Shown: positions 1 to 64,000, counted from the stretch's first letter. The stretch is 64,000 bases of DNA from Bradymonadia bacterium (GCA_044376085.1 JBILLN010000004.1:36076-100075), one strand, 5' to 3'. A program made the numbers and translations. The notes: generated by a model from the sequence alone, not told the origin.

Positions 1-917
1 CGGACGACCAGCCGGGTGCGGCCCAGCTCGCTGCGCAGGATCGTCGCCTCGGCCTCTCCGAACGTGGCCCGACCGCCGTCGGCGAGGCCCGCCCCGCGCA
101 GCCCGACCTCGGTGCCACCGGTCGCCGGCCCCCAGCGGGGCTCGAGGTCCAGCACCACGAGGTCCTCGAAGTACGTGTAGCCGTCCCGCAGGCGCACCTC
201 GCCGAACGCATTTCGGACCAGGACTTCGATCGCGCCCGGCTCACCCGCCGGCACGACCGCCGTGAGGCGGTTGGCATCGACGAACGTGCTGCGGGCGAGG
301 GACCCGCCGAAGCGGACCTCCGTCCCCTCCACGAAGCCCTCACCGTCGATGACGACCTCCGTGCCCCCCCGCGCCGGGCCGCGGTCCGGGCTGATGGCCG
401 TGATCGCGACGGGCACGAAGTACGTGAAGGCGTCTTCCGTGCGGTGCGGCACGCCGCCCACCGACCACCGGACCGTCACGCTGATGTCGCCGGCGGCGAA
501 CCCGGGTGGGGTGACGCAGTCGATGTGGTTCTCGTTCACGACGACGAGGTCGGCGCAGTCCCGCTCCCCGATGCTGACGACCGTCCCCTCGAGGAATCCC
601 GTGCCGACGAGGCGAACGGACGTCCCGCCCGTGAGCGGCCCGCTGTTCGGAATCAGTGAGTTGAGGCGAGGCCCCCGTCGGTCGGCGTCTTCCTCGGGGG
701 GGCCGGCGTCGTCCGGTCCGCCACCTTCGCCGACGTCCGGCTCGGCCGCCTCCGGTCGGTCGGTGGGAATCGCGAGCCCGGTGTCGGCCGAGGGCGACTC
801 GCCGCCGGCAGGCTCGCCCTCGCACGCCGCGAGCCCGAGACACAGAAGGACGGAGACCAGCCGGAGAAATGCGGCGACGGGCCGCGCGCCGGGGAAGTTC
901 ATGCGCACCTGTGCCAT
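1..917 (-). CDS. IPT/TIG-domain repeat lipoprotein (runs off the window edge)
   Basis: Not in the ORF track. The minus-strand frame from ATG 917 (or 902) reads MAQVRMNFPG...VLLCLGLAAC (lipobox), then TIG-like repeats such as STFVDANRLTAVVPAGEPGAIEVLVRNAFGEVRLRDGYTY and LEPRWGPATGGTEVGLRGAGL. It is open to position 1. Confidence 0.85.
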   Translation of the reverse strand, partial: MAQVRMNFPGARPVAAFLRLVSVLLCLGLAACEGEPAGGESPSADTGLAIPTDRPEAAEPDVGEGGGPDDAGPPEEDADRRGPRLNSLIPNSGPLTGGTSVRLVGTGFLEGTVVSIGERDCADLVVVNENHIDCVTPPGFAAGDISVTVRWSVGGVPHRTEDAFTYFVPVAITAISPDRGPARGGTEVVIDGEGFVEGTEVRFGGSLARSTFVDANRLTAVVPAGEPGAIEVLVRNAFGEVRLRDGYTYFEDLVVLDLEPRWGPATGGTEVGLRGAGLADGGRATFGEAEATILRSELGRTRLVV

Positions 918-956
918 GCGTTCGGATCCTGACATCGGACGGGAGCACTCCAACCT

Positions 957-973
957 AGCAATTTTCGGGCCCG
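957..973 (-). promoter_or_regulatory. candidate sigma54 (-24/-12) promoter for the IPT/TIG lipoprotein
   Basis: Minus strand reads CGGGCCCG-AAAA-TTGCT, with GG-N10-GC spacing and TTGCT as in the consensus TGGCACG-N4-TTGCW. It lies 40 bp upstream of the start. Confidence 0.4.
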
Positions 974-1067
974 ATGGGCGCAGTGTTCGATCGACCGGAG
1001 CACCGGTCGCGGCCACCCGGACCGAGCCCGGACAGCGGGAGACGGCGGCGTTGACCGGGTCCGGCGG

Positions 1068-1670
1068 TCAGACAACCGATGCGAGCGCCCTCGCGTGGGT
1101 CGCCAGCCAGCCCTCGAACGCGTCGACGGGCCCGGTTCCGACGCCCCGTCGCTCGCGCGCGGCGCGCAGCACCTCGAAAAACCGTTGCAGGTCCTCCGGG
1201 TTTTCGAGCAGCGACTCGTCGACGCGAGGGCAGTGCGGCCACCGGTCGGCGGCCCAGGCGGCGAACAGACCGTCGGCGTCGCGGCGGCCGTCCGCCAGCG
1301 CCGACCCCACGCCACAGCTCGGGGAGCGGCTCTTCAGGACGAAGGCCTCCGGGGGGTCGTCGGCGAGCGCGGCTCCCCGCGCGGCCATCGCCTCGCGGAT
1401 ACGGGCCGTCACGTCACGCCCGGTCACGAGTCCGACGAGCCTCCGACCGTCCCGGGGACCGCGCAGCTCGATGGGCTCGCGTGGCACGCCCAGCCCCGCC
1501 TCCGTTTCCGGGCAGACCGGCACGACGCGAACGCTCTCACGCGGCGCCGCCAGGAGCCACTCCAGGCGCTTCTCGCCGCCATCGTACCGGACCCGTTCGC
1601 CGAGGAGGCAACGGCTGACGACGAGGACCACCGGAGGCTCCATCGGCGGCGGAACGGCGGCATTCGGCAT
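1068..1670 (-). CDS. DUF523 / 2-thiouracil desulfurase (TudS-like) Fe-S protein
   Basis: C-terminal part of ORF 1068..3113 carries VSRCLLGERVRYDGG, VCPETEAGLGVPRE and LKSRSPSCG, the three conserved Cys motifs. Start is 1670 or 1643. Confidence 0.85.
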   Translation of the reverse strand: MPNAAVPPPMEPPVVLVVSRCLLGERVRYDGGEKRLEWLLAAPRESVRVVPVCPETEAGLGVPREPIELRGPRDGRRLVGLVTGRDVTARIREAMAARGAALADDPPEAFVLKSRSPSCGVGSALADGRRDADGLFAAWAADRWPHCPRVDESLLENPEDLQRFFEVLRAARERRGVGTGPVDAFEGWLATHARALASVV

Positions 1671-1748
1671 GCGTTCAGCCTGCCGTCGGGGACCGTGATC
1701 TTCAACGGGCGTCTTCGCCCTTGCACCGCCCGCGGCCCCCCGGCAACG

Positions 1749-4175
1749 ATGCGCCCCGTGAAACCGACCGTCCCCGAAAAAACCCTGGCCCACCTGGAGT
1801 GGCATCGCGTCCGCGAGCGGCTGGCCCACCATTGTCGTGGCCCGCTGGCCCATCGCCGCGCGCTCGCGCTCGACCTCGCCGAGGATGCGGGCGAGCTCGA
1901 CCGCCGTCTGCGCCTCGTCGCCGAGGCCCGGCGTTTCCTCGACACCGGGCGAGCCCCCCCCCTCGGCGAGGTGCCCGACGTTCGGGCGGTCGCCGGCCTC
2001 GCGGCGCGTGGGGGCATTCTCGAACCGGAGGCCCTGTCGGCCGTCGGTCTGGTGCTCGAGGTCGCCTCCCGGTGCAGTCGCTACCTCGACGACGTCCGGG
2101 CCGAGGCCCCGACGCTCGCCGAGGAGGGGGACGCGTTGCCGCGGCGGGTCGACCTCGCACGGGCGCTCCTCGAAGCGGTCGACGAGCGGGGCCAGATCGC
2201 CGACGGGGCGAGCGGCGACCTCGGCCACCTGCGACTCCGCGTGTCGCACCTGCACGTCCAGCTCAAGTCGCGCATCGACGGCCTGGTCTCCGACCCCGAG
2301 GTCGCTTCGATGCTCCAGGACGACTACTACACGATCCGTGAGGACCGGTACGTCTTGCCGGTGCGATCGGGCCACAAGAACCACGTGCCGGGCATCGTCC
2401 ACGGCTGGTCGCAGACGGCTCAGACCGTGTTCATCGAACCGCAGGCCGTCGTCGAAGCGAACAACGCGCTCCGGTTCGCCCAGGCGGACGTCGAGCGCGA
2501 GGTGCAGCGCATCCTCACGCGACTCTCCGCGCGCGTCGGCGAAGCGGCGGACGAAATCGTCCGGGCCGTGGAACACCTTGCGACGATCGACCTGGCCCTC
2601 GCCGCGGCGTCCCTGTCGAGCGAGATGGATGCCACGGCGCCGCTCGTGACGGAGGCGGCCGAGCTTTCGCTCCGACGGGCCCGGCACCCGCTCCTGGTGC
2701 TCGAGGGCATCCCCGTCGTGCCCAACGACCTTCAGCTCGGAGGCGGTCAGCGGGCGCTCGTCATCACGGGACCCAATACCGGCGGGAAGACCGTGGCCCT
2801 GAAGACGGCGGGCCTGTGCGTCCTCATGGCGCTGAGCGGCCTTCACCTCCCGTGCGCCCACGACAGCGTCGTGCCGCGCGTCCCGGGCCTCTTCACCGAT
2901 ATCGGCGACGAGCAGAGCCTTCAGGCGCACCTCTCGACGTTCAGCGGCCACGTGGCCAACCTGCGGACGATCCTCGACGCGCTCCTGCCGGGCGGCCTGG
3001 TCCTGCTGGACGAGCTCGTGGTGGGGACCGACCCCGTCCAGGGCTCGGCACTGGCGCAGGCCATTGCCGAGACGCTCGTGGAGCGGGGCGCCCTGGCCAT
3101 CGTCACGACGCACTACGAGGGCCTGAAAGCCCTCCCGTTCACCGATCCTCGTTTCCGGAACGGCGCCATGGGCATCGACCCGGAGGGCCGTGCCCCGACG
3201 TACCGCCTTCGTCTCGACGTGCCGGGTACGTCATCGGCGTTGGTCACTGCGCGCCGGCTCGGGCTCGACCCCGCCATCGTCGACCGCGCCGAGACGCTCG
3301 CGGGCGCCCAGCACCGGAGCCTGGAGGCCGTGGTGTCCCGCCTGGAACGGGATGCCGAGGCCGCCCGGCAGGCCCGCGAAGCCAGCGAGGCCGACCGACG
3401 CCAGGCGGAAAAAGCGCGCCGCGCCGCCGAGGACCACGAGCGCATGTGGCGCGAGCGTCTGAAGGCCGGCCTCGCAAAGGAACGCTCGGCCGCCCTGACC
3501 GAGGCCCGGCGTCTGCGCGACGACATCCGACGACTGAAGGCCCAGCTCGAGGAGCCCGAGATGCGCAAAGACGTCCAGAAACTCGCAGAACACAAGAGCC
3601 GCGCGGAGAAGATCATCGAGAAGGTCGTCGCCCAGGAAGATGCGGCCCGGGCCGCCCAGGCGGGTCCCGCCGTGGAGGCCGCCGCGCTGCGCCCCGGTCT
3701 CCGCGTCTATGTCGTCTCGCTGGGGTGCGAGGGCGTCATAGAACGCGTGCCGGACGGCCGCGGAAAAGTGGACGTCCGGGCCGGCCTGCTCGCGATGAAG
3801 CTCGACGTGACGGATCTCCGCCTTGCCGGAGACAAGAACCCGTCCGGCAAGGCGGCGCCCCCGCCGCCGAAGTCGCCTCCACCCGCGGCGCGCGTGTCGC
3901 CCGGCAGTTGGGCGGACGTGACCCCGCAGGCGCCGCACAACACGGTGGACGTCCGCGGCATGCGGACCCACGAGGCGATCGCGGTGACGGAGCGGTTCCT
4001 GGACGCGCAAGTAGAGCGGGAGGCCACCGTCGCGTACGTGATCCACGGTCACGGGACGGGTGCGCTGAAGAAGGAACTCCGCCAGTGGCTGCGCACCACC
4101 GGGTATGCCAGGGACTTCCGTCCGGGCGAACAGCACCAGGGCGGGGACGGGGTCACGGCGGTGCTGCTCGTATGA
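1749..4175 (+). CDS. mutS2: MutS2 endonuclease / ribosome-collision ATPase with C-terminal Smr domain
   Basis: Motifs LEW..VRERLA, IVHGWSQTAQTVFIEP, Walker A ITGPNTGGKT, DIGDEQSL..HLSTFS, LLDEL..GTDP, and Smr VIHGHGTGALK..GGDGVT. Start is ATG 1749 or GTG 1758. Confidence 0.95.
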   Translation: MRPVKPTVPEKTLAHLEWHRVRERLAHHCRGPLAHRRALALDLAEDAGELDRRLRLVAEARRFLDTGRAPPLGEVPDVRAVAGLAARGGILEPEALSAVGLVLEVASRCSRYLDDVRAEAPTLAEEGDALPRRVDLARALLEAVDERGQIADGASGDLGHLRLRVSHLHVQLKSRIDGLVSDPEVASMLQDDYYTIREDRYVLPVRSGHKNHVPGIVHGWSQTAQTVFIEPQAVVEANNALRFAQADVEREVQRILTRLSARVGEAADEIVRAVEHLATIDLALAAASLSSEMDATAPLVTEAAELSLRRARHPLLVLEGIPVVPNDLQLGGGQRALVITGPNTGGKTVALKTAGLCVLMALSGLHLPCAHDSVVPRVPGLFTDIGDEQSLQAHLSTFSGHVANLRTILDALLPGGLVLLDELVVGTDPVQGSALAQAIAETLVERGALAIVTTHYEGLKALPFTDPRFRNGAMGIDPEGRAPTYRLRLDVPGTSSALVTARRLGLDPAIVDRAETLAGAQHRSLEAVVSRLERDAEAARQAREASEADRRQAEKARRAAEDHERMWRERLKAGLAKERSAALTEARRLRDDIRRLKAQLEEPEMRKDVQKLAEHKSRAEKIIEKVVAQEDAARAAQAGPAVEAAALRPGLRVYVVSLGCEGVIERVPDGRGKVDVRAGLLAMKLDVTDLRLAGDKNPSGKAAPPPPKSPPPAARVSPGSWADVTPQAPHNTVDVRGMRTHEAIAVTERFLDAQVEREATVAYVIHGHGTGALKKELRQWLRTTGYARDFRPGEQHQGGDGVTAVLLV

Positions 4176-6715
4176 CCGCCCCCTGCCCGGCCGCTCGTCC
4201 CCTTCTCGCCGCGACGCTGACCACGGTGCTGATGGCCGTGACCGCCCCGGCGGCAGCCCAGCGTCCGACCGCCGGCGTCCTGCTGCCGCACGCGGACGTC
4301 GCCGGTGGCCAACACGTCGAACAGGCCGCGGACAACCCGGCCGTGCTGGGCTTCGGCGGTGACTTCGAGCTCACCTGGCACTACCTCGGGACTCCCCGGG
4401 AATCCGTCGGGACCGGGCAGGGCCTGCACGCCGGGCTCGGCGTCCTTGATCCGTACCACACCGGCCTTTCGCTTCAGTTCCTGGACGCGCCCGGCAAACA
4501 GGCGCACGAGCCGGTGAAGCTCACGTGGTCGCACGCGCTGAGCCTCTCCCCCGCCTTCTCGTTCGGTTTCGCCTGGAGCACCTTCACGGCGGACGAGGAC
4601 CGCGCGCTCGGCAACGTCTCCACCTGGGACGCGGGGGTCGTCTGGCGGCCCTGGCGGTACATCGCCCTCGGCGCGGCGGTGACGGACTTCAACACGCCGC
4701 TGTATCGCGGGGCGGCCCTGCCGCGGGGCTGGAACCTGGGTCTCGCGCTGCGGCCCGGTACGGAGCGCCTCACACTCTCCGGCAGTGCCCGCCTCGAGGA
4801 GGTCGGCGGGGCGACGCCGACCTATGGCGGTCGGCTCGACTGGAACTTCTGGGGGCCGCTGTCGCTCCTCGGGCGGTACGACACCCAGGCGTCCGACGGG
4901 GTCCGCACCCACACGGTACTCGGCGGTCTCGCCTACCAGATCGCCGCGCGCATGGGCATCGGGGTTCACGGCTACGTGCCGGACGCGGGGGCCGGCGAGG
5001 CGAACACCGGCCTGGGAACCTACGTACGCATGGGGACCGATGCCGAGCCACAGCGCCGGCCCCGCCTCTGGCACACGGTGGTGGAGGTCGCGTTCGCCGA
5101 GGGCCTCGAGGAGTACCGTACGCCCGGCTTCTTCGAGACTCGCCCGGAGACACCCTTCCTGAACGCGCTGCGTGACCTGCGGGCGCTCGCGCGGGACCCC
5201 CGGGTCGACGCCTTGCTCGTGACGCTGACCGATCTCGATGTCGGATGGGCGCAGGCCGAGGAACTCCGGGGGGCGATCGGCGAGGCGCGGGCGGCGGGCA
5301 AGTCCGTCTTCGCTTATCTGCCCGTCGCCGATACCCGGTCCTACTACATCGCGACGGCCTGCGACCGCATCTTCACCACCCCCGCCGGCGGGGTGATGTT
5401 GACCGGCATCCGGGGCGACTTTCTGTACATCCGTGGGCTGCTCGAAAAGCTCGGGGTGGTGGCCCAGTTCGTGGCGCTCGGGGACTACAAGAGCGCGCCG
5501 GAGATGTTCACGCGGGAGGCGCCCTCCCCGGCCGCCGCCGAGGCCGAGCACGCCCTCCTCGACCCCCTCTACGAGCGCCTCGTCCGCGCCGTCGCGACGG
5601 CGCGACGCAAGACCGACGAGCAGGTCCGCGGGATCATCGACGCCGGCCCCTATACGGCGGCGGCCGCCCAGTCGGCGGGTCTCGTCGACGGTGTGCTCCA
5701 CTACGACGAGTTCGAGCAGGTCTTCACGCAGGTCTATGGCCACCGGGTCCGGTTCGTCCCGCCCGAGGTCCTGCTGGAACGCCGCGACGCGCGCTGGGGC
5801 GAGCCCCCGCGCATCGGCCTGCTGTATGCGGTGGGCACCATCACCGACGGTGAGTCCATCTCGAACCCGTTCACGGGCTCGGTCTCGACGGGCGCCGACA
5901 CGTTCATCGCGGCGGTCAGGGCCCTGCGCGAGGACGCCGGCGTCCGGGCGGTGGTGCTGCGCATCGACAGCCCGGGCGGCTCGGTGACGGCCTCGGACGT
6001 GATGTGGCGCGAGCTGCGGCTGCTCGGCAAGGAGAAGCCCCTGCTCGTGAGCATGGGCGATACCGCGGCCTCGGGCGGCTACTACCTCGCGGCGGCGGGC
6101 GAAGAGATCGTCGCCGACCCCTCGACGCTCACCGGCAGCATCGGCATCTTCACCGGCAAGTTCGATCTGAGCGGCCTTTACGGCCTGCTCGGCGTTCGAT
6201 TCGAGACGTTTCGCCGCGGGGCCCGCGCGGACTTCCTCGGCACGACCCGCCCCTGGACGGAGGAAGAGCTCGTCTCGGTGAGACAGGCGATGGAAACGCT
6301 GTACGCCGTGTTCAAACAGCGCGTGGCGGAGGGCCGACCCGGCCTCACGGCCGACCAGATCGAGAGCGTGGCCCGCGGGCGCGTATGGCTCGGCAGTCAG
6401 GCGCGGGAGCGCGGCCTCGTCGATGCCGAGGGGGGGCTCCTCGTGACCATCGATCGCGTCGCAGCCCGGCTCGGACTCGACGAGGGTGACTACACCCTCG
6501 AGGTGTGGCCGAAGGGCGGCGGCCTCGGCGGTATCCCCCGGGCACCTGTTCGAAGTGCTCCGGCGCTGCTGGCCGCCGCGTTGGGCACGGAATCGAAGGT
6601 GATCGGCGGGCGCCTGCCGGCGGGCCTCCGGGCGCTGCTCGACCTGCCTCTCCTGCACTTCGGCAGCGGGGACCCATTGGCCCTCCTCCCGTTCGTCGTG
6701 ACGCGGGAGCGTTGA
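4172..6715 (+). CDS. sppA: signal peptide peptidase SppA (67K type, tandem S49 domains) with N-terminal beta-barrel-like extension
   Basis: ATGA overlap with the mutS2 stop. Motifs GDYKSAPE (catalytic Lys), LRIDSPGGS, SMGDTAASGGYY (catalytic Ser), TGSIGI and ARGRVWLG. Preceded by a signal peptide and about 270 aa of amphipathic strands. Confidence 0.9.
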   Translation: MTAPCPAARPLLAATLTTVLMAVTAPAAAQRPTAGVLLPHADVAGGQHVEQAADNPAVLGFGGDFELTWHYLGTPRESVGTGQGLHAGLGVLDPYHTGLSLQFLDAPGKQAHEPVKLTWSHALSLSPAFSFGFAWSTFTADEDRALGNVSTWDAGVVWRPWRYIALGAAVTDFNTPLYRGAALPRGWNLGLALRPGTERLTLSGSARLEEVGGATPTYGGRLDWNFWGPLSLLGRYDTQASDGVRTHTVLGGLAYQIAARMGIGVHGYVPDAGAGEANTGLGTYVRMGTDAEPQRRPRLWHTVVEVAFAEGLEEYRTPGFFETRPETPFLNALRDLRALARDPRVDALLVTLTDLDVGWAQAEELRGAIGEARAAGKSVFAYLPVADTRSYYIATACDRIFTTPAGGVMLTGIRGDFLYIRGLLEKLGVVAQFVALGDYKSAPEMFTREAPSPAAAEAEHALLDPLYERLVRAVATARRKTDEQVRGIIDAGPYTAAAAQSAGLVDGVLHYDEFEQVFTQVYGHRVRFVPPEVLLERRDARWGEPPRIGLLYAVGTITDGESISNPFTGSVSTGADTFIAAVRALREDAGVRAVVLRIDSPGGSVTASDVMWRELRLLGKEKPLLVSMGDTAASGGYYLAAAGEEIVADPSTLTGSIGIFTGKFDLSGLYGLLGVRFETFRRGARADFLGTTRPWTEEELVSVRQAMETLYAVFKQRVAEGRPGLTADQIESVARGRVWLGSQARERGLVDAEGGLLVTIDRVAARLGLDEGDYTLEVWPKGGGLGGIPRAPVRSAPALLAAALGTESKVIGGRLPAGLRALLDLPLLHFGSGDPLALLPFVVTRER

Positions 6716-6736
6716 GGGGGGCGAACGCCCGGTCGA

Positions 6737-8671
6737 TCAGCGCCAGAATCGAGCCCGAAGGACGCGGTTCGTGGGGCCGTCGAGCACCGTGGGTCCAGGC
6801 GCGACCTCGACGTAGACGAGCGTGTCGAGGTCCGCCGTGGCCGCCGCGTCCAACGTGGCGGTCGCGGCGAGCGCGGGGCACGCGTCGAACCACGGGCGCA
6901 CGGCCCACGGTGGACCCTCGGTGCCCTCCGACGCGAGCCGGCCGATGCGAAGCGCGTCCGGCCATCGCAGTCGGAGCCGGCCGTCGGCACCGATCTCCGC
7001 CTCACCCGTCGTTCCTGCCGCGTCCGGCTCCAGGCGGACCTGGGTGCCGAGCAGGGGGACCCCCGGGAAGTCGGCGCGTTCGAGGTGCGTCGTGACGTCG
7101 GCGCCGCGCCAGCGCCCCCGGGAGAGCCCGGCCGGAAGCCCCCCGCCCGAGGGCTCGACGATGGGCACGAGCCAACGGTCCCCCTCGGGGTGGTCGACGC
7201 GAAAGGCCGTCCGACCGTCGTCGAGCAGGCGCTCGCGCACCCGGAACGCCCGACCTTCGGCATCCGTGAGAACATCGCCTCGCCAGTCGCCGCAGCGCAG
7301 AGGGTCGCCCGAAGTCCCCGCCGGGGCGAGCGCGAGCGGCGCCGACGTGCGGCCACAGGTGTCGACCGCCAGGGTGCCGAGCGGGCCGTCGCCGGCGCAC
7401 GGCTCGGTGTCCGCTCCGAAGACGGCGTAGGTGCCGGCCCGCTGCGCGTCGGCCGGACACCCGTCGCTGCTGCCCCGCACGAAACCGCGACGCCCCGCGA
7501 ACCCGACGGGACCGAAGAGGTCCGGGGGCGGCGCCCCTGTCGCGTCGAACGCCGAGAGGCTCGCTCCCAGGAACCAGGCACCGATCACCCCGGAGAGCAT
7601 CGAGGCGTCCCGGAGGAGCACCGGGACCTCGACGGCCGCCTCGTCGGTCCGGGCGAACGCCACGTGCCGTCCAGGGACGCAGCCATCCGCATCCGCCAGC
7701 GCGACCCCCCAGAGGCCGGCCTCCGCGGGCGGCGTCCAGTAGACGGTCCCCGGGGTCCCCGTCACCGGGCGCGCCTCCGAAGGCATCGGCCGCGGCTCCG
7801 GCGCCATCGGCGCCAATCCGGACTCCGGCGCCGGCAGCAGAACGCTTCCGGCCTTCCGAGGGAGAACGAACGTTCGTCCCGCCCATGCGGCCTCCCCCCC
7901 GAGTCGCGCCGCCAGAGCCACCCCCGGACCGAAATCGGCCGGGACGTCGAGAGCGCCGCCGTCGCCCGCCCAGCCCCGCGCGACCACCAGGTCGGTCACG
8001 ATCTCGTCGACGACCAGGACCACCTCGACCGGGACGGCCACCGTGCCTTCGACGCCCACCGCCAACCGCTGGGTCGGCGGCGGTTCGGGCACGACTCGCG
8101 TGACCGCATCGGCGTCTCGGGATTCGGTGATGCCCAGCCGCACGTCGCCCTGCGGGGTGCGGAAGACCATGACCCACGAGCCGGTGCCCGGCCAGCCCCC
8201 CGCCTCCCAGCGAACGGCTCCTGCGCCGCTGCGACGGACCGCAGGCCAGTATCGAGTCGAGCCGACCCACCCCCCGGCCGCTGCGTCGACGCCCGGCTCC
8301 GCATCGACGACTGCCGTTCGGACGAGCAACGGCGTCGGTGTCAGACCCGCGGCCCGGAGATACGGATCGAGCCGGACGGCCGGGCCGTCCACCGCCGGCG
8401 TGCGGACGGTGTCAGCGCCGCGGCGGAATGTGAGGCGTCGGTCGCCCGACCCCACGTATACCGTCGCCGAACGACCGGGGCCGACGGCGAAGGCCTCCGC
8501 ATCCGCGTAGACCTCGCCCTCGACCTCGGAGAAGACCTCGAGCACGGGAGACAGGCGCACCGCGACGGGGTCCCCCGCACAGCCGGTCGAGAGGGCGAGG
8601 CCGACGAGCCACCGCCGTCGGGCCCCGCCGTCGCGTCCGCATCGCCCGGCGACTCGGGCGGTTCGGCTCAC
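6737..8671 (-). CDS. hypothetical lipoprotein
   Basis: GTGA overlap with the upstream kinase. Arg-rich n-region and LVGLALSTGC lipobox; beta-rich sequence with no recognised family. Confidence 0.65.
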   Translation of the reverse strand: MSRTARVAGRCGRDGGARRRWLVGLALSTGCAGDPVAVRLSPVLEVFSEVEGEVYADAEAFAVGPGRSATVYVGSGDRRLTFRRGADTVRTPAVDGPAVRLDPYLRAAGLTPTPLLVRTAVVDAEPGVDAAAGGWVGSTRYWPAVRRSGAGAVRWEAGGWPGTGSWVMVFRTPQGDVRLGITESRDADAVTRVVPEPPPTQRLAVGVEGTVAVPVEVVLVVDEIVTDLVVARGWAGDGGALDVPADFGPGVALAARLGGEAAWAGRTFVLPRKAGSVLLPAPESGLAPMAPEPRPMPSEARPVTGTPGTVYWTPPAEAGLWGVALADADGCVPGRHVAFARTDEAAVEVPVLLRDASMLSGVIGAWFLGASLSAFDATGAPPPDLFGPVGFAGRRGFVRGSSDGCPADAQRAGTYAVFGADTEPCAGDGPLGTLAVDTCGRTSAPLALAPAGTSGDPLRCGDWRGDVLTDAEGRAFRVRERLLDDGRTAFRVDHPEGDRWLVPIVEPSGGGLPAGLSRGRWRGADVTTHLERADFPGVPLLGTQVRLEPDAAGTTGEAEIGADGRLRLRWPDALRIGRLASEGTEGPPWAVRPWFDACPALAATATLDAAATADLDTLVYVEVAPGPTVLDGPTNRVLRARFWR

Positions 8672-11322
8672 CGCGTGAATTTGACGCGGGTGTCTTCGCC
8701 CGACTCCACGAGGACCTGCTTGACTGCACTCTTCTCACCGCGGTTGCCCTGAAAGAGCACGTGGACCCGGTGGTTGCCGCTGGCGAGCGGATACTTGATC
8801 AGGGGCGTTTCGGCGGCGACCTCCCGGTCGTTGACGAACACCTTGCCCCAGGGTTGCGCCATGACGGTCAGCGTGCCGCGTCCGCCACCGCCGCCGCCGC
8901 CACCGGAAGTGCGCCGTTCCGGGGGGGGGGCGGCCCGCTGTGGCGGCGGCGTGCGACGGACGGGTGGCTCGGCTCGAGGTCGATAGGTGTCCGTCTCCCG
9001 GCTCGCGCGCTCTCGGGGCTCGAGCGCTGCGACCCGCGGGGGTTCGGCCGAGAGCGGGTCGAGCCGGACGTCGAGCGTGACGTCCTTGCGCCCGCCCCAC
9101 TCGACCAATTGGTCGTAGGCCTGGAACCCGTCGCGCAGCAGCTTGACGCGGATGGGCCGGTCCACTGCCAGATCCGGAATCGTGCACGGTGTCCGCCCCC
9201 GGTCGCGACCCTCGATGAACACGGTGGCGCCGCCGGGGCTCGACTCGACCGTCAGGCTGCCCCGGATCTTGGTCAATTGGGCGTCGACGAGGGTCTCTCG
9301 GCCCGCCTCGGGCACGACTTCCGTCTCGAAGACGTCGTACCCGTCGCTGTGTTTGATCGTGATGCGGGCCGGTCGCCCGGCGGGCAACACCGTCCGGGTG
9401 GGGGTCGTTTCGGGCAGGTAGGCGTTCGCGATGCGCACGTTGGCCCCGCTCGGGAACGACCGGATCACGACCGTCCCCTGCCCGCCCTGGGCCGAGCCGA
9501 CCGAGACCGTGGCCGGTTCGAGGGCCGGCGTGGGTCCGGCCGGGCGCAGGAGCAGCGTCGTCAGCACCGCGGCCCCGATCAGGACCATCAGGACGACGCT
9601 GCCGAAGAGGATGCGCTCGCGGGTGAAGAACGTCGGCGGGGGGCCCGGGGGCATCAGGCCTCCGGCCGCCGTCGGCTGCTCGGCGCCGGCCCTCCGCTGA
9701 CGGACCGGACGATGGATCGACTGTGCGCCCGGATCTTTCGGGGGGTCCGTCGGCACCACCGCGCTCGCCGAACTCCGGCCATCCCGCTCCGGAGGACGTG
9801 CCCGCTCCCGCTCTCGGCCGACCGCCGGCCTCGCGGGGCGCTCGGGGACGGGCGTCGGGGCCGCCGCGAACGCCAGCGCCTCGGGGCTCGCCCGCGGACT
9901 CGGCGCGGGGGCGGCCTCCCGACGGCCCCGCGCGGCCGGCTCGGCGCGCCTCGGCTCCGGTTCGGCCCGTCTCCGGGCCGGCGGCGGCGCGGGCTCGTCC
10001 TGGATGATCGAGACCGCGTTCGTGGACTCGTCCTCGAAGGGGTCGAAGTCGAGGTCCGCCGGGGGACCGGGCACCTCGATGGAATCGAAGGCAGCCGCCG
10101 CCTCGGCGGGGGGGCCGTCCATGTTGAGGGTGCTCTTCTCGTCGTCGACCAGGTGAATCTCGTGGCTGTCGATGACGATGAGCTCGGACTTCTCGCCCCG
10201 GGGCAACGCCGCGGGAAAGTCCTGTGGATGCGCCTGCTGCGCGGCCGTGACGTCCTGAGTGGGCTCCTCGCCGTCCCAGGTGGCCTCCGAGGGGGGCGGC
10301 CCTTCCAGCGCGATCTGCGAAATGAGCGAAGCGCCGTCGAGTCCGAACTCGGCGCGGCTCCGGATGAGGAGATGGTCGAGGTCTTCGCTCTCGTCCGGGC
10401 CGGACTCGTCGAGGAAGATCTCTCGCATCATCTTGCCGAGGCGCGCCTTGCCGAAGGCGCTGCTCGTCGTCCGCAGGAACTTGTGGAGATCCTTCTGCAG
10501 GTGGAGCGCGGAGGGATAGCGGTCCTCGCGGTCGCGGGACAGGGTCTTCATGACCACCCGCTCCAGGTTGGGCGGGATCTCCGGACGCAGCAGACTCGGC
10601 GGGGCGATGTCGGCCTTGCGGACGCGCGACAGCAGGGAGGCGTCGTCCTCGTCCTTGTAGAGGAGCTCGCCCGTGAGCATCTCGTACAGCACGATCCCGA
10701 GGCTGAAGACGTCCGTCCGGTGGTCGAGCGGCTCTCCCCGCGCCTGCTCCGGGCTCATGTAGTAGAACTTGCCCTTGATGATGCCCGACTCGGTCTCGTA
10801 GGCGCGGAGCGCAGCCTTGGCGATCCCGAAATCGACCAGCTTCGCCTCGCCTTCGTACGAAAGCAGGACATTCTGGGGCGAGATGTCCCGGTGGATGATG
10901 TTGAGCGGCCGACCGCGGCTGTCCTTCTTGCGGTGCGCATAGTCGAGCCCGGCCGCGCACTCGGCGGCCACCCACGCCGCCCCGTCGATCGGGAACTGAA
11001 GGCGTCGGTCCTTCAGGCGTTTCATCGTGCGGTAGAGGTCCCGACCGTCGATGAACTCCATCGCGATGAAGTAGTGGTCCTCGACTTTTCCGAGGTCGAA
11101 GATCTGCGCGATGTTCGAATGCGAGAGCTCGACCGAGATCCGTGCCTCGTCGATGAGCATCTCGATGAAGTCCGCGTCTTCGCTGTACCGCGGATGCAGA
11201 CGCTTGATGGCCAGGATCTTCTCGAAGCCGCCGAGCCCGGGGGCCTTGGCCTTGAAGATCTCGGCCATTCCACCGATGGCGATGCGTTCCTGGAGGATGT
11301 AGCGACCGAACTGCTCGTGCAT
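8668..11322 (-). CDS. Pkn-type Ser/Thr protein kinase, one TM helix, periplasmic PEGA domains
   Basis: Motifs FGRYIL..IAIGGMAEIF, AIKRL, HRDISPQN, DFGIA and KGKFYYMSPEQ. An acidic/Pro-rich linker precedes TM ILFGSVVLMVLIGAAVLTTLLL and PEGA-like SFPSGANV, SSPGGATVFIEG and AQPWGKVFVN. Confidence 0.93.
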   Translation of the reverse strand: MHEQFGRYILQERIAIGGMAEIFKAKAPGLGGFEKILAIKRLHPRYSEDADFIEMLIDEARISVELSHSNIAQIFDLGKVEDHYFIAMEFIDGRDLYRTMKRLKDRRLQFPIDGAAWVAAECAAGLDYAHRKKDSRGRPLNIIHRDISPQNVLLSYEGEAKLVDFGIAKAALRAYETESGIIKGKFYYMSPEQARGEPLDHRTDVFSLGIVLYEMLTGELLYKDEDDASLLSRVRKADIAPPSLLRPEIPPNLERVVMKTLSRDREDRYPSALHLQKDLHKFLRTTSSAFGKARLGKMMREIFLDESGPDESEDLDHLLIRSRAEFGLDGASLISQIALEGPPPSEATWDGEEPTQDVTAAQQAHPQDFPAALPRGEKSELIVIDSHEIHLVDDEKSTLNMDGPPAEAAAAFDSIEVPGPPADLDFDPFEDESTNAVSIIQDEPAPPPARRRAEPEPRRAEPAARGRREAAPAPSPRASPEALAFAAAPTPVPERPARPAVGRERERARPPERDGRSSASAVVPTDPPKDPGAQSIHRPVRQRRAGAEQPTAAGGLMPPGPPPTFFTRERILFGSVVLMVLIGAAVLTTLLLRPAGPTPALEPATVSVGSAQGGQGTVVIRSFPSGANVRIANAYLPETTPTRTVLPAGRPARITIKHSDGYDVFETEVVPEAGRETLVDAQLTKIRGSLTVESSPGGATVFIEGRDRGRTPCTIPDLAVDRPIRVKLLRDGFQAYDQLVEWGGRKDVTLDVRLDPLSAEPPRVAALEPRERASRETDTYRPRAEPPVRRTPPPQRAAPPPERRTSGGGGGGGGRGTLTVMAQPWGKVFVNDREVAAETPLIKYPLASGNHRVHVLFQGNRGEKSAVKQVLVESGEDTRVKFTR

Positions 11323-11332
11323 GGCGGGGGGC

Positions 11333-11361
11333 ATTCTAGGGCAAACCTCGTGCTTTCGCGA
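11333..11361 (-). promoter_or_regulatory. candidate sigma70 promoter of the kinase gene
   Basis: Minus strand TCGCGA-N17-TAGAAT, 10 nt before ATG 11322. Confidence 0.4.
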
Positions 11362-11383
11362 TTCGCTGCGCAGGGGGGCACCG

Positions 11384-11412
11384 TTGACGCTCGCCGCGAC
11401 CCATCGCATTCT
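11384..11412 (+). promoter_or_regulatory. candidate sigma70 promoter of the FHA-EBP gene (leaderless geometry)
   Basis: TTGACG-N17-CATTCT, 7 nt before ATG 11420; no Shine-Dalgarno. Confidence 0.5.
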
Positions 11413-11419
11413 CTCCGGC

Positions 11420-12904
<1,485 letters not shown>

Positions 12905-12924
12905 ACGCAGAAAGCAGCGCACGC

Positions 12925-14097
12925 ATGTTCGAAGACCGCTTCACCGAGGACCACCGGATGTTCCGCAAGGCCGTCCGGGATTGGTGCGACCGCGAGATCG
13001 TCCCCCGGGCAGAGGAGTTCGAGCGCAACGAGCTCACGCCCCGCGAGATTTTCCGGCGCGCCGGCGAGCTCGGTTTCCTGGGGGCCCGCTTCGACGAGGC
13101 GGCCGGGGGCAGCGGCGGTGACTTCTGGTTCACCGTCTGCTGGGCAGAAGAGCTCGCCCGAGCCGGACTCGCCGGGACGGCGATGGGCCTCCTGGTGCAG
13201 TCGGACATGGCGACCCCCGTCATCGGAGCGCTCGGGACGAAGGCGCAGATCGACGAGTTCCTGAAGCCGGCGCTCACCGGCGAGAAGATCGCAGCGCTCG
13301 GCGTGACGGAACCCGGCGCCGGCTCGGATGTCGCCGCCATCCGGACGACCGCGCGCCGCGACGGAGACGACTACATCATCGACGGTGCCAAGACCTACAT
13401 CACCAACGGCACCCAGGCGGACTTCATCACGCTCGCCGTTCGAACGGACCCCGACGCCAAACCCAACTGGGCCGGCATCTCGCTCGTGCTCTTTCCGACC
13501 AACACGAAGGGCTTCAGCATCGGCCGCAAGCTCAAGAAGCTCGGTAATCACAGCAGCGACACCGCGGAGTTGCACTTCGACGGTTGCCGGATTCCACGGC
13601 GCTACCTCCTCGGGGAGGAGAACCACGGCTTCGTCTACATCATGCGCAACTTCCAGGGCGAGCGGCTCGTCGGCGCCCTCACCGCGGCGGCCGGGGCGCG
13701 GCGGGTCTGGGAACGGTCGCTGGAATACGGTCAGCAGCGGCAGGCCTTCGGCAAACCGATCATCAAGTTCCAGGTGTGGAAGCATCACTTCGTCGACATG
13801 CTGACGGAGCTCGATGCGGGGACCGCCCTGTCGTACGTGGCGGCCGACAAGTATGACCGGTATCTGCAGGATCCGGCGCGCAACCCGGACGCGACGCGAG
13901 AGATCTCCCAGGCGAAACTCTACTGCGCGGAGATGGCACAGCGGGTCATCGACCGCTGCCTCCAGTTCCACGGCGGCATGGGCTACATGGAAGAGTACTT
14001 CATCGCCCGGACCTGGCGGGACACGCGCCTGATCAGCATCGGCGGCGGAACGAGCGAGGTCATGAAAGAGATCATCTCGAAGTACATCGGGCTCTGA
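12925..14097 (+). CDS. acyl-CoA dehydrogenase
   Basis: Motifs ALGVTEPGAGSDV, GAKTYITNG, RQAFGKPI, QFHGGMGYMEE and IGGGTSE. Start MFEDRFTEDH at 12925. Confidence 0.95.
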   Translation: MFEDRFTEDHRMFRKAVRDWCDREIVPRAEEFERNELTPREIFRRAGELGFLGARFDEAAGGSGGDFWFTVCWAEELARAGLAGTAMGLLVQSDMATPVIGALGTKAQIDEFLKPALTGEKIAALGVTEPGAGSDVAAIRTTARRDGDDYIIDGAKTYITNGTQADFITLAVRTDPDAKPNWAGISLVLFPTNTKGFSIGRKLKKLGNHSSDTAELHFDGCRIPRRYLLGEENHGFVYIMRNFQGERLVGALTAAAGARRVWERSLEYGQQRQAFGKPIIKFQVWKHHFVDMLTELDAGTALSYVAADKYDRYLQDPARNPDATREISQAKLYCAEMAQRVIDRCLQFHGGMGYMEEYFIARTWRDTRLISIGGGTSEVMKEIISKYIGL

Positions 14098-14120
14098 CCC
14101 CGCCGGCCGCTCCGCCGCCG

Positions 14121-15974
14121 TCAGTCGAAGGCGTGGCTGATCGTCAGACGTTGACCGGGCTTCAGCGTGATCTCGGTGGCATGGCTCCGACCGTCCCCGG
14201 TTTCGAGACGCAGCCGGTGCCGGCCGGGCTTGACGGGGTGGCTCACCAGCGGTGTGTGCCGATTCAGTTTTGCGCCGTCGAGGTAGACCCAGGCCCACGG
14301 AAGCGTGCTGATCGTCAGGTACGCACGCAGTGCCGGTGGGGTCGCTGTCGGGGGCGCGGGTCCCGGGACCTCCGGTCGGAGGGCCTCATCGGGCGGCAAG
14401 GACGGGGACGCCGACGCTCGGGCCGGCTCCGGCGCTGACGGGAGCGTCTCCGCAGCGGCAGCCGGCGGTGGCGCCGGGAGCGTCACCGGGGCAATGACCG
14501 TCGCGGCGGCCGGGCCCGTTGCGGGGGCCGCCACCGCGCCGAGATTGGGGCCGGCGCGGCGCACGACGACGTGTTCGACCGTCGGCTCCGGTCCCCCGAA
14601 ACGCAACGCCAGCAGCACCGCCGTCAGAAACCCCAGCATCCCGAGCACCGCCCAGCCCGGTCGCGTCGGACGCCACCACGCGAGGCCCGCGTCCCCGGCG
14701 TCCGTCCCCGGCTCCCGGACGGCCGCGACGACGTCGGGCCGAGCGTCCGTTGCCGATCGACCCTCGTTCCCTCCCGACGCCGGCGCCGCGAGGATCAGGG
14801 TCCCGGGTGGCTCTTCGTCAATGACCGTCGCGGCGGTGCCCGGCGGCGGGTCGATGGGCGCCCGAACGGTGGCGACCATGCCCTGGGGGTCCTCCATCCG
14901 CGTGAGGCGCTCGATGCGCGCGGCATCCCAGGCCGTGGCGGCCGCAAACGCGCCGCTGCCCTCGTCGACCGGCCGGAAGTCGTCGTTGGCGTCCGCGGGA
15001 GACGAGGTCTCACCGGGCAGGTCATCGGCCAGGAAGGCGGCCACCTCGTCCGACCCGAAGTCGGGGGCCAGTTCCGCGAGCGCACGGTCGATGACCCGTG
15101 CCATCTCGTCCGCCGATTGAAATCGGTCGTCGGCGGCCTTCTGCAAGGCTCGCAGGACCAGCGCGTCCACCCGCTCCGTGACGTCGGCGCGATGGTGACT
15201 CGGCGGTGTCGCCCGCTTTCTCAGAATCTCGTCGTAGATCTGAAACTCGTTCGACCCGCTGAACGGAAGATGCCCCACCAGCATCTTGTACAGCGTCATC
15301 CCGAGCGAAAAGACGTCGGCCCGGCAGTCCACGGGCCGCGCCTGGGCCTGCTCCGGGCTCATGTACTGGAGCTTGCCCTTGATGATCCCGGTCCGGGTCG
15401 TGGTCAGGTTGGTCTCGGCCTTCGCGACGCCGAAGTCGATGAGTTTGACCTCGCCCGTTCTCGAGACGAGGACGTTGTGGGGAGATACGTCCCGATGGAC
15501 GACGCGCATGGGCCGGCCAGCCGCGTCCGTGAGGGTGTGGGCGGCGTGCAGTCCGCGGGCGACGCACCGGGAAACGTGCAGCGCGAGGGTCAGCGGGAGG
15601 TCCCGCCGTTCGGCCCGGACCCGTCGGAGAATCGAGGCGAGATCGAATCCGTCGACGAACTCCAGCGCCAGGAAGTGGGCGGCGCCGACCTGGCCGAAGT
15701 CGAGCAGCGACACGACGTTCGGGTGCTGAATTCGACCCGCAATGTGCGCTTCGTCGAGGAGCATCTGCACGTACCGCTTGCTCGTGGCGTACGCGGGCAG
15801 AAGACGCTTGATTGCGACCTGTCGACGGGGGCTCAGCGGACCGTCGGTCTCCGCGAGGTAGACCTCGGCCATGCCGCCGCGGCCCAGCTGCCGGAGGAGC
15901 CGATATCGACCGAACGCCGAGGCGTCCAGCGCCTCCGTGTCCTGTCCCCCCTCCCTATTGGCAGCGCCACTCAC
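14121..15974 (-). CDS. Pkn-type Ser/Thr protein kinase, one TM helix, C-terminal PEGA-like domain
   Basis: Motifs FGRYRLLRQLGRGGMAEVY, HRDVSPHN, DFGVAK and KGKLQYMSPEQ; TM WAVLGMLGFLTAVLLAL; C-terminal LTISTLPWAWVYLDG. Probable start is GTG 15974, overlapping the upstream stop. Confidence 0.9.
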   Translation of the reverse strand: MSGAANREGGQDTEALDASAFGRYRLLRQLGRGGMAEVYLAETDGPLSPRRQVAIKRLLPAYATSKRYVQMLLDEAHIAGRIQHPNVVSLLDFGQVGAAHFLALEFVDGFDLASILRRVRAERRDLPLTLALHVSRCVARGLHAAHTLTDAAGRPMRVVHRDVSPHNVLVSRTGEVKLIDFGVAKAETNLTTTRTGIIKGKLQYMSPEQAQARPVDCRADVFSLGMTLYKMLVGHLPFSGSNEFQIYDEILRKRATPPSHHRADVTERVDALVLRALQKAADDRFQSADEMARVIDRALAELAPDFGSDEVAAFLADDLPGETSSPADANDDFRPVDEGSGAFAAATAWDAARIERLTRMEDPQGMVATVRAPIDPPPGTAATVIDEEPPGTLILAAPASGGNEGRSATDARPDVVAAVREPGTDAGDAGLAWWRPTRPGWAVLGMLGFLTAVLLALRFGGPEPTVEHVVVRRAGPNLGAVAAPATGPAAATVIAPVTLPAPPPAAAAETLPSAPEPARASASPSLPPDEALRPEVPGPAPPTATPPALRAYLTISTLPWAWVYLDGAKLNRHTPLVSHPVKPGRHRLRLETGDGRSHATEITLKPGQRLTISHAFD

Positions 15975-18900
15975 CGTTGCCGCCTTGCTGGCACGTCTGG
16001 GGGGCAGCGCAGGCCCCCGAGTCTCCACACCGGCAGCGTTCCATGCCGCCGCAGCGATTTCCCCCGTGGCTCCGGCAGTACTCGTCCATCTCGTCGTCGA
16101 CGTTGCCGTCGCAGTCGTCGTCGGCGCCGTTGCACGTTTCGGGCGTTCCCTCGGGCGGAGACGCGTCACAGACGGCCGCGTTTCCGGCGCAGACGATCAT
16201 GCCGGGGGTGACGCAGGCGCCCATGCCCGCCGAGCACGGCGCGCCGACACCGAGTCCCTCGTCGACGTCGCCATCGCAGTCGTCGTCGAGCCCATTGCAG
16301 GCCTCGGCGACCGCGCGCGGTTGAACCACGCACTCCCCGAAGGCCCCCGCAACGCACGTCCTTCGACCGGTCGAGCAGGGGGCGGGGCGCCCCGTGTCGC
16401 AGTCCTGCACGAGGTCGTCGTCGACCGAGCCGTTGCAGTCGTCATCCAGTCCGTTACACGTCTCGGCCTGGGGGCGCGTCTCCCCTTCGCAGGCGCCGAA
16501 CATCCCGCCCACGCACGTCTGGGTGCCGTTGCGGCAAATGCCCCGGCCCGCCGTATTCGCCGGCCCGCCGTAGCAGGACTGGGCGATCGCCGCCCCCCCC
16601 ACCAGGTCCGCCGAGCCGTCGCAGTCATCGTCGATGCCATTGCAGCGCTCTGCGGCCGGCATGCCTGGGCGGGCATCGCAGACCGCCCGACCTCCCCGGC
16701 CGCAGACGAGGCGACCGGCCTCCTGACACGCCCCGACGCCTTCGGAGCAGGCATCCCCGAGACCGAAGCCCTCGTCCGTCCGACCATCGCAGTTGTCGTC
16801 TTCGCCGTTGCAGGCCTCCGGCTCGGGGGCGCCGGGCACGGCGTTGCACACCAGCTCGCCCGTGCGGCCGTTGCAGACTCGCTGCCCGGGGCGCTCGCAT
16901 GCGCCGACCCCGTTGGCGCACCGATCACCCGCGCCGGGGGCGTCGTCGGTCGTGCCGTTGCAGTCGTCGTCGATGTCGTTGCACGTCTCGTTTCTCGGGC
17001 AGACCTGCCCGTCGCACGGTCCCCACCCGAGAACGTCGCAGACGCGCTCTCCCCGGCGGCAGATGCCGGCGCCCGGCATCCCGGCACCGCACGGATAGCA
17101 GGCCTCTCTCAGGAAGCCCCCCTCCGGACGGTCGTTGTCCTCGCCATTGCAGTCGTCATCGACGGCGTTGCAGACCTCGGGCGACGGAATCACCTCGTCG
17201 AAGCAGGTGTCCGACCACACGGCGGCGTTCGCCCCGGCCGGTGACTCGCAGGTTCGGGTGCCACCGATACACGGGCCGACCCCCTCCGTACCGCCCGGTC
17301 CGGTGTAGCAGTCCTGTCGCAGGGCGGCGTCCCCCCCGGGCGCATTGTCCAGGCGGCCGTCGCAGTCGTCGTCGCTGCCATTGCAGATGTCTTCGAACGC
17401 ACCGGCGGGGATCCCGATGCACAGGACGATCTTCCGGCCCTTTGCCGCCGGATCCGGGCTGCACACGTTGGGCGCCGAATAACAACCGCACGGAGTCGCC
17501 CCCGGGCAGTCGTCTCCGCACCGCTCGGGGGCCGACGGGCCGCCGGCGACCGTCGCGAGCGGGTTGCCCTCGTCGGCAACTCCGTCGCAGTCGTCGTCGA
17601 CGCCGTTACAGACCTCCACAGCGCCCGGACCGATCGTCGCCCCGGCCCCCGGCTGGTCGTTGCAGTCGACGGAGGCCGGCCAGCCATCGCCATCCGCATC
17701 CTGCGTGCCGCCGCAGGGGGCGTCCCGACCATCGCAGTCCTGGTCGACGTCGTCGCCGCATCGCTCGGCGGCGCCGGGCCGAATCAACGCATCCTGATCG
17801 TTGCAGTCCGACCCGCCCAGCGCGCGGTCGCGGACGCCATCGCCATCGCGGTCGCCCTCGGGGCACACTTCGGCGACCCCGTCGCAGTTCTCGTCCACCC
17901 GGGTCGGAGACGCCGGATCATCGCAGCGCTCGGGAGCGCCCGGGTGAACCGCCGCGTTCAGGTCGTCACAGTCCGAGCCGGGACCCGCGCACCGGTGGTC
18001 TCCGCCGATGGCGGTTCCCACGCAGGAATAGCCGTCGCCGTCCAGATCTTCCGGGACACACGGCAGGTCGATGCCGTCGCAATCCTGGTCAATCCGGTCA
18101 CCACACGGGTCGAGGGCGCCGAAGTACCGCGTCGGATCGGCATCGTCGCAATCCTGGGTGCCGGAAGCCCCGTCGCCGTCCGCGTCACAGACGGCGACGA
18201 CCCCATCGCAGTCGTCGTCGACTGCGTTGGCGCAATTCTCCGGCATGCCGGGGTTCACGTTGAGGTTCCCGTCGTCGCAGTCCCGCTCGCCGGCGGCGCC
18301 GTCCGCGAAGTACCCGTCGCCATCGGCGTCGAGGCGCGCACACTCGCTGTCGAGGCCGTCCGCGCAGTCGTTGTCGAGGCCGTCTCCGCAGAACGCCCGA
18401 TTTCGGGCTTGCAACGCGGCGTCACCGAGGACCGCCTCGGCCGAGGGCTCCGACGGCAGGAAGGGGTGGGCCGCCGCGGCACCGTCGGCGCAGTCCGAAA
18501 CCGCGCGGCGGACGAGCTCCGGCACCCCGGCACAGCACGCCGGCCCCGCTGCACACGACACGACGAGGTCGCCATCGGCATCGCAGGTCGGCTCGAACGG
18601 CAACAGATCCAAGACCATCCGCGTGGGCCCGTCCACCCGGGCGACACCGGCCCCGAAGGCGATCGGGGCCTCGCACACGCACGCCGCTTCGACCGTATCC
18701 CCCTGGACGCACGTCGCCGTCCGGGCGCAACCGATGACGTAGACGGCCACGGTGCCGGCGAACGGCTCGTTGGGGCGCAAGGCAATCGTCTGCTGCAGCC
18801 CGTCGGCGGCGTCGAGGGGTGGGATGTAGACGCTCGCTGCGACCGCCCGGGGCGGGCCGTCGTCCCGAATGCGGACGAGCAGCGAAACCGGCGCGGGCGT

Positions 18901-19014
18901 GCCCTCGGCTCGCCGGATCACGAGGTCGAGGCGGTCCGGGGGCGGCGCTGCGCACCCCACCTGCGCGGCCGTTGCCAGCGCCGCGCAGGCGAGAAGGCGT
19001 CTCAGTTGCTGCAC
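15955..19014 (-). CDS. Cys/Asp-rich lipoprotein with MopE-like putative metal-binding repeats
   Basis: GTG 19014 gives QQLRRLLACAALATAAQVGC (lipobox). Many DxDGDG..DCDD..PG..ExC..DxDCDG and CNGxDDDCxG repeats. Confidence 0.88.
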   Translation of the reverse strand: MQQLRRLLACAALATAAQVGCAAPPPDRLDLVIRRAEGTPAPVSLLVRIRDDGPPRAVAASVYIPPLDAADGLQQTIALRPNEPFAGTVAVYVIGCARTATCVQGDTVEAACVCEAPIAFGAGVARVDGPTRMVLDLLPFEPTCDADGDLVVSCAAGPACCAGVPELVRRAVSDCADGAAAAHPFLPSEPSAEAVLGDAALQARNRAFCGDGLDNDCADGLDSECARLDADGDGYFADGAAGERDCDDGNLNVNPGMPENCANAVDDDCDGVVAVCDADGDGASGTQDCDDADPTRYFGALDPCGDRIDQDCDGIDLPCVPEDLDGDGYSCVGTAIGGDHRCAGPGSDCDDLNAAVHPGAPERCDDPASPTRVDENCDGVAEVCPEGDRDGDGVRDRALGGSDCNDQDALIRPGAAERCGDDVDQDCDGRDAPCGGTQDADGDGWPASVDCNDQPGAGATIGPGAVEVCNGVDDDCDGVADEGNPLATVAGGPSAPERCGDDCPGATPCGCYSAPNVCSPDPAAKGRKIVLCIGIPAGAFEDICNGSDDDCDGRLDNAPGGDAALRQDCYTGPGGTEGVGPCIGGTRTCESPAGANAAVWSDTCFDEVIPSPEVCNAVDDDCNGEDNDRPEGGFLREACYPCGAGMPGAGICRRGERVCDVLGWGPCDGQVCPRNETCNDIDDDCNGTTDDAPGAGDRCANGVGACERPGQRVCNGRTGELVCNAVPGAPEPEACNGEDDNCDGRTDEGFGLGDACSEGVGACQEAGRLVCGRGGRAVCDARPGMPAAERCNGIDDDCDGSADLVGGAAIAQSCYGGPANTAGRGICRNGTQTCVGGMFGACEGETRPQAETCNGLDDDCNGSVDDDLVQDCDTGRPAPCSTGRRTCVAGAFGECVVQPRAVAEACNGLDDDCDGDVDEGLGVGAPCSAGMGACVTPGMIVCAGNAAVCDASPPEGTPETCNGADDDCDGNVDDEMDEYCRSHGGNRCGGMERCRCGDSGACAAPQTCQQGGNGEWRCQ

Positions 19015-22000
19015 GTATTGGCCTGGGGGTCGCAGGTCGAATTCTGCGGGAAGTTGTTGGCGCGGCAGTCCGCGTTGTCCGTGCAGGCACGGCAGACGGC
19101 CCCGCCCATGGCGTCCAGATCGCAGAGATTCCCGTCGGGGTGTCCCGCGCAGTCGGCGTTCCCGGTGCACGGCTGGCAGGTGTTCATCGTGCAGACGCGG
19201 CCCCCGTTGCAGTTTGCCGACGTGAGGCACTGAACACAGTTACCGCCGGTGCAGAACGCCCCGTTGCCATTGCCCGCGCAATCGGCGTTGGCGGCGCAAT
19301 CGGTGCATGCGTCGTTGACGCAGATATCTGCGCCGCACCCGGCGTCGTCGACGGGGTCGCAGACGTGGCACTCGCCCGCGTCGCCCCCCGCAGCGATGCA
19401 GATGTCGCCGTTCGCGTTGCCCTGACACTCGGCGTCGGCCTGGCAGGCCCGGCAGGTGTTGTTCGCGTCTTCGCAGATCGGGGTGGCCGTCGCGGCCCCG
19501 CATCCCACGTTGCCCTCCGGATCGCAGGCCCCGCAGGCGCCCGTCGCGACGCACTCCGGGGTGGCGCCCCCGCATTCGGCATCCACCGAGCAAGCGCGGC
19601 AGGTAAACGCCATCGCGTCGCAGATCGGCAACGCGCCCTGCGGGTCGCAGTCGGCGTGATTGGCCGGGTCGCACCCTCGACAGCGACCGTCGACGCACTC
19701 GTTCAGCGCGCCGGTCCGGGTCGCGCACTCCACATCGCCGGGTGCGTTGGCGGCGCACGCGCGGCACTGATAGGACGCGCCGTCGCAGATCGGTGTGGCG
19801 CTGTTCTCGGTACAACCGTCGCTCTGCACGGGGTCGCAGGGCTTGCAGGCGCCCGAGGCGACGCACTGCGTCCCGTTGGGGTTCGTGTTGCAGTCGGGGT
19901 CCCCTCCGCACGCCACACACGAGAAGCTCTGCGCGCTGCAGTTGGGGAAGTTGCCGTTGGCCGAGCAGCCCTCGTCGTCGTTCGGATCGCAGCCTCGGCA
20001 TCGGCCGGCGACGCACTGGTTCAAGCCGAGCACGCCGGGATGGTCCACACACTCCTGGTCCGGATCCGCCGCGCCGCCCGGGGCCTGGCACGCCCGGCAG
20101 GTGAACGTGCCGCCGTCGCAGATCGGGCTCGCGCCGTTCTCCGCGCAGCCGCTGTCGTCCGTCGGATCGCAGGCCCGGCAGCGCCCGCCGGAGCACTGAT
20201 CGAGGTTGCCCGGATGGTCGGTACACTCCGTGTCGCCCGCCGCCCCCGCGGCACACGCCCGGCAGGTGAAGGTTCCGGCGTCGCAGATCGGGGAAGCGGC
20301 GTTCTCCGCGCACCCGGCGTCGTCGCCGGGGTCACAGACGCGGCAGCGACCGGACACGCATTGGTCCAGGCTCCCGGGGTGATCCGAGCACTCGGTGTCC
20401 CCGGCCGCCCCGGCCGCACATGCCCGGCACGTGAAGGTTCCGGCGTCACAGATCGGGGAAGCGGCGTTTTCGGCACATCCGGCGTCGTCCCCCGGGTCGC
20501 AGGCGCGACACCGGCCGGCAACGCACTGGTCCGCGTCTCCGGCCAGCGGCGCACACTCCGCGTCGCCGGCCGCGCCCGCCGCGCAGCCGCGACAGCTCAG
20601 GGTTCCCGTGTCGCAGATGGGCGTCGCGGCGCCGCAGGCGTTGCGGCCCGGATCGCAGTCGCCGCACCGGCCGGTCGCCAGGTCGCAGACCGCGCCCTCC
20701 GGGTTCCCGTTGCAGTCCCCGTCGGCCTGACAGCCCCGGCACGTGAAGGTCACGTTGCTGCAGACCGGAGTGTTCGACGCGGCGGCGCACCCGGCGTTGC
20801 CGGCGGGATCGCAGAGGCGACAATCGCCACCGACGCACTGGTCCTCGTTCCCGGGACGGTCGGCGCACTCCTGGTCATTGACGCAGTCCTCGCAGCGATT
20901 GTCGACCTCGTCGCAGATCGGTGTGATCAGGTCGCAGGGCGCGTCGCTGGCCGAGTTGCACCGACGGCACCGACCCACGACGGGATTGCAGAGGGTCCCC
21001 GTCGGGTTGTCCGAGCACTCGCCGTCGTTGCCGCAGGCCCGGCACTGGAAGTTCGCCCCGCACACCGGGGTATTGCTGGTGGCGACGCACCCGGCATCGT
21101 CCGCCGGGTCGCACGGACGACACGCCCCGCCGACGCATTGCTGGCCGTTGCAGTCGTTGTCGTTGCGGCATCCGGTGCACATGCCCGGAGCGTCGTTGCA
21201 GAACGGCGTCTGGCCGGAACAGGCCGCCAGGTTGCCGCATCGGCAGACCCGGTTCGTGCACGTGCTGGTGGAGTCCTGCGGACAGGGGACGTCGCACGCG
21301 CCGCACTGGTCGTTCAGCCCACCGCCGGTCGCTTCGCAGACGAAGTTGCAGCAGAGCTGGTTCGCCGCGCAGCCCGCGTGATCGGCGGGATCGCACGCCC
21401 GGCAGACGTTGGCGACGCACTGACCGTTGTTGGGGCAGTCCCCGTCGGCGAGGCACTGCACGCAGCGACCGTTGGCGTCGTCGCAGACCGGTGTCGCGCC
21501 GTTACAGGCCGGATTGTTGCCGCAGCGGCAGGTCCGACCCTCGCAGAGGTTGCTGTTCGTCTGGGTGCAGGCGGTGTTGCAGGCCGCGCACTGCTGGGCC
21601 GGCCCGGGGCCCGTCGGCGTGCAGGCGTTGTTGCAGCACAACTCGTTGGCCGCGCACTGGTTGTTGTTCTGACACTGCCGGCACGCACCGTTGATGCAGA
21701 GACCCGTCGGCGCCATGCACTCTGCGGCCCCCGCGCCCGAACCGCACACGCATTCGCGGTTGCGGCAGGTGTCCGCGGCCGAGCCGCAGGCGGAGCCGCA
21801 GCTCTCGCATTGCTGCCCGGCGCCCCCTCCGGTCGGCCCGCACTGGAAGTTGCAGCAGAGCTGATCGCCGTTGCAGCCGGCGTGATCGCCCGGATCGCAC
21901 GGCCGGCAGACGAAGTCGACGCACTGGCCGCCGCCGGGGCGTCCCTGGCAATCCGGGTCGTCGACACACTCGACGCACCGCCCCGTCGGATCGTGGCACA

Positions 22001-25000
22001 CGGGCGTATTGCCGCTGCAGGGCTGGTTCGCACCGCACTGGCAGTCCCGGCCGGTACAGCTGTTGGTGGCCTCGGTATCGCAGGCCGCGTCGCACGCCTC
22101 GCACTGGTCACCGGCTCCCGGTCCGGTGGCCTCGCACCGGAAGACGCCCGGCTGCCCGGCGCCGCAGCACACCTGGTTGGCGGCGCAGCCGTCGTGTCCG
22201 TTCGGATCGCAGGCCCGGCAGACGTTGTTGACGCACTGACCGCCGTCCGGATCGCCGGCGCAGTGGGCGTCGACGAGACATTCGACGCACGTATCACGGG
22301 GGTCGTCGCAATGCGGCGTCCCGCCGGCGCAGGGGGGACCGTTGCCGCAGCGGCAGGACCGGCCGACGCAGGCATCGGTCGTCTCGACGTCGCAGGCGAC
22401 GCCGCACGCCTGGCACTGCTGGTTGGCGTTCGGCCCCGTGCGCTGGCACTGGAAGTTGCAGCAGATGTCGTTGGCCCCGCAGCCAGCCTGATCGGACGGG
22501 TCGCAGGCCCGGCAGACGTGGTCGACGCATTGCCCTCGGGCCGGGTCGAGGCAGTCGCCGTCGACGCGGCACTCTTCGCAGGTGCCGCCGATGCACCACG
22601 GGAGGTCGCCCGCCGGATCGCACGGCGCCCCCGACGCGCCGCAGGAGCAGTCGAACTCGTGTTCGTTGCCGGCCGGAACGGAGATGCAGGTGTCCGCGCG
22701 GTTCCGGTCGCAGGGCTGACCGCAGGACTCGCACTGGAAGTCCGCGTCCGTCGCGGTGCAGACCTCGTCGCAGCAGCGCTCCTGTGCCCCGCACTGGCCG
22801 TTCGTCCGGCATCCGAGGCACAGGTAGTCACCCTGCCCGTTGCGCTGACCGCAAACGGTGACGCCCGCCTGGCAGGCCGAGTTTTCGCCGCAACGACACT
22901 CCCGCTCGGTGCAGGTCTGCGCGACGGACGGGTCGCAGCCCCCGTCCCCGCACGCGGCGCACTGCCCGCCGGGCCCGGGATCCGTGGGCTCGCATCGGCC
23001 GTCGCAGCACAGGGCGTCGTCCCCGCAGTCTTCGTTCCGCTGGCACACGCAGGCGCCGCCGATGCAGCGAAGTCCGCCCTCGCAGGCCGGTCCGTTCCCG
23101 CAGGCGCACTGGAGCCCCGCGCCGCCCACGTCCCGGCAGCCGTCGGCACCCTGCCCGCACGCGACGCCGCAACCGCCGCAGTTCTGCAGCGTATTGACCG
23201 AGCGGCAGGCGCGGTTGCAGCAGTCCTGTCCGGCGCCGCACGCCACGTCGCAGCTTCCGCAGTGCTGGGGGTCGGAGCCGAAGTCGAAGTCTTCGTCGGG
23301 CTGCCCGTCGCAATCGTCGTCCTGGCTGTTGCAGACCTCTGCGCCGGGCAGGATCTGCCCCATGCAGGCCGAGAATGCGCCGTTGTTGCAGACCCGGAGG
23401 CCGCTGCGGCACACGCCGACGCCATCGAGCGCGGGGTCTGCGTCGTAGCAGCCCTGGGTGAACTGGTCGATCACCCGGTCGCAGTTATTGTCGATGCCGT
23501 CGCAGGCTTCCGGTTCGGGGCCGATCTGGTTCTCGCAGGCACCGAGCAGGCCATCGACGCAGGCACGCCGACCGTCCCGGCAGGCGCCCACCCCGCGAAG
23601 CTCGGGGCCGAAGTCCCAGCAGGGCACGTCGATGTCGTCGTCGACGGTGCCGTCGCAGTCGTTGTCGAGGGCATCGCAGACCTCGGGCTGTGGCGTGACC
23701 TCGCCTTCGCAGGCGGCGAACTGACCTTCGACGCACCGCCGGATGCCCTCCCGGCACTCCCCGTTTCCGAGCGTCTCCGCGGGACCGCCGTAACACCGCT
23801 CGAAGACGGGCTCACCTCCGGGCCCGTTATCGGTCTGACCATCGCAGTCGTTATCGAGCCCGTCACAGATTTCGTCGCTGGGCAGGACGGCCCCGCGGCA
23901 GTCCGACAGCGTGCCGTTCAGGCAGAAGAGTCGCCCCTGGCGGCAGGCGCCGCGCTCGAGCTCGGGGCCGCACGTCCCCTGCCCCTCGTCCGGCAGCGGT
24001 GCCCCCCCGTTCAGCACATCCGTCAGGCCATCGCAGTCATTGTCGAAGCCGTCGCAGATTTCCGCCGTCCCCATGTCGCCCAGGCAAAGGTCGAAAACGG
24101 TCCCGTCGGCGCCGTGCGCGCAGACGAGCGGGCCCATGCGACACGCCCCCTCGTCCCGGCCGCAGGTCTCCGGATGGGGCATCGGATCCCCCTCGAACAA
24201 GCGCGGATTGCCCTCGTCCACGATGCCATCGCAGTCGTCGTCCCGATTGTTGCAGCGTTCGGGGACACCCGGAGCGACCTCGTCATCGCGGTCGTCGCAG
24301 TCCCAGGGCAGCGGAAACCCGTCGCCGTCGCGGTCCTGAACATCCGAGCACGCGGGGGCCTCGCCGTCGCAGTTCTCGTCCACGGCGTTCCCGCAGCGCT
24401 CCGGAGCGTCGGCGTGAATGGCGGGATCGCCCTCGTTGCAGTCGTCGGCGCCGACGTGGCCGTCCTTGTCCGTATCCGCCGGGTCGCAGGCGAGGTCCTC
24501 GGCATTGCAGTCCTGATCGATGCCGTCCCCGCAGACCTCTTCGCCGCCGGGGTGACGACCGGAATCCGTGTCGTCGCAGTCCCGTCGGGCCGGGTCCGGG
24601 TCGCCCGCCAGGAACCCGTCACCGTCCAGATCGGCCATCTCGCCATCCGAGACGCAGGGCGCCTGACCGTCGCAGTCCTGGTCGATCCCGTCACAGGAGA
24701 CTTCGCCCGCCTGCGGGTGAATCCCCACGTTGCCGTCGTCACAGTCGCGCCGGGAAGGCTCGGGGTCGTCGGCGAACCAGCCGTCGCCGTCCATGTCCGT
24801 GCCCGTGCCGTCGGATCCGTTGCAGTCTTGGTCGACCTCGTCCCCGGGGGTGTCGTACGCGTCCGGGTTGATCGTCCCGTCGGCATCGTCACAGTCCGTG
24901 GAGACCGTGAAGCCGTCCCCGTCCGCGTCGGTCTCGTCGCAGGCCACGTCGCCGCCGTCACAATCGTCGTCGACGTCGTTGTCGCAGACGAGGTAGTCCG

Positions 25001-25670
25001 CAGCGGACTCCGTCGGCGCGAAGGGCGTCGCGGCCTCTGCCGAGCGCCGTTTCAGATCCGGGCGGTCCGGGACCGGAATCTCGGTGGCGTCGTCGAGGCA
25101 GTCGCCGAGCGCTCCGCGGTGCATGTTCGGGATGCTGACGCAGCATTGGGCTGCGACGTTGCCGCAGTCCCGATAGGTGTCCCCGTCGGCATCGCACGCC
25201 GGATCGTACGCGACCCCGGCGATCTCGACGGCGTCGCCGCTCCCCGTCCCGAGGAAACCGTCGGCGACGGCCACCGGCGTTTCGCCCGCGAGCGCGACGG
25301 CGTGGAGGTACATCGGTCCCTCGCCGGGCGGCAGGAAGCCCTCGCCGACCGTGAACCCGTCGACGCGCAGCGTGCGGCCGTCGATCGCTGCGAGCTTCTC
25401 CGCGACGACCCGCCCCGCCACGCCGGCGTCGGAGGCGGCCTGGCGCTTCACGCGCACGAGCCAGCGGTCGGGCGCCGGAGACGGCGCCTCCCCGAGGACG
25501 ACCTTGGGCGCGCCGCCGCCGGCGCCGGCCGTAGACGCCTCACCGCACGCGGCCAGCGCCAGGGCCACCAGCAGGGACACCCCCGCGCGGTACCCGTGCT
25601 GCCGACCGTTCGTTGCTGCCTCGATGTGCCGTTCCGTTCGCGCTTCGCGCACAGGACCCCCGCAGGCCAT
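19002..25670 (-). CDS. giant (about 2200 aa) Cys-rich lipoprotein: MopE-like repeats followed by disulfide-rich repeat arrays
   Basis: Lipobox VALALAAC; DADGDG..DCDD..P...E.C..DQDC repeats; STIG1-like DPQHCGSCDVAC; long CRACDP..GC..PIC..TC arrays to the C-terminus. The exact start is uncertain. Confidence 0.9.
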   Translation of the reverse strand: MACGGPVREARTERHIEAATNGRQHGYRAGVSLLVALALAACGEASTAGAGGGAPKVVLGEAPSPAPDRWLVRVKRQAASDAGVAGRVVAEKLAAIDGRTLRVDGFTVGEGFLPPGEGPMYLHAVALAGETPVAVADGFLGTGSGDAVEIAGVAYDPACDADGDTYRDCGNVAAQCCVSIPNMHRGALGDCLDDATEIPVPDRPDLKRRSAEAATPFAPTESAADYLVCDNDVDDDCDGGDVACDETDADGDGFTVSTDCDDADGTINPDAYDTPGDEVDQDCNGSDGTGTDMDGDGWFADDPEPSRRDCDDGNVGIHPQAGEVSCDGIDQDCDGQAPCVSDGEMADLDGDGFLAGDPDPARRDCDDTDSGRHPGGEEVCGDGIDQDCNAEDLACDPADTDKDGHVGADDCNEGDPAIHADAPERCGNAVDENCDGEAPACSDVQDRDGDGFPLPWDCDDRDDEVAPGVPERCNNRDDDCDGIVDEGNPRLFEGDPMPHPETCGRDEGACRMGPLVCAHGADGTVFDLCLGDMGTAEICDGFDNDCDGLTDVLNGGAPLPDEGQGTCGPELERGACRQGRLFCLNGTLSDCRGAVLPSDEICDGLDNDCDGQTDNGPGGEPVFERCYGGPAETLGNGECREGIRRCVEGQFAACEGEVTPQPEVCDALDNDCDGTVDDDIDVPCWDFGPELRGVGACRDGRRACVDGLLGACENQIGPEPEACDGIDNNCDRVIDQFTQGCYDADPALDGVGVCRSGLRVCNNGAFSACMGQILPGAEVCNSQDDDCDGQPDEDFDFGSDPQHCGSCDVACGAGQDCCNRACRSVNTLQNCGGCGVACGQGADGCRDVGGAGLQCACGNGPACEGGLRCIGGACVCQRNEDCGDDALCCDGRCEPTDPGPGGQCAACGDGGCDPSVAQTCTERECRCGENSACQAGVTVCGQRNGQGDYLCLGCRTNGQCGAQERCCDEVCTATDADFQCESCGQPCDRNRADTCISVPAGNEHEFDCSCGASGAPCDPAGDLPWCIGGTCEECRVDGDCLDPARGQCVDHVCRACDPSDQAGCGANDICCNFQCQRTGPNANQQCQACGVACDVETTDACVGRSCRCGNGPPCAGGTPHCDDPRDTCVECLVDAHCAGDPDGGQCVNNVCRACDPNGHDGCAANQVCCGAGQPGVFRCEATGPGAGDQCEACDAACDTEATNSCTGRDCQCGANQPCSGNTPVCHDPTGRCVECVDDPDCQGRPGGGQCVDFVCRPCDPGDHAGCNGDQLCCNFQCGPTGGGAGQQCESCGSACGSAADTCRNRECVCGSGAGAAECMAPTGLCINGACRQCQNNNQCAANELCCNNACTPTGPGPAQQCAACNTACTQTNSNLCEGRTCRCGNNPACNGATPVCDDANGRCVQCLADGDCPNNGQCVANVCRACDPADHAGCAANQLCCNFVCEATGGGLNDQCGACDVPCPQDSTSTCTNRVCRCGNLAACSGQTPFCNDAPGMCTGCRNDNDCNGQQCVGGACRPCDPADDAGCVATSNTPVCGANFQCRACGNDGECSDNPTGTLCNPVVGRCRRCNSASDAPCDLITPICDEVDNRCEDCVNDQECADRPGNEDQCVGGDCRLCDPAGNAGCAAASNTPVCSNVTFTCRGCQADGDCNGNPEGAVCDLATGRCGDCDPGRNACGAATPICDTGTLSCRGCAAGAAGDAECAPLAGDADQCVAGRCRACDPGDDAGCAENAASPICDAGTFTCRACAAGAAGDTECSDHPGSLDQCVSGRCRVCDPGDDAGCAENAASPICDAGTFTCRACAAGAAGDTECTDHPGNLDQCSGGRCRACDPTDDSGCAENGASPICDGGTFTCRACQAPGGAADPDQECVDHPGVLGLNQCVAGRCRGCDPNDDEGCSANGNFPNCSAQSFSCVACGGDPDCNTNPNGTQCVASGACKPCDPVQSDGCTENSATPICDGASYQCRACAANAPGDVECATRTGALNECVDGRCRGCDPANHADCDPQGALPICDAMAFTCRACSVDAECGGATPECVATGACGACDPEGNVGCGAATATPICEDANNTCRACQADAECQGNANGDICIAAGGDAGECHVCDPVDDAGCGADICVNDACTDCAANADCAGNGNGAFCTGGNCVQCLTSANCNGGRVCTMNTCQPCTGNADCAGHPDGNLCDLDAMGGAVCRACTDNADCRANNFPQNSTCDPQANTCSN
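20001..20510 (-). repeat. intragenic tandem repeat, 165 bp (55 aa) unit, about 3 similar copies
   Basis: GATCGGG-anchored blocks recur at 20121, 20286 and 20451. Unit: CRACDPGDDAGCAENAASPICDAGTFTCRACAAGAAGDTECSDHPGSLDQCVSGR. Confidence 0.85.
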
Positions 25671-25810
25671 GGTGTCTGTTCATCGTCCGAATTCGTCGCG
25701 GGCACGGACCCGCCTCGACGCACACCGCGCCCGACGTTCCGGTCCGGTCCGCGTTCGGGGCAATGCCCCTCCCGACGTTGTCGGACGAAAACGCACGGCG
25801 CTTCAACCGA

Positions 25811-25840
25811 ATCATACGGACGGTCCGCGACCCGTGGCAA
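25811..25840 (-). promoter_or_regulatory. candidate sigma70 promoter of the Cys-rich protein / kinase operon
   Basis: Minus strand TTGCCA-N18-TATGAT in the intergenic region upstream of 25670. Confidence 0.5.
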
Positions 25841-25899
25841 AGGGGTCTTCGCTTCCCGACGCACTTGCCTGCCGGTCCGAATCGTGCGATCCCCGCGCC

Positions 25900-26439
25900 G
25901 TGATCGAGCCACTCACCCGAGCCCGGCCGCCCATCGTGCGCGGCGTTTCCGGTACGCCCGTCGCGTACATCTATCGCGACGTCCTGACCGAGATTCTCTT
26001 CAACGGCGCCTATGCCCCCGAGCAGGTGGCGGGCGGTCTGCTCGTCGGCGGCCACTATCAGTGTCCCGACTCCGGCCGCGCCTACGTGGAGGTCGAGGGG
26101 TTCGTCTCCGGAACCCACGTCGAGAACCTCGGCGAGTTGCTGAGGACGTTCCGCGTGCAGTGGAAGACCGCCGGCCTCGCGCTGCGGTACAACTTCCCCG
26201 GCGCCGAGCTCGTCGGGTGGTACGCCGCGTTTCCCCGGGCCGCCGAGGCGCCGTCACAGGACGCGCTCGTCCTGCACCAGACGTTCTTCACCCACCCGTG
26301 GCAGATCGGGCTGTGGGTTCCCCCCGAGCCCGACCTCGCCCGGGCCCTCTCGACCGCCTCGGAAGCGGGGGCGGCCGTCCCTCGCCTCGAAGGGCATCCC
26401 CTCGGCGTGATCCAGTCCGCCGCCGCCCGAGCGCGTTGA
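25900..26439 (+). CDS. JAB/MPN (Mov34)-like protein with degenerate JAMM motif
   Basis: GTG 25900. The segments GGLLVG, LVGWYAAFP and PSQDALVLHQTFFTHPWQIGL align by eye with bacterial Rpn11-like E.GG.LLG, VGWYHSHP and S..D...HQ.FF..PWQ.AL. Confidence 0.7.
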   Translation: MIEPLTRARPPIVRGVSGTPVAYIYRDVLTEILFNGAYAPEQVAGGLLVGGHYQCPDSGRAYVEVEGFVSGTHVENLGELLRTFRVQWKTAGLALRYNFPGAELVGWYAAFPRAAEAPSQDALVLHQTFFTHPWQIGLWVPPEPDLARALSTASEAGAAVPRLEGHPLGVIQSAAARAR

Positions 26440-26465
26440 CAGTCGCCCCGCCCCCGGGCTATGCA
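26436..26465 (+). promoter_or_regulatory. candidate sigma70 promoter of the bactofilin operon
   Basis: TTGACA-N18-TATGCA, followed by a GGAGG RBS before ATG 26498. Confidence 0.4.
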
Positions 26466-26497
26466 GGCGCCCCGAACCGATCTGGAGGCCAGTTCAG

Positions 26498-26857
26498 ATG
26501 ATTGCAGCGGGTACCACCGTCCGCGGGCAGCTTTCCGGCGACGAAGACCTCACCGTCGAGGGGCGCATCGAGGGCGCCGTCCGCCTCTCCAAGAACCTCA
26601 GCGTCGCCCCGGGCGCCGTGCTGGTCGCCGAGGTCGAGGCCCGCGCCGTCGGCATCGGCGGGCAGGTCACGGGCAACATCAAGGCCGGCGAAGCCCTGGC
26701 CATCGAGGCGGGGGCGACGGTCGTGGGTGACGTCACCACGCCGCGCCTCATCATCGAGGATGGCGCGAAGTTCAAGGGGCGCGTCACCATGAACGTCGAC
26801 ATCCCGCCCCTGGCGGTGCCGCCGGCGCCCACTCCCACCGATCCCAAGCGCCGCTGA
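26498..26857 (+). CDS. bacN: bactofilin (BacN-like)
   Basis: Beta-helix pattern GTTVRGQLSGDEDLTVEGRIEG...VGDVTTPRLIIEDGAKFKGRVTM. First gene of a triplet; the symbol is assigned by position. Confidence 0.85.
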   Translation: MIAAGTTVRGQLSGDEDLTVEGRIEGAVRLSKNLSVAPGAVLVAEVEARAVGIGGQVTGNIKAGEALAIEAGATVVGDVTTPRLIIEDGAKFKGRVTMNVDIPPLAVPPAPTPTDPKRR

Positions 26858-26891
26858 GTCGGCTGCACTTTCCTTCCGGAGAACCCACACC

Positions 26892-27212
26892 ATGGCCAAT
26901 ACCGTCATCGGCAGCACGATCGTCATCGACGGCGAGATCACGGGCAGCGACGCCCTCGTCGTTCAGGGCGCCATCAAGGGTCGCATCCAGCTGACGGAGA
27001 GCGTCTTCGTCGAAAACTCGGCGCGGCTCGAGGCCGATCTCGACGTCGAAACGGTCGAGATCGGCGGCGTCGTCACCGGCAACATCAACGCCCGGGGCAA
27101 GGTCGAGATCAAGGCCGAGGGCAAGATGGTCGGCGACATCAAGGCGCCGCGCATCCTCATCGCGGACGGCGCCCTCTTCAAAGGCAACATCGACATGGAC
27201 GTGGGGCGATGA
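26892..27212 (+). CDS. bacO: bactofilin (BacO-like)
   Basis: MANTVIGSTIVIDGEI...VGDIKAPRILIADGALFKGNIDMD closely resembles myxobacterial BacO as recalled. Confidence 0.88.
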   Translation: MANTVIGSTIVIDGEITGSDALVVQGAIKGRIQLTESVFVENSARLEADLDVETVEIGGVVTGNINARGKVEIKAEGKMVGDIKAPRILIADGALFKGNIDMDVGR

Positions 27213-27215
27213 CCC

Positions 27216-27911
27216 ATGGCTGAGGCCACGACGCTCATCGCCGCCGGGACGCTCGTCCGCGGTCACCTTCAGGGGACGGAGGACCTCGTCGTCCACGGCG
27301 CCGTGCAGGGCACGGTGCGGCTCGACGGCGCGATCAGCGTCGAGCCGGGCGCCCGCGTCGACGCCGACGCGGAGGTCGTCGCTGCGACGGTGCACGGCAT
27401 TTTCGTCGGGCGCCTGGCCGCCGCCGACGTGATCGAACTCGCGTCCACGGCCCGCGTCCGGGGTGACCTCTTCGCCCCCCGGATCGTCGTTCGGGACGGC
27501 GCCGTCTTCGACGGCACCGTGGATACGCTCGAAATGCCGGCTGCCGCGCCGGCCGCCGCGCCTCCCGCCGCGCCATCCGCGCGCCCTCCGGTCCCGGCGG
27601 CCCCGGCGCCCGCTCCGCGCGCGGCCTTTCCCCCAGTGAGTCGTCCGATCGTGCCCGCTCCCGTCGCGGTGCCGGCCCCGGTCGTCGCGCCGGCCCCGGT
27701 CGTCGCGCCGGCCCCGGTCGTCGCGCCGGCCCCGGTCGTCGCGCCGGCCCCAGCGCCCGAAGCCGCGTCCCCCGTGGCCGCCGCGCCGGTCCCGGAAGCA
27801 TCGAACACGGTCCCGATGCCCGTCCTCGGCTCTGTCGCCGAGGACGACGACGACCCCGAACTGCCCGACTCGGCGGCCCGCAAACAGGTCGTCGTCAAGA
27901 AGCGGAAGTGA
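27216..27911 (+). CDS. bacP: bactofilin with Pro/Ala-rich tail (BacP-like)
   Basis: Bactofilin domain, disordered Pro-rich tail and basic C-terminus RKQVVVKKRK, as in BacP. Confidence 0.85.
   Translation: MAEATTLIAAGTLVRGHLQGTEDLVVHGAVQGTVRLDGAISVEPGARVDADAEVVAATVHGIFVGRLAAADVIELASTARVRGDLFAPRIVVRDGAVFDGTVDTLEMPAAAPAAAPPAAPSARPPVPAAPAPAPRAAFPPVSRPIVPAPVAVPAPVVAPAPVVAPAPVVAPAPVVAPAPAPEAASPVAAAPVPEASNTVPMPVLGSVAEDDDDPELPDSAARKQVVVKKRK
27671..27751 (+). repeat. perfect 18-bp tandem repeat (GCCGGCCCCGGTCGTCGC x4.5) encoding PAPVVA
   Basis: Directly visible in the bacP-like tail. Confidence 0.95.
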
Positions 27912-28498
27912 CCGACGCCGCTCCGACGGCCCGCGCGCGCTTGCTCGGGCTGCTGACCGCGCTGTCGTTCGAGCGGCGCCCCGTCGTGCTCTCGAGCGGA
28001 GCACCGAGCACGTTCTATCTCGACTGCAAGCAGACCGCTCTGCATCCTCGGGGAGCGGCGCTGATCGGCGACGAGCTGCTCGCGCTGGTGGAGGCCATCG
28101 AGATCGCGGCCGGTCGCAAGGCCCTCGGTGTCGGCGGCATGACGCTCGGTGCCGATCCGCTGGCGACGGCGACGAGCCTCGCCTCCCTCCGTCGCGACGC
28201 CCCGTTGGCGGCCTTCATCGTCCGCAAACAGGCCAAGGGCCACGGCACGGGGGCGTTCATCGAGGGCCGCCGGAATCTGCCCGACGGGAGCCCCGTCGTC
28301 CTGCTCGAAGACGTCGTCACGACGGGGGGCGCGACGATGGAGGCCCTGGAGCGGGTGCGGGCGGAGGGCCTCGTCCCCCTCGGGGTCGCCGCGCTCGTCG
28401 ACCGTCTGGCGGGTGGCGTCGCGCGTCTCGAAGGTGAGGGCCTCATCGTCCGCTGCCTCTTCCGCGCCACGGATTTTCCGGGCGTCGAGGCGCCGTGA
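27908..28498 (+). CDS. pyrE: orotate phosphoribosyltransferase
   Basis: Motifs LSSG..STFYLDCKQ, GGMTLGADP, VRKQAKGHGT..FIEG and PRPP-binding LLEDVVTTGG; GTGA overlap with bacP. Confidence 0.95.
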   Translation: MTDAAPTARARLLGLLTALSFERRPVVLSSGAPSTFYLDCKQTALHPRGAALIGDELLALVEAIEIAAGRKALGVGGMTLGADPLATATSLASLRRDAPLAAFIVRKQAKGHGTGAFIEGRRNLPDGSPVVLLEDVVTTGGATMEALERVRAEGLVPLGVAALVDRLAGGVARLEGEGLIVRCLFRATDFPGVEAP

Positions 28499-29097
28499 AA
28501 CGGCCTCGGGGCGCACGCCGGGCCCTGGCCCTGCTGCTCTTCGTCCCGTGGGCGTGCGGGGCCCCCCCCTCTCAGCCCTGGCGACCGCCGGCCGAGCATT
28601 CGGCGCGCTGGCCGACGACCCTCGAGGCCTGGACGCGCCGCGGCGAAGCCTACGAGGCCTTCGAGGGCCGTCTCTTCGTGACGGCAACCTGCCTCTCGCC
28701 AGCGCTCGCGAGCGGTCTCCTGCGAGAGCGCGCCCAACGGGAGGGCTGGCCGGGAGAACGGCTCGAATCGGCCCTTGCCGACCAGGCGCGGCAGGACGCC
28801 GCGCGCTTGACGTTCCTGGTGGGCGTGACGGCGCAGGACGCGCGGTGGGACGACGCAGCCCCCGGAGGCACGCTGGAGATGCACGTCCGGCTCGATGGGC
28901 AGCCGGCGGGCGCGGCGACGGTCGTCAAACTCGCCGACGATGCGATCGGGGACCTCGTCCCCTACTATCCCTGGATCACGCCTCTGCATTCGGTCTACAG
29001 GATCGAAGTCCCGGCCCGCGACGCCCCGGCGCGCGTCGACCTCGCGGTCGCCGGCCCGCCCGCTCGCGTGGAACTCGCCTGGGAGGTCGCACCGTGA
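28495..29097 (+). CDS. hypothetical lipoprotein
   Basis: GTGA overlaps on both sides; lipobox-like LALLLFVPWAC. Confidence 0.7.
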   Translation: MKRPRGARRALALLLFVPWACGAPPSQPWRPPAEHSARWPTTLEAWTRRGEAYEAFEGRLFVTATCLSPALASGLLRERAQREGWPGERLESALADQARQDAARLTFLVGVTAQDARWDDAAPGGTLEMHVRLDGQPAGAATVVKLADDAIGDLVPYYPWITPLHSVYRIEVPARDAPARVDLAVAGPPARVELAWEVAP

Positions 29098-29975
29098 ACT
29101 CAGCGGATCTCACGAGTTTCGACGGTACCCGCATTCACTACACCGTCGAAGGCGACGGCCCGCTCGACGTCCTCCTGTGCGACGGGATCGGCTGCGACGG
29201 CTACATCTGGCGCTATCTTCGGCCTCATCTCCGAGCTCGGGGGCGGGTCATCCACCCCCACATCCGCGGCCACGGCAAGAGCGGCGTGCCCGAGGACCTG
29301 ACGGTCGTGGGCATCGGAGACGTTGCCGGGGACTTTGCCCGGGTGCTCGACGCCGTGGGCAGCCAGCGGGTCGTGGTGATGGGGCACAGCATGGGAGTCC
29401 AGGTCGCGCTGGAGACCTGGAACCAGAACCGTTCGCGCGTCGCCGGCCTCGTGCTCATGTGCGGCAGCTACGGCCATCCGGCCTCGACGTTCCGGGACGG
29501 CCGCGCGATGCGATACGCGTTGCCCCTGCTGCGCGCCGGCGCTCGGGCCGGCGGCGAGACGCTCCGCCGCCTCTGGCGCACGGCCACGCCGACGCGGTTC
29601 TCGGCGCTGCTCGCACAGCTCACGGAACTCCACCCGGATTTTCTTCGTCCGCGGGACCTCGAACTCTACCTGGCGCACCTCGCCGAGATGGATCCGCAGG
29701 TCTTCTTCGAGATGCTGCACGCCGCCGAGGTGCATACCGCCTCGCCGTACCTCACGCAGATCGATGTTCCCGTGCTGGTCGTGGCCGGCGAGCTCGACCG
29801 GTTCACGCCCGCGTGGCTTTCGTCGGAGATCGCCCGCCGCATCCCGACGGCCGAGTTCCTGTGCGTTCGGGACGGCACCCACGCGTCGCCCGTCGAGCAG
29901 CCGACGGAGATCAACCTCCGGGTGGAGCGTTTCCTCGACGCGCATTTTCGCCGACGCGTCGATCAGTCGTCGTAG
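29094..29975 (+). CDS. alpha/beta fold hydrolase
   Basis: GTG 29094. Motifs SFDGTRIHY, RGHGKS, nucleophile elbow GHSMG, GELDRFTP and GTHASPVE. Confidence 0.92.
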   Translation: MNSADLTSFDGTRIHYTVEGDGPLDVLLCDGIGCDGYIWRYLRPHLRARGRVIHPHIRGHGKSGVPEDLTVVGIGDVAGDFARVLDAVGSQRVVVMGHSMGVQVALETWNQNRSRVAGLVLMCGSYGHPASTFRDGRAMRYALPLLRAGARAGGETLRRLWRTATPTRFSALLAQLTELHPDFLRPRDLELYLAHLAEMDPQVFFEMLHAAEVHTASPYLTQIDVPVLVVAGELDRFTPAWLSSEIARRIPTAEFLCVRDGTHASPVEQPTEINLRVERFLDAHFRRRVDQSS

Positions 29976-30364
29976 AAGATCGTGTCCCGCTGCCGTCGGA
30001 TGAACTGGTTGACCTGGTCCGTCACGGCGGGGGCGAGGTCGACGAACTGCACCCCCATCCCGGACGGGGCGTCTTCGGTCATGGGGCTGTGCTCGCGCAC
30101 CCAACGGACGATGCCGTAGATCGTGACCGGCTCGGCGCTCCCGCCGAGGCGGAACGAAAACTGAATCTTCGAGCCGAGCGGGAGAAGGCGGGACGTCGCG
30201 ATGAAGAGCCCCCCTTCCGAAATGTTCTGGGTGAAGCCCGTGTAGAAGTTGTGGTCGCTCTCGACGGTGACCTCGACTTCGAAGGGAACGCGGGCATGCC
30301 GCCGCTGGGGGGTGAAGTCGCGGCTGAGGGCGTCGGCTTTCGGGGCGGGGTTCGTGTCGCTCAT
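29963..30364 (-). CDS. TIGR02266-family PilZ domain protein
   Basis: RRHAR (RxxxR), NFYTGFTQNISEGGLFI, GIVRWVRE and GMGVQF. Confidence 0.92.
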   Translation of the reverse strand: MSDTNPAPKADALSRDFTPQRRHARVPFEVEVTVESDHNFYTGFTQNISEGGLFIATSRLLPLGSKIQFSFRLGGSAEPVTIYGIVRWVREHSPMTEDAPSGMGVQFVDLAPAVTDQVNQFIRRQRDTIFYDD

Positions 30365-30453
30365 GGGTTCGGCTACGGCGGTCGCACCGCCGGATTCCAA
30401 GGGGGGGTGACGATGTACCCCGGTGTATGGTGAAGCCCCCTCGGCGCGGGTGC

Positions 30454-31965
30454 TCAGTGGCTGAGGTCGATCTTGAACAACTGCTGGCCGAGCAGAATGA
30501 GGTCGTTCTGAGCCAGGATACCCTCGGCCTTCACCCGCAGGTAGGTCCCGTTCGTGCTGTCGAGATCGCGCAGGAAGAAACGCCCGTCCCGGGTGGTGAC
30601 CTTGCAGTGCGTCCCGCTGACGAAACCGTCGTCGGGGAACGTGAGCTCTCCGCGCTCGCGCCCCATGTGTTCTTCCGGCCGACGCAGGACCCAGACCGCG
30701 GCGGGGGTGCTGATGGCCACCACGGAGGCGAGCCGGCCCCAGGCCCCACGCACCGGTGAGCCCATGACGGTCGTGCCGTCCCCCGCACCGGGAAGAACCG
30801 GGCGGACCTGAGCCATCTCCTCGAACCGGAGCAGTTGTTGTCCGATGCGGAACATGTCCCCGTGGAACAGCTCGACCTCGGCCTTGATGCGCACGAAAAT
30901 GCCGTTGAGGCTGCCCTCGTCCCGGGCGAACAGCTGACCCTTGACGAAATAGAAGGTCGCGTGGCGCGGCGAGAGGAAGGGGTCCTCGGAGAAGATGGAC
31001 GAGGGATGCGAGCGCCCCACCGTCGTCTCACCCGTGCCGAGGGGGAACACGTCCCCCTCGGTGCCATCCGGGTGGATGACGATCAGACGGGCAGGCGCCT
31101 GAGAGGCGTCTTGAACGTTCGGGACGAAGACGTGGCCCGCTGGCCGTTGACGGGACTCGTACCGGGTGCCGCAGACCCCGCAGAACTTGAAACCCTCGGG
31201 GACGGCGGCGCCGCACGTCCCGCACAGCCTCGGATCGGGTGCGACGGCCGGGCCGGCGGGCGCAGCCGGTCCGTCGGCCGTCGGCTCGGGAGGAATGCCC
31301 TGCTCGAGCGCGGCGACGACGGCATCGGCGATCCCGGCGGACTCTCGGAGCGTGGGAGTCTCCATCTGGCCGGTGGTGACGAGCCCGCCCGGATCCTCGA
31401 CGGGTGCCGGCACCGAGGGCGCCGGTTGCGCGGCGGGCGGCGGGGTCGGACGCGCCTCCGGGACGATCACGGAGTCGACGAGCGCCGCGACGGGTCCCGG
31501 CAGGTCCGGCAGCGCGGTTTCACCGTCCATCGAGAGCTCGAACGGGAGGTCGCCGGCGTCCGGCGGCGGCGCAGCGGCGAGTGCCGCCGCGACGTCGGCC
31601 GCCGGAACGGTGAGCGTCGGCTCCGCGGCCTCCGGCGGCAGCTCCGCGGGCGCCGGGGTGGGGTCGAGCGCGGGCGCCGCAACCGGGGGCGGTGCCGTGC
31701 TCGGCGCAGGCCGGACCGGGGTCACGGGCGCCGAGACCGCCGGACGCACCGGAGCCACGGGGGGCGCGAACACGGGCGCCGGGGCCGGTGGAGCGGGCAC
31801 CGTCGCGACCCGCGGTGCGCCGATGGGGGATGGCGCGGGTCGGGCCGGGTGCGGCAACGCCGTGGGGGCGTCTGCCCGACCGACCTTGGACAGCTCCGTG
31901 CCGCACCCGAGGCAGAACTTGTAGTGGTCCTCGTTTTCGCGACTGCAGTTCGGACAGATGATCAC
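30454..31965 (-). CDS. double zinc-ribbon + tandem FHA domain protein
   Basis: CPNC..FCLGC, a Pro-rich linker, CGTC..FCGVC, then FHA motifs VGR..LSPRHA..SLNG and MGR..VSGTHC..STNGTY. Confidence 0.9.
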   Translation of the reverse strand: MIICPNCSRENEDHYKFCLGCGTELSKVGRADAPTALPHPARPAPSPIGAPRVATVPAPPAPAPVFAPPVAPVRPAVSAPVTPVRPAPSTAPPPVAAPALDPTPAPAELPPEAAEPTLTVPAADVAAALAAAPPPDAGDLPFELSMDGETALPDLPGPVAALVDSVIVPEARPTPPPAAQPAPSVPAPVEDPGGLVTTGQMETPTLRESAGIADAVVAALEQGIPPEPTADGPAAPAGPAVAPDPRLCGTCGAAVPEGFKFCGVCGTRYESRQRPAGHVFVPNVQDASQAPARLIVIHPDGTEGDVFPLGTGETTVGRSHPSSIFSEDPFLSPRHATFYFVKGQLFARDEGSLNGIFVRIKAEVELFHGDMFRIGQQLLRFEEMAQVRPVLPGAGDGTTVMGSPVRGAWGRLASVVAISTPAAVWVLRRPEEHMGRERGELTFPDDGFVSGTHCKVTTRDGRFFLRDLDSTNGTYLRVKAEGILAQNDLILLGQQLFKIDLSH

Positions 31966-31981
31966 GCGGCTGACCCCAACG

Positions 31982-32788
31982 TCACATCGTGGTGATTTCG
32001 ACTCGGAGAAGCTGGCGACCGAGGAACAGGTAGTCGCCGTGCACGAGTTCCCGCTGGCCCTTGATGCGCACGTACGTGCCATTCCGGGACTGCATGTCCG
32101 TCAACAGGGCCGTCGCGCCGCTGAAGTCCACGCGGCAATGACGCCCGCTGATGAAGCGGTCGTTCGGGAAGTTGATGTGGCAGTGCTCCCGCCCGATCGT
32201 GACCGTCTCCTCCCGCGGGAAACACACCAGGCCCGAGCGGCCCCCTTCGAAGAGCTGTACGATCCGGTGCGGCCGCGACGGTCGCGGACTGGCGAAGAAG
32301 TGCGTGTGGTCCGGACCGACGGTGTCACCACCGACGTCCCGGGTCTCGACGCGCAGGAGTTCCTCGCCGGCCAGGAAAACGTCGCCGTCTTCGAGCTCCG
32401 CCGGCTGCCGGATGCGGATGAAGATGCCGTTCAGCGCCCCTTCGTCCCGTACGAAAAGGCGACCCTGGTCGTAGAAGAAGTTCGCATGCCGGGGCGAGAG
32501 ATAGTTGTCCTCCGGAAAGAGGATCGCCCCGGCCTTGCGCCCGGCAATGTGCTCGGCGGCGTTGAGATGGTAGCTGACGCCGTCCATCCCCTCGCCCCGG
32601 ATCAGGATGAGCTTGGCCTTGCCGAGGGACTGCATGGCCCCGAAGAAGGCTGTCTTGACGGCGCCCGGATCGACCCCGGCCGCGGCCGCGGGGGCAGTGC
32701 CTTTCATGGCGTGGCCGCAGCGGCCGCAGAACCGATGCTCCTGCGGCACCTGGGCGTGACAGCTCGGGCAGACGATGAAATCCGACAT
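31982..32788 (-). CDS. zinc-ribbon + tandem FHA domain protein
   Basis: MSDFIVCPSC..FCGRC; FHA motifs AGR..LSPRHA..LNG and IGR..ISGRHC..SRNGTY; GGAG RBS. Confidence 0.9.
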   Translation of the reverse strand: MSDFIVCPSCHAQVPQEHRFCGRCGHAMKGTAPAAAAGVDPGAVKTAFFGAMQSLGKAKLILIRGEGMDGVSYHLNAAEHIAGRKAGAILFPEDNYLSPRHANFFYDQGRLFVRDEGALNGIFIRIRQPAELEDGDVFLAGEELLRVETRDVGGDTVGPDHTHFFASPRPSRPHRIVQLFEGGRSGLVCFPREETVTIGREHCHINFPNDRFISGRHCRVDFSGATALLTDMQSRNGTYVRIKGQRELVHGDYLFLGRQLLRVEITTM

Positions 32789-32827
32789 ACGGGCTCCGCG
32801 ACGACGAGGCCCGACTCTTATAAGTCG

Positions 32828-32845
32828 CCGGCACGACGGTCGCAA
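32828..32845 (+). promoter_or_regulatory. candidate sigma54 promoter for the acylase gene
   Basis: CCGGCACG-ACGG-TCGCAA with GG-N10-GC spacing, about 70 bp upstream of 32914. Confidence 0.4.
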
Positions 32846-32913
32846 GAATCGCGGCCCCCCGCGCCGTCCGGTTGTGGTAAGTCCACCGCCGAAGACCCTG
32901 CCGAGGAGCCGGT

Positions 32914-35900
32914 GTGATCGCGACGCGATGGTGGATCGGGACGAAGACGACGGCCGGGGCGGTGGCGCTCCTCCTGGGCGTGGCGTGTGACGACGAACGG
33001 ACGGTGACGGCGGTGCAGTCGCCGCGGGACACGGGCACGCCCCTCGATCTCGGTCCGCCGCCGGACGCCGAGACGCCCGTCGGCGGGGAAGCCGGCGGCG
33101 GCACGGCGTCGCCGCCCGACGCCGGCCCGTCGCCGGACGCCGACCGCTGCGAGCCGCCCGCACCGGGTGTGCCCGCGCCGCCGGAGGGGCGGTGTGCGGC
33201 CCTCGCGGCGCCCGGGGGGGAGGATCCGTTCGCCGACGTCCCCTGTGCCGCGCCGGTGCCCTTCGCCGGCCTCTCGGAGCCGGCCCAGGTGGTCTACACC
33301 GCGCTCGGCGTGCCGCACGTGTACGCCGCCTCGGTGGAGGACGCCCTGCGGCTCCAGGGCTATCTGGTGGCGCGCGATCGCTACTTTCAGATGGAGTTGA
33401 CCCGTCGCAATACGCTGGGCCTCCTGGGCGGGTGGCTCTCGGGCCTCGCCCTCGCCACGGACATCTCGAACCGGACCGCCGGGCAGGCGCTGGCGGCGCG
33501 GCGAACCTACGAGAGCGGCACCAGCCCCACGATGCGCGCGTGGTTCGAGGCGTACGCCGAGGGCGTGAACGCCTACATCGACCGCGTCGTCTCGGGCGCC
33601 GAGCCGCGTCCCCCCGAGTTCCTCATCCTCGGGGACATCATCACGCTGCAGACGACCGAAGAGCTCATGCCGCGCTGGACGGGACTCGACGTGGCCGCCG
33701 GGGCTGCGGCGATCTCCTACGCACTGGCGTTCGACGGCGAGGACCTCGGGCGAAGCCTGGCCCTCACGCGTGCCGACACGTTCGGAGACGGACTGCCCGA
33801 CGCGGCGCTGCGGCGCGAAGCCGCGAAGGCCGACCTCCTGGGGGACCTGCGCCCGGTCGTCGCGGTCGCGCAGACCGGCGGGGGGGCGGCGAAACCGGAC
33901 GCCTCGCCGCGGTCGGCCGAGGCCACGACCGATGGACTCGCGGTGCCGCCCGGACTGGAGCGGATGGCCGCGCGGCTGGATGCGAGGTTCCGCGCACGTC
34001 GGGGTCCCGGGGACCGGGGCAGCAATACGTGGGCCGTCGACGCGGCGCACGGCAACGGTGGCGCGGCCTACCTCGCCAGCGACCCCCACCTCGACCTGGG
34101 CGCGCCGACGTTCTTCTATCAGATGCACCTCGACACCACCCTGCTCAATCCGGACGAGACGGACCGGCTGCAGGCCGCGGGGGTCACGCTGCCGGGCACC
34201 CCGTTCGTCGTCATCGGCCACACCGACCGGCTCGCCTGGGGCATCACCAACCTGAACGCCGACGACACCGATTTCTACCTCGAGCGCGTCGTGGTCCAGA
34301 ACGGCCGGCCGGCCACGACGATCGCGCCGGGGGGCGCCGTCGCGCTCGTTCGAGCCGTCGACGAAAGGTACGACGTCGCCCGCGCCCCCCTCGCCGGCAT
34401 CCCGTCGGCGTTCCAGTGCACGATCCCCCGGTACGAAACGGCCGATGGCCGCATGCTCGTCGCCCTCGAGGGGACGCCGGTCGACGACGTCGACTGCACG
34501 GCGCCCCCGGCAGGCGCGGTGAATATCGACGGCGAGTGGCTCGTCCCCGGAGACGTGGACCAGGACGGCGTCATCTCAGGCATCAGCTTCGACTTCACCG
34601 GTCTGGACGCCAATCCGCTCGCCCACACCATCGAGGGTTACCTCCGCGCCCGGAACATCGACGATTTCATGGAAGCGCAGCGCCACTCCGGCGTCTTCAA
34701 CAATGCGCAGGCCGTCGCCGACGTGAACGGCGACGTCGCGACGACGGGCTTTCACGCCGTGCCGCGCCGCGCCTATCTGAGGGCGGAGGACGGACGCTTC
34801 GCCGAGGGCGGCGACCCGTCGTATCTCCTCGACGCCACTCGGTTTCCGGGCTTCGAGGTCACGCTCGACGCCGAGCTCCGGGTCGTCACGGACGATCCCG
34901 ATCCGCGCCGGCAGATGGTGCCGTTCGATGCCTGGCCCCGAAGCGTCCGGCCGACCCGCGGTTTCGTCGTCTCCGCCAACAACGAACTCGCCGGGGGGAC
35001 GTTCGACGGCGACCTCGGCAACGATGACCCGTACATCGGCTGGAACTTCGACATCGGCTTCCGGGCCGACCGCATCACGCGCCTGCTCGCCTCGGCCGTC
35101 GAGGCGCCCGCCGGGGTGGATTTCGCCGCCATGGCGGCCATTCAGAACGACCATCGCAGCAATTTCGCGGCACTGCTTCTCCCCCGACTGTCGAACGACG
35201 TGAGCGGGCTCGAGTGCGGCCATCCGCAGGCGACGGACGCGCTCGCCCGGCTGCGGTCCTGGGCGGACCGAGGCCTGCGAGCGGCCGCGGGGGTCGAGAC
35301 TTTCTACCATCCGGCGCTCGACCCCACCGAGGTCGACGACGCCGTCGCGACGACGATCTTCAATGGCTGGATGGCCTTCCTGCTGCGCGCGGTGCTCGAC
35401 GACGAGCGCCTCGACGGGGTGCATTGGAACGGCGGCGGAACGGATGGCCGCGCTCGCTTGCTGGCCCGTCTCGTGCTGGCCCCGGAGGCCATGGCCGGGT
35501 TCGAAGCGGCGCGTGCCGATCACGTGTACTGGGACGATACGAACACCCCTGCCGTCGAGACGCGGGGCGAGGTCCTGTGCGCTGCACTGGGGCGCAGCCT
35601 CGATCATCTCGCCGGTTCGGAGAACGGCGGGTTCGGAACCTCCGATCCGGACGCCTGGCGCTGGGGCCTGCGCCACACGGTCCGATTCGCCCACCCGTTC
35701 GACCCCATCCTGGGCGACGACCCCTCCCTCGGACCCGCGGCCCGCGCGTTTTCGATCTCACCCGAGACCCTGCCCCCGGTCGCCTGCGTCGAGCGGGACG
35801 ACCCGCGACTTTCGCTGCCCGGATTCCCGCGGCCCGGGGACAACTTCGGGGTCGATGCCAGCACGTCGGGCTGGAACCCCGCGGACCGGTCCTATGACAG

Positions 35901-36114
35901 CGGCCCGGTGCAGCGACTCGTGGTGCGGATCGAGGGCGGTCAGATCCGGGCCGAAGTCATCCTCCCGGGTGGCCAGTCGGCGAACCCGGAGAGCCCCCAC
36001 TGGGACGACCAGGCCCGGCTCTGGCTCGGCAACGAACGTCGCCCGATCCACTTCACCGTCGAGGACGTCGCCGCCCACGCCCGCTTCCGAACGGTCTTCG
36101 AACCTGCCCCCTGA
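32914..36114 (+). CDS. penicillin acylase family (S45 Ntn-hydrolase) lipoprotein
   Basis: Lipobox LLGVAC; motifs LGVPHVYA, QGYLVARDRYFQME, autocleavage GSNTWAV, LASDPHL, SANN and LPGGQS.NP.SPHWDDQ..LWL. Confidence 0.93.
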   Translation: MIATRWWIGTKTTAGAVALLLGVACDDERTVTAVQSPRDTGTPLDLGPPPDAETPVGGEAGGGTASPPDAGPSPDADRCEPPAPGVPAPPEGRCAALAAPGGEDPFADVPCAAPVPFAGLSEPAQVVYTALGVPHVYAASVEDALRLQGYLVARDRYFQMELTRRNTLGLLGGWLSGLALATDISNRTAGQALAARRTYESGTSPTMRAWFEAYAEGVNAYIDRVVSGAEPRPPEFLILGDIITLQTTEELMPRWTGLDVAAGAAAISYALAFDGEDLGRSLALTRADTFGDGLPDAALRREAAKADLLGDLRPVVAVAQTGGGAAKPDASPRSAEATTDGLAVPPGLERMAARLDARFRARRGPGDRGSNTWAVDAAHGNGGAAYLASDPHLDLGAPTFFYQMHLDTTLLNPDETDRLQAAGVTLPGTPFVVIGHTDRLAWGITNLNADDTDFYLERVVVQNGRPATTIAPGGAVALVRAVDERYDVARAPLAGIPSAFQCTIPRYETADGRMLVALEGTPVDDVDCTAPPAGAVNIDGEWLVPGDVDQDGVISGISFDFTGLDANPLAHTIEGYLRARNIDDFMEAQRHSGVFNNAQAVADVNGDVATTGFHAVPRRAYLRAEDGRFAEGGDPSYLLDATRFPGFEVTLDAELRVVTDDPDPRRQMVPFDAWPRSVRPTRGFVVSANNELAGGTFDGDLGNDDPYIGWNFDIGFRADRITRLLASAVEAPAGVDFAAMAAIQNDHRSNFAALLLPRLSNDVSGLECGHPQATDALARLRSWADRGLRAAAGVETFYHPALDPTEVDDAVATTIFNGWMAFLLRAVLDDERLDGVHWNGGGTDGRARLLARLVLAPEAMAGFEAARADHVYWDDTNTPAVETRGEVLCAALGRSLDHLAGSENGGFGTSDPDAWRWGLRHTVRFAHPFDPILGDDPSLGPAARAFSISPETLPPVACVERDDPRLSLPGFPRPGDNFGVDASTSGWNPADRSYDSGPVQRLVVRIEGGQIRAEVILPGGQSANPESPHWDDQARLWLGNERRPIHFTVEDVAAHARFRTVFEPAP

Positions 36115-36130
36115 ACGAGAGAAGGCAACC

Positions 36131-36952
36131 ATGTCGTCCGCACTCTTCCGTCGTTCCGTCCTGGCCGCCCTGCTCCTCGCCCCTGGACCGTCCGCCATGG
36201 CCGCACCGTCCAGGGCGGCCGAGGTCATCGACCTGCTCCACTTCCAGACGAACGACGCGGACGCCTGGGAGAGTCTCCACCGCCGCTCCGACGGCCTTCC
36301 GTTCACGCTCGACGAGATCGAGAAACTCACGGCCGCCGGCATCGCGGAGAAGACGCTGATCGAGATGGTCCGGACCCGCCGGTTGCTGGTCGTCGCGGAT
36401 GCCGACACGCTCGTGCGGCTGAAGAAGAAGGGCGCCACCGATGCCCTCGTGGCAGCGGTTTCCGCCTACGCGCTGCCCCCCAATCGCCACCTCGACCTCG
36501 CTTTCCAGGTGCAGGTCGCCACGCCGTACCAGGTCACCCAAGCGCCCTATCTCTACGTGGAAGTCGTTCACGTGGAGTCGAAGACCCAGGAGACCTTTCT
36601 GTTCGCGGACATGCGCCGCCTCCTGGCGAACAAGTGGCGCGTCGATGTCATCGAGGACCGCAGTGACCCCCTCCTGCCGAACCGCGTCCGGACGATTCGC
36701 CTCTGGGGCCATGCGCCCGCTCGCCGGGCGGGCCGACTCGAGATCCGCGCGCTGGTCTCGCAGCGCGCGGGCCTGACGACCCTCGACGGACTGCCGGAGA
36801 AGGAGAAGCAGAGCCTCCGGACCTGGCAGGTCGACTATCCGGGCGTCAGCCTTCAACAGGCGTGCGAAATGCAACTTCAGTTGAATCGGGACCCCGTCCT
36901 GAAGGATCTCTTCGCCATCGAACGGGCAGATTTCCGCTGCCGCTGGGATTGA
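36131..36952 (+). CDS. secreted hypothetical protein
   Basis: GAAGG RBS, signal peptide, and a duplicated helical motif LTAAGIAEKTLIEMV / LKKKGATDALVAAV. Confidence 0.75.
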   Translation: MSSALFRRSVLAALLLAPGPSAMAAPSRAAEVIDLLHFQTNDADAWESLHRRSDGLPFTLDEIEKLTAAGIAEKTLIEMVRTRRLLVVADADTLVRLKKKGATDALVAAVSAYALPPNRHLDLAFQVQVATPYQVTQAPYLYVEVVHVESKTQETFLFADMRRLLANKWRVDVIEDRSDPLLPNRVRTIRLWGHAPARRAGRLEIRALVSQRAGLTTLDGLPEKEKQSLRTWQVDYPGVSLQQACEMQLQLNRDPVLKDLFAIERADFRCRWD

Positions 36953-36960
36953 CCGCCTGC

Positions 36961-38895
36961 ATGCACGACCCGGTCGCCGCACTCCTCGCCACCATTCACC
37001 CGGGCAACCGGGAGCTCCTCGAGGTCTGGGCTGCGGCCCTGGCAGAGGTGGGTGGCATCTACGCGCCGATGGGTCTCGACGGACGCCTCGCATTGGCCTC
37101 GGGGACGGCCGCCGTGCTGCGGACGCTCCTCGACGGCGGGGCGCTCAACGAGGCGGCCGCCAGTCGCTACGTCGCCCCCCCGCCCTACCGTGACCAGGCC
37201 CCCGGCGAATTTCTGCTCGCCGCGCTCAACGTCGCCCTCCGGCTCGATGCGTGGTTCCACGCCCGGTCGGGAGAAGAGGGCATCGCACGAGAGGCCAGCC
37301 TGCGGGTTCGCGGCGTTCTGGCCGAGGCGACGGCGACGATTCTGCGCCTGAAGGATCTCCAGTCGGGCCCCGTGCATCTCCTGCAGGCGCTCGGCAGTTG
37401 CTTCAGCCGTCCCGGCCCGCCGCGAACCTCCTTCGGCCTCGCCGCGGAGCGGATCGCCGTGGAGTGCGGTGTCGACCTCTGTCTGATCGCGACGCTCGAC
37501 GCCGAGCACGTCCGCATCTACGCCGCGCACCCGGCGGGGCGCCCCCTCGGCCTCTCCCTGAGCGAGCCGATTCCACGCACCGACCTTCCCTGGCTCGACT
37601 TCGCCGATCCGGAGCAGGGCTGGCAGCGGGCGCCCCGCGCAGAAGACGGCGGATTCGACGGTCGGTTGGCCCGCTCGGGCCTGGGGCGACTGGTGGCGCA
37701 ACCCCTTCTGGCCGCGGGTCGATTCATCGGTCTGGTGGCCATCGCCGCGCGGGAGACGATCCGCCCCCGGACCATCGAGTCGTTGCGCGTGGCCGCGCCG
37801 CTCATCGCCGCCGCCCTGGCCCAGGTCCGGCAAGCCGGCGCTCTCGAGCAGGCCGAGGCCGCCCTCTCCGAGGTCTTCGACAGCGCGCCCACCATGATGT
37901 GCGCGCTGGACCGCCTGGGGCGGGTGGTCCGGACCAGTCGTCGATTCCGGGACGAACTCGGCCTGCCGGACGATTGTGTCGGCATGCCCCTTCAGTGGCT
38001 CGTCCACCCCGCCTGGATGGACCGCTTCAACGATCTCTGGGGCCGGATTCAGGCGGAGCAGTTCGTCGAGCAGGCCCGCGTGGACCTCATCACGGCGCAC
38101 GGGACCCGTCTGCCGGTCTCGCTCGAGGCCCGGTGGTTGCGGGACGAGCTCGGCGAGAACGCCATCTGCATGATGGGTCTGTGGAACGTCGCTGCGCTGC
38201 TCGCGCGAGAGCAGGCGCAACGGGCTCGCATCGACGAGCTCAACGCGTTCGCGCATCAGGTGGCGCACGATCTCAAGGCCCCGCTGCGCACCGTCACCGG
38301 GTTCGCGGGTCTCCTGCAGGACGAGCTGGCCGGTCAGTGCTCGGAAGAGACCCGCGTTGCCCTCGACCGGATTCGGGCCGCCGCCGAACGCGGCGACGCG
38401 ATGGTGGAAGGCATTCTCCGTTTCGCGCGGTCCGGCGGGGTCGGCAAGGCGCAACCGCTCCGGGTGGGGGTTCTTCTGGACAACGTGCGCGAGGCCCTGG
38501 CGGCCGACCTGGCGGCTCAGGATGCCGAACTCCTCGTCGTTCGGGACGATACGGCACTGCTCGGCGACGTGGCGGCGCTGACGACGCTGTTGACGAACCT
38601 GGTCGGCAACGCGCTCCGCTACCGGAGCGACGAGCGTCCCCGCATCGAACTCGGCGTCACGGCGCTCAGCCCCGGCTGGGCCGTCCTCACCGTCCGGGAC
38701 AACGGCGTCGGCATCGAGCCCGAGGACCAGGAGCGCATCTTCGACCTCTTCCAGCGCGCCCACCCGGACCGTCCGGGTACGGGCGTGGGCCTGACGATCG
38801 TTCGGCGGGTGGCCCGCGCCCACGGCGGCGAGGTCGAAGTCGCGTCCGCGCCCGGCGAGGGCAGCATGTTCAGCGTGCGCCTGCCGACGGCCTGA
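36961..38895 (+). CDS. cytoplasmic GAF-PAS sensor histidine kinase
   Basis: H-box FAHQVAHDLKAPL, N-box NLVGNALRY, G-boxes DNGVGI and GTGVGL; PAS-like FDSAPTMMCALD; GAF-like QPLLAAGRFIGLV. Confidence 0.92.
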   Translation: MHDPVAALLATIHPGNRELLEVWAAALAEVGGIYAPMGLDGRLALASGTAAVLRTLLDGGALNEAAASRYVAPPPYRDQAPGEFLLAALNVALRLDAWFHARSGEEGIAREASLRVRGVLAEATATILRLKDLQSGPVHLLQALGSCFSRPGPPRTSFGLAAERIAVECGVDLCLIATLDAEHVRIYAAHPAGRPLGLSLSEPIPRTDLPWLDFADPEQGWQRAPRAEDGGFDGRLARSGLGRLVAQPLLAAGRFIGLVAIAARETIRPRTIESLRVAAPLIAAALAQVRQAGALEQAEAALSEVFDSAPTMMCALDRLGRVVRTSRRFRDELGLPDDCVGMPLQWLVHPAWMDRFNDLWGRIQAEQFVEQARVDLITAHGTRLPVSLEARWLRDELGENAICMMGLWNVAALLAREQAQRARIDELNAFAHQVAHDLKAPLRTVTGFAGLLQDELAGQCSEETRVALDRIRAAAERGDAMVEGILRFARSGGVGKAQPLRVGVLLDNVREALAADLAAQDAELLVVRDDTALLGDVAALTTLLTNLVGNALRYRSDERPRIELGVTALSPGWAVLTVRDNGVGIEPEDQERIFDLFQRAHPDRPGTGVGLTIVRRVARAHGGEVEVASAPGEGSMFSVRLPTA

Positions 38896-38902
38896 GACCG
38901 CC

Positions 38903-41761
38903 TCACTCCTCGAAGCGGATCTCGCGGCGGAAGGTCGGCGCGACGCCCCGTCCGACGGGGACGTCCCCGGGTTTGGGAATGCCGTCGAGATCGTCATCGG
39001 GCCCCGAAGCGATCTCCCCCGTCCACCAGAGCTCGCTGGCGACGAGCCCGGCGCGCACGGTGCTGCGGAAGAACGTCGAGAGGCGCGTTTCCGCTTCGAC
39101 CAGGCCCGCCCGGGCGGCCGCATCGAGGACCTCGACCACGCGGGCGGCGAGGGCCGGGGTATAGGTGTACAGGGGGTCTCCGAGAGCGGTCTGGAACGTA
39201 CCGGCCTCGGCATCCCAGAAGGCCCCGAGGCGACCCCAGAGCCGTCGCGCCGAAGACAGCGCGTCTTCGTCTCCGCCTTCGGAGAGGGCCAATAGGCCTC
39301 CGAGGACGGCGAGCTGCGCCTCGAGTCCGGGACGCACCACCGTGACGGGGACGGCCGGATCGGTCGAGAGGGCGTCCGGGTACCAGAAGTCCGGTCGGAC
39401 GTTCGCGTCGAGCGCCTCGCGCAGCGCCGCCACCCTCGCCGAGGCAACCCCCCGGTCGACGAGGCCCGCCGCGCTGCCGACGGCCAGGCCGACGAGGGCA
39501 TCGCCCGCGTCGGCGGTCGCGAGCTCCGGCGAGAATCCGGCCTCGGGCGACCACGACGAGCGATAGGTGGCCGTCACCGGCTCGAACGCCCGCTCGGGCA
39601 GAAGTGCAGCCGCGTTGCGTGCGTACTCCGTGGCACCGGCGATGGCCCCCTCCGACTGCAAGGGGGCGCTCGCCCACCCGCCCGAGCGGCTCTCGCCGAT
39701 CCGGACCAGAGCGAGCGCCGCGACGAGGCCGCGGGCCTGCTCTCCGAGTCCGTAGCGGGCGTCGACGATGCCGAACGACTCCGGCCGTCGGGGCAGCCCC
39801 GGGAGTCCCTGACGGTCCGTGGCGCGAATCTCCGCGGGCACGTATCGGACACCGTTCGTCCCGAGCACGTTGAGACGACCCGTCCCCGGGTCGAGACCGA
39901 AGCTGCGGCCGACCCAATCGTACAGGTACCCGCTCTGCTGCCAGGCGATGAGCGCCAGCGTGCCCTCCCGCGCCGTCAGGCCGGGCCGCATGGTCCCGCC
40001 GACCGGAACCGTGGCGTCCGACTCGATCCAGTCGGCCACCGCCGTCCGCTGAGCCGAGGTCGCAGGGACGGACGGATGCGGCACGTCGCGACCGAGATAC
40101 TGCATCAGCGGGCTGGCCGCCGGCGCGCCGCGAACGACGAGCGCCTCCACGGCGGTCGGTGCCGTCAGATCCGGGCGGTCGGCCCCCGGGCGATGACACC
40201 CGAGGCAGCGCTGCCCGAGCACGGGCGCGACGTCCCGAGCGAACGTCCCGTCGCCGGTGACGTGCGAGACGCTCGTCGCCGAGCCGATCCGGGCGGCCAG
40301 CGCGGCCATCGTGGCGTGCAGTCCGGCGGCCGTATGGTTCCGCAGGGGACCCGCGGAGCCTTCCCAGGTCCAGCCGGCGTAGTCGTCCTCGGCGACGGGC
40401 AGTCCGTCGGCCCGCACCTCGGGATCGGGCTCGCGGAGCAGCAATGCCGAGGCGCCCTCGAACGGCAGAACGAGCGGGTAGATGTTGGCCGGCACCGAGT
40501 CTTCGGAGAAGGCCGCGAGCCCGCCGAGCGTCGCGGCGAGGGTCTCTTCCAGGTTCGATCCGTTTCCGTCGCGGTCCGGAGACGCCTGAGCCGAGCCGGC
40601 GCGGGCGATGTTCAAGGGGGCATAGACGGGGCTGAATCCTGCGTGCGACATGAGCAGCACCGCGTCCGAGGCCGTGCGACCGATGGCCCACATCTCGTAG
40701 GCATCGGCGGTGTACGTCGGCCCATCGCTGCGGCCGGACCAGCGGCCCGCGGCATTCATCAATGCCGCCGCCAGGGCAAGACTGCCCGCGACGTCCACGC
40801 GTTCGGCGTCGAGTGCGGCCACCGGTGCGCGGGGGCCGATGGGACCGATGCGGTAGGTCTCGGTGCGGGTCGGCTCCCAGTTGCCGCCCGGATCCACCCC
40901 GCGGAACTTCAGGGTCGTCTCGACGCTGAAGACCTCGACACCGGACCAGACCGGCGCGCTCGCGTCCGGCTCGCTGCCATCCAGCGTGTAATGGATGGTC
41001 CCCGATGGGTCGTTGATCCCGAGGCGGACCTCGATGGGCGCGAGGAAGGCGCCCCCCGGCGGGTCGGCCGCGGTCGTCGGCGCCACATCATCGACCACGT
41101 AGGTGAAGTTCTTGGGCCCCCACAGATTGTTCGCCAGGTCCGTGACCCGGACCGACAGAGTCGTCGGGTGCTCGAGAGTCAACTCGAGCACGTCCTGCGC
41201 GGTGCGGGTCGTCGAGCCGCCCGGCACGGCGATGCGACCATCGGTGGTGTAGTAGATGGTGACGGGCTCGTCGGCGGTCACCCGCACCGTCACGGGGCCC
41301 GGAAAGGGAATCCCGGGATCGGGCTGTGGGTCGATCGTGACATCGGGCGGTGTCGAGTCGAACCGGATAAAGGTCCGATGACGTTCGGCCTCCCGGTTCC
41401 CGGCCAGGTCGACCGCGAACCACCGCAGTTCGGTATCCCGGACGAGCGTCGTCGAGATCGTCTGGCCGGCCTGCCCCGTGTCGGGGTCGCCGGGCGTCGG
41501 TTCGCTGCCGTCCGTCGTGTAGTAGATCGAGCCCGGCTCGTTCATGGTGAGCCGCACGCGAGCCTGGCGCGCGCCGAGCAACATCCCGGAGGGGCCGAGG
41601 GGCGTCTCCGCCCCGCTCGTCGCGATGAACGCCTCGCTGACCGGGGCCTCCCGGTCCGGTGGAGACGTCTTGCCTTCCGGCGCGCACCCGACCGCCCCGG
41701 CCGCGAGGGTCGCGGCGAGGACGGACGACGGCACGAACACGGACCGATCGTGAGGTTTCAA
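38903..41761 (-). CDS. lipoprotein with three chitobiase/Fn3-like (CHB_HEX_C) repeats and a c-type cytochrome domain
   Basis: TTG 41761 after a GGAAGGA RBS; lipobox LAAGAVGC; three I(Y/H)YT(T/L)DG(S/R) repeats; [18 protein letters not shown] (CxxCH). Confidence 0.85.
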
Positions 41762-41911
41762 GGTCGTGTTTCCTTCCGCAGTGATCGGCGCGGGATGCCC
41801 GGGGGAGACCCCGTCGGCGATGGGCCGCGAGGCATGATAAGGCATGCCGCCGCGAACGCGACAAAAGTCGGCGCTTGCAACTCGGGGCCCATTGTGGCAA
41901 TCCGCCGCGCC

Positions 41912-43732
<1,821 letters not shown>

Positions 43733-43746
43733 GAGCCCAGGCCGGC

Positions 43747-45408
43747 TCAGGCCAGGGAGGATCTCTCCCGGGCCTCGCGCCAGAAAGACTCCCGCACCGA
43801 CTGCCAGGTGGTCAGGACGAGTTCGACCTCCTCCGGATCGAGGCAGACGACCTGCGCGGACGGACCGGCGAGGGCGGTACAGCTCGCCACCTCCTGCCGC
43901 AGCATCGAGACGACACCGACGAAGTCCCCGGCCGGGAGTTGCGTCAGCGTCTGTCCGTCCCGGTAGACGATGAGGCTGCCCCGCGTGACGAGGTAGAGCC
44001 CCTCGGGCGACGAGCCCTCGGCGAAGAGTTCCTCGCCCGGGCCGAGGGCAATCGGACGGAATCGGGCGGCGAGCGCCCCGCGGTCCCGCGCGGGCAGATG
44101 GCCGAAGAGCCGGCTCCCGGCCAGGTATCGACCGACGACCTCGAGCTCGGCCGCTTCGTCGAGCATCCGCTCGAACGCGGGAAAATGACGGCGGAGAAAG
44201 CCGACCTTGTCGACGCCGATCTTCATGAGTTCGGCCTCTTCGATGGCCGTCGCCGTCACCCGGGCGGGCTGGGGATCGAGCAGCTCGACTTCTCCGAAGA
44301 AGCCGCCGGGGTCGAGTTGGCAGACTTCGACATCACCGCGACCATCGTGGCTGCGGACCGTGAGCCGCACCGCCCCCCCCATGACCACGTACAGCCCGTC
44401 GACGGGCTCCCCGGCGCGCAAGACGTCGGTCCCCGCCCGGAAGAGGCGTCGGTCGGCCCGGTGGGTCAACTCCTGGAGGGACGCCCTCGGCAGGGCCGCG
44501 AACAGGGGGACGGCGGGCGGAGGCGCTCGAAACGCCCCCGGCACCGGGGATGGCATCGGCGACGGGACCGGCGCGGCCACCGGCGCGGGTCCGCTCGCGG
44601 TCGTCGCCGTCGCAACGGCCGGCGCGGGAGCGACCTCCGGGACCGACTCGTCGGAGTCGTGCGCATCGGCCGCGGTGAAGAGCTCGACGTCGATGTCGAG
44701 CGTCCCGGCGGGATCATCCGCGAGGGCGCCGCCGCCTCGGGCCGGAATCGCGATCGCGACCGAGCCGACCAGCGCCCGGGCGGGCTCCGCGTCCGGCGAC
44801 GGCAAAAGGTCCTCGTCGGACAGGTCGACGGTTCCCGAGACCCCCTGCCCCTCCGGCAGGAGGTCCACGGTCGCGCGATGGTCATCCAGGTCGGAGCGAC
44901 CGTCCTTGCCGGCAAGGTCTCCCGTCGCCACGAGCGAGCCGTCTACGGAAAGGGAAAGGTCGATCGAGGATTGGGACGCGAGCTCGGCGCCGGCCTCATC
45001 GGCGGAGTACACCTTCACCAGCGCCACCGCGTCGAGGGGCGCGTCCCGGTCGGGGCGTCCGAGCTCGTCGAGGGGATCGACCGGGACCGCGGCCGTGACG
45101 GTCGGCACGAAACCACTCCGCGGTGCGGCCGCGAAGACACTTGCCAGGAACGTCATCGCTTCTTCGTGTCCGGGCTCGATGCGCAGGGCTTCTCGGGCTG
45201 CCGCCACGGCGTCTTCCAGAAATCCGTCGTTGCGGAGGTCCCGAGCGAGACCCAACCACTCGCGGAGGGCCGCTTTGGGCTGACCGTCCGCCTCGAACAG
45301 GCGGGCAAGCTGCTCGCGGTGCCCGCGGTGCCGCGGCTCGAGCTCCAGGAGCCGACGGAAGTTCTTGATCGCCGCCCGCACGGCCTTGGGATCGAACGGC
45401 GGGTTCAC
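43747..45408 (-). CDS. TPR + tandem cyclic-nucleotide-binding domain protein
   Basis: N-terminal TPR-like AIKNFRRLLELEP...ALRIEP. cNMP motifs PLFAAL..GEPVDGLYVVMGG..FFGE and LFGHL..EGSSPEGLYLVTRG..DFVG. Start GTG 45408 is approximate. Confidence 0.85.
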   Translation of the reverse strand: MNPPFDPKAVRAAIKNFRRLLELEPRHRGHREQLARLFEADGQPKAALREWLGLARDLRNDGFLEDAVAAAREALRIEPGHEEAMTFLASVFAAAPRSGFVPTVTAAVPVDPLDELGRPDRDAPLDAVALVKVYSADEAGAELASQSSIDLSLSVDGSLVATGDLAGKDGRSDLDDHRATVDLLPEGQGVSGTVDLSDEDLLPSPDAEPARALVGSVAIAIPARGGGALADDPAGTLDIDVELFTAADAHDSDESVPEVAPAPAVATATTASGPAPVAAPVPSPMPSPVPGAFRAPPPAVPLFAALPRASLQELTHRADRRLFRAGTDVLRAGEPVDGLYVVMGGAVRLTVRSHDGRGDVEVCQLDPGGFFGEVELLDPQPARVTATAIEEAELMKIGVDKVGFLRRHFPAFERMLDEAAELEVVGRYLAGSRLFGHLPARDRGALAARFRPIALGPGEELFAEGSSPEGLYLVTRGSLIVYRDGQTLTQLPAGDFVGVVSMLRQEVASCTALAGPSAQVVCLDPEEVELVLTTWQSVRESFWREARERSSLA

Positions 45409-45626
45409 GCGCGACTCCGGCCGGGCGTGCCGAACGGCCCGAAAGAACCACCGGACGCTGTGCTGCCGAGCGAGGGACGCATGTAGCCTTCTGGGACAAT
45501 CGGGCGGAGGCACACGGGTCGAGCGCGGCCCTCTGCCCGCCACGCCTCCCGTCGTGGTTGGCATCGCACAGACGGGGGGCTTCCGTCCAGTTCCATTCGG
45601 GCATACCCGTAGCGACGACCCAGTGG

Positions 45627-45720
45627 TCCCGGCTCGGCGCTTCTGGTAAGCACCCCGAGGGCGCCGACGCGCCACCGACCCTCAGCCGTCACCGCCGCTC
45701 GGCCGACGCCGAGCCAGGGA
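45627..45720. other. about 95-nt intergenic long hairpin (possible structured RNA)
   Basis: TCCCGGCTCGGCG (45627-45639) pairs with CGCCGAGCC-A-GGGA (45707-45720). On the minus strand, inner stems GGTGA/TTACC and CTGAGGG/CCCTCGG also pair. Confidence 0.4.
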
Positions 45721-45726
45721 GCCCCG

Positions 45727-46029
45727 ATGGAGCCCGAACCGACTGCGCGATGTTGGCACTGTCAGAGCGAGCTCGACCTGTCGGTCAAGATCGCCCGTTA
45801 CGACGCCTGTCCGGCCTGTGACGCCGACCTCCGCTGCTGTCGGAATTGTCGTTTCTGGGACAAGAGCTACCACAACGAGTGCCGCGAGAACGTCAGCACG
45901 TTCATCCGGGACCGCGAGAAAGCGAACTTCTGCAGTTCCTTCGAGCTGAAGCGTTCGACGGACACCGAGCGGTCCGAAGCGGACGACGCCCGCGCCCGGC
46001 TCGAGGCATTGTTTCGAAAGCGGGCCTGA
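45727..46029 (+). CDS. small Cys-rich putative metal-binding protein
   Basis: GGGAG RBS; CWHC, CPAC, CCRNC, EC and NFC; ends LEALFRK. Confidence 0.85.
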   Translation: MEPEPTARCWHCQSELDLSVKIARYDACPACDADLRCCRNCRFWDKSYHNECRENVSTFIRDREKANFCSSFELKRSTDTERSEADDARARLEALFRKRA

Positions 46030-46033
46030 TCCG

Positions 46034-46930
46034 ATGATCTCATCGACCGCGGGCGGTCGCTTCGCCCGACGCCGCCCCGACGTTCCGGCTCGCATCGCGC
46101 TCGCCCTGGCGATGCTGCTTTCGCACTCGGCGCACGCCGCCCCCGAGACCATCCTGACACGCGAACAGGAAGCGGCCCGCAACGCCGAGGAAGCCGAGCG
46201 CGAGGCGCTCGTTCGCCTCGTCTACCAGGAGCGCCTTCTCCAGGTGCCGCCGGAGACGTTCCATGCCCCGGTCGTCGATCCCGCCCGACCCGTGTCCGCC
46301 ATGGTCGAGGACCTCCTCTTCCTCGACCTCGCGGTTCATCTGCTGGAGCACGGGGGCGTCGAGAACGTCGACCGCCTCCGTGCGGCGGCCCAGACCTGGC
46401 GGGCGCGCTCGACCCGCGACGCCGCGCGCTCCCTCGACGCGCTCACCGACCGTCTCCGCCCATCCCGGGAAGAGTTGACGGAGGCCGGTCGGAGTGCGCT
46501 CGCCCTGTCGGCCGTCGCCGCACGTGCCGAAGAAAAGTCCGGGGGCGCCGCCCTCGGCCTCGATGCCCCGGCGCCCGGCAGCGTCGCCCCCCTCGATTAC
46601 ATTCCCGTCCCCCCCGAGGACCTTGCCGCCCTTCGGGAACGCTACCTCGCGTCCGGACAGCCGGTGGACGAGGCCTGGTACAACCGCCTGGCCCGGGACC
46701 CCGTGGCCGAGGAGCGCTGGAAGCAGCAACAGGCGGCCATGGAGAAGGAAGTCGCCCGTCTTCAGACCGGTTGGAAGACCGAGAAGGGGCTCGGCTACCG
46801 GATCGGCACCTGGACGCAGGAAGTCTGGCAACGCAAGGATCCGCTCGGTCTCGCGGTGATCGCCGTCTTCCTTCTCGGCGCGGTCGCGACGCTCTTCATC
46901 GGTTTCAAGCTCCTGCGGAGGGACCGATGA
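46034..46930 (+). CDS. hypothetical exported protein with C-terminal TM anchor
   Basis: Signal-like IALALAMLLSHSAHA and C-terminal TM LGLAVIAVFLLGAVATLFIGF; ATGA overlap with the next gene. Confidence 0.7.
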   Translation: MISSTAGGRFARRRPDVPARIALALAMLLSHSAHAAPETILTREQEAARNAEEAEREALVRLVYQERLLQVPPETFHAPVVDPARPVSAMVEDLLFLDLAVHLLEHGGVENVDRLRAAAQTWRARSTRDAARSLDALTDRLRPSREELTEAGRSALALSAVAARAEEKSGGAALGLDAPAPGSVAPLDYIPVPPEDLAALRERYLASGQPVDEAWYNRLARDPVAEERWKQQQAAMEKEVARLQTGWKTEKGLGYRIGTWTQEVWQRKDPLGLAVIAVFLLGAVATLFIGFKLLRRDR

Positions 46931-48393
46931 GCGTGCGTGGTCGTCTCGCGAGCGCCGGTCGGTGCATCGGCCTCTTCGCGTTGGCTTGGCTCGCGGCCTG
47001 CGGCGACGATCCCCCGCCGGGGCCCGTCCCCGGCGAGCTCGACTTCGCGGCCGGGCAGGAGGCCATGCGGGCCGGGCAATATGCCGTCGCGCAGGACCTC
47101 TTCCAGCGCGCGTACGTCCGGGGTGCCGATCCGCATCTGAGCCTGCTCTGGGAGATCCGGGCGGATCTGGCCCTGGGCAACGTGGATGCGGCTCGCACCG
47201 CCCTCGTTCGTCTTCTGGACCTCGCGCCGGACAACGTCGCGGCGCGTGCGCTGCAAGTCCGCCTTTCCCTGCTGCTCGGGGAGTACGAGGACGCCTGGCA
47301 GCAGCGTGCCCTGCTGCCCGCCACGGACCCGGCAGCCGCGCTGACCGAGGCGGAACTCCTGCTCGGCATCGGGCTCGGCAGCCGGGCGGAGCGGGCCATC
47401 CGCGCGGGCATGGCCGCCCACCCCGATCGCCCCGAGTGGCCGTTTCACCTCGCCAAGGCAGACCTGCTCCGCGGGTGGCTTCGAGACGCGCGCGGCGCCT
47501 ACGTCGCCGCCGCCCAGGCCGCGCGAACGGGCCTCGGCCACACCCGCGAGGCCTGGTTCTTCGCGCTGCTCGGGGAACGCGACCGCGCCGAGCGGGCCTA
47601 CCTCGACGCCGCGGTCCACGCCGAGCGCGATGCCCTGCCCTTCAGCCTCTCGAGCGACTTCTATGCCGCTGCCGCTCGCTACGAAGACGCCGTGACGGAC
47701 CTGGCGAACATGGAACGCCTTCTCGGACGCGGCAGCCCGGACCTCACCCGACGGGTGTCGGGCCTTTTCGTGCGCAGCGGTCGACTCGCCGACGCCGAGG
47801 GCCTGATGAAGCCCTATCTCCAGCGCCGGGTCGAGGATCGCACCGCCGCGCGGGAGCTCGCGCTGAGCTACCTGCTCGGGGGGAAGGACGCAGAGGCCGC
47901 GGCCACGCTGGAGGTGCTCGTCCTCAAAGACCGCGACAGCGCACCGACGCAGTATCTCACGGGGGCCGCGCGCTTGCGGATCGGGGATACCACGCGCGCC
48001 CGAACCGCCTTCCAGGAAGCCGAGCGCAAGGGCGGCGGTGACCGCCTGCCCGTCTCCCTGGCGCTCGCGGCGACCGCCCTCCGGACGCACGACTGGTTCG
48101 ACGCCGAGTTTCAGGCGCGCCGTCGCCTGGAGGCCGCACCGGACGACTGGTTGGCCGGTCTCGTCTGGGCCGCGGCCCGAAAGTATCAGGGGCAGCCCGC
48201 CGGCGCCCGCATCCTGCTGGAGCGGCTCGTCGCCCGGTTCCCGGAACGCGCGCAACAGCTCCGGGCGGCGCTGTCGTTGCCACCGGCGCCGCCGGGTGAG
48301 GTGCCGCCGGACAATCTGCCCGCGCGCCTCCTCGACCGTTACTTCCCGCCCTCGGCGCAGAATCCGCCGGCGAGTGCCCCCCCGGCGCCCTGA
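46927..48393 (+). CDS. TPR-repeat lipoprotein
   Basis: ATG 46927; lipobox LAWLAAC; repeated TPR-like helices (AMRAGQYAVAQDLFQRA, LLDLAPDNVAA, YLTGAARLRIGD). Confidence 0.85.
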   Translation: MSVRGRLASAGRCIGLFALAWLAACGDDPPPGPVPGELDFAAGQEAMRAGQYAVAQDLFQRAYVRGADPHLSLLWEIRADLALGNVDAARTALVRLLDLAPDNVAARALQVRLSLLLGEYEDAWQQRALLPATDPAAALTEAELLLGIGLGSRAERAIRAGMAAHPDRPEWPFHLAKADLLRGWLRDARGAYVAAAQAARTGLGHTREAWFFALLGERDRAERAYLDAAVHAERDALPFSLSSDFYAAAARYEDAVTDLANMERLLGRGSPDLTRRVSGLFVRSGRLADAEGLMKPYLQRRVEDRTAARELALSYLLGGKDAEAAATLEVLVLKDRDSAPTQYLTGAARLRIGDTTRARTAFQEAERKGGGDRLPVSLALAATALRTHDWFDAEFQARRRLEAAPDDWLAGLVWAAARKYQGQPAGARILLERLVARFPERAQQLRAALSLPPAPPGEVPPDNLPARLLDRYFPPSAQNPPASAPPAP

Positions 48394-48594
48394 GACCGTT
48401 CGCGGCACTCGGCGCCGGTGAGATGAACGGGCGCCGCGCGGCGCACCTCGGCGCGCACGCGCGGCCGGCACCGGGGCCCCCGACCTTCGAGGAGCAGAGG
48501 AGCCGGCGTCCCGAGTCCGCGGGGGCGGGTCCAGGACCGCGGTCGGCGAGAAGCCGGCGGCGTGCGAGACGCGCGTACGGATTCTCCGGAACGC

Positions 48595-50955
48595 TCAGGG
48601 GGGGCCTAGCGTGACCACGCTGGTCAGACCGCCCTCGAGCAGCAACCAGCCCGAGACCACGGCCGGGCGGCCGCCGAAGGACGGACGCAGCTCCAGACCT
48701 TCGATGCGGGGGGCGACCGCCGAGATCTGGGCCGCATCCACGGCCACGGCCGGAATGGCGAGCGAGAGGCCACCCGCCAAGGCGTCCCGAATCCCCGGCC
48801 AGACGGCCGCTCCGAACAGAATCTCCAGGGCCGCGGGCGCCAGAACCGGGCGGTCTCCCGCCTGCCGGAGAAGCTCGGCGGAGATGGTCGGCGCATCCGC
48901 GGTGACGAGGCGCAACGCCCCGGCCTCGTCCATCTCGAGCGAGATCCCGGCGGTCAGCGTCAGGACGTACTCGTCGGCCTCTCCACCGGCGGGCCCAGTC
49001 AGGAAGACCCGCACGTCGCCCAACTGCGCGTCCATCGGGAACGCCGCCCCCGGCTCGGCCGGGGCAACGACCGGCGGAAGGTGAGCGTCGAGCCGGACCT
49101 GCTGCACGACGGCCGCCAGCTCGGGCGGAAGCGCCGGCGTGATCTGGAGAAGTCCGGTGCGCCAGACCTCGTGAAGCAGTCCGTTGAGCAGATCCAGACG
49201 GAGAGCGAGACCCAACGAGAGGTCGCGGTCCTGCGGGGGGTCGCCCATGGACACGACCGGGATGCCCGGAACCGGGAAGGGCGAGGCGACGGGCTCGGGG
49301 TGCGTGAGGCGCCCCTCCAGCACGAGGGCCAGTCCGGTCCGGCGCTGCCGGTCGACCCCTTCGGGCAGGAGTCCGAGGGTGAGCTCCGCCACCGGGGCGC
49401 CCTCGATGCCCACGTCCAGCCGAATGGGAATCTCCGCGAGGGAGCCCACCAGGCCGTCGAGGCCCGTCCGCACCAGGGTCGGGAGCTGCTCGCGGACGAT
49501 GCTGTCCACGAGTCCCGCGGCGAGGCCTTCCACGGTGCCGCGAAGCCGACTGCCCAGCGTATCGACGAGCGCCTGAGCGGACGGGTCTGCGAATCGTCCG
49601 CTCAGCGTTTCGAGCACGACGCCGCTGTCGGCGACCTCGATCAGAAGTCCCCCCGCCTCACCGATCGCGAACGTCAAGCGGGCGAATGCGGCGAGCGACG
49701 CATCCAGGCCTCCCGTGAGATCGAGTCGCGCCCCTTCGAAGTCGAATGCTCCGGCCACGTCGAGATGCAGGCCGCCGAGCCGCAGGAACAGCTCGAGCCC
49801 TTCCGGAACGACGACGAGGTCGACCTCGGGGACGCCGAGGGAGACGTCGCGGATGGTGAGCCCGCCGGCATCGACGCCGCCGAGCAGGGCCGCTGCGTCC
49901 GCCGCGCCCAGGAGACCGGCGAGCAGGGACGCCAGGTCCTCGACCGCCCACGGACCGGCGACGTCGGGCACGACGATCGGGGTATCCCGGTCCAGCAGCG
50001 CCTGCCCGAGCCACAGGCGCGCACCGTCCGGAACCACGGCGCCGTTCGCGCCGACCCGCAGGTACTCGGGCGCCCAGAGGACGTCCCGGGACACGCGGGC
50101 CGCCTGCGGCTGGACACCGTCGTCGGCCGTGACCTCGAGATGGTTGATCCCGAATCGGGCCGGAACGTCGAGGGCGAAGTCGCCGCCGGCGCCCACCGCC
50201 ACGGGCACGCCGTTGACGTGGACGGTGACCGTCCCCCCGGTATCGGTCGCGGTGCCGCGCACCGCAATCGTCTCGGTACGGTCGCCCCCCAGCGCGGCTC
50301 CGCGGTCGGGAGCCGTGAGCACGAGCGTCGGCGGACCGGCGTCCACGTAAAGCTGCGCCCGTCCGCAGACCTCGTCCGGCGCGGTCGCGCAGGCGACGAC
50401 GGTGCCCGGCCCCTCCCCCTCGAACGTCAGGCGACCCTCGGCATCGATGGCGCCCAGGGCAGCCGGCTCCAGCCGCCAGGTGACGGGGACGTCCGCCAGC
50501 GGTTCACCGTCACGCCCATGGACGGTCGCCTCGGCGACCGGAGGCGTCTCCGGTGCGTACAGGCCCTGCCGCGGGGTCAGGCGGACGGTGACGAAACCGA
50601 TGGCCGGCGGACGCGGGCGGCCGGCATCGGGCTTCGAGGGCTCGGTGGCATCGGGCGAGGGGTCGGCGGCGTCCGCCTCGTCCGGAGCGCCGGCGTCGCG
50701 GCGCGCCGCATCGTCCCCGGCCGGACCACCGTCGTCGTGGGCCGTCGCGTCGAGGGGCGGGCTCGGGCGCTGCGCGTCGGAGATCGCAGCGTCGTCGGGT
50801 GCCGCGTCGAGGGGTTCGGCCTTGCCGCCACTCGGGGCGGTATCGGCGCATCCGGCCGCCCAGACCGCGAGCGCGAGGGCGGTCCGCGCCCCGGCGACGA
50901 AAGCCGGCGGCGGCCTGCATGGACCGGTGGAGACCGTTCGTTTCGGGGTGTTCAT
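48595..50955 (-). CDS. lipoprotein: Ig-like domains + putative BPI/LBP (TULIP)-like C-terminal region
   Basis: ATG 50955 overlaps the upstream stop; lipobox LAVWAAGC; Asp/Pro linker; Ig-like VRGTATD...FGINHLEVTADDG; C-terminal LALRLDLLNGLLHEVWRTG. Confidence 0.75.
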   Translation of the reverse strand: MNTPKRTVSTGPCRPPPAFVAGARTALALAVWAAGCADTAPSGGKAEPLDAAPDDAAISDAQRPSPPLDATAHDDGGPAGDDAARRDAGAPDEADAADPSPDATEPSKPDAGRPRPPAIGFVTVRLTPRQGLYAPETPPVAEATVHGRDGEPLADVPVTWRLEPAALGAIDAEGRLTFEGEGPGTVVACATAPDEVCGRAQLYVDAGPPTLVLTAPDRGAALGGDRTETIAVRGTATDTGGTVTVHVNGVPVAVGAGGDFALDVPARFGINHLEVTADDGVQPQAARVSRDVLWAPEYLRVGANGAVVPDGARLWLGQALLDRDTPIVVPDVAGPWAVEDLASLLAGLLGAADAAALLGGVDAGGLTIRDVSLGVPEVDLVVVPEGLELFLRLGGLHLDVAGAFDFEGARLDLTGGLDASLAAFARLTFAIGEAGGLLIEVADSGVVLETLSGRFADPSAQALVDTLGSRLRGTVEGLAAGLVDSIVREQLPTLVRTGLDGLVGSLAEIPIRLDVGIEGAPVAELTLGLLPEGVDRQRRTGLALVLEGRLTHPEPVASPFPVPGIPVVSMGDPPQDRDLSLGLALRLDLLNGLLHEVWRTGLLQITPALPPELAAVVQQVRLDAHLPPVVAPAEPGAAFPMDAQLGDVRVFLTGPAGGEADEYVLTLTAGISLEMDEAGALRLVTADAPTISAELLRQAGDRPVLAPAALEILFGAAVWPGIRDALAGGLSLAIPAVAVDAAQISAVAPRIEGLELRPSFGGRPAVVSGWLLLEGGLTSVVTLGPP

Positions 50956-53822
50956 TCGCCGAAAACTCCATCGACGAGCCAGTGAGCGGGTGTGCCCTGG
51001 AGCGCCAGGCGGCGCACGCCGAGTCGGGTCCCGGGGGCGATGCCATAGGCCGCGAGGTCCGGGGGCAGCGCGAAATCGGGAACGGGCAAGCTCGGCAACG
51101 CCCCGCTCAGCGACCCGTCCAGGAGCGACTGGACGATGCCCCGGAACAGCGATTCGAGCGTGGCACGGGTCTGCGGCGTCAGCGCGACGCCGTCGACCGC
51201 CAATGCGAGGCGATCGACGACGATTCCGCCGTCCCCGCCGAACCGGATCTCGTTGCCGTTCACCAGCTCGACCTCGGCCCGGGCGCTGGCCGCAAGCTGA
51301 ATCCGCAGCGGTTCGTCGAAGAGGCCGGGATAGAGAATCGACCCGGTCGCGGGACCGAGGAACAGGCGCAATGCATTGTCCGCCTCCCCGGTGCCGATGG
51401 CCGCGGGTGGCAGCAGAACACGGAGTTCCAGCGCCGCGCCTTCGGGCAGACCGCCGAGCGCGCCCCCGCCGATCCGGAACGTCCCGCTGCGCCAGAGCGC
51501 ATGAAGGACCTGGTTGACGAGCCCGATGGAGACCGAGACCGCGGCCGTCCCCGCGGGATTCAGCCCGACGGCGACGGGTCCGGGCGGCAAGGGAACCCCT
51601 GCAGATGCGCCGGCTTCTCCGAGCGGACCGGTGACGGCGGTCTGGAGGCCGAGCAGCAAACGCGCCGGTGTCGTGTCGAGCGCATCGATGCCGAATGCGA
51701 TCTGGAGCGCGGCGGGGGGACCGCCGCCGAGCGACGGCACGCTGATTTCGGTATCGAACGACGACACGTCGAGTCCCCCCAGGACTCCGGTCAGCAGCCC
51801 GTCGATCTGAGTCTCCAGGTACCCCCGCAGCGCGTCTGCGACGGTGCTCCGGACCGTGCCCTCGAAGGCCGAGAAGATGAGGTCGAGGACGTCGCCGGTC
51901 AGGAAGCCGGCGAAGTCGCTGTCCATCGGGCCGACCTGGACCGCGTTGATGGACCGGATCGCAATCGTCGGTCGACCGTCGACCAGACCGAGGTCGAACG
52001 TGAGGTCCACCTCGAGGTAATCGGCGAAGAGCGTACCGCGGTTCGACACGGTGCCGAGCAGTTGAACGTCGAGCTCGAGGTTGCTGATCCGCCCCCGCAC
52101 CCGGAGACCGCCGTCGACGAGCTCCGAGTTCAGCGCGTTCGGCCCCCGAATGCGCAACCCCCGATACTCGGCGCCCGCGCTCAGGACGCAGAGTCCGAAG
52201 ACCCGGGCGCGGCACTCGTTCGGCACGATCGGGTTCTGCGCCCGCAGGGACGTGTCGAGCGTGTCGATCAGCCCCTGGGAATCGATCACCGCGCGCAGGA
52301 GGTCCGTCAGGCTGTTCAGCGGGCGGTCGGGCGGCCCATCGTCGACCGCTCCCTGTGTCAGAACGAGCTGAATCGCGTCCAGCAGAGGCTCGTTCTCCGG
52401 GTGGTAGCGATCCGCAGCGAAATAGGTGCAAAACGTGCTGTTCGCGTTGCCGACCGCGTCGGTCGCCACGACGTCGTGCACGTTGAGACCCCAGTGTGGC
52501 GCCACCTCGACGGAGAAGCGACCGGATGGGTCGACCGGCACGGGGACGCCGTCGACCGTGACCTGCTCGACGCCCGCGACATCGCCGACCTGCCCCTCGA
52601 GGCGGACCGGCGCGTCCGTGAGCACCATCGCGGCGGGCTCGGGGGCCGTGCAGCCGACCGACGGCCCCCCGGCGTCGACGAGGATCGCCGTGGTCGCGCA
52701 CAGGGGTTCGCCCGTCACCGTCGGCCCCGTCGTGCAGACCTCGAGGCCGAACCGACCTTCGCGGGCCAGGGAGAAGCGCCCCTCACCGAAGCCCGGCAGG
52801 GCCGGCGTTGTGGTCCAGGTGAGCGGGACGTCGTCCACCCGGTTGTCGTACAGGTCGGTGACGACCGCCCGATACCCGACGATCCGCCCGACGGAATAGA
52901 CGGGCAGATCGGGGTCGAGGGCCGCCTGCAGAGCCGCCGGCGTCGAGGGCACGACCAGAACGGCGGCGGACGCCGAGGTCTGCACGCCCGGCAATTCGCA
53001 GGTGACCTGGTACCGACCGGCCCGGGTGAAGGTGACCCGCTGTCCATCGATCACGTTGGCCGGTGAGGCGGGCGCGACGGAGACGGTCGCATCCTGCACG
53101 GGCAGCAGGTTGCCCTCGGCATCGGTGGCCTCGCACGTCACGCTCACCAAGGTGCCCGCCTCGACGATGGCCTGGTCTCGTTCCAGGCGCGTGACGACGG
53201 CGGCCGGCGCGCCGGGGAAGACGTCCCACCGGGCCGGCGTCGCGTCCCGCAGACCGACGGCCGGGGCCACGCAGGTCACCGAGTAGGTCGCGGCGCGGAC
53301 GCCCACGACTTCGGTGTCTTCGGCGCCGCGCCGCCAGCCCGCCGCCGGCCGGACCTCGAAACTGGTCGGGACGCCGGCAATCGCGACGCCCTCGGGGTCG
53401 AGCACCTCGCAGGTGACCCGGTTCGCGAGTCCGGCGGTCGTGGCCGCCTGCCCGAGGAGGGTCTGAATCGACCGGGGCTCCGGCGGCGGCTCGACGACCG
53501 CCGAGTCCGGACCCGCGTCGGGCGGAATCGCGCCATCGGCAGCGTCGACTTCCGGCGCCTGCGCGTCGCGTGAGATGACGGCGGCGTCCGGCTCGATCGC
53601 GGTCGCGTCGGTGCCGGGCGTCGGGCCGGCGTCGAGAGCGGGCTCGGCCGTCGCGTCGGGCGGGGCGGCGGTCGCGTCCGGGGCGAACCCCGCGTCGGCC
53701 TCCCTCGATTTGCCCGGACCCGTCACCCCGTCGTTGCAGGCCGTCAGGGCGACCAGCAGGACCCCCGCGAGCGCGAATCTCCCGGGACGTTTCGGGTCGC
53801 TGCGTCGGATCGTCTGCACCAT
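50952..53822 (-). CDS. lipoprotein: Ig-like domains + putative BPI/LBP (TULIP)-like C-terminal region (paralogue of the neighbour)
   Basis: Lipobox LLVALTAC; DA/PDA linker; Ig-like repeats ending WGLNVHDVVATDAVGN; C-terminal VSIGLVNQVLHALWRSG. Confidence 0.8.
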   Translation of the reverse strand: MVQTIRRSDPKRPGRFALAGVLLVALTACNDGVTGPGKSREADAGFAPDATAAPPDATAEPALDAGPTPGTDATAIEPDAAVISRDAQAPEVDAADGAIPPDAGPDSAVVEPPPEPRSIQTLLGQAATTAGLANRVTCEVLDPEGVAIAGVPTSFEVRPAAGWRRGAEDTEVVGVRAATYSVTCVAPAVGLRDATPARWDVFPGAPAAVVTRLERDQAIVEAGTLVSVTCEATDAEGNLLPVQDATVSVAPASPANVIDGQRVTFTRAGRYQVTCELPGVQTSASAAVLVVPSTPAALQAALDPDLPVYSVGRIVGYRAVVTDLYDNRVDDVPLTWTTTPALPGFGEGRFSLAREGRFGLEVCTTGPTVTGEPLCATTAILVDAGGPSVGCTAPEPAAMVLTDAPVRLEGQVGDVAGVEQVTVDGVPVPVDPSGRFSVEVAPHWGLNVHDVVATDAVGNANSTFCTYFAADRYHPENEPLLDAIQLVLTQGAVDDGPPDRPLNSLTDLLRAVIDSQGLIDTLDTSLRAQNPIVPNECRARVFGLCVLSAGAEYRGLRIRGPNALNSELVDGGLRVRGRISNLELDVQLLGTVSNRGTLFADYLEVDLTFDLGLVDGRPTIAIRSINAVQVGPMDSDFAGFLTGDVLDLIFSAFEGTVRSTVADALRGYLETQIDGLLTGVLGGLDVSSFDTEISVPSLGGGPPAALQIAFGIDALDTTPARLLLGLQTAVTGPLGEAGASAGVPLPPGPVAVGLNPAGTAAVSVSIGLVNQVLHALWRSGTFRIGGGALGGLPEGAALELRVLLPPAAIGTGEADNALRLFLGPATGSILYPGLFDEPLRIQLAASARAEVELVNGNEIRFGGDGGIVVDRLALAVDGVALTPQTRATLESLFRGIVQSLLDGSLSGALPSLPVPDFALPPDLAAYGIAPGTRLGVRRLALQGTPAHWLVDGVFGE

Positions 53823-54066
53823 GGGAATGTCTCACTCCTCGGGCCCCGTGGCCCCAACCGGACTCTCTCCATTAGCGCATCGGGCCGGGGTGGCGCCACC
53901 CCGGCGCACCGGGGGCGAATCGATGGATTCCCGTTGCCGACGCGCGCGGCCGGACCTAGCATGCGCGCGACTCGGCCCCGGGCCCCTCCGGGCACCAGGG
54001 CCTTCGATTCATTTCGTTCATCGCCGGCGCCGACGCGCGCCGACCGGACTCCGAAGGGAACCCCCA

Positions 54067-54684
54067 ATGAGTGACGACCGCTCCCAGGAACTCGCCGAAC
54101 GCCGCATCGTGAAGGTCCGCGAAGAAGACGACGCCGAGCCCATGGACATGGAAGTCTTCCTCGAACTCGACCACGACGGCCGGACGTACGCGCTCATCAC
54201 GTCCCCGGTGCCGACGGTCGTCCTGTTCGAGGTCGACGAGGCCGGGAACGAGGAAGCCGGCGAGTCCCTGAACGAGGCCGACGACGCGACGTTCGACGCC
54301 CTGCGCAACGACATCAACGATTTCCTGAAGCAGTGGGGCATCTCCATCGCCCGGCACGGCACCGAACTCCGTCTGTCGGACGAGCTGCCCGAGGAGGTCT
54401 ACGCGGACTCTCCGATGCTCGAGATCGACAGCGGCGACGAGGACGAGCCGGACAGCTTCCTCCAGCTCGGCGAGTTCGACCGCGGCGACAAGCAGTACTG
54501 GCTTCTGATGCCGACCCCGCCGCACCTCTTCGCCGTCGAGCTCGTCGGCGACGACGCCCGGTTCCTCGAGGACGAAGAAATCGAGACCCTGCAGCCCCTC
54601 TTCGACGAGGCGATGGAGGAGATCGACGACGAGTGCGAGGATCCGGACTGCGAAGAGCACGACCACGGCAAGGACAAGAACTGA
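54067..54684 (+). CDS. acidic protein with two DUF1292-like units
   Basis: [13 protein letters not shown] and [14 protein letters not shown], each followed by L.E...(F/I)..L...(I/F); very Asp/Glu-rich. Confidence 0.7.
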
Positions 54685-54701
54685 GCGCGAGGTCCCGACC
54701 C

Positions 54702-55898
54702 ATGCGTGACGTCGTCGTCGTCTCGGCCGTCCGGACGCCCATCGGGCGCATCCGGGGTGGCCTCTCCCCCGTTCGGCCGGATGATCTGGCCGCGCAGATC
54801 ATCGCCGAGGCGCTCCGCCGGGCCGACGTGCCCGGAGAGGCGGTCGACGAGGTCATCCTGGGATGCGCGAATCAGGCCGGCGAAGACAACCGGAACGTCG
54901 CCCGGATGGCCCTCCTCCTGGCGGGACTCCCCCAGTCGGTCCCTGGCATGACCGTGAATCGGCTCTGCGCGAGCGGTCTGAGCGCGGTCAATACCGCGTT
55001 TCGACAGATCGCGGTGGGTGATGCGGAGGTTCTCGTCGCGGGCGGGGTGGAGTCGATGAGCCGGGCCCCGTGGGTCATGCCCAAAGCGGACGGTCCGTTC
55101 CCGACGGGCAATGTCACCGTCTACGACTCGTCACTCGGGTGGCGCTTTCCGAACCCGGCGATGGAGAAACTCTTTCCGCTCGAGCCCATGGGCGAGACGG
55201 CCGAGAACCTGGTGGACCGCTACGGGCTCTCCCGGGCGGACCAGGACGCCTTCGCGGTCTCGAGCCACCTGAAGGCGATCGCCGCCCAGCGCGGCGGGGC
55301 CTTCGAAGCCGAGCTCTTCCCGGTGAGCATTCCGCAACGCAAGGGCCCCGCCGTCGTGGTCTCGCAGGACGAAGGCCCCCGCGCCGACACCTCCCTCGAG
55401 GCCCTCGCGAAGCTCGGCCCGGCCTTCCGGAAGGGGGGCTCGGTCACGGCCGGCAACAGCAGCACGCTGAACGACGGCGCCGCGGCGCTGGTCCTCATGT
55501 CCGCCGAGCGCGCCCGCAGCCTCGGCCGCACGCCCCTCGCACGGCTGGTGTCCACGGGCGAGGCAGGGGTCGATCCCCGGGTGATGGGCATCGGACCCGT
55601 CCCGGCGGTCCGAAAGTGTCTCGAGAAGGCGGGGCGCGCGGTCGGCGACGTCGCCCTCTACGAACTCAACGAAGCCTTTGCGGCTCAATCCCTGGCGGTC
55701 GTCCGCGAGCTCGGGCTCGACGAGGCCCGCGTCAACGTGAACGGCGGCGCCATCGCTCTCGGCCATCCGCTGGGATGCAGCGGTGCGCGCATCCTCACGA
55801 CGCTGGTCCACGCCCTCCGTGCCCGGGGCGGTGGTCTGGGTGTCGCTTCCCTCTGCGTCGGGGTCGGTCAGGGCGTCGCGACGCTCGTCGAGGTCTGA
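54702..55898 (+). CDS. thiolase (acetyl-CoA C-acyltransferase, PcaF/PaaJ-like)
   Basis: Motifs [40 protein letters not shown] and SLCVGVGQG. Confidence 0.96.
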
Positions 55899-55905
55899 CG
55901 CGGCC

Positions 55906-56652
55906 TCACCAGAGGCCCTTCGTCCGAACGCAGTCGGCCCGATCGAGTCCGTACCGTTTCTCGAACGGGACGTAGATCATGCACGAGCCTTCGTGGCACA
56001 CCTTCTGGCAGAGCCCGTAGGTGTTCTCGTGGCGGTACGCCTTCGAGAGTCCGGTCTTGGGCGAGATGACCCGGTCGTAGGTCTTGTCCTTGCCGCCGCC
56101 GGCTTCGGAGACGCTGTGCAGGCTGGTCACGAGACCCTCGGGCACGCCCTTGGCCCACATGCCGCGGCGGGCGGTCATCGCTTCGTGTTGCAGGCCGAGG
56201 AGCCCCTCGTCGACGGGGGGTTCGAGTGCGTAGACGTGGCCGTACCCCTCCGAGACCATTGCCTCGACCAGGTCCCGGCAGTAGACCAGCATGCGCCCGT
56301 AGTGGTCCTTCTTGCCTTCCCAGGCGCAGTTCCAGACGCGGGTCCGGGCGAATCGGGTGGCCGCCTTGGTGACCTTGTAGAGCTCCATCGGCGTCCACTT
56401 GCCCCAGGCGTGCACCGGCCCATAGCTCTCCAGCGCGTTGAATCCCATCAACCGCACGCGCTGTCGGACGTACTTGCCTTCCATGAAGCCGAACGAGTCG
56501 CCGTCGTTCCAAGCGACCGCAACCCGCTCGCCCTCGATGATCACGGCCGAGGGAGGCATCCGGAAACCCGGCGGGGCGGGCTCGGCGACCGCCGGCGGCA
56601 AGGCGGCGACCAGCGCGAACGCGAGTGTGAGTACGGCGGTCAGGGGGCGCAC
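55906..56652 (-). CDS. secreted thermonuclease (SNase-like) family protein
   Basis: Signal peptide after GTG 56652; motifs DGDSF, RVRLMGFNALE, DHYGRML, MVSEGYG and ARRGMW. Confidence 0.85.
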   Translation of the reverse strand: MRPLTAVLTLAFALVAALPPAVAEPAPPGFRMPPSAVIIEGERVAVAWNDGDSFGFMEGKYVRQRVRLMGFNALESYGPVHAWGKWTPMELYKVTKAATRFARTRVWNCAWEGKKDHYGRMLVYCRDLVEAMVSEGYGHVYALEPPVDEGLLGLQHEAMTARRGMWAKGVPEGLVTSLHSVSEAGGGKDKTYDRVISPKTGLSKAYRHENTYGLCQKVCHEGSCMIYVPFEKRYGLDRADCVRTKGLW

Positions 56653-56895
56653 GGAATCCCTGGCGAACGGAGGAATGCCAGGAGTATGGGCGGCAGACCC
56701 ACACGACGTAAAGCCTCTCCGCACGGGCGCCGGTCAGCGTCGGCGCCGCGATTTCGCTGCGGCCTCTTTCCCGGTTCGAGGCCCGGGACGGGCGGGCGCC
56801 CGTGGAGGTGACCGGGTCGGGGGGGCGTCTGCCGTGTACGTCGCCGCCATGCCGTTCGACCCGGCGCGCTTCTCCCCTGCCACCGTGCGCTGAAC

Positions 56896-57942
56896 TCACT
56901 CTCGCCAGAGCATCTTCCACGGGTGACGCTTCAGGTCGCGCAGCATCTCTTTGAGGTCGTCATAGATTTCCTGGTCGATGATGAGCTGACCGATGGTGCC
57001 ACGGCCCGTGCTCACCCCCGCGGTGAGCGCCGCCGCATCTCGCATGACCGTGCGGGCGTGCTGCGAGATCGGCTCCAGGTTCGCGAGGGCGACGTCGATG
57101 TGGCCGCGGTTCTTCTCGACGACCTCCTTGAGGACCACGACGGACTCGTCGACGTTCTTCATCGTGCGCTGGGCCGTGGCGATCAACGGCTTGGCTTCGG
57201 TGGCGGCCGTCGCGCTCAGCGACTTCACGTTCTGGACGATGGCGCCCACGTTGTCCGACGAACCGACCCCCTCGCGCAGGTACTTCGCGAGCCCGGCGGC
57301 ATCTCCCGTGGCCTGCTCCACATTGACCGCGATGCTCGAGAGTCGCTGTTTGTTGTCCGTCAGAATCTCGTCCACGTTCTTGACGAGTTTGATCAACGAC
57401 CGGGCGAGTTCACCCAGATTCAAACCTTCGCCCCCGCTGAAGGCGGCCTCGACCTTGGCGAGAATGCTGCCGGCCTTGGCGAAGAGGAGGTCGATCCGCG
57501 CCGGGTCGCGACCGCGGATGTACGCCCCATCCGACCACTCCGGTGAGGCGTCCGTTCCCGGCACGATCTCGACGTACTTCTCGCCGAGCACGCCCTGGGT
57601 CGTGATGTAGAATTCGGAGTCCCGACGCACGGCGGCGGCCATGTTCTCCGCGACGGTGATGCGCAGCCGCACGTTGATCGGCGGCTCGCCCTCGGCTTCC
57701 GAGGCGCTCTTCCGGGCATTGCGCGCCACCAGGAATTCGACGTCTTCGACTCGCCCGGCCCGCACGCCGGCAATCTTCACCGGCGCACCGCGGAGGACCG
57801 ACCCCGAGTCGGCGACCTCGATGTGGTAACTGCGCACGGCGCCGACGCTGAAACTGCCGAGGAGCAGCACGAAGCCGACCAGCAGGCCCAAGGCCACGAG
57901 GATCAGCGCCCCGACTTTCATCTGCATGTTGCGTTCGCTCAT
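56896..57942 (-). CDS. mlaD: MCE-domain protein (MlaD family) with long helical extension
   Basis: N-terminal TM; motifs GAPVKIAGVRAGRV and ITTQGVLGEKYVEI.PG; coiled helices; GTIGQLI..DLKRHPWK. Confidence 0.93.
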   Translation of the reverse strand: MSERNMQMKVGALILVALGLLVGFVLLLGSFSVGAVRSYHIEVADSGSVLRGAPVKIAGVRAGRVEDVEFLVARNARKSASEAEGEPPINVRLRITVAENMAAAVRRDSEFYITTQGVLGEKYVEIVPGTDASPEWSDGAYIRGRDPARIDLLFAKAGSILAKVEAAFSGGEGLNLGELARSLIKLVKNVDEILTDNKQRLSSIAVNVEQATGDAAGLAKYLREGVGSSDNVGAIVQNVKSLSATAATEAKPLIATAQRTMKNVDESVVVLKEVVEKNRGHIDVALANLEPISQHARTVMRDAAALTAGVSTGRGTIGQLIIDQEIYDDLKEMLRDLKRHPWKMLWRE

Positions 57943-58682
57943 AGCTCCATGGGTCCTTCGGGCAGACCGTTCACGAACTGCCGGACGACGGGATTCGCAC
58001 AGGAACGATACTCCGTCGGCGGGCCATCCAGCAGAACCTTGCCCTGATACAGCATCACGATCCGGTCGGCGATGCCGAAGATGCTGCGCAGATCGTGGCT
58101 GACGACGATGCTCGTCACGCCCGTGCGATCCGACATCTCACGGATCAGGCGGTCCACGCGCACGGCGCTGACCGGATCGAGGCCCGTCGTCGGTTCGTCG
58201 AAGATGACGTATTCGGGATCGAGGGTGAGCGCCCGTGCGATGGCCACCCGTTTGCGAAGTCCGTCGCCGATCTCTCCCGGCGCGCGGTCGGCGAGGTGGT
58301 CCATGTGGACGAGCGCGAGTTTGGCGCGGGCCTGCTCGAGGGCCTCGGCGCGCGAGACGCCCCGATGTTTGCGAATGGGCAGCGCGACGTTCTCGATCAG
58401 GCTCATGCTGTCGAAGAGAGTGCTGTGCTGAAAGACCATCGCACAGCGCTTTCGCATCTCGTAGAAGTCTTTCTCCCGGTAGTTCGTGATGTCCGTGCCT
58501 TCGAACAAGATCTGCCCGGCATCCTGCCGAATCAGACCCACCAGATGCTTGACCAGGACGCTCTTGCCCGCGCCCGATTTCCCGATGATGAACAGGATCT
58601 GGCCCGTCTGGACGGTGACCGAGACGCCGTCGAGCACCTTGTTGGCCCCGAAAGCCTTGTGGATGTCGATGAACTCGATCAC
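57939..58682 (-). CDS. mlaF: MlaF/Mkl-type ABC ATPase (degenerate signature motif)
   Basis: GTG 58682; Walker A GKSGAGKS; Q-loop VFQ; signature IGDGL; Walker B VIFDEP; H-loop SHD. Confidence 0.93.
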   Translation of the reverse strand: MIEFIDIHKAFGANKVLDGVSVTVQTGQILFIIGKSGAGKSVLVKHLVGLIRQDAGQILFEGTDITNYREKDFYEMRKRCAMVFQHSTLFDSMSLIENVALPIRKHRGVSRAEALEQARAKLALVHMDHLADRAPGEIGDGLRKRVAIARALTLDPEYVIFDEPTTGLDPVSAVRVDRLIREMSDRTGVTSIVVSHDLRSIFGIADRIVMLYQGKVLLDGPPTEYRSCANPVVRQFVNGLPEGPMEL

Positions 58683-59446
58683 GTCAGCCCCGCCGTCTTG
58701 AACAGAAAGGCGATGCCGCCGATCAGGAAATCCAGCGCAATGACGGCCAGGCTGGCGTTCACGACCGCCTGGGTCGTGGCCCACCCGACCCCTTCGCTGC
58801 CCCCGCGCGCCGCGAACCCGCTGTGTCCGGCGATGATGGGGATCACCATGCCGAAGACGACCGCTTTGCTCGCGCCCTCGAAGACATCCGGCAGTCGGAT
58901 GAGGTCGAAGTTCATGTACGTCGCCGGGATGGTGTGGAACGACGCCCAGGTCACGTACATGCCCGCCAGGAAGGCGATCGTCGTGCCGATGACCCAGAGG
59001 ACGGGCACCATGATCGTGCAGGCGATGAAACGCGGTTTGATCAGGTAGTCCACCGGTTGTGCATTGCACATCCGCAGCGCGTCGACCTGCTCGGTGACCA
59101 CCATGCTGCCGATCTCCGCCGCGATGCCGGTGCCGACTCGAATCGCGACCATGAGGCCGCAGAGCGTGGGGCCCAGCTGTCGGACGAGCAACGGCAGCGT
59201 CGCCGCGCCGAGCAGCGAGGTGTCGCCGAAGAGGCGCATCGCCTGGAAGCCGGTCTGGAAGTTCAGGATGGCGCCGAGGAAACCCATGGTGACGAGGATG
59301 AAGAAGACGCTGCGGTTGCCGACCTGGAACATCTGCTCCAGCACCGGTGCCCAGCGCCAGCGGCCCCGGAAGACGTAGTACAGCGTCAGTCCGAACGTGC
59401 GGACGATGCCCCGGATCTCGTCGATGACGAACTGCACGAGTCCCAT
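58679..59446 (-). CDS. mlaE: MlaE/YrbE-type ABC permease
   Basis: LVRQLGP.L.GLM...RVGTGIAAEIGSMVVTEQVDALR and GGSEGVG.ATT.AVV. Confidence 0.95.
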   Translation of the reverse strand: MGLVQFVIDEIRGIVRTFGLTLYYVFRGRWRWAPVLEQMFQVGNRSVFFILVTMGFLGAILNFQTGFQAMRLFGDTSLLGAATLPLLVRQLGPTLCGLMVAIRVGTGIAAEIGSMVVTEQVDALRMCNAQPVDYLIKPRFIACTIMVPVLWVIGTTIAFLAGMYVTWASFHTIPATYMNFDLIRLPDVFEGASKAVVFGMVIPIIAGHSGFAARGGSEGVGWATTQAVVNASLAVIALDFLIGGIAFLFKTAGLT

Positions 59447-59456
59447 GGCCGGGGCC

Positions 59457-60245
59457 TTACTTCAGCAAGTAGGTAATGAAGTAATCGATGACGAAGATGC
59501 CGACCGCCGAGGCGACGACGCTCGCGTTGACGGCCCGCCCGACGCCGATGGCCCCCCCCGTGACGCTGAGGCCGAAGTGGCAGCTCACGAGGCCGATGGC
59601 CACGCCGAAACCGGCGGCCTTGGCGACGCCGTTGAAGAAGTCCGTCAGCGTCACGTACTCGACGAAACTGTTCCAGAAGACCCAGGGATCGACCCCGAGC
59701 ATGAACCGACTCGTCGCAATGCCCGCGATGAGGGCGAAGACGTCCCCCACCACGTTGAGCAGCGTCATCATCACGACCATGGCCAGGATGCGCGGCAGGA
59801 CGAGGTAGTCGATGGGGTCGATGGCCAGCGTACGCAACGCGTCGACCTGTTCGGTGACCTTCATCGTGCCGAGTTCCGCGGTGTTGTTGGCCCCGACTCG
59901 GCCCGAGAACATCAGCCCGATGAGGAGCGGCCCGATCTCCCGGAAGACACTGTACCCGAACGCCCAGCCCACGACCTCGTAGGCCCGGAACTTGACGACG
60001 TTGTGACCCGTCTGGATGACCGCGGTCGCTCCGGCGAAGGCCGCCGTCGTGGCGACGATGGGCAGCGACTTGACCCCCACCCGGTAGAGGTTGCGCCAGG
60101 TCTCGAATCCGTCGAGGCGGGGGCGCAGGCAGGCCCGGCCGATCTGCGCGGTGAAGATGGCCAGCCCGCCGACGATCTCGGCCAGCGCGATGAACGCCGC
60201 GCCGGTCCGGGTCACGAGCCCCTGCAGCGGCACCAGCGGATTCAA
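59457..60245 (-). CDS. mlaE: MlaE/YrbE-type ABC permease (second paralogue)
   Basis: FREIGPLL...GRVGA..TAELGTMKVTEQVDALR and GGAIGVGRAV. Confidence 0.95.
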   Translation of the reverse strand: MNPLVPLQGLVTRTGAAFIALAEIVGGLAIFTAQIGRACLRPRLDGFETWRNLYRVGVKSLPIVATTAAFAGATAVIQTGHNVVKFRAYEVVGWAFGYSVFREIGPLLIGLMFSGRVGANNTAELGTMKVTEQVDALRTLAIDPIDYLVLPRILAMVVMMTLLNVVGDVFALIAGIATSRFMLGVDPWVFWNSFVEYVTLTDFFNGVAKAAGFGVAIGLVSCHFGLSVTGGAIGVGRAVNASVVASAVGIFVIDYFITYLLK

Positions 60246-60973
60246 TCGACCACCTCCCCGCTCAGGAACTGGCGGACGCGCGGGTCCGCGTGGCCGAGCC
60301 CCTCGTCGGACGTGCCCCGAAAGATGACGCGCCCGTGCTCGAGCATCACGAACCGATCGCAGAGGGGACGCAGGTAGCCGACCTCGTGGCTGACGATCAG
60401 GGCCGTCGCCGAGTTTTCGTCCTGGAGCTGTTTGAGGAGCAGGAAGATGCGGTTGGTCGTCACCGGATCCAGGCCGGCGGTCGGATCGTCACAGAGCATG
60501 ATGGGCGGATCGTGCACGATCGCCCGCGCGAGGCAGACGCGCTTTTTCATCCCGCCGGAGAGGTCCGAGGGCATGCGCGCCTCGATGCCGGGCAGGCTGA
60601 CCTGAGCGAGGCGCCGCGCGACCCGACTCCGGATCGTCTCCGGGTCGAGGCCCCCCTGTTGAACGAGGGGGAATGCGATGTTGTCCCCCACGTTCAGGAA
60701 GTCGAACAACGCATAGTTCTGGAAGATCATGCCGATGCGCCCGCGCACGGCCATCAGCGCCGTCTCGTCGAGCGCGGTGACCTCCTGGTCATCGACGAAG
60801 ATTCGCCCTGCCTGGGGCCGGATGAGCCCGCAGATCAACTTGAGAACGCAGGACTTGCCCGCCCCACCGGCCCCGATGAGGCCCAGGGTGCTCCCCGTGG
60901 GCACCTCGAACGACACGTCCTCGAGAACGGTCGTGCGGCCGAAGCGCAGGGTAATCCCCTCGCAGCGGATCAC
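60242..60973 (-). CDS. mlaF: MlaF/Mkl-type ABC ATPase (Walker B Glu replaced by Asp)
   Basis: Walker A GAGGAGKS; FQNYALFD; signature LSGGM; Walker B IMLCDDP; H-loop SHE. Confidence 0.93.
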   Translation of the reverse strand: MIRCEGITLRFGRTTVLEDVSFEVPTGSTLGLIGAGGAGKSCVLKLICGLIRPQAGRIFVDDQEVTALDETALMAVRGRIGMIFQNYALFDFLNVGDNIAFPLVQQGGLDPETIRSRVARRLAQVSLPGIEARMPSDLSGGMKKRVCLARAIVHDPPIMLCDDPTAGLDPVTTNRIFLLLKQLQDENSATALIVSHEVGYLRPLCDRFVMLEHGRVIFRGTSDEGLGHADPRVRQFLSGEVVD

Positions 60974-62111
60974 AGCTCCCCCTTGCCCTGCGGGTGTGCG
61001 AGCGAGGTCCGCGCCAGCGACGCGTCCGGGGGCGGCAGGCTCGCGCGGCCGTCGAGAACGTCTCGGGCGCGCCGCGCGTAGCGCGAGTCCGGTCGCTCCC
61101 CGAGGAGCGCCCGCAGCGTCTCCCGCGACCCGGCCGCGTCTCCGGCGAAGTCCTGTGCGCCGGCCAGCCCCCAGTAGGCGTCGTCTCGGAAGACGGACGT
61201 CGGGAACTCGTCGATGACCCGTCGGAACGCCGTCACGGCCGCCGGAGCATCCCGCCGCAGGTGCAGGTGGACCAGCCCCACGGCCAGGGCGGCGTCGTCG
61301 AGCCGCTTCGCCCGGAAGTCGCCGACGAGGTAGTCCTGGTCCACCCGGAGGCGCAGCAGGGCCTCGTAGACGGCGATGGCTTCGTCGACCCGCCCCTGGC
61401 GGCGTTCGATGGCCGCCAGCAGGAACAACGCGTCGTCCAGCAACGGCGTGACGTGGTAGCGGTCTGCGAGCGTGCGGAGGGTTTCCCGCGCGCCCCCCAG
61501 ATCCCCGAGGCGGAAGACCTGCGCCCAGGCCGCGAAGAAGAGCAGGTTGTCCCCGACGGTGGTCTCCCGGTGGCGATCGGCCGCGTCGCGCATCCAGCGC
61601 ACGACTTCGACGTCGTTGCCCCGGTCGTCCAGCTCCGCGGGCTGGCGCCGGATGCCGAGGTACTTGGCGGCTTTGTCCGCGGCCGAATACCGCGGGTAGG
61701 TGTCGATGACCCGCTTCAGCGCCGCCCGGCCCTCGACGAGGCGACCCTGCCCCTCGATGATCAACTTCGCCTGCCGCCAGGCGGCGAAGGCGGCCCGCTC
61801 GGTGCCCTGATGGGCTTCGGCCTCTCGGTAGAGTGCCAGCGCCTCGTCGAAACGCCCCTCCCGTTCGCGGATCTGTCCCCGGCGGTACGCGGACAACGCC
61901 CGTGTCGCCGGGTCACCCGTCGTCGCCGCATCGGCGGCGACCTCGAGGAACAGCCGCTCCGCGTCGGCGTGCGCCCGCGCACTGAAGGCGCGCTCGGCGG
62001 CCGCGTAACGCGCGTCCCGTTCCATCCGACGCCGGCGGGCGTCGTCGCCGGCGCACCCGAGGCACGACGCCGCGAGGCCCAGGCCGGCCACGGCGACGAG
62101 GACGCGCCCGG

Positions 62112-62115
<4 letters not shown>
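60970..62115 (-). CDS. TPR-repeat lipoprotein
   Basis: GTG 62115; lipobox LAASCLGC; TPR repeats of the BamD/CpoB type ([31 protein letters not shown]). Confidence 0.85.
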
Positions 62116-63161
<1,046 letters not shown>

Positions 63162-63168
63162 GGGCGGG

Positions 63169-63693
63169 TCAGAAGCTGAACGAGAGCATGATCTCGGGGT
63201 ACGTCTCGCTGCAGTCGCTGACCTCGCAGCCCTTCACGTAGATCTCGTGAACGACGCCGCCGCCGAAGTACGAACCGCCGCCGCTGACCCAGAACGCGCC
63301 CGCCCGGCCGCCGAGGGAGTCCATGTCGTCCTTCGGTGCGCCCACGAAGAGGTGGCGGTAGAACGTGCCGACGTAGGGCTTCAGGACCGGCACGAACCAC
63401 AGCACGTACCGGGCATTGGGGCTGACCTTGGAGACCGAGGGCTCGGAGTTGATCCAGTACTCGCCCTCGAGACCGAGTTCGAGGCCGTCGACGATGTAGT
63501 AACCGGCGCCCGCCCCCAGGATGAACGCCGTATTGTCGATCTGGTTCGCGACACCGAAGATGGCAGAGATGCGAATGCTGCCCTCGGCGAAGGGACCGGC
63601 GTCCATTTCGGCGGCGGCTGTGGCGGGCAGAGCGAGCACGGAAGCGGAGAGCGCGAGCGAGAGCGCGGTCGCGGGCGAAGCAGACGGGCGCAT
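63169..63693 (-). CDS. small outer-membrane beta-barrel protein
   Basis: Signal peptide ending AAA; amphipathic strands [15 protein letters not shown] and PYVGTFY; C-terminal beta-signal ...MLSFSF. Confidence 0.8.
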
Positions 63694-63782
63694 GGCGGGA
63701 CCTTTCGGAGCGAACCGGGGAACGGACGAAATCGCGTCGGACACTCCTGTACAGCACCCGGGGCGCGGGTTACAACCCGCCC

Positions 63783-64000
63783 ATGATCCGCCTGGAAACG
63801 GTCAGCAAACACTACCGCTCCGCATCCCGCGACGAGTACGCGCTGCGCGACATCGACCTGCACATCGGCGAGGGCGAGTTCTGCGCCATCGTCGGTACGT
63901 CGGGCTCGGGCAAGACGACGCTGCTCAACATCGTCGGCGGCCTCGACCGCGGCTACGTCGGCACCGTGACGGTCGCCGGCAACGACCTCCGCGGTCTGTC
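63783..64000 (+). CDS. LolD/MacB/FtsE-type ABC ATP-binding protein (partial)
   Basis: MIRLETVSKHY..ALRDIDLHIGEGEFCAIVGTSGSGKTTLLNIVGGLD; open at the window end. Confidence 0.9.
   Translation, partial: MIRLETVSKHYRSASRDEYALRDIDLHIGEGEFCAIVGTSGSGKTTLLNIVGGLDRGYVGTVTVAGNDLRGL

Follow-up and report, generated by a model that had tools for sequence, protein, structure and literature searches.

Predicted BPI-like double-TULIP heads in a conserved, overlapping gene pair encoding paralogous lipoproteins of Myxococcota

Introduction

What might two overlapping genes, each coding for a lipoprotein with a large and unassigned C-terminal region, be doing in the envelope of a diderm bacterium? The movement of lipids across the diderm periplasm is still being worked out, with the Mla, MCE/Let and AsmA-like systems all in view, and bacterial TULIP proteins are, to our knowledge, the least studied candidates for such a role. 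The present locus bears on this question. It lies in a window of 64,000 nucleotides (the whole stretch of DNA that was analysed, with a GC content of about 72%) from an uncultured Bradymonadia bacterium (GCA_044376085.1 JBILLN010000004.1:36076-100075); all positions below are counted from its first letter. An original prediction had read the C-terminal regions of the two proteins as lipid-binding modules of the BPI/LBP type, and had suggested that they capture or transfer lipid or LPS, possibly from prey. The stretch is present in 20 DNA runs from lake-water or freshwater metagenomes, 4 of which may be its source, and no RNA sequencing run holding it was listed in the run search. Below we consider the anatomy of the pair, its evolution, the fold of its C-terminal modules and the ligands that they might carry.

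Two overlapping genes encode lipoproteins of shared architecture

Both genes are on the minus strand, as are all of the features described here. Gene A (50952..53822, stop included), an open reading frame beginning with ATG, encodes a protein of 956 residues, and gene B (48595..50955, stop included), directly downstream of it, encodes one of 786 residues. The TGA stop of A and the ATG start of B overlap in an ATGA (50952..50955), an arrangement indicative of translational coupling. A longer open reading frame of 1,368 residues is also listed in the frame of B and represents a GC-rich read-through across gene A. The ATG at 50955 is taken as the start of B, because a signal peptide and a lipobox follow it and because the same 4-nucleotide overlap is shared by 38 of 59 related A-B loci; most of the others have a candidate start no more than about 25 nucleotides from the A stop. 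A scan for promoters and terminators at the locus gave nothing exceeding shuffled sequences.

The N-termini of both proteins display a charged n-region, a hydrophobic h-region and then a lipobox, which reads LTAC in A (signal peptide at 53736..53822, lipobox Cys29) and AAGC in B (50848..50955, Cys36). A regular-expression search detects a lipobox-type cysteine in 73 of the 87 A-type homologues and in 17 of the 20 B-type ones, the exceptions being mostly near-lipoboxes or truncated gene calls. Hence, judged by signal peptide and lipobox cysteine, A and B are both predicted to be bacterial lipoproteins. The residue following the cysteine (+2) is asparagine in A and alanine in B, and aspartate in 24 of the 73 A homologues; since lipoproteins are sorted by other rules in this phylum than in Escherichia coli, this residue does not tell an inner-membrane from an outer-membrane anchor.

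Downstream of the lipobox, each protein has a low-complexity tether (A, residues 30-112, 53487..53735, with 25% Ala, 16% Pro and 14% Asp; B, residues 37-118, 50602..50847, with 26% Ala, 20% Asp and 18% Pro), which is followed by an Ig-like stalk. The length of the stalk suggests about four beta-sandwich domains in A (residues 113-469, 52416..53486) and about two in B (residues 119-294, 50074..50601). The Pfam model Glucodextran_B is matched just past its cut-off of 27 bits in both (A 393-466, 27.3 bits; B 209-279, 28.6 bits), and the A-family profile matches the intimin-like Ig array 4e9l with an E value of 4.5e-9. The remainder of each protein is a C-terminal module (A, residues 470-956, 50955..52415; B, residues 295-786, 48598..50073), and these approximately 490 residues are matched by no Pfam or NCBIfam model in either protein. 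The A module carries a pair of cysteines (module residues 68 and 76) that are kept in 59 and 58 of 66 family members, respectively, and that are absent from the B module. Read from the sequence, the lipoboxes of both proteins together with this conserved cysteine pair point to a location of A and B outside the cytoplasm. The order of coupled start, lipobox, tether, stalk and module, from which the original prediction set out, is thus reproduced, coordinates included, by the open reading frames, their translations and the Pfam matches.

An old duplication and a conserved pair

The similarity between A and B is very unevenly visible at the level of pairwise comparison. BLASTP of A against B recovers only the Ig part as significant (35% identity over 131 residues, E 7e-14, aligning the Ig region of B with about residues 331-457 of A), and gives an E value of 0.6 for the C-terminal motif match. 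Profile comparisons extend the relationship over the rest of the proteins: full-length family profiles of A and B align with a probability of 99.9% (E 4e-36, 596 columns), and hhalign with the modules alone (66 A against 28 B sequences) returns 99.8% (E 1.1e-28, 413 columns, 24% identity). The motif pairs by which the original prediction had linked the two regions are all present and fall opposite each other in this module alignment. Further, tblastn searches in relatives show the A module cross-matching B genes with E values of 1e-7 to 1e-9. Taken at the sequence level, the C-terminal modules of A and B are unambiguously true paralogues, as had been proposed. In a maximum-likelihood tree the A and B modules part at a single branch with 100% SH-aLRT support, on either side of which parallel subclades are found; we infer from this topology that the duplication giving rise to A and B is old, and that whole pairs were duplicated later. 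A further pair (42% and 40% identity) is encoded on a different contig of the window's own genome, and several metagenome-assembled genomes likewise have two.

A word-indexed search returned 87 homologues of A at E<=1e-3, all of them unnamed or annotated "hypothetical protein," and 20 of B, for which the source names listed are likewise "hypothetical protein." Searches of representative clusters with the A module gave 291 at E<=1e-30 and 1,951 at E<=1e-3; the best 150 of these matches are close family members and include no bridge to named families. In GTDB species genomes the A module is present at 78 loci, and the named carriers all belong to the Myxococcota in the wide sense (Bradymonadia, Lujinxingia vulgaris, Nannocystaceae, Sandaracinaceae, Kofleriaceae, Polyangiales and Minicystis rosea). 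Evenly sampled across the phylum, 301 genomes include 151 with matches at E<=1e-10, among them all 14 sampled genomes of the window's own family. Two tiers can be distinguished in this sample, namely, clear orthologues and distant relatives of about 1,000 to 1,300 residues, which in five other genomes of the phylum occur as same-strand tandems about 3 kb apart.

Synteny across the Myxococcota, a point raised by the original prediction, upholds the pair as such. B lies directly downstream of A on the same strand in 59 of 75 clearly A-type loci; 2 of the 16 loci lacking B end within 208 nucleotides of A, so that the figure becomes 59 of 73 for loci with room downstream. The flanking genes of the pair, which code for DUF3727, thiolase, MlaD/ABC, TPR, cNMP-binding/TPR and BipA proteins, recur in at most 12 of the 78 loci. 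These belong to close relatives only, and the flanking genes were therefore rejected as parts of the system. With its flanks so poorly conserved, the A-B pair itself is the conserved unit. The 14 loci without B that do have room downstream fall in two clades, indicating that A evidently can work without B. A-type proteins have a median length of 928 residues (n=85) and B-type proteins one of 746 (n=19); A being consistently the longer, the difference in stalk length of about two Ig domains appears to be conserved as well.

The C-terminal modules are predicted to share the BPI/LBP/CETP fold

Three independent lines of evidence connect the A module with the vertebrate lipid carriers BPI, LBP and CETP. 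When a profile of 66 A modules was compared with 177,635 PDB sequences, the top three matches were LBP (6.7e-5), BPI (8.4e-5) and again BPI (1.1e-4). All three fall on the first barrel, and a further, weak alignment lies in the proper order on BPI 313-428. The corresponding B profile matched BPI (0.029) and LBP (0.062) and no other PDB sequence at E<=10, a result that is not significant alone. Sub-threshold Pfam matches divide in the same manner, with PF01273 touching 22 of the 66 A modules, always at module residues of about 90-207 in the first half, and PF02886 touching 7 of the 66, always at about 320-451 in the second half. Weak matches of the A modules to further TULIP families were also found, including DUF4403, JHBP, Grp7_allergen and an SMP domain; PF01273 is touched by just 1 of the 28 B modules. 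No homologue reaches the curated cut-offs of PF01273 and PF02886 (best 24.7 bits against 28.8 and 14.5 against 23). The A and B proteins of the window are matched by neither model even at E<=1, and a six-frame search of the genome placed nothing at A or B at E<=10. Thus, at the sequence level, there is remote homology to solved BPI and LBP members in which both barrels occur in the same order. Neighbors of both modules in the ESM Atlas include a Bacteroidota cluster in which 57% of the members carry PF02886 (score 0.93), as well as eukaryotic BPI-like clusters.

The predicted structure of the A module points in the same direction, displaying the full two-barrel architecture with high predicted confidence. 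The model shows the TULIP arrangement, in which a long and strongly twisted beta-sheet winds around one helix and is closed by a second, and the full-length module has two such barrels joined through a central sheet into a boomerang. A conserved N-Q-x-L-H-x-L-W-R motif falls in the first helix of the modeled second barrel (model residues 382-394). On these grounds the head of A is predicted to be a BPI/LBP/CETP-like double TULIP, and that of B probably has the same fold by virtue of its homology to A. The original prediction of a boomerang-shaped TULIP is therefore backed for A by the modeled structure and the leading profile matches, and for B by homology.

A double-TULIP shape might nevertheless serve purposes other than transport. 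The modules could provide spacing or adhesion on top of the Ig stalk, with the pair consisting merely of co-expressed paralogues. Compatible with this idea is the absence of B from the 14 loci noted above. Strand amphipathicity, a sequence proxy for a hydrophobic lumen, exceeds z=2 in 2 of 13 strands, a figure that for long twisted strands carries little weight either way. Set against a structural or adhesive role are the two-barrel architecture retained with high confidence in the model, the conservation of the module across the phylum and the fact that all characterized proteins of this fold treated in the accessible parts of the TipA preprint (bioRxiv 10.1101/2025.09.09.675085) and of the DUF4403 study (PMC6791001) bind hydrophobic ligands. 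We accordingly consider a purely structural or adhesive role very improbable. Rather, it is the behavior of these characterized cases that leads us to suppose that the heads of A and B bind lipids or other hydrophobic molecules and transfer them.

Acidic heads and the nature of the ligand

Both modules are strongly acidic. The net charge is -23 for the A module and -33 for the B module, the medians of the two families being -18 and -38; the N-terminal halves alone stand at -16 and -20, and the pI of the whole modules is 4.46 and 4.30, respectively. The N-terminal domain by which BPI binds anionic LPS is cationic, and the cationic N-terminal domain characteristic of the LPS-binding BPI/LBP subgroup is found in neither A nor B. 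The strong acidity of the heads thus argues against electrostatic capture of anionic LPS in the style of BPI, the mode that had been envisaged in the original prediction, and makes a neutral or zwitterionic lipid a more likely ligand than LPS.

These observations bear directly on the possibility that the pair is a predatory or antibacterial device, in which surface-displayed lipoproteins would use their BPI-like heads to bind the LPS or membranes of prey, and permeabilize the prey or extract its lipids. Intimin-like Ig arrays of the kind matched by the stalk are typical of surface adhesins, the relatives include Bradymonadia and Lujinxingia, groups that the accessible sources describe as predators, and a similar role has been proposed for TipA of Bdellovibrio in the available text of the preprint. 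Apart from the acidity of the modules, which sets them off from the cationic BPI domain that binds LPS, a reading of the sequence reveals no surface-sorting signal at the C-terminus of either A or B. Moreover, presence of the module in half of the sampled phylum and in every sampled genome of the window's own family fits a housekeeping role in the envelope at least equally well, and the source organism, known as an uncultured lake-water metagenome-assembled genome, is no more than a possible predator. We hence regard such a device as unlikely. Of the original interpretation, the fold stands, capture of LPS in the style of BPI finds no support, and the heterodimer and the action on prey are at most conjectural.

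Alternatively, the cargo could be a specialized hydrophobic small molecule, such as a carotenoid, a sterol, an isoprenoid signal or a secondary metabolite, rather than bulk membrane lipid. Precedents for such carriers are offered by the single-TULIP JHBP, Takeout and beta-carotene-binding proteins and by the neutral-lipid carrier CETP. In this case, though, conserved biosynthetic genes beside the pair are missing, as the poor conservation of the flanks noted above makes clear, and similarity of fold does not identify a ligand. A dedicated small-molecule carrier accordingly seems to us a doubtful reading.

Comparison with known double-TULIP proteins

Relative to vertebrate BPI, LBP and CETP (PF01273 plus PF02886; PDB 1bp1, 1ewf, 4m4d and 2obd), identity amounts to 12 to 15% and scores fall below every Pfam cut-off. 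A and B further differ from these proteins in being lipid anchored on a tether and an Ig stalk, where the vertebrate proteins are soluble, in being strongly acidic where BPI is cationic, and in being encoded as a conserved heterotypic gene pair, one member of which, A, has a cysteine pair that the other lacks.

Among bacterial proteins, a close parallel is offered by TipA of Bdellovibrio, a solved double TULIP with lipids filling its lumen, which forms a dimer of about 260 Å that is opened by the beta-sandwich adapter TipB (bioRxiv 10.1101/2025.09.09.675085, accessible text). Among the relatives that a Foldseek survey by the same authors turned up, as given in that text, are fusions with beta-rich domains and with second double TULIPs. 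The two systems differ in the partner, which for TipA is a small C2-like adapter (TipA/TipB of Bdellovibrio bacteriovorus, Bd2538/Bd2539) and for A is a second double TULIP. They differ also in location, TipA being described in the accessible part of the preprint as a secreted soluble homodimer and not reported there as a lipoprotein, in contrast to A and B. The TipA chain is present neither among the PDB profile matches at E<=10 nor in the fold-search rows listed, an absence that is uninformative, and A and B are here compared with TipA by description.

DUF4403 (PF14356) has been described in the available text of Levine (2019; PMC6791001) as a full-length BPI homologue with two TULIPs from diderm bacteria, mostly an outer-membrane lipoprotein, predicted to face the intermembrane space and pseudo-dimeric. 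The likeness to A and B thus extends, as far as that description goes, to a BPI-like pair of TULIPs, a lipid anchor in most cases and a diderm host. According to the same text, DUF4403 differs in having a linker of 20 to 25 residues with no Ig stalk and no paired paralogue described, whereas A and B have both the stalk and the pair. The PF14356 cut-off of 28.3 bits is not reached by any of the 66 A modules, two of which touch the model with 14.8 and 9.7 bits (E 0.011 and 0.39), and the A and B proteins of the window do not match it.

Bacterial structures in the AlphaFold database have also been reported to cluster with human BPI, an example being A0A2D5ZNG0 with a TM score of 0.81 (Barrio-Hernandez 2023; PMC10584675). 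In the accessible part of that paper this is an observation on structural clusters that comes with no family definition, gene context or function. The structural match of A to clostridial OrfX1, OrfX3 and P47 and to YceB of E. coli is much weaker than that to BPI or CETP, and their gene contexts differ from that of the A-B pair, OrfX1, OrfX3 and P47 being found in neurotoxin clusters and YceB being a single small lipoprotein. A literature search by title and abstract retrieved no paper on the A/B family; the homologue lists of the TipA preprint may include such proteins. A and B are, then, uncharacterized members of an already published class, the bacterial BPI-like double TULIPs, and not a new kind of protein. 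What sets them apart from the known double TULIPs is that they form a sequence family with no curated model, that they combine a long tether with an Ig stalk, that they come as a heterotypic pair and that their modules are acidic.

A model for the function of the pair

Taking these findings together, we propose as the probable reading that A and B, paralogous envelope lipoproteins from an old and co-translated gene pair, have heads that carry lipids or other hydrophobic molecules across a gap in the envelope. Each would be anchored through its N-terminal lipid, with a flexible tether of about 80 Ala-, Pro- and Asp-rich residues, a rigid Ig-like stalk and a double-TULIP head of about 480 residues following in turn. 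By analogy with characterized members of the fold, the tubular cavities of the heads would receive lipids or other hydrophobic compounds, and the cargo might be carried or passed over an aqueous gap, which could be the periplasm or the space outward from the cell surface. With tether and stalk combined, a head could extend tens of nanometers from the anchoring membrane, far enough to act across the periplasm or beyond the cell surface. The difference in stalk length would hold the heads of A and B at different distances from the membrane, so that the two may work in series, and a neutral or zwitterionic cargo would be favored over LPS. From the coupling of the genes and their co-inheritance, a physical complex of A and B is plausible.

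A bolder and rather speculative extension, to which we assign little weight, is that the heads of A and B dock end to end to form a hetero-oligomeric tube of about 26 nm, serving as an ATP-independent, lipoprotein-anchored conduit for lipids. In length, such a tube would equal the TipA dimer as well as the lipid bridges that span the periplasm. The two heads would not then be redundant, being set at two heights by the two-domain difference between the stalks, and the Ig domain adjoining each module might take the gate-opening part that TipB plays for TipA. A conduit of this kind, built from BPI-like parts, could span the envelope of a myxobacterium or link one cell with another.

Whatever its precise mode of action, the family is large and nearly universal in some myxobacterial lineages. 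Both genes are present in the culturable Lujinxingia vulgaris TMQ2 and Minicystis rosea DSM 24000, and at least A in Sandaracinus amylolyticus; because culturable carriers of both genes exist, the function of A and B is directly testable. The pair would also join TipA as a second bacterial system for studying the loading and onward passage of lipids by double TULIPs.

Genomic setting and environmental occurrence of the A-B pair

Upstream of gene A (50952 to 53822, minus strand), at a distance of about 3 kb, domain matches identify an MlaD-domain protein (PF02470, E value of 1e-12) and, immediately next to it, an ABC ATPase (PF00005, E value of 1e-30) (56896 to 59069, minus strand). Together, the two genes make up an Mla/MCE-type lipid-transport cassette. 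Thiolase and DUF3727 genes on the plus strand lie between it and gene A, and comparison of locus neighborhoods found the cassette adjoining A-type genes at only four loci, all of them close ones.

Elsewhere in the window (38903 to 43732), an ORF for a TypA/BipA GTPase on the plus strand overlaps a long ORF on the minus strand, both recognized by domain matches. The GTPase domains begin at residue 617 of the ORF as called, the true gene limits of which may differ, and the inner part of the opposing ORF, whose bounds are likewise provisional, matches the chitobiase/hexosaminidase C-terminal and Fn3-associated domains (E value of 5e-28). A further gene (43747 to 45675, minus strand), whose product combines TPR repeats with cyclic-nucleotide-binding domains (PF00027, E value of 9e-29, in two stretches), lies downstream of a convergent TPR gene (46771 to 48393, plus strand).

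Twenty metagenome runs of lake water or fresh water, each set drawn from a total of 20 studies, contain DNA near identical to that of the A-B pair (48595 to 53822), and four of the runs may be the source; hence, the organism appears to be a myxobacterium that recurs in fresh water.

Duplication, possible loss, and possible fusion of double-TULIP genes

The window's own genome (G000) harbors a second pair, A' and B' (loci L081 and L083; contig C407, 25363 to 28940, minus strand), with 42% and 40% identity, respectively, to the window pair. Two A-B pairs per genome are also found in several MAGs, one case being L012 and L016 of a single contig. The module tree shows that duplication involved whole A-B pairs. 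At other A-type loci, a downstream B is absent despite available DNA (L037, L045, L053, L058, and L073, and also L055, L059, L062, L064, L065, and L068). In the A tree, these loci, mostly from Polyangiales and Kofleriaceae, form two clades, a pattern suggesting that B was lost or replaced twice.

A 5'-truncated metagenomic protein of 1,402 aa (P0111) contains two complete A-type double-TULIP modules (residues 65 to 554 and 911 to 1399); either two such proteins are naturally fused here, or two genes were merged in the gene call. More-distant relatives of the module (E values of 1e-27 to 1e-39), in ORFs of about 1,000 to 1,300 aa, occur in other families of the phylum, where five of the sampled genomes also carry them in tandem on the same strand, with a spacing of about 3 kb (G069, contig C212; G124, C75; G046, C44; G022, C158; and G274, C78). 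Hence, the pairing of double-TULIP genes may be a wider habit.
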